20,711 bases of DNA from UHGV virus genome UHGV-0163620; one strand, 5' to 3'. The position numbers and the translations under genes are program-made. A model generated the notes under the pieces. The model was not told the DNA's origin. It worked only from the letters and a program-made list of their open reading frames with translations, and did no database searches. The DNA is from a virus. Positions 1 to 20,711 of this stretch are shown piece by piece (positions within the stretch are counted from its first letter, which is position 1; each line of letters opens with the position of its first letter).

Positions 1-68
<68 letters not shown>

Positions 69-147
69 CTACGAGAGACAGAAAAAAATATCTCAGGCTC
101 TCTTTCTATAAGCTTTTAGTTGAGGATGTTCTGCAAAACAAAACTGG

Positions 148-1008
148 TTAGTTATGTAACTGCTTCCGGAATACAACAGCTGACGCACTGCAACGCAAAA
201 TGCGTTTGATTGTGTCAACTGAGGCAACAGATTTGCACTGTTCAATATCATCAACGATGACCACGTCCAGATCCGGTATTGAGCGGGTATGCAATGTTTT
301 TGCACTAATAACATCACAGCCATTCAGTGGTCGAATATCTGCATCTTCAGGCACTACCAGAAGCACACGTTTTCCCGGTGCAGAAAAGCCAGCAGCAAGA
401 GTGCGTGACAATAAAGTCATTCCGCTGCGTGGCTTCATACAAATTTCAGAAATATGATTCTTTTCGTCCAAATGATGCTGGACATCATTTTTATCATCAC
501 TCAACAACTCTGCTGTTAATACAATCCCTGCTGTCTCAGATTTCCAGGAAATGCTGATATCCTGATCATCTGCATCAACATCATATTCCATCGAGTAAGG
601 ACTAAAGCTACGTCCAACGAACGCATCATTTACCAGTACACGCCCACCCTGTCTGACCTGAAAGTCAACGCGCCCTGAAAGCTGATTTGCTGTTACAAGC
701 AATGCCTTTTTTCTTTTTGTTTTATTGCTCATTGCCACCAACTGTTCAGCCATCTCTCTTGTCACACTACCAGAAACTCTTTCTTGAATTTTCACAGAAA
801 ATTTTCTGGATGTAGTAGCATCGACATTAAAAAATCTGGATGTCATCAGGCAGTTATTAACAATTGGCATCAGCTCACTTACGATTGTAAAAAATTCCCG
901 GTAAAGCTCATTTTGCTTTTCAACACACAGCTTTCCACAATCGTCCAGCTTACGCTCAAGAGCACTTAACCTTTCCATTATTGAATTAATTTTTTGCAAC
1001 TCTTTCAT
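148..1008 (-). CDS. hypothetical protein, 287 aa, distal gene of the late transcription unit
   Basis: Long ORF; ATG at 1008 preceded by AGGAGG (rc of 1014-1019); ORF-track start at 1041 is a GTG inside the palindrome at 1033-1048; N-terminal coiled-coil-like segment; no family recognised. Confidence 0.6.
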   Translation of the reverse strand: MKELQKINSIMERLSALERKLDDCGKLCVEKQNELYREFFTIVSELMPIVNNCLMTSRFFNVDATTSRKFSVKIQERVSGSVTREMAEQLVAMSNKTKRKKALLVTANQLSGRVDFQVRQGGRVLVNDAFVGRSFSPYSMEYDVDADDQDISISWKSETAGIVLTAELLSDDKNDVQHHLDEKNHISEICMKPRSGMTLLSRTLAAGFSAPGKRVLLVVPEDADIRPLNGCDVISAKTLHTRSIPDLDVVIVDDIEQCKSVASVDTIKRILRCSASAVVFRKQLHN

Positions 1009-1032
1009 CAAAACCTCCTGACAAAGATACCG

Positions 1033-1048
1033 TGCGACCACGGTCGCA
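1033..1048. other. sopC-like 16-bp inverted repeat TGCGACCACGGTCGCA (candidate SopB/ParB centromere site), copy 1
   Basis: 7-bp inverted arms around a 2-bp centre; same 16-mer or its reverse complement at 4043, 9238 and 11681; differs from the F-plasmid sopC core TGGGACCACGGTCCCA (quoted from memory) at one position per arm. Confidence 0.6.
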
Positions 1049-1068
1049 AACGAGAAACAAAGAGATTT

Positions 1069-1380
1069 TTATGCTACAGAGGAACAAGCTGGCGGGTAAT
1101 TCAGCGTAGTGAATACCGGCATCTCCATCTTGTATGCGTAATGATACTCAGCAGTTGCTCCAGCAGACGCTTTCCAGCCAGGAAGCATCAAAATAGCATC
1201 AGCACAACGAAGCATTGCAAAGCAAATATCCATGTATTCACGTTGTGTCAGACCATTAGGCAAAGTGGCTGGATTCAAGACAGAGTGACCATGTCGTGAC
1301 AAACGATCTGCCTCTTTATTAAAGGCGTCACGATTAAAGTTCTCATATCCCGTCATTGGCCCGGCAATATAAATTTTCAT
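1069..1380 (-). CDS. DUF4406 / nucleoside 2-deoxyribosyltransferase-like protein
   Basis: N-terminal MKIYIAGPMTG motif typical of the family; 103 aa; directly downstream of the spanin genes. Confidence 0.7.
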   Translation of the reverse strand: MKIYIAGPMTGYENFNRDAFNKEADRLSRHGHSVLNPATLPNGLTQREYMDICFAMLRCADAILMLPGWKASAGATAEYHYAYKMEMPVFTTLNYPPACSSVA

Positions 1381-1421
1381 TCACTATCCAACAAATTGAG
1401 CTCGTTTTTGATACAGAGGGA

Positions 1422-1859
1422 TTAATTCAGGCATTGCGTCTTGATGTATTCCTGCAAGTAGTTAACCTGCGCAGTTATCCTGTCGATCCCACTTCGGAGA
1501 CGGTAATAATTGAGTTCAGCATCTGCTGTAAGTCTTGGGCTTTCTCCATTGCCCATGCCGCTGGCTCCGGTCGTTGACTTTGCACAGGTGGCGGCGACTT
1601 GCAGGCGCTTACGCCCAGCAGAAACATCAGCACGGAGGCTTTCGATAGTCGCGTTAGCATCAGCAAGCTCCTTTGTATATCTGGCATCGAGTTCCGCTAC
1701 GTCACGTTGACGCTTCTGCATATCAGCGATTGTGGATGTGGCTTTATCGCGCTGCTCTTTGTAGGCGATGGCGTTATCACGGTAATGATTAACAGCCCAC
1801 GACAGGCAGACGATGATGCAAATAACCAGAGCGGAGATAATCGCGGTTACCCTGCTCAT
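1422..1859 (-). CDS. Rz: i-spanin Rz (lysis)
   Basis: Begins [26 protein letters not shown], near-identical to lambda Rz N-terminus; ATG at 1859 overlaps endolysin stop (ATGA); ORF-track start at 1871 is a GTG. Confidence 0.85.
1475..1660 (-). CDS. Rz1: o-spanin Rz1 lipoprotein, embedded in +1 frame within Rz
   Basis: Embedded ORF with signal peptide [20 protein letters not shown] (lipobox VSAC) and proline-rich mature part; start taken at internal Met. Confidence 0.7.
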
Positions 1860-2356
1860 TGTTGACCCCACAAACAGACTTCACGCTCAATCTCACGACG
1901 AGTCATCAGGCCTTTCCATTGCTTACCGCCAGCAGATATCCAGCGACGTAGCTGATCACATGCGCCTTTGATATCGCCCTGGTTTATTTTGCGAAGAAGC
2001 GTCGATGTTCTGAAATTACCAGCACCCACGTTGTAAACGAACGAGTAAAGAGCGCCGCGCGTTGTTTCCGGTATATCGACTTTGATGTACGGGTTAATTT
2101 GTCTGGCGACAGTGGCAAGGTCTTTATTCAGGAGAGCTTTGCATTCTGCTTCGGTATACGTTTTACCTAGCATGATGTCTTTTCCAGTGTGTCCATAACA
2201 TACAGTCCATACGCCAACAATATCTTTGTATGGTATGTAACTGACACCTTCCAGACCATCGTTACCACTTGGGCCAGTGATGAGCATAGACGCTATGGCA
2301 ATAGCCCCGCCACCAATAGCAGCTGTGACAGCTTTGCGTAATGATGACTGCATCAT
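1856..2356 (-). CDS. R: SAR endolysin (T4-lysozyme-like, glycoside hydrolase family 24), phage 21 R type
   Basis: N-terminal signal-anchor-release segment [16 protein letters not shown]; catalytic triad spacing E-9-D-6-T in [18 protein letters not shown]; 166 aa. Confidence 0.9.
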
Positions 2357-2625
2357 ATTTCCTTCGGTGCTCTCTTCCCCAGCTCTCCAATAACCATCGC
2401 TGTAGCAGAAAGATTATTGGTATTAGTTTTATCCAATATGTCCTGCAATATCTTCGTGCGCTTCATCTGCTCGCGTTTATTGAGCCGGTATGTAAGCACA
2501 CCGAGGATAATGCTGAACGCGACACCGATAATGAAGCCCCAATCCTGCAATGACAGGCTGGCAAAGAACGCAGCAAGACCAGCGCTACCATAAGATGCAC
2601 TGCTGTATCGTTCATCCATCTTCAT
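2353..2625 (-). CDS. S: class II holin (pinholin-like) with dual-start motif MKM
   Basis: Two predicted TM helices; Met1-Lys-Met3 start as in holin/antiholin pairs; GAGG Shine-Dalgarno upstream; stop overlaps endolysin start. Confidence 0.75.
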
Positions 2626-2720
2626 ATCTCTTACCTCGCAATAGTTGCTGAGGTTTCGGCTTGGAAACTATATGGCGAAAATAACCCCTACCAAAAACGG
2701 CAGGGGAATATATTCTCCAG

Positions 2721-3797
2721 TTACTCAAATAACTTTTTCACTTCATCAACTGTCTGAAGATAACGTTCGCCCTCAATCTCAATACCTATTGCCTGACGTC
2801 CTAACTTCAGCGCAGCTTTAATAGTTGAGCCTGATCCCATAAAGAAATCGGCAACGATATCTCCGGGGCGTGAACTACTCTTTATAATATGTTCCATCAT
2901 CGCTGCAGGTTTTTCACATGGGTGCTTGCCAGGATAATATTGCACAGGAGGAAACTCCCATACATCGGTATAAGGTACATCAGCAGTAACATGAAATGGA
3001 CGGCGTAAATTTTCATACTGAGCCTTCAAATCATCATACTGCTTCTTTACTTCCTCATAATGCAATTTCAGATCGCTATAACGCTTTTCATGTTCTGAAT
3101 AATCAACATTAAAAGGATATGGACACGGGACACCGAGTGAATCTGCCTTCCTGCGAAATAATTCGCATAGTTTATTAAAATCAATTAATGATGGAAGCCG
3201 CCACTGCGAATAAGAAAACCAGTGTGAACACATCTGCTTTCCTGTCGCTGAATTAATGTCTGCGGCTGATATATCTAACTGACGGCGAGCCAGCGAAAAA
3301 GCATCAATTAGTGGAGAAAAAATATTTTTTCTTAAATCTGCACATTTTGAAGCATAACCTGACTGACCTTTAGCATAACCTGACGCGCCGTAATGCTCTG
3401 CAAATAATATTCTTTCAGTAGCAGGAAAATAAGCCCTTAAACTTTCTTTATGACAACCGCGCCACATACCACTGGGTTTAGCCCAAATGATATGGTTCAG
3501 AACATTGAAACGGTCGCGAGTTAATAATTCAATTTTTGACGCAAGGCGAGAGCCGGTAAACATATACAGGCTGCCATTAGGGGCCAATATCCGCCAAAAT
3601 TCTGCCAAAAATTCGTCAATCCACCCCAAAAAGTCAGCATCGCTATCCCACTGGTTATCCCATGCGTTAGCCTTTACGCCGAAGTATGGTGGGTCTGTTG
3701 CAATCAAATTGACCGAGTTATCAGGGATGGTTTTGATAAATTGCAGAGAATCTGCGCAAACGAGTTGTGCGCCATGAATATTAGTGGTTTTGAACAT
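2721..3797 (-). CDS. DNA methyltransferase, beta-class amino-methyltransferase (N6-adenine or N4-cytosine), orphan
   Basis: DPPY catalytic motif near N-terminus (LIATDPPYF) followed by C-terminal AdoMet motif FxGxG (DFFMGSGST); start set at second Met (3797) by family N-terminus pattern, alternative ATG at 3842. Confidence 0.8.
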   Translation of the reverse strand: MFKTTNIHGAQLVCADSLQFIKTIPDNSVNLIATDPPYFGVKANAWDNQWDSDADFLGWIDEFLAEFWRILAPNGSLYMFTGSRLASKIELLTRDRFNVLNHIIWAKPSGMWRGCHKESLRAYFPATERILFAEHYGASGYAKGQSGYASKCADLRKNIFSPLIDAFSLARRQLDISAADINSATGKQMCSHWFSYSQWRLPSLIDFNKLCELFRRKADSLGVPCPYPFNVDYSEHEKRYSDLKLHYEEVKKQYDDLKAQYENLRRPFHVTADVPYTDVWEFPPVQYYPGKHPCEKPAAMMEHIIKSSSRPGDIVADFFMGSGSTIKAALKLGRQAIGIEIEGERYLQTVDEVKKLFE

Positions 3798-3932
3798 AGC
3801 TATTATTTTTTTGCCTGGGTAAGCTAACCCGGCGATGCGCATCGCGGGTGGGCTTTAGGTTCAGCCTATAGCTCTGGCATGGGTTGACCGCAGGACAAGC
3901 TGCAACTTGTCCTGCGCCCACTTTTCAGGCAC

Positions 3933-3954
3933 AAAAAAACCGCCATAAAGGCGG
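3933..3954 (-). terminator. intrinsic terminator in late-operon leader (tR'-like)
   Basis: On minus strand: 5-bp GC stem CCGCC/GGCGG (3940-3954), 5-nt loop, followed by a run of seven U (plus-strand A run 3933-3939). Confidence 0.6.
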
Positions 3955-3993
3955 CTTGTTGGCTGTTGGGTACAAAAAACCCAACTTAACAAA

Positions 3994-4022
3994 ACAATAA
4001 CTAAAAACCGTCATTTTGCCAA
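3994..4022 (-). promoter_or_regulatory. candidate late promoter (PR'-like)
   Basis: Minus-strand -35 TTGGCA (4022-4017), 16-17 nt spacer, -10 TTATTG/TATTGT; sits about 35-50 nt upstream of the leader terminator; judged by eye only. Confidence 0.3.
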
Positions 4023-4042
4023 GCTTTTTCGTTTTTGTGCTG

Positions 4043-4058
4043 TGCGACCGTGGTCGCA
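4043..4058. other. sopC-like 16-bp inverted repeat TGCGACCGTGGTCGCA, copy 2 (extends to a 24-bp palindrome 4039-4062)
   Basis: Exact reverse complement of copy 1; lies about 21 bp upstream of the candidate late promoter -35. Confidence 0.6.
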
Positions 4059-4064
4059 CAGCTT

Positions 4065-4292
4065 TTAGAAAGTTGCCTGCTTATATTCATCGGTCAAAGA
4101 ATATCGACCAGATCCGCTACGCTTTGCAACCCCAAAACAGATCATCTGTTCGATGATAAATTCAACGGCAGCTTGACTCAAAAAACAGGCTTCGCTTAAC
4201 TCTTTCAGGGAAATGCGTGGGTATCCACGCATAACACATTCCACACTCAGGGCCGCTTCAGTCATATTTCCACGAATTTCATTAATATTCAT
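4065..4292 (-). CDS. small hypothetical protein, 75 aa, possible winged-helix DNA-binding fold
   Basis: ORF with GAGAGG Shine-Dalgarno before the ATG at 4292; helix-turn-helix-like segment; function not recognised. Confidence 0.5.
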   Translation of the reverse strand: MNINEIRGNMTEAALSVECVMRGYPRISLKELSEACFLSQAAVEFIIEQMICFGVAKRSGSGRYSLTDEYKQATF

Positions 4293-4305
4293 AACGCCTC
4301 TCTAA

Positions 4306-4527
4306 TCAATCTTGAAACTGGAAATCAACATCAGCCATAAAGCGGTTCAACTCAGCCAGTTTTGGCCCCATAGTCCCAACTAAGCGACCAGCCAGTCGGT
4401 CTGTTAGGTTGGTACTGTTGAAACCATATTCCTTTTCGAAACGTTCAACCTTCTGCCACAACTCATACAGTTCGTTAGCTATCTCCGCAACGTCGTCGCG
4501 CATTTTTTCGTTACCTTGATAATTCAT
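4306..4527 (-). CDS. small hypothetical protein, 73 aa
   Basis: Start moved to the ATG at 4527, which has a GGAGG Shine-Dalgarno (rc of 4533-4537) 5 nt upstream. Confidence 0.5.
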   Translation of the reverse strand: MNYQGNEKMRDDVAEIANELYELWQKVERFEKEYGFNSTNLTDRLAGRLVGTMGPKLAELNRFMADVDFQFQD

Positions 4528-4692
4528 AATATCCTCCAAATTCATATAGTTAGTGGGTTATTACCCCTCAATGACACGAACTGTAACTCTGCCAAACGAA
4601 CACATCCAGTGTTATTTTTCGCTTTTTAGTGAAATTTTTAATTTGCGTTGTTTTCTTGTTTTGGTGTATTTTATGGATATGGAGGCTATAAT

Positions 4693-5004
4693 ATGTTTAA
4701 CGTGATAACCCACCCTGCAGCACTGGATGAACTGCTTGAACTACCAGATGATTTGCGAGGTCGCATGACCAGATTAATTGAGCGACTGGAGAAAGAAGGC
4801 AACAAACTGAAGATGCCCCATAGCCGTGTAATAGGTGGAGGGCTTTTTGAACTACGAGTAGGGGATAAAAACATCGCAAGAACGCTGTACGCCTACGCGA
4901 CTGGTAACGAAATTTATCTATTGCATGCATTTGTAAAAAAGACACAGAAAACACCGGTGAAGGCTATCGAAATCGCCAGAACTCGCCTGAAGGAGATGAA
5001 CTGA
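4693..5004 (+). CDS. RelE/ParE-superfamily toxin, HigB-2 / Gp49-like (DUF891)
   Basis: About 103 aa with family-typical fold signature; toxin-first order; GGAGG 7 nt upstream of the ATG at 4693; stop overlaps the next start (TGATG). Confidence 0.7.
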   Translation: MFNVITHPAALDELLELPDDLRGRMTRLIERLEKEGNKLKMPHSRVIGGGLFELRVGDKNIARTLYAYATGNEIYLLHAFVKKTQKTPVKAIEIARTRLKEMN

Positions 5005-5291
5005 TGAAAGCGAAAGGCATCCCGTTTAACGAAGTAAAAGAAAAACTCCTCAACACTCCAGAAGCCGTCAAAGGATATGAAGAGGCCGACAAAGAGCTGG
5101 AGATGGTCGAAATGTTATACGAAATGAGGGAAAGAGCAGGTTTAACGAAATCAGCTCTGGCTGAACGAATGGGGTTGCGACCGTCAGCCATCAGCCGCCT
5201 GGAAAGCAATCCTTTAGGGGCAAGTATGAAAACTTTGGCTAAATATGCTCATGCCTGCGGCGCAACCATCGATATTCGCGCTGTTTATTAA
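5004..5291 (+). CDS. HTH XRE-family antitoxin (HigA-2-like)
   Basis: 95 aa with C-terminal helix-turn-helix; translationally coupled to the upstream toxin. Confidence 0.7.
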   Translation: MKAKGIPFNEVKEKLLNTPEAVKGYEEADKELEMVEMLYEMRERAGLTKSALAERMGLRPSAISRLESNPLGASMKTLAKYAHACGATIDIRAVY

Positions 5292-5333
5292 TTAGACTCT
5301 TTTACTACCCCGTCTAGAAGGGCGGGGTGTGCA

Positions 5334-5537
5334 TCAATGATGTGAACGCTCAACAGCGATAGTTTGCTGACAATGCTGGGCAATCTCTCGCGACATGTTG
5401 ATGAGTCGTGAAACCTCACCAATATGTAGGCTGGCTTCTGGAGAAGCCAGGGTGACGCTAACCAGATCCAGAACGGCGTCAATATCTCTTAAATTTGAAT
5501 CGAGTTGTTCAAGAGTTGATACGGCTGCTTCAGACAT
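5334..5537 (-). CDS. LexA-controlled small protein, 67 aa, candidate SOS-inducible antirepressor (AntC-like)
   Basis: ORF begins 39 bp downstream (minus strand) of a near-consensus LexA box; identity as an antirepressor is inferred from N15 biology recalled from memory. Confidence 0.5.
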   Translation of the reverse strand: MSEAAVSTLEQLDSNLRDIDAVLDLVSVTLASPEASLHIGEVSRLINMSREIAQHCQQTIAVERSHH

Positions 5538-5575
5538 TAAATCTCATACCATTTAACTAAAAAAGGTTATTTATA

Positions 5576-5591
5576 CTGTATAAAATTACAG
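5576..5591. promoter_or_regulatory. LexA (SOS) box CTGT-N8-ACAG
   Basis: TACTGTATAAAATTACAGGG at 5574-5593 matches CTGT(N8)ACAG with an AT-rich spacer; overlaps the candidate -10 region for the 5334..5537 gene. Confidence 0.7.
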
Positions 5592-5619
5592 GGTAAAACT
5601 CAAACTTTACGGTCAATTT

Positions 5620-5862
5620 TCAATGAATTAACTGCGTAAACTGCTGTGTGACCCGATACTTATGCTCTCTCCCTATGCCACGATCAACTTTCTCAAGAAG
5701 TCCAGTACGGACAGCAGAATCAAGCATCCTTTTAACAATTCTGCTATTTAACCCAACATCAAAAGAAAGCATCGAAGCGAAAACAAAACCATCACCACCA
5801 TCAGAAAAGCTCTTTTCGCTCCGTTTTCGTATCATTTCAAAAAGCAATGCCTTTTTATCCAT
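5620..5862 (-). CDS. hypothetical protein, 80 aa
   Basis: ORF with GGAGGG Shine-Dalgarno 4 nt upstream of the ATG at 5862; no family recognised. Confidence 0.5.
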   Translation of the reverse strand: MDKKALLFEMIRKRSEKSFSDGGDGFVFASMLSFDVGLNSRIVKRMLDSAVRTGLLEKVDRGIGREHKYRVTQQFTQLIH

Positions 5863-5871
5863 TTATCCCTC

Positions 5872-5885
5872 CGTGACCAGTCACG
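5872..5885. other. 14-bp palindrome CGTGACCAGTCACG (second dyad-site class), copy 1
   Basis: Identical 14-mer at 11927-11940 and its reverse complement at 16951-16964; abuts the Shine-Dalgarno of 5620..5862 and spans the stop of 5881..6207. Confidence 0.55.
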
Positions 5886-6207
5886 CTTTGAGCGCAAGTT
5901 TCAGCCTCGTGGTTGTAAGGTGGCATGACCCTTCGCCATCAAAAATGCATTCTGAAACAGGCATTTTTTGACCACATCGCGGGCAAGTAGTAGATAGCTG
6001 CTTCTGCAGCTCCTTATAGTTTTTCCTGATCAGCAAACCAATGACTTCGTTCTCCGAATATGGAACTCGCCCTGGTCTACGCAATACACAAATTTCCCCC
6101 AACATACGTAACTCGTCAGGTTCTAGAATCCAGTCCCGTCTTGATGTGCCTTCCTTCTTCAACCGTTCCCTGCGTCTCCTTTGCCGTTCTGCCGGTGTCA
6201 GCGCCAT
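5881..6207 (-). CDS. hypothetical protein, 108 aa, possible zinc-ribbon (CPRCG...C...C)
   Basis: ORF with GGAGG Shine-Dalgarno before the ATG at 6207; basic N-terminus and cysteine cluster. Confidence 0.5.
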   Translation of the reverse strand: MALTPAERQRRRRERLKKEGTSRRDWILEPDELRMLGEICVLRRPGRVPYSENEVIGLLIRKNYKELQKQLSTTCPRCGQKMPVSECIFDGEGSCHLTTTRLKLALKA

Positions 6208-6222
6208 AAATCCTCCTGAAAA

Positions 6223-6753
6223 TTACTTAACCCAATTAACTACACCGCCAGCGGCCACAACCGCCCTTTCACAGTCACGCTCATATCTCAAAGGTTGAAA
6301 TACACCATCAATAAAATATTTATCTCCACCAAACGCTGCAGGAAGTGAAACAGAAAACTGAATATGACCATCCGGAGTTACCGGAGAGTTGCCAGCCAGT
6401 CTACGCAACACAGCCTTAACGGCCTCAATACGGTCATCATCAACTTTTTCTACAATATTGGAATTTAAATACTTCGAAGCCTTGCTATGCCAATCGCTGG
6501 TTTTAGGGTCTTGTCCATCCATCAAACGCCAAGCTTCAGCGATTAACTCATAGCCAGTGACAGTGGCTTCCTGCGCATCACCAATAAGTCGTGTAATCTC
6601 TCTTTCAAGCCGACCGCCTAGCTCTGTTTTAGTGCAATGTTCTGACCAATCGCCAGCCTCAAGCAGCGCGAGAATGCTTAAAATATCGTCCAATAGAACG
6701 GTAGTATTATCGACTTCCTTCTGAAACTCACCGGCTACTGATTTATGCATCAT
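6223..6753 (-). CDS. hypothetical protein, 176 aa, with C-terminal PVTPDGHI motif
   Basis: ORF with tandem ATG start (MMH); shares a PVTPDG[HW]I motif with 6964..7698. Confidence 0.55.
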   Translation of the reverse strand: MMHKSVAGEFQKEVDNTTVLLDDILSILALLEAGDWSEHCTKTELGGRLEREITRLIGDAQEATVTGYELIAEAWRLMDGQDPKTSDWHSKASKYLNSNIVEKVDDDRIEAVKAVLRRLAGNSPVTPDGHIQFSVSLPAAFGGDKYFIDGVFQPLRYERDCERAVVAAGGVVNWVK

Positions 6754-7052
6754 TCGTCATCCTCATCTGAGTCATCCTCATCACAGGATGAGAGTAGTGG
6801 GTTAGTCATTCGCCCTACTTGAGTGGCGTAGCCACGCCGACAGAGATTGCGCAGCACACTGTATATTTCGAACATCTCGGTTCGTTCATCACCAACATCA
6901 AGCTCAGATGCTATAGCGTGGCATTCAGTCGCGAGAGCCGATATTTTCTGAAATAACTCTGCTTTATTCACTCTTCGACTCCTGCGGCGGTTCTGGTAGT
7001 GGCATCCAGTGAGTTGCTTGCTCAATACCATTACCCGGCTTAATCGTTGCAT
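6750..7052 (-). CDS. hypothetical acidic-tail protein, 100 aa (start uncertain)
   Basis: ORF whose stop overlaps the start of 6223..6753; its 5' part overlaps 6964..7698 in another frame, so one of the two is mis-started or spurious. Confidence 0.35.
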   Translation of the reverse strand: MQRLSRVMVLSKQLTGCHYQNRRRSRRVNKAELFQKISALATECHAIASELDVGDERTEMFEIYSVLRNLCRRGYATQVGRMTNPLLSSCDEDDSDEDDE

Positions 7053-7698
7053 CTCCGCGCCGAAAGGTGCTTCCGGTATAGCGTGCGGAGCATATTAGCG
7101 GTTCAACCAGAGAGCTATCGAAATTCACCGAAATAAGCACGTTCTGGCCCTTTTCAGGCATTCGCTCACTACAGCTTATCCAACCATCCGGAGTTACCGG
7201 ATAGTTGCCAGCCTCATACGCGACCCTTATCCAGTGCATAAGCATTTCAGTACTTACACATCCACAATCAACATCAATTTTGTCATGCTGCTGTTCCAGC
7301 CATTGCTCAAAAGTTAACTTGTAAGTTTGGCTTACAGGTTTGGCTTCCAGTTCTGCTATGTGATTTTTGGCTGATTCCAACTCAATCGACAATTTTTCCA
7401 ACTGCTCTTTATGATTTTTATATTCCTGATATGCGTGCCAGGACTGACCTTTGCGCACACTATCAGTGATATCAGTAATCTGTTCTGGTGTTAGCGTGGT
7501 CAGTGGCTGTGATGGGAAAATAAGCACTTTCCCGGAATCCCAATCAAAACCAGTGTGAATTGACTGAACCTCAACTGAAGGTGTTGAACCAATGCTGCCA
7601 GGCGAATGAACAACGATTGTTACATCCATATCGCGACGATGGCTGTGGTTGTTGGACAAAATACGATTCACCAACTCAGAAAATTTAGAAAATTTCAT
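6964..7698 (-). CDS. hypothetical protein with DUF551-like C-terminal domain
   Basis: 244 aa; C-terminal NYPVTPDGWISCSERMPEKGQNVLISV...THWMPLPEPP resembles the prophage DUF551 pattern (from memory). Confidence 0.55.
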   Translation of the reverse strand: MKFSKFSELVNRILSNNHSHRRDMDVTIVVHSPGSIGSTPSVEVQSIHTGFDWDSGKVLIFPSQPLTTLTPEQITDITDSVRKGQSWHAYQEYKNHKEQLEKLSIELESAKNHIAELEAKPVSQTYKLTFEQWLEQQHDKIDVDCGCVSTEMLMHWIRVAYEAGNYPVTPDGWISCSERMPEKGQNVLISVNFDSSLVEPLICSARYTGSTFRRGDATIKPGNGIEQATHWMPLPEPPQESKSE

Positions 7699-8063
7699 GC
7701 TGATTCACCTTTCTTTGCTCTCTCCTGTCGGAACATCACTATCATCAGGTCGCCTTTTGTCGCTATCTTGGCTGTTGTGCCTGGCTCAATGCGGCTAAGT
7801 TCAAATGCGTCATAGAACGCCTCCAACGCTTTCTGGCGTTTTTCCTGTTTGCGGCGCTTTCCCCACTGCTTTAGAAAAACAGAGGCCGCCCACTTCCCCG
7901 CACTGAACATGATGTAAAACCAACCGAGAAGTGCCAGACCGGTATTTAGGGCCGTATCGATCGTTATCGTGGTGTCGATATTCACTACGCCACCTCCTGA
8001 AAATTTCCCTGATAAAACGCCAACACACGCTGCATAACTTCGCTCTTCCGACAATCGTGACAA
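7695..8063 (-). CDS. hypothetical protein, 122 aa, one hydrophobic segment (start uncertain)
   Basis: ORF; its 5' end overlaps 7985..8404 in another frame, so the true start may be an internal Met (around 7910). Confidence 0.35.
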   Translation of the reverse strand: MSRLSEERSYAACVGVLSGKFSGGGVVNIDTTITIDTALNTGLALLGWFYIMFSAGKWAASVFLKQWGKRRKQEKRQKALEAFYDAFELSRIEPGTTAKIATKGDLMIVMFRQERAKKGESA

Positions 8064-8404
8064 ATCATGTTCAAGCGCCTGTCGTAACGACGTATTTCTC
8101 CGTCAGGTAATGACCAGATAAGGTCTGGATCAACCACTACCGATTTCTTCGGCTTTACTCTTGATAGTTTTTTACGGGCGTTTTGCCAGTCCTTGCGTGC
8201 TTGTGCAGACAGAAATATCCCGGAGCCAGAGATATACAAATCACCACTGGCAGCAAGCTCTCTTGATAAACGACTAACAGCACACCGGCTAATACCAGTT
8301 TCATCCGCAAGTTGCCTAACCGTTCCTCGTCCATTCAGGCGCACGAGTTCCACAATTTGTTTATTCAGTTCTTCCCTCTGTTCTGGTGTAAAAGCCTTTG
8401 CCAT
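7985..8404 (-). CDS. putative HTH DNA-binding protein, 139 aa
   Basis: Helix-turn-helix-like segment RQLADETGISRCAVSRL; C-terminal cysteines; family not recognised. Confidence 0.5.
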   Translation of the reverse strand: MAKAFTPEQREELNKQIVELVRLNGRGTVRQLADETGISRCAVSRLSRELAASGDLYISGSGIFLSAQARKDWQNARKKLSRVKPKKSVVVDPDLIWSLPDGEIRRYDRRLNMICHDCRKSEVMQRVLAFYQGNFQEVA

Positions 8405-9003
8405 TACGATTCTCCTTGCCCTTTTACAAGACGGGAGAAAATTGCGGATACATATTTAGCCTGATGAATAGCATCAGCCAGGGCATTGTGTCGTTCGCCA
8501 TCAAATGGCATATCTTTTTTAGGATTAAAACCAATAAACTGACCAAGATTAACGATTGTTCGAACATCCTGATCATTAAAATATTCCCACGGACAGGCTA
8601 AGCCAACGCGCTCATAAGCACCGCGTAAAATTACATTATCGAACGTTGCTCCATTTCCCCATACTTTCAATTTTTTTAAATTACATGCATGGCAAGTAAT
8701 AAAGTGTGATAATTCAAAAAGTGCATCCTTAATATCAAGGGCATCATTAGTACAAATAGCGGCTCTGGCTTCCTTGCTCTGTTTCAACCACCATAAAATG
8801 GTATCACCATCGGCGATACCACCATTCAACATCGAGCTTCTGAGATTCACTGGCACATAAAAAGTAGGACCTAATTCCTCACTTTCTGGAGAAAAAAACA
8901 CTGCCCCGATAGAAACAATTGGAGCACATGTGTTAGTACCCATTGTTTCAAGGTCAATCATTACATCAGACCGTTTCCTGTCGTAAATAATCTGATTAGT
9001 CAC
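8404..9003 (-). CDS. DnaQ-like 3'-5' exonuclease (DEDDh)
   Basis: Exo I motif MIDLETMGT, Exo II WGNGATFD, Exo III HNALADA; ORF-track start is a GTG, true start may be the Met in MIDLETMG. Confidence 0.65.
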   Translation of the reverse strand: MTNQIIYDRKRSDVMIDLETMGTNTCAPIVSIGAVFFSPESEELGPTFYVPVNLRSSMLNGGIADGDTILWWLKQSKEARAAICTNDALDIKDALFELSHFITCHACNLKKLKVWGNGATFDNVILRGAYERVGLACPWEYFNDQDVRTIVNLGQFIGFNPKKDMPFDGERHNALADAIHQAKYVSAIFSRLVKGQGES

Positions 9004-9026
9004 GAATAATTCTCCTCAACGTTTAT

Positions 9027-9230
9027 CTATACCCAAATTTTCTGTTGATATGTTCTGGATGGTTTTGGCGTTCTTTCTGATTCAGGTAAATGAACATAAA
9101 CGCAATATCCATCACCTAAAAAATCAGAACGAACAACCAGAACTTTCTTACCACGCCGCCGATAAGTATCTGAAAGACGCTCTGCTTCATCATGCGTCAT
9201 CGGCCCCTGCTTAAATGGCGTTATTTTCAT
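9027..9230 (-). CDS. small hypothetical protein, 67 aa
   Basis: ATG at 9230; ORF-track start at 9254 is a GTG lying inside the palindrome at 9238-9253. Confidence 0.4.
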   Translation of the reverse strand: MKITPFKQGPMTHDEAERLSDTYRRRGKKVLVVRSDFLGDGYCVYVHLPESERTPKPSRTYQQKIWV

Positions 9231-9531
9231 TTTCTTGTGCGACCACGGTCGCACCCTCTCTGATTTCCAAGTAACGCTTAATCCAAAGATTTTCTATATG
9301 CTTATTACCTGGCTGATTTGATAAATACCAATCGGCAATTACAGACTGCTTATTACTATCTGGTCGTGTCCTGTAACCACAAGTTGGACACCAGATAACA
9401 TATTCATTTCTTACCCCCGAATACCTTAATTCTGGCTTCGACGGTTTCCTGAACATAACTTGTTTACAAAGACAGAATGGCACTTCCTGCCCGATGGCGT
9501 TTGATGATTTCACTGCGCTTCTCCGCCGCAT
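9211..9531 (-). CDS. zinc-ribbon protein, possibly Lar-like restriction alleviation family (tentative)
   Basis: CxC ... CxxC pattern (VPFCLCK ... WCPTCGYRTRP ... ADWYLSN) loosely resembling Lar/RalR small proteins as recalled from memory. Confidence 0.4.
   Translation of the reverse strand: MRRRSAVKSSNAIGQEVPFCLCKQVMFRKPSKPELRYSGVRNEYVIWCPTCGYRTRPDSNKQSVIADWYLSNQPGNKHIENLWIKRYLEIREGATVVAQENENNAI
9238..9253. other. sopC-like 16-bp inverted repeat TGCGACCACGGTCGCA, copy 3
   Basis: Identical to copy 1; 8 bp upstream of the ATG at 9230 and inside the 3' end of ORF 9211..9531. Confidence 0.6.
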
Positions 9532-10174
9532 TTAATAATGCAGTTCGATTTAAGCTCAGACATCGCGACTTAATTAAAAGCCAGCGTTCTTTATAATCTT
9601 GTCTCCAGCTATCAATAGATATATTCAGTAGAAAACTCAGATGCCTGTCCTGTTCTCTCTCATCAACTGCCTCAGCACACGTAAGTTCTGATTTAACCTG
9701 TTGTGCCGCGTAATAAATCAATTTCCGCATGGCTTTTTTCGTGGAGGCCTTCATTTTTTTAAAGCCGCCCCCCGAATGAGCAACCAGAAAATCAAGCCAT
9801 AACCACTGACAAACAATCACATCATTGTTGTAATCAGGCTTGCATCCGTAGCAATAATAAAGCCAGGCTGATTCCTCGTTATTCAACTGACCAATAGCCC
9901 TGCGCCAGCTGGCGCTCTGAAAATCAATATCAGTGAGCAACATTGATGATTGTTTAAATGTTTTCCCCTGGTGGAATCTAACCGGCTCAGCAGGAACGGA
10001 CACTTCGTATGAGTTATCATCCCCCACACTGATTGACCGGACTGGTTTATTGTTAAACCGTCCTGATCTACCGAGACGCATCTGCTCAAGCTGGACCTCC
10101 AGAATGCCACGCTGGCGATAATGAACATCAGCCAATGCCGTAGAGACGCAGCTGCGTATATACTCAAGCTCCAC
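9464..10174 (-). CDS. hypothetical protein, 236 aa, in the position of a Q-like late regulator (function unproven)
   Basis: Long ORF immediately downstream of the cro-like gene; N15 immB is recalled as cB-cro-Q; no antiterminator motif recognised; GTG start overlaps the cro-like stop. Confidence 0.45.
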   Translation of the reverse strand: MELEYIRSCVSTALADVHYRQRGILEVQLEQMRLGRSGRFNNKPVRSISVGDDNSYEVSVPAEPVRFHQGKTFKQSSMLLTDIDFQSASWRRAIGQLNNEESAWLYYCYGCKPDYNNDVIVCQWLWLDFLVAHSGGGFKKMKASTKKAMRKLIYYAAQQVKSELTCAEAVDEREQDRHLSFLLNISIDSWRQDYKERWLLIKSRCLSLNRTALLNAAEKRSEIIKRHRAGSAILSL

Positions 10175-10385
10175 GCTTACGACTCTCCTTAATCGACTGC
10201 TTTACCCGCCGAGTTGTAAAGTCACTCTTCAGCTTATAAGCAGTACGAACTTCAATATCGCTTTGCCGCAATGAAGGAATCTCTCCAGCGGTTAACCATT
10301 GGTAAACAGCTCCGGGTGTTACACCTACCCCTGCCGCTGCTTTTTCTACACTGCCAAAATGGCGAATAAGTTCTTCTGGTTTCAT
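10164..10385 (-). CDS. cro: Cro-like HTH regulator (YdaS/Cro family)
   Basis: 73 aa from the ATG at 10385; HTH segment GVGVTPGAVYQWL; divergent from the repressor gene across a region with two dyad operators. Confidence 0.7.
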   Translation of the reverse strand: MKPEELIRHFGSVEKAAAGVGVTPGAVYQWLTAGEIPSLRQSDIEVRTAYKLKSDFTTRRVKQSIKESRKRGA

Positions 10386-10412
10386 GTTGTTATTATAAAC
10401 AATAAACAACAA

Positions 10413-10454
10413 TTAAAGCCAGCTATAATAAATAAATTTTATAGCCAGCTATAA
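10413..10454. promoter_or_regulatory. immunity-switch operators: two 16-bp dyad sites (TTAAAGCCAGCTATAA at 10413-10428; TTATAGCCAGCTATAA at 10439-10454)
   Basis: Two 7-2-7 inverted repeats with centres 26 bp apart in the AT-rich region between divergent cro-like and repressor genes. Confidence 0.55.
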
Positions 10455-10476
10455 GAAGATCATTTATGATTACAGT

Positions 10477-11073
10477 ATGAAAACACGAGGCGAACGACTG
10501 AAAGCACGCCGTTTAGAGATGAAGCTGACGTTGCGAGAAGTTGCTGAGGCTGTCGATATCTCTATAGCAGGCGTCCAAAACTTAGAACGTGGCGACGTAA
10601 TGCCGTCACTGGAGATAGGTATTGCCCTGGCTAAGTGCTTACGCAAGCCAGTGCATTGGGTGCTATATGGGACAGAATATGACCCTGATCGCATTCCTGT
10701 TATTGGCACAACTGAAAGTGGGCCGGATGAAGAGTGGAAGCCGGGACAGGTTCCAAATACTGAGCGATTCCTGCCATTCATCAGCCAGCGCAATACTGTG
10801 TATGCGTTAACTATCAGCAATCTTACGCAGGGAAACTATCAGCCAGGCGATTTTCTCCTGGTCGATTCTGCGCTGGAACTGGTCCCCGGCGAGGATGTTC
10901 TGGTTCGTGATACTGCAGGAAATATCACTATCCAGCGCCTGGCCCGTTTTGATGATGAAAATTACTATCTGGATGGAACAAACTCACAACGCGCCATCTT
11001 CAGGAAAAGCGATCTTGAATTTGTTCACCAAATAGTCGGAACGATCAAATCATTCATGGTTGAGGGTAGATGA
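10477..11073 (+). CDS. cB: prophage repressor, CI/CB-like (N-terminal XRE HTH, C-terminal S24-peptidase-like domain)
   Basis: N-terminal HTH MKLTLREVAEAVDISIAGVQNLERG; C-terminal beta-rich domain alignable by eye to lambda CI but without an obvious GxSM serine motif or catalytic lysine. Confidence 0.75.
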   Translation: MKTRGERLKARRLEMKLTLREVAEAVDISIAGVQNLERGDVMPSLEIGIALAKCLRKPVHWVLYGTEYDPDRIPVIGTTESGPDEEWKPGQVPNTERFLPFISQRNTVYALTISNLTQGNYQPGDFLLVDSALELVPGEDVLVRDTAGNITIQRLARFDDENYYLDGTNSQRAIFRKSDLEFVHQIVGTIKSFMVEGR

Positions 11074-11174
11074 CTTAATACGGGGTTTATTGTTTGCTGT
11101 AAATCTGGTTTAATGCAGGGCATATGTTCTGTGGGTTGACTCAGGTTACAGCAGCAGAAAAAAGACGAAAAAAA

Positions 11175-11203
11175 ACCCGAGTCGGCAAACTCGGGTCCTT
11201 TTC
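11175..11203. terminator. bidirectional intrinsic terminator between repressor gene and repA
   Basis: 8-bp stem ACCCGAGT/ACTCGGGT with 6-nt loop; plus strand followed by CCTTTTC, minus strand followed by a run of 8 U. Confidence 0.55.
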
Positions 11204-11318
11204 AGGAAGCAGCCACAACAACGCGACAGATTCCGTCAATTCAAGATGCGTTTATTGTGGCTGCTCCTGCGGATTTTTTCAACCCGAAAAAACATAATTC
11301 GCATGGAATGGCTAAAAA

Positions 11319-14300
11319 ATGACATTAAACGATTTCTATGCGGATCGCTTTGGCAGCGATCCGTTCTCGCTAATTGAAGCAGCACGGGATGAACTAACCG
11401 AGCTGGCACAGATGGCTGGTATCAACTGGCCTGCCTGTTCCGACAACATCCAACTCAACCCTCGCGGGGGGGTTGAGCGTTACTCTTCATACAATAAAAC
11501 ATCTCCAGAAGCTCTCGAAAAGAGCCTGAAAGGACGCGTAGAAATTTACTCCAGGCTGGAACACAGCAAAGGGATTGATTACCCGTTCATTAACTTCGTC
11601 CATAAAGGCAGCGATGCTGGCTCATGGAGCGGTTTCTCCTTCCTGTTTTCTGAATATCGCCGTGAGCAACAACGGAATAATGCGACCGTGGTCGCACAAC
11701 CGGAAGAAGAACGGGAAAGAATAGAACGTCAGGCCGAAGCACGTCGTCGCCGTGAAGAACAAAAACGAATTAATGACCTGAAAAACAACCAAATGGACCA
11801 TGAACGTTTGCTGGGATGGCTGGCATTCCACAGCGCGTGGGAACATGCTCCGGCTGAAGACGGCTCATGGCCATATGCGATTAAAAAAGGTATTCGTGAC
11901 GTTTTTAGTTCATGTGATGTGCGTCGCGTGACCAGTCACGACAGTGCGAAATGGAGCCGGGGGTCAACCACATATATGGCTATCCCTCTGGCTCACCTGG
12001 ACGGTCGTTATGATGGTCGTATTGTGGGTTGGCAGCGAATCGACAAACAAGGTGGGAAATACCAGACCAGCGCAGTAACCAGCGGCGATTTCGTCGGTGC
12101 CTGCTTTGTTATCGGTGAGCTGAAAGGGGCGCAAAACATCGCTGTTACAGAAGGTTTTGCTACTGGTGCATCCATCTGGCTTGCCACGAAAAAAGATAAA
12201 CGCTTTGACGCTGTGGTTGTCGCTGTATCCGCTAACAACATGGTTCATGTTGTGGAACAACTGGTAAACATGTACCCGGCGGCAAAAATCACCTGCGCAC
12301 TGGATAATGACCGGAAATCTGCCACAGAAGGAAAAGGGAATACCGGCCTGCGGACTGGCTATGAAATCTTATCGAAATTCAACGATGTCCGCTGCGTCTA
12401 CCCAACTTTTGAAGACGATCCGCAAATGGAGTGCAGTGACTTCAACGACCTGCACAAACTACGTGGACTTCGTGAAACAGCACGTCAACTATTTGCAACA
12501 GCAAACCGCCTGAAAACCGGCACTGATTTGCTATCTCTGACGCTCAACCGCCTGAAGACAATTAAGCGGGATAACCGTCGTACTTTTGCCAAAGAGCTGC
12601 TGAGAGCGGTGGATATTGGCATGCTAACCTGTCCGGTTCCTAACAGTCCGTCAGATTTATTTAACATGTTCTGCATCGTTCTGCGTGAAATGGGACTGGA
12701 AAATATCTATCGTGCTACGGTAAAAGACCACATTGCCCGTCGCCTGAATAAAAAGTGCCGTATTGCCCAGGCTCCGCGCTCTTTCAGCGAACGCATAACT
12801 GATCCCAATAAACGACCTCAACATATCACCTATAAGCGTTTTGAAACTTCGGTAATGACCGATGATGTCCTGAAGTACGTGCAATCACTACAGGGGATAG
12901 TCATCGTCCGTGCTGGTATGGGTTCCGGCAAATCTACTGGATTGTTACGACCGTTAATGCATAGCTCAGAACGTGGTATCTCTGTTGCTCACCGTGTCTC
13001 CCTTATTGGTGGCCTGTGGGAAATGATGACAGAAGGAAAAGGTGTAAAAGCCGATATCCTGCACTATCAGGATCCTGGCTATCAGGAAATGGCTCCATAC
13101 GCCAGTAAACTGACCATCTGCATAAACTCGATTGTTAAAAACTGCTGGCAACCGTTGATGCGCCAGCACGACTATTTTGGCTTTGACGAGGCCACACAAG
13201 GGCTACGTGCCGTTCTTTCCGGTCGGGCTATGGAAAACCCGGTGGCTGTATTCAATACGCTAATTGACGCGCTGGCCAGAACGGAACAACACCCAATCAT
13301 GGTGGATGCTGATGCGAACGATCTGCTGGTTGACCTGGCTGAACTGGCTATGAAACGCCGTGAAGAACTAGGTTTACCGGCATGGCTGCAGATCCACGTA
13401 ATTGAATTACCTGTTGATGTTCGCAACCGCGAAACAGGTGAGCCAATCCGGGTTTTTTATACAGAAAAAGATCGCATCATGACCGAGGTGGTGAAAGCTG
13501 TATCGGATGGCGAAAAAATTATGTTGGCCACCGACAGCTCCACCTTTGCAGAAGATGTGACCGCCACCCTGAGAATGCATTTCCCTGGCAAGAAATTTCT
13601 GTGCGTAAACCAGAAAAGCAAACAGGATGAAGAAGTCGATGCCTTTACCAGCCAGCCAAAAGTAATGGTGATGAAATACGATGGACTGATCTACAGCCCG
13701 TCGATTTCCTCCGGGGTGTCATTTGAGAAAAAACATTTTGACCGTCATTTCGGCATGTTCTGCGGTGAAGTTGTGCCCAGCGACGCAGTGCAAATGCTAC
13801 GCCGCGACCGTACAGCAAAAGAATTTATTATTGGCTTTGATAAAGCCCGTGCAAAACGCGAGACTGATCCGCAAAAAATAGAACGTGCATTCGCCCAGGC
13901 ATTACTTGCTACCGCAGGCATGAACGGTGAACTGACGGATGTCATTTTCGATGGCGACCGTATATCAATGGGGGTAGCCAATACCGACTTTACCAGGATG
14001 AAAATTAAAGCAGCCGCAATTGAAGCGTCTGCGCGTAACGACTACGCCAGCAACATGATCTGCATCATGCACAGCGACGGTTATAAGGTATCACCATTAG
14101 CTACCGATTATGCCGCGAACGATTTTGGTAAAGAGCTGCGCAAAGAAGCGCGGGATATTGTGTGGGAACAGACGCTGGATCTGCACCTCAATACAGAGAC
14201 ACCAGAAGAATCAGAGCGTGAAGAACTACTAAAAAAACGTGCGCTAACGCTTGAAGAACAGGCAAAACTGGTCCGCTGGGATATTGAGAACGAACTGAAA

Positions 14301-15302
14301 TTACCGGTTGAAGAAGGCACACTGAAATTCTATTTCGATGGCGCTCGAGACAAAATTCGCCGTTATGAAACGATGCTGCTTGATGAAGTCACAGCCCGTC
14401 GTTATGACCGTGAAGAAGCGGCTATCAATTTTACATACGCATATCGCCAGACCGGACAGTGGCAATATTTTGTGGTGACCGCGATGACACGCGAGCAGGC
14501 TGATGATGTATTCAAAGCGAAATTTCCGGGAATAATCGACTACAAGGTAAAAGCCACCCCAGCTGTTGAGGTCGGCATGCGCGGATTCTATGCGCTTAAA
14601 TCAGCAACTCTCCGGCAGTATTTTATCGACTGCGGTATCGACCCTGAAACTATGACTGGCGAAGCGACGCAGGAACGCCTTAAGTTCGCTCGAGATAATC
14701 TCATGACAGCAGAACGCCGTGACCTGTTGAATAACGTTCTGCGCATTGGTGGTTTTATGACACCAAAAGGGAAGCCTAAAGTGCCGGAAGCACTGTTTAA
14801 AAACATCTGCGACTCTCTCGGCCTAAAAACAGGAAAACGTCGCGGCAGAGATGGCGATAAGCGCCCGACATTGCGTTTTGTTGAGCCTGAGTCTGTAGCA
14901 TTTATGCTTGATATTCTTGCGCAACGTCAGGAGGACGGTATGACGTTGAAAGCTCGCAAGGCAGAAAAATCAACGACCGAAGTGGATCGCGATTTGTCAT
15001 TAAATATATATATGAATGGTGAAACGAGATCCACAAACACGGAGGAACAGGATCCCCCTCGTTCAGCTATATCACAGGCTTTGGCTGTATTGCCGGTGGC
15101 TGTTCCTGAGTCCTGGGCGATGAGTGCTCTGCCATCAGCCGAACTGGAATCTATCAGGGGGTGGTCAGTTGACAGCATCGCATACACGTTTGCAGCCCTT
15201 TATATGACTGAGTTTATGGATTTGCTGTCCGGTCATGAGATTAAGTTGCTGAAGGCTTTTATAGGCCCACGACATGCCAGCGATGAGTTTTGTGTAGTTT
15301 AG
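11319..15302 (+). CDS. repA: RepA-like multidomain replication protein (primase + helicase/origin-binding), 1327 aa
   Basis: Toprim-like segment (VTEGFATGAS ... ALDND); Walker A VRAGMGSGKST and Walker B FGFDEAT; size and architecture match N15 RepA as recalled. Confidence 0.85.
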   Translation: MTLNDFYADRFGSDPFSLIEAARDELTELAQMAGINWPACSDNIQLNPRGGVERYSSYNKTSPEALEKSLKGRVEIYSRLEHSKGIDYPFINFVHKGSDAGSWSGFSFLFSEYRREQQRNNATVVAQPEEERERIERQAEARRRREEQKRINDLKNNQMDHERLLGWLAFHSAWEHAPAEDGSWPYAIKKGIRDVFSSCDVRRVTSHDSAKWSRGSTTYMAIPLAHLDGRYDGRIVGWQRIDKQGGKYQTSAVTSGDFVGACFVIGELKGAQNIAVTEGFATGASIWLATKKDKRFDAVVVAVSANNMVHVVEQLVNMYPAAKITCALDNDRKSATEGKGNTGLRTGYEILSKFNDVRCVYPTFEDDPQMECSDFNDLHKLRGLRETARQLFATANRLKTGTDLLSLTLNRLKTIKRDNRRTFAKELLRAVDIGMLTCPVPNSPSDLFNMFCIVLREMGLENIYRATVKDHIARRLNKKCRIAQAPRSFSERITDPNKRPQHITYKRFETSVMTDDVLKYVQSLQGIVIVRAGMGSGKSTGLLRPLMHSSERGISVAHRVSLIGGLWEMMTEGKGVKADILHYQDPGYQEMAPYASKLTICINSIVKNCWQPLMRQHDYFGFDEATQGLRAVLSGRAMENPVAVFNTLIDALARTEQHPIMVDADANDLLVDLAELAMKRREELGLPAWLQIHVIELPVDVRNRETGEPIRVFYTEKDRIMTEVVKAVSDGEKIMLATDSSTFAEDVTATLRMHFPGKKFLCVNQKSKQDEEVDAFTSQPKVMVMKYDGLIYSPSISSGVSFEKKHFDRHFGMFCGEVVPSDAVQMLRRDRTAKEFIIGFDKARAKRETDPQKIERAFAQALLATAGMNGELTDVIFDGDRISMGVANTDFTRMKIKAAAIEASARNDYASNMICIMHSDGYKVSPLATDYAANDFGKELRKEARDIVWEQTLDLHLNTETPEESEREELLKKRALTLEEQAKLVRWDIENELKLPVEEGTLKFYFDGARDKIRRYETMLLDEVTARRYDREEAAINFTYAYRQTGQWQYFVVTAMTREQADDVFKAKFPGIIDYKVKATPAVEVGMRGFYALKSATLRQYFIDCGIDPETMTGEATQERLKFARDNLMTAERRDLLNNVLRIGGFMTPKGKPKVPEALFKNICDSLGLKTGKRRGRDGDKRPTLRFVEPESVAFMLDILAQRQEDGMTLKARKAEKSTTEVDRDLSLNIYMNGETRSTNTEEQDPPRSAISQALAVLPVAVPESWAMSALPSAELESIRGWSVDSIAYTFAALYMTEFMDLLSGHEIKLLKAFIGPRHASDEFCVV
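11681..11696. other. sopC-like 16-bp inverted repeat TGCGACCGTGGTCGCA, copy 4, inside repA coding sequence
   Basis: Exact 16-mer encoding residues A-T-V-V-A of RepA (codons 122-126). Confidence 0.6.
11927..11940. other. 14-bp palindrome CGTGACCAGTCACG, copy 2, inside repA coding sequence
   Basis: Exact copy of the 5872-5885 site; encodes R-V-T-S-H-D of RepA; 246 bp downstream of sopC-like copy 4. Confidence 0.55.
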
Positions 15303-15319
15303 AGGGTAGAAGCGTGGGA

Positions 15320-15586
15320 ATGATGCAAGAGTGCCTCGTTTTGATTGAAGGGTATGATCCGTATGTTGTTAACGTCAGCAGAATGGATACTGGCTATAGC
15401 GATTACAAAACTGGTCGAGAACTGCCGTTCACCATCATCAGGATGAATGGCTTTGGCGATGATGATGCTGTTTATTGCTGTATTGCCAGCGATAAAAACA
15501 TGGAAGACCGGACAGATGAAGCCCGTATGCTATTGAGGAAATATAAGGTAAAGCCGTTATCAGAGAATAACGCTGAGAGGGGTTAA
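15320..15586 (+). CDS. hypothetical protein, about 89 aa (start ambiguous)
   Basis: ORF immediately after repA; ORF-track start at 15290 overlaps the repA end, so the tandem ATGs at 15320/15323 are preferred. Confidence 0.45.
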   Translation: MMQECLVLIEGYDPYVVNVSRMDTGYSDYKTGRELPFTIIRMNGFGDDDAVYCCIASDKNMEDRTDEARMLLRKYKVKPLSENNAERG

Positions 15587-15588
15587 AA

Positions 15589-15984
15589 ATGGCAGTTCAA
15601 TCATACAAATACGAATCCCCTTTGGATAAGGGATACATTCGTATCAAGTTAAGTCGTTCTCAGCATAAGGCTATTTTTAAGGTAAGGAAAATTCGCATAT
15701 TGGATGCGTATGCGTATTACTACAACGGTGAAAATGTTGTTGTTGAACACTTTCTTGCACGATGGTTTGTAGCTCTGATTTTTGTCCCTCTCCTGTTAAT
15801 TGGTACTTTTGTGGATGGTTTTCCTAGTACATGGCGGGAGATAAAGAAAGGCTTATTCCCGCGTAAGTACGGCAGATTTTCGCAAGATAGCTGGCGAGTT
15901 ATACCTGGTAAACATTCTGTAGATGAGCAACCGATTGTTGATTACTGGTTGAAGCGTATGGCTGATGCTAAAAAAGTTGATTGA
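15589..15984 (+). CDS. hypothetical single-pass membrane protein, 131 aa
   Basis: Good Shine-Dalgarno (GAGAGGGG); hydrophobic helix WFVALIFVPLLLIGTFV; translationally adjacent to the previous ORF. Confidence 0.55.
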   Translation: MAVQSYKYESPLDKGYIRIKLSRSQHKAIFKVRKIRILDAYAYYYNGENVVVEHFLARWFVALIFVPLLLIGTFVDGFPSTWREIKKGLFPRKYGRFSQDSWRVIPGKHSVDEQPIVDYWLKRMADAKKVD

Positions 15985-16073
15985 ATAGTGATGACTGTTC
16001 AAGTTAAACCGTTCTCGGCATATTTTATTTAATGGAATAACATATTATTAATCAAATAGGTTAAGTTAATATT

Positions 16074-16886
16074 ATGCGTAACAAAAAAACAACAGCTTTA
16101 TTACTCTCTATCTTGTTATTATCTGGATGCACTTATCAATATGATAATAAGGCATCAACGGACGTTGAGTATAAATTCGAAAAAGAAAAAAGAGTACCTA
16201 TCAACTCTGTTGGTGATTTTAGCAGCAAAATACTCACAGGTAAGGAATTTAATAGAATTATTGCATCAAAGATAGATGATGGTTCATGGCGTGGATATGT
16301 CGTTCACTCATTAACATACGCGCCATACAACAACGTTTTAACATCTCAAGGTTTGTCTATCCCTAGAAGTATCACATACTCAGGAACATATCTTAACCGT
16401 GATTTTGCTGAGAATAGCGGTAGTGATAGCGTGATAACATCTCGAGATATGTCTGGATGGTATGGTTTTCATGTCGATTCCTCTGAAATAACAAAGCATG
16501 GAAGCTATGTTGGTGCTAATGCTTTTGGAATATCTGCTGATGTAGAAGTGTTAAATACTTTAGGTGCCGAAATTATCTTTGGTAGTACACAAATAAATGA
16601 AGGGAACCCTGAAACAATATGGGCAGATATTGATATAAAAGGACAAATGCCAAAAGATGTTAATGTAAAAGACCTTAGAATTGAATATTTAGCAAAGATA
16701 AATGGGTTAAGCAGCAATCATATTGATATAACATCACCTACTATTTTTAACCCGTCAGATATGAGCCATAAAACTCAGGTTTTTATGGGTGAGTTATTAG
16801 CCGCGCGCCTAATAAATATTAAAACGGGAGAAATTTATCCAGTACAGCTAGAGTGGGTGTTCCGTTCGCGTGAGGCTTTCTTATAA
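16074..16886 (+). CDS. lipoprotein, 270 aa, in a compositionally AT-rich insert
   Basis: Signal peptide with lipobox LLSGC; coding sequence visibly AT-rich relative to neighbours; no family recognised. Confidence 0.7.
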   Translation: MRNKKTTALLLSILLLSGCTYQYDNKASTDVEYKFEKEKRVPINSVGDFSSKILTGKEFNRIIASKIDDGSWRGYVVHSLTYAPYNNVLTSQGLSIPRSITYSGTYLNRDFAENSGSDSVITSRDMSGWYGFHVDSSEITKHGSYVGANAFGISADVEVLNTLGAEIIFGSTQINEGNPETIWADIDIKGQMPKDVNVKDLRIEYLAKINGLSSNHIDITSPTIFNPSDMSHKTQVFMGELLAARLINIKTGEIYPVQLEWVFRSREAFL

Positions 16887-16947
16887 CGGAACAATAACAT
16901 TGTTCATGTTCTGATCGTTTGTTCAAGCAAACTATAAAAACACCTGT

Positions 16948-16967
16948 CCCCGTGACTGGTCACGGGG
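16948..16967. other. 20-bp perfect palindrome CCCCGTGACTGGTCACGGGG containing copy 3 of the 14-bp dyad site (16951-16964)
   Basis: Reverse-complement orientation of the 5872 and 11927 sites; lies between the lipoprotein stop and the immA-like promoter, about 20 bp upstream of its -35. Confidence 0.55.
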
Positions 16968-16987
16968 TAAAATGTCTTTGCAAATTA

Positions 16988-17017
16988 TTGACGTGTGCGT
17001 CGTTTTGGAGGTAAAGT
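16988..17017 (+). promoter_or_regulatory. candidate promoter of the immA-like antirepressor operon
   Basis: TTGACG (16988-16993), 18-nt spacer, TAAAGT (17012-17017); judged by eye. Confidence 0.35.
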
Positions 17018-17078
17018 CACCTCGCTGCGGTAAATCCCGCAGTCGGGACTTCGCAATCCTGGCAAAACGAAGCGCACA

Positions 17079-17100
17079 ACACGCGCCAGCGTGTTTTTTT
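17079..17100 (+). terminator. intrinsic terminator/attenuator in the immA-like leader
   Basis: 6-bp stem ACACGC/GCGTGT with 4-nt loop followed by seven T (17094-17100); about 77 nt downstream of the candidate start site. Confidence 0.55.
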
Positions 17101-17131
17101 GTGTGTACAGACCTGCGCATATCCGAATTAT

Positions 17132-17211
17132 GGTGGCTCAGGTGGGGCTGACTTCGGTCGGGCCGGTTTCTTCGTTTACCGGTATTGCGAACCCCGCCTG
17201 GGCTACCACCA
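17132..17211 (+). ncRNA. tRNA-like structured RNA, candidate c4/CA-type antisense regulator (RNase P substrate-like)
   Basis: 5' GGUGGCU pairs with 3' GGCUACC (7 bp, two G-U) followed by ACCA; internal GAC-UUCG-GUC and CCGGU-N10-ACCGG stem-loops; two blocks complementary to 17221-17240 downstream. Confidence 0.4.
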
Positions 17212-17266
17212 ATAAAGAGATTCGCAACTCTGGTGGTAGCACGACCAATAAAACGGAGTGCATACC

Positions 17267-17431
17267 ATGTTCAAATTCAAATTTGCGGCAGTCGTTCGCA
17301 CAGACAAAAAGTCCCACATTCATCATCTTTCCACTATCGCGTCATCTGAACGGGAAGCTCGTCGCCAGTTCGCCAGCCGGTTTGTCCTGGTATTATCTGC
17401 CCGTATTCCGGTGCGCGAGGTGGCTGCATGA
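17267..17431 (+). CDS. small ORF, 54 aa (Icd-like position in an immI/immA-type operon), not in ORF track
   Basis: ATG at 17267 with GGAG 8 nt upstream; stop TGA overlaps the next ATG (ATGA); function unknown. Confidence 0.4.
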   Translation: MFKFKFAAVVRTDKKSHIHHLSTIASSEREARRQFASRFVLVLSARIPVREVAA

Positions 17432-17661
17432 ATCAGGTAAAAATGAACACTGTTGGCCTGCTGGAATCGTTGGATGAACGTCTGGCTCAGGTCTATGCGC
17501 TCGTATCATCAGCCCATCGGACAGTCTCCAGTTGTGAGGCGTCGATTTACCTCTCAGAGGCTGGAAAACTTCTGCAGATTGCGTGTGAGTTAACGCATGA
17601 AGCACAGGGATATTCTGCGTCTCTCTCGTCGCACTTGCTGCGCGATAAGGAGGCTGAATGA
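17428..17661 (+). CDS. hypothetical protein, 77 aa, antirepressor-operon gene
   Basis: Translationally coupled on both sides (ATGA overlaps at 17428 and 17658). Confidence 0.5.
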   Translation: MNQVKMNTVGLLESLDERLAQVYALVSSAHRTVSSCEASIYLSEAGKLLQIACELTHEAQGYSASLSSHLLRDKEAE

Positions 17662-18431
17662 GCGCGTTAGCAGTCTTTTCCTTTCAGGAAGAGCATCAGG
17701 TACGTGTAGTGATGATTAACGGCGATCCGTGGTTTGTGGCGAATGATATTTGCAATGCTTTAAGCATCCAGAATGTCACACAAGCTATCGCTAGATTAGA
17801 TGAAGATGAGCGATCTATGTTTAACATAGGCCGTCAAGGTCAAGCCAATATCATCAGCGAATCAGGTCTTTACACCCTCATTCTCCGCTGCCGTGACGCG
17901 GTGAAGCAAGGCACAACAGCTTGGCGGTTTCGCAAATGGGTAACGAACGAAGTCTTGCCCTCTATTCGCAAAAATGGAGAGTACGTTTACATCGAGCCTG
18001 AGCCAATGCGAGCAGCGGAGCCGTTGAACGGGAGGCAGAAAGCGTATCTGCGAGGGCTGATTAACGATATAGCACAAAGTTTTCGGTGCCGAAATGCCTG
18101 GATCAGTGGAATATGGTTGGCTTTGCGTCGGGCGTGTCGTAATCCATCCCCGAACCCCATAACGGTTGATGATTTGCCAGCAATTGCGGCAGAACTGCGC
18201 AGGATTTTGACGGCTGCTGAGTCGGCATTGAGGAACATGCGCACGTATGAACGGGAGTTGTTGCGTGATGTTGTTCGTGGGGGTAGGCGGAGTATGTCGT
18301 GTGGTGATTTGCCCATCATCGATATCAACTCTGATCTGGAAAAGGCGTTACCCGCACATTTTGAACTGGCAGTTCAAAAACTTGAGCAGCTATCCGCGCA
18401 GTTAAAGCCAGCAGAAATCACTAATAAATAG
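17658..18431 (+). CDS. antirepressor with Bro-N domain
   Basis: N-terminal Bro-N pattern: FSFQEEHQVRVVMINGDPWFVANDICNALSI ... GLYTLI ... FRKWVTNEVLPSIRKNG. Confidence 0.8.
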   Translation: MSALAVFSFQEEHQVRVVMINGDPWFVANDICNALSIQNVTQAIARLDEDERSMFNIGRQGQANIISESGLYTLILRCRDAVKQGTTAWRFRKWVTNEVLPSIRKNGEYVYIEPEPMRAAEPLNGRQKAYLRGLINDIAQSFRCRNAWISGIWLALRRACRNPSPNPITVDDLPAIAAELRRILTAAESALRNMRTYERELLRDVVRGGRRSMSCGDLPIIDINSDLEKALPAHFELAVQKLEQLSAQLKPAEITNK

Positions 18432-18569
18432 GGTTGGCCAGCCCGAATTTATGCCCTTCTTAGTGAGGGGAAGCTTCGCAGTCGGGGCGGTGATGTCTGT
18501 GGTTGCAGCCGCGTTTCCTCCGTTACTTCTGCCCTTTGCAGGGGGTGGGCGAGGCAGGCCACATAACAA

Positions 18570-18593
18570 GGCACCGATTAATTCGGTGCCTTT
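18570..18593. terminator. hairpin between convergent antirepressor and telN genes (possible bidirectional terminator)
   Basis: 7-bp stem GGCACCG/CGGTGCC with 7-nt loop followed by TTT on the plus strand; U-tract weak on both strands. Confidence 0.4.
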
Positions 18594-18603
18594 AACGTAT
18601 GCT

Positions 18604-20493
18604 TTAGCCGAAATATGTCAGCCATGCTAACTGCATTGCTGACATGGGGCTGTTTGCACTGCCTGACCACGCATAATTCTGGCCATTATAATGAAACTCG
18701 ACAACGTATGAGCCATCACCAATATTTCTCACTGGCTTAAATACCGGCTTAGATACAGGCGAAGAAGGTGCAGGCGGTTGCTGTTCTTCTACGCTCTCTT
18801 CCTCTTCCTCTATCTCAATTTCGTCGTCATCCAGATCGTCATCCTCTGATAATTCATCCGCCAGTTCAGGTATTGCTTCCAGTTCTTCTTCGTCAGGCAT
18901 AACGATTTCTGGAGTATCTATTTTCAGTTGCCATTGTCCGTTTTCGCCAACAAATTGCCCCAGAGCATCAGCAGCAAATTCCAGGTATCGACTAATCATT
19001 GTAGGGCTAAATTTGAATGCTCTTAGAGTGCTGTTCGTGATTTTTATAGAGGGGTCCTGCTCTACCAGCTGCTTAACTGTGTTATGCAGACGAACTCCGG
19101 CATCACCTCTGGCGAATCCTGGCATTTCTTCATCAAGCTGCTGCAATGCTTCCAGCCTGGTATTTTCGTTTCCAGTATTTGGCCTCCATGTCTTTGAGAA
19201 GTTGGCCAGCTTGAATTGCTTATAGTGTAATTGAGTGTTTTCATCGTCATGGCCTAAAATTTCCATAAAGAAAACATCCTCATCTACGTTTTTCCAACGA
19301 GGATCTACGCGGAAAAACATTTCATACGCAATACGGGCATAAATAGCACGACTATCTTTATAAACACGGCGGTCATCTTTGAAAAATGATTTAACCCACG
19401 GGTTAAAAGCCTTTGCTAATATGGCATTAATCCGTCCGTTTTCAGAGCGTGTGTCGTTATCTCCATAACCTTTAACGACATCATCAAAATCAGATGCTGC
19501 TGGGCATGAGCGAAGTACATTTATTAAATAAACAAATGTTTTTGCTTCGCATAATGTATATATTTTTCTGGTTATATCATCAGAAGTTCTTTTTTTTGCT
19601 TGGCCTAAAAAATCAACGGTATACTTACCAGAAACAGTAAATGTACCTTGATACATAATCTCAATCATTCGTCTTCCTGACAATGCAGCAAGTGCAAATG
19701 CCAAAGGAGCCATACCTGAACGAGTGTTTAGATTATTTAATGTAGCAGGGCTATTTATAATATCGTAAATAGCTTGCATATATTTAGGGTAATCAATGAC
19801 CACCACGTTACGTTTCTTATTGTGCAGAACGTCTGCCCATCGTTGCTGGATAGATGCGCGTTCGGCAGGGCTTAGTTGAAGATGATAGAGAATCTCATGG
19901 TTAACTTTTAGCTGATTCAACTCCTCAAGTAAGGCAGATCCTTGCTGTAGTAATTTATATAAATAATCGCGCTTATCTTTCCAGTTATCGCTAGTTAAAT
20001 CAGAAATGGCGAATTGCCACTCTTTATATTTATTTGATAATTTTAATAACTTATTATGACTTTTGTTATCGCCAATTCTGATATTAGATAAATCTTCTGA
20101 TAGAGGGAGAATTAATTTTAATTTTGCCTGTAAAGCTGACATTCTCTGGCGAATATCGGCAGCAGGTAGAGAAAGCCATGACAATAGCTCCTCATTATAT
20201 AAAGGATACTTTTCAGATAGGCGATGTATATTTTTTTCAAAGCTATGATGAAGTTTATCATCAAACCGTTTTCTGGCCCTGCTCATATAGGCATTGAATG
20301 TGTTGGCTGTAATTCTTTTTTCTAATCCTTTCCCCCTAAACTTTCGCTTGTCATTAAATAATGCATTTTTAAATTTTAATGCAACAGCCTTTATTTTTTT
20401 TGTTTTCTCCCCTTGAGGACGGTCAGAGTTATCTATTGACTCAACATCGCTAACAAGTGAGTTTATTAATTCACCGATTTTTACTTTGCTCAT
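18604..20493 (-). CDS. telN: protelomerase (telomere resolvase), TelN-like
   Basis: 629 aa; N-terminus MSKVKIGELIN and long stretches match phage N15 TelN as recalled; acidic C-terminal region; AGGAGAGG Shine-Dalgarno; adjacent palindromic target site. Confidence 0.95.
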   Translation of the reverse strand: MSKVKIGELINSLVSDVESIDNSDRPQGEKTKKIKAVALKFKNALFNDKRKFRGKGLEKRITANTFNAYMSRARKRFDDKLHHSFEKNIHRLSEKYPLYNEELLSWLSLPAADIRQRMSALQAKLKLILPLSEDLSNIRIGDNKSHNKLLKLSNKYKEWQFAISDLTSDNWKDKRDYLYKLLQQGSALLEELNQLKVNHEILYHLQLSPAERASIQQRWADVLHNKKRNVVVIDYPKYMQAIYDIINSPATLNNLNTRSGMAPLAFALAALSGRRMIEIMYQGTFTVSGKYTVDFLGQAKKRTSDDITRKIYTLCEAKTFVYLINVLRSCPAASDFDDVVKGYGDNDTRSENGRINAILAKAFNPWVKSFFKDDRRVYKDSRAIYARIAYEMFFRVDPRWKNVDEDVFFMEILGHDDENTQLHYKQFKLANFSKTWRPNTGNENTRLEALQQLDEEMPGFARGDAGVRLHNTVKQLVEQDPSIKITNSTLRAFKFSPTMISRYLEFAADALGQFVGENGQWQLKIDTPEIVMPDEEELEAIPELADELSEDDDLDDDEIEIEEEEESVEEQQPPAPSSPVSKPVFKPVRNIGDGSYVVEFHYNGQNYAWSGSANSPMSAMQLAWLTYFG

Positions 20494-20657
20494 CTTTCCT
20501 CTCCTGATTATCCGCTCGGATTATCGTAACACAATTTGAGAATAAGATAACTAATAACGCGTTAACTTAGGCACAAACTAACAGAACACAATAACGGGCA
20601 ATAAATAAAAACACAATATCAGAACGCTAAAATTTGTTCCTTGACTTTGTTCTGAAA

Positions 20658-20711
20658 ATTAGCACATAATTTCCCATTATACGCGCGTATAATGGGAAAT
20701 TATGTGCTAAT
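20658..20711. other. telomere resolution site (telRL-like), perfect palindrome of at least 54 bp truncated by the window end
   Basis: All 27 base pairs around the centre (between 20684 and 20685, core TATACGCGCGTATA) verified complementary; located 165 bp upstream of telN. Confidence 0.85.

Follow-up and report, generated by a model that had tools for sequence, protein, structure and literature searches.

A protelomerase gene beside an N15-type telomere site at the edge of a viral sequence, and the probable fold-back of its left telomere

The protelomerase gene and the arm around it

The DNA analysed in this study is a single stretch of 20,711 nt from a virus (hereafter the window), in which a protelomerase gene lies next to a palindrome that reaches the last base. 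The gene order, as read from Pfam, Rfam and the annotation of relatives, begins with Rz/lysozyme/holin, a DNA methylase, a Gp49/HTH toxin-antitoxin pair, DUF551 and a 3'-5' exonuclease, and continues with Q, Cro, a cB-like repressor, RepA, the isrK/C4 RNAs together with Icd-like and Bro-N genes, telN and finally the telomere. The features from the immunity region up to telN are as follows.

9464..11073, no strand assigned: immunity region (Q, Cro and cB-like repressor), matching the Q/cro/cB DNA of N15
9464-10174, minus strand: Q antiterminator (Pfam Phage_antiter_Q)
10164-10412, minus strand: Cro (Pfam P22_Cro)
10477-11073, plus strand: cB-like HTH/S24 repressor (Pfam HTH_3 and Peptidase_S24)
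11319..15302, plus strand: RepA-type replication protein, a primase/helicase of the CyRepA1 family, 1,327 aa, named after the annotation of relatives
17024..18431, plus strand: anti-immunity module with isrK-like and C4 antisense RNAs, Icd-like ORFs and a Bro-N antirepressor
18569..18589, no strand assigned: GC-rich stem-loop GGCACCGATTAATTCGGTGCC, seen by reading the letters directly; it separates the stop codon of telN from the Bro-N operon, which converges on that gene
18604..20493, minus strand: telN-like protelomerase (telomere resolvase) gene, 629 aa, ATG start

The repA gene has about 76% nucleotide identity to gene 37 of N15; its product gave weak Toprim and ori-binding matches in Pfam, and in relatives it is annotated as a 'plasmid replication protein, CyRepA1 family'. 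In the anti-immunity module, the RNAs were identified with Rfam (RF01394 at 52.8 bits and RF01695 at 82.3 bits) and the antirepressor by a Pfam Bro-N match, and the Icd-like label was taken from the annotation of relatives. The original prediction had placed the window in an arm of a linear plasmid-prophage. This is what the N15-type left-arm gene content and the near-identical plasmid and phage records indicate, and the assignment of the window to the telL-proximal (left) arm of an N15-type linear plasmid-prophage is supported as far as gene content and likeness can tell. In near-identical relatives, sopA and sopB adjoin the tel site (L003 and L047; L numbers denote the loci of relatives) and a terminase is found (L005), all of them beyond the span of the window. 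Judging from the gene order, cos should be located about 0.5-1 kb outside window position 1, and a search of the window and of pG749_3 for the lambda/N15-type sequence GGGCGGCGACCT with at most 2 mismatches returned only a chance-level match in the lysis region.

The stem-loop at the 3' side of telN is likely a bidirectional terminator, and a 'putative bidirectional' terminator is annotated at the equivalent place in phiKO2. It was missed by a scan for terminators with T-runs over positions 18300-20711. The 'terminator' hits that this kind of scan gave at the tel site were rejected, because they are the palindrome itself.

The 629-aa product contains all four TelK-type domains (TelK_N, TelK_muzzle, ResT-TelK_cat and TelK_stirrup) at 89-171 bits, the Pfam cut-offs for these models being 27-28 bits. 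Its sole relative in the PDB is 2v6e, the TelK of phiKO2, which was matched over residues 1-536 (E=2.4e-295). Searches with tblastn gave identities of 97.2% in the genomes of the phages PhiR46_1 and YDC107_1, 77% to N15 TelN (79% in a MAFFT alignment), 73% to phiKO2 TelK, 41% to PY54 Tel and 27-33% to the enzymes from Vibrio and Halomonas. When the protein was aligned with N15 TelN, phiKO2 TelK and PY54 Tel, the residues R275, K300, R382, H415 and Y424 were invariant across all four, and Tyr424 was aligned with Tyr425 in TelN and TelK. We take R275, K300, R382 and H415 to be the active-site basic residues, on the basis of the structure of TelK. A full-text literature search for the names of the TelK active-site residues retrieved nothing relevant, and the tyrosine is therefore the only active-site residue that is tied to a cited experiment, in which Y425F TelN was catalytically dead and gave no resolution (PMC12624138). 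A sequence identical to the 629-aa protein is already present in NCBI as 'protelomerase [Shigella sonnei]', within a 90% cluster of 682 members, and the exact protein is encoded by 13 further contigs. The protein had been predicted to be TelN-like, and an alignment to the N15, phiKO2 and PY54 enzymes had been proposed as a check. By its domains, its conserved residues and its relatedness to characterised enzymes, we regard it as a bona fide protelomerase of the TelN/TelK type.

The telomere-resolution site

Upstream of telN, the end of the window is organised as follows; no strand is assigned to these features.

20494..20657: telN-telL intergenic region with degenerate L3-like repeats and, presumably, the telN promoter
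20658..20684: telL half-site, consisting of an outer L3-like motif and the left half of telO; the hairpin turn is predicted between 20684 and 20685
20658-20670: outer L3-like motif ATTAGCACATAAT, 13 nt; family consensus ATCAGCACA(C/T)AAT
20674..20695: telO core CCATTATACGCGCGTATAATGG, 22 bp, an exact match to N15, phiKO2 and 37 IMG/VR loci
20685..20711: reverse complement of 20658-20684, very probably a mirror copy of the telL half-site and not the telR arm

Positions 20658-20711 consist of two 27-nt arms that are 100% complementary, with zero spacer; this perfect inverted repeat (27+27 nt) extends to the last base of the window and has its dyad between 20684 and 20685, at the middle of ACGC-GCGT. 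The original prediction had described a perfect palindrome of at least 54 bp beside a 629-aa open reading frame, and both were confirmed, the frame at 18604-20493 on the minus strand. By direct calculation, a perfect zero-spacer palindrome of 27 nt is expected by chance about 1e-12 times per 20.7 kb. As single-stranded DNA, the palindrome folds at -24.7 kcal/mol, with z = -12 against shuffles. The 22-bp telO core occurs only once in the window, with 0 occurrences expected in shuffles. From the dyad to the telN start codon (20493) there are 191 nt here and 192 nt in N15. In the N15 record the same palindrome is annotated as the cut site of prophage formation, with the cut at the dyad, and the PhiR46_1 record opens with the same sequence, which is annotated as 'telL site'. 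The telL half-site differs from the left arm of N15 at 3 of 27 positions and from those of Escherichia relatives at one or two; our test of the outer motif covers the left side only. The palindrome had been proposed to be a telomere-resolution site, and its 22-bp telO, identical to that of N15, supports such a reading in the form of an N15-type site.

The region between telN and telL contains degenerate L3-like repeats, which a motif scan located at 20523-20535, 20580-20592 and 20605-20617, with an inverted copy at 20644-20656. The octamer AACACAAT, which the first three of these repeats share, has three copies in the entire window, all of them within these repeats (20528-20617) and on one strand. 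The TTGTGTT blocks of this region align with N15 and phiKO2 and are conserved. This arrangement agrees with the target of the N15 enzyme, which consists of a 56-bp core with L3/R3, together with degenerate L1/L2 and R1/R2 copies, in a natural site 310 bp long (PMC12624138). The degenerate repeats seen here are candidates for the L1/L2 parts of such an extended TelN occupancy site. The telN promoter is presumably within the same region (20494..20657); a consensus scan of 18300-20711 gave no convincing promoter for telN, its hits being not above the expectation from shuffles.

Origin of the mirrored right arm

Relatives of the window's tel locus were sorted into three classes. The first comprises true telN-tel-sopA junctions, in which the right arm reads ...ATGT-TTCGTTATGTTC or ...ATGT-GCTGATATGTTC. 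With the former arm (L003, L020, L034 and L035) about 21 nt are symmetric per arm, and with the latter (L028 and L036) the telRL is a genuine 54-bp perfect palindrome. The second class contains long-read records (L001, L004, L009 and pG749_3), where the sequence past the dyad mirrors that before it for 0.4-6.8 kb and telN is duplicated; these are fold-back assemblies of hairpin ends. The third class consists of draft contigs ending 11-51 nt past the dyad, and 11 contig-end loci of related elements (ten from IMG/VR and the PhiR46_1 record) stop in this way. Several of the ends in this 11-51 nt set correspond to unusual values of k, an observation that goes against an argument from assembler termination. 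Mirrored contig ends of the telR type were seen as well (L007, L019 and L042), and the presence of mirrored ends of both telL and telR types suggests that both ends are hairpins.

The best explanation of the whole is very probably that positions 20658-20684 are the real telL end, and that positions 20685-20711 are telL read back around the hairpin. The length of a palindrome alone cannot prove a fold-back, because L028 and L036 have real telRL sites of 54 bp. The point at which the matches of junction-type relatives end, 20705 (21 nt past the dyad), was also considered as proof that the last 6 nt are a fold-back, and was insufficient in view of these two genuine sites. This end-point argument was replaced by two others, a private SNP that is mirrored and the telR arm of L047. 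The outer motif of the window reads ATTAGC, compared to ATCAGC in all other relatives of that comparison, and the right arm has the exact complement, GCTAAT. Such a SNP mirrored in both arms points to a fold-back, because telL and telR are distinct ends of the element, and neither takes over a change that has arisen in the other. The second argument comes from L047 (GCA_038348835.1, 46,787 nt), which encodes an identical 629-aa protein and, on the telN side, shares 5080 of 5081 nt with the window, the private telL SNP included. In this locus the true junction with sopA-sopB is present, and the telR arm on the sopA side, GCGTATAATGGGGAATTATGTTTCGTT, differs from the last 27 nt of the window at 6 of 27 positions (position 13 and positions 22-26), which argues that the right arm of the window is not telR. 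In the native telRL of L047 the two arms mirror each other perfectly over no more than 12 nt each; position 13 is mismatched, and beyond position 21 the symmetry is lost. In the Escherichia lineage to which the window belongs, positions 22-27 from the dyad read GCTGAT or GCTAAT in telL and TTCGTT in telR. The original prediction had taken the palindrome for the resolution site and could not give its full extent. Hairpin read-through would explain this, and the perfect 54 bp are very probably not the true extent of the site: the right half is very probably a mirrored telL, and the native site of L047 has perfect symmetry over fewer positions.

The way in which assemblies of this element end is also informative. 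When unitigs were simulated on the window sequence, as X followed by the reverse complement of X, they stopped at 15 nt with k=31 and at 27 nt with k=55; on a telRL-type template there was no stop. A de Bruijn unitig halts (k-1)/2 nt past the centre of a palindrome because the k-mer that would come next is simply the reverse complement of its predecessor. The window ends 27 nt past the dyad, which is (55-1)/2; for two Logan contigs of the element, built with k=31, the distance from dyad to end is exactly 15 nt. We infer that the window was produced by an assembler using k=55, and this behaviour of the assemblies would imply a physical hairpin at telL. At its other end, positions 1-66, the window has about 66 nt of A-rich, low-complexity sequence where relatives have ordinary intergenic sequence, and because of this junk it looks like a complete short-read contig, although it might conceivably be an excerpt from some longer record.

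These observations bear directly on the possibility that the palindrome is an intact telRL of a circular or cos-ended phage form, that the window was cut arbitrarily 27 nt past the dyad, and that the element is not in its linear-plasmid state here. True telR-telL junctions that are perfect 54-bp palindromes do exist (L028 and L036), as do junction-containing contigs in the same lineage (L047). However, an intact telRL would have to carry a lineage-specific SNP in both of its arms although telL and telR evolve separately, and it would have to do so with a right arm that departs from the telR of L047. The stops at (55-1)/2 nt and at 15 nt (k=31) fit termination at a palindrome, and the A-rich junk suggests that the contig is whole. 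We thus consider an intact telRL to be very unlikely. A different source of the mirror might be a replicated telLL junction, a head-to-head intermediate awaiting TelN, instead of read-through of a hairpin. Since telLL is L followed by the reverse complement of L, its sequence is indistinguishable from that of hairpin read-through, and in N15 both telLL and telRR are made in every round (PMC12624138). From the biology of N15, however, one would expect resolved ends to outnumber such intermediates greatly at steady state, and this makes telLL a very unlikely source; it would also imply the same linear-hairpin lifestyle, so that it refines our best explanation rather than contradicting it. It is barely credible that the terminal inverted repeat is a chimera of library or assembly and the protelomerase gene a remnant in a circular plasmid: inverted chimeras do occur, the L049 contig opens with a Nextera adapter that is joined on close to the site, and several 'complete' records of the N15-like family are clearly mis-assembled, but the centre of symmetry is the telO dyad shared with N15, where the cut site is annotated, the same behaviour is found in independent assemblies from different assemblers, and the protein is full-length with four domains and all catalytic residues.

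With hairpin read-through of telL as the preferred reading, a mechanism for the element can be proposed by analogy, the enzymatic steps being those of the biochemistry of N15 and phiKO2. A dimer of the protelomerase would bind the dyad-symmetric tel site, composed of the 22-bp telO core and outer motifs of the L3/R3 type. The enzyme would then cut both strands in a staggered fashion, a few bases to the left and right of the dyad, by way of a 3'-phosphotyrosine intermediate, with Tyr424, the equivalent of Tyr425 in TelN and TelK, as the putative nucleophile. Each strand would be rejoined to its own complement, giving two hairpins, telL and telR. The telRL site would be resolved after infection; in each round of plasmid replication, bidirectional replication from an origin inside repA would precede the resolution of telLL and telRR. 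In N15, TelN has a further role that does not depend on catalysis, the protection of the hairpins against SbcCD (PMC12624138), and the 629-aa protein plausibly does likewise, given its 77-79% identity to TelN and the same host genus. The outer motifs of telL and telR differ and both are seen as mirrored ends, so one enzyme must accept both half-sites. We tentatively suggest, as a possibility and not as the favoured outcome, that one protelomerase resolves telLL, telRR and the asymmetric telRL, which would mean that the outer L3/R3 motifs are not a strict determinant of specificity; the effective site would then be the inner 42 bp or so, or the flanking degenerate repeats would compensate.

If the right arm is a mirrored telL, a perfect palindrome at the edge of a contig is the signature that an assembly leaves of a hairpin end and is not the native resolution site. 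Many of the 60-90 kb 'complete plasmids' that databases list for the N15-like family are fold-back artefacts with a duplicated telN. A contig that ends (k-1)/2 nt past the centre of a palindrome could serve as a detector of hairpin telomeres in draft assemblies that does not need the reads. The difference between the outer motifs of telL and telR in the lineage of the window offers a small, testable point on how protelomerases recognise their sites.

Relation to known telomere phages

The closest sequences to the window are YDC107_1 (CP025712, genus Ravinvirus), PhiR46_1 (PV340565) and about 30 Escherichia/Shigella 'plasmid' records, for example RL465 plasmid III (NZ_LT906558), pG749_3 (NZ_CP014491) and E. 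albertii pEA8_3 (NZ_CP117561). Across telN and the tel site they have 96-99% nucleotide identity to the window, and they cover 84-98% of the whole window at about 97-98% identity; the gene order is identical, and their telL flank is that of the window apart from 1-2 SNPs. PhiR46_1 was deposited in prophage orientation and starts at the annotated telL. What distinguishes the window from these records is a single SNP of its own in the outer motif of telL, together with mosaic differences in accessory genes that amount to about 2-20% of the window. About 18 'plasmids' in PLSDB, whose hosts are E. coli, E. fergusonii, E. albertii and Shigella, match the window at 97-98% nucleotide identity over 80-98% of its length, and the phages YDC107_1 and PhiR46_1 match it likewise. 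Among complete E. coli genomes, the telN-tel segment was found in 17 of 5,426, always in plasmid records and never in the chromosome. The mSphere 2016 paper that lists pG749_3 does not discuss the element.

The telomere phages of other lineages are more distant, and N15, phiKO2 and the Klebsiella telomere phages gave patchy matches to the window at about 75%. N15 shares with it the four-domain enzyme, the 22-bp telO, the type of outer motif and the distance from gene to site, and its left arm has the same organisation, with telN, an antirepressor module, repA, cB/cro/Q and lysis genes. It differs in that its DNA is similar only in patches (about 75% over 19% of the window) and in that the arms disagree at 3 of 27 positions. 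The symmetry of telRL also differs: in N15 it extends over 56 bp, each arm having 3 mismatches, whereas the native telRL in the lineage of the window is symmetric over only about 42 bp, because the outer motif of telR is unlike that of telL. The TelK of Klebsiella phiKO2 (2V6E) has N, muzzle, catalytic and stirrup domains, and the telO core is also the same as in the window; it differs in its full-length identity of 73% and in the host genus. In the comparison of the window's protein with phiKO2 TelK, the C-terminal domain is preceded by a shorter acidic linker. Yersinia PY54 Tel and the telomere phages of Vibrio and Halomonas (VP882 and phiHAP-1) have an enzyme of the same family and the same lifestyle, and the 22-bp N15-type telO core is absent from PY54 in the region that was fetched.

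The original prediction had suggested a distinct member of the family. This is right with respect to N15, from which the element is separated by a protein identity of 77-79% and by the differences in the arms, but the lineage is not new and its protein is already in NCBI. It is one of the N15/Ravinvirus-like telomere phages, distinct from N15 and nearly identical to deposited genomes, and in its gene and its site it adds nothing new to a lineage that has already been sequenced and annotated.

Telomere arms and fold-back records

Two types of telR arm occurred in the Escherichia lineage, and they differed at positions 22-27 from the tel dyad. L003, L020, L034, L035 and L047 (the last a contig encoding the identical 629-aa protelomerase) read TTCGTT there, unlike telL, and L028, L036 and L010 read GCTGAT, the same as telL. 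Because arms of each type were also found as mirrored contig ends, both seem to be functional telomeres.

In three database records of this family, L001 (YDC107_1), L004 (RL465 plasmid III) and L005 (pG749_3, deposited as a 62.5 kb 'circular' molecule), kilobase-long inverted duplications have the tel dyad at their centre. In these records telN occurred in two copies, one of which was sometimes split into 'protelomerase domain protein' fragments. The duplications are mis-assemblies produced by fold-back of the hairpin ends, and the record sizes of 60-90 kb are therefore inflated.

Contig ends

At the left end of the window, positions 1-66 are a low-complexity A-rich stretch (33 A and then TAAATATATAAAAAAAAAATAAATAAAAATAAAAAA), whereas near-identical relatives lack the A-rich run and carry normal intergenic sequence there, ending ...GTTCGAAAAAAAATAAACAACTACGAGAG. 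This stretch, about one k-mer in length, looks like contig-end junk, which suggests that the window represents one complete contig from a short-read assembly. Positions 1-50 of L049 (ENA ERZ652916 NODE_959) contain Nextera adapter sequence (…AGATGTGTATAAGAGACAG) at the contig start, joined to element sequence 12 nt away from the tel dyad. The adapter was left untrimmed in this public metagenome assembly and sits at the very tip of the linear element.

Genes and signals on the telL arm

Features of the arm:
4648-5291, + strand: Gp49/RelE-ParE-type toxin (118 aa), then HTH antitoxin (95 aa)
within 17024-17213, + strand: match to isrK RNA (Rfam RF01394, 52.8 bits, gathering-level)
within 17024-17213, + strand: match to C4 antisense RNA (Rfam RF01695, 82.3 bits, gathering-level)

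The toxin/antitoxin pair on this prophage arm is likely a plasmid-addiction module. Near the telomere, 20641-20670 (+) holds a promoter-like TTGACT-18-CATAAT (10/12 matches) that points outward across the telomere and shares bases with the L3-type motif (the outer telL motif). Taken overall, the promoter scan did not exceed shuffle expectation. Transcription from the promoter-like sequence would head towards the partition gene sopA in the circular or phage form.

The isrK and C4 matches lie immediately upstream of Icd-like ORFs and a Bro-N antirepressor (17658-18431), and this set adjoining telN is an anti-immunity module of the P1/N15 type. A stem-loop at 18569-18589, GGCACCGATTAATTCGGTGCC, separates the converging transcription units of telN and of Bro-N with a 59-aa ORF; in phiKO2, the equivalent place is annotated as a 'putative bidirectional terminator'.
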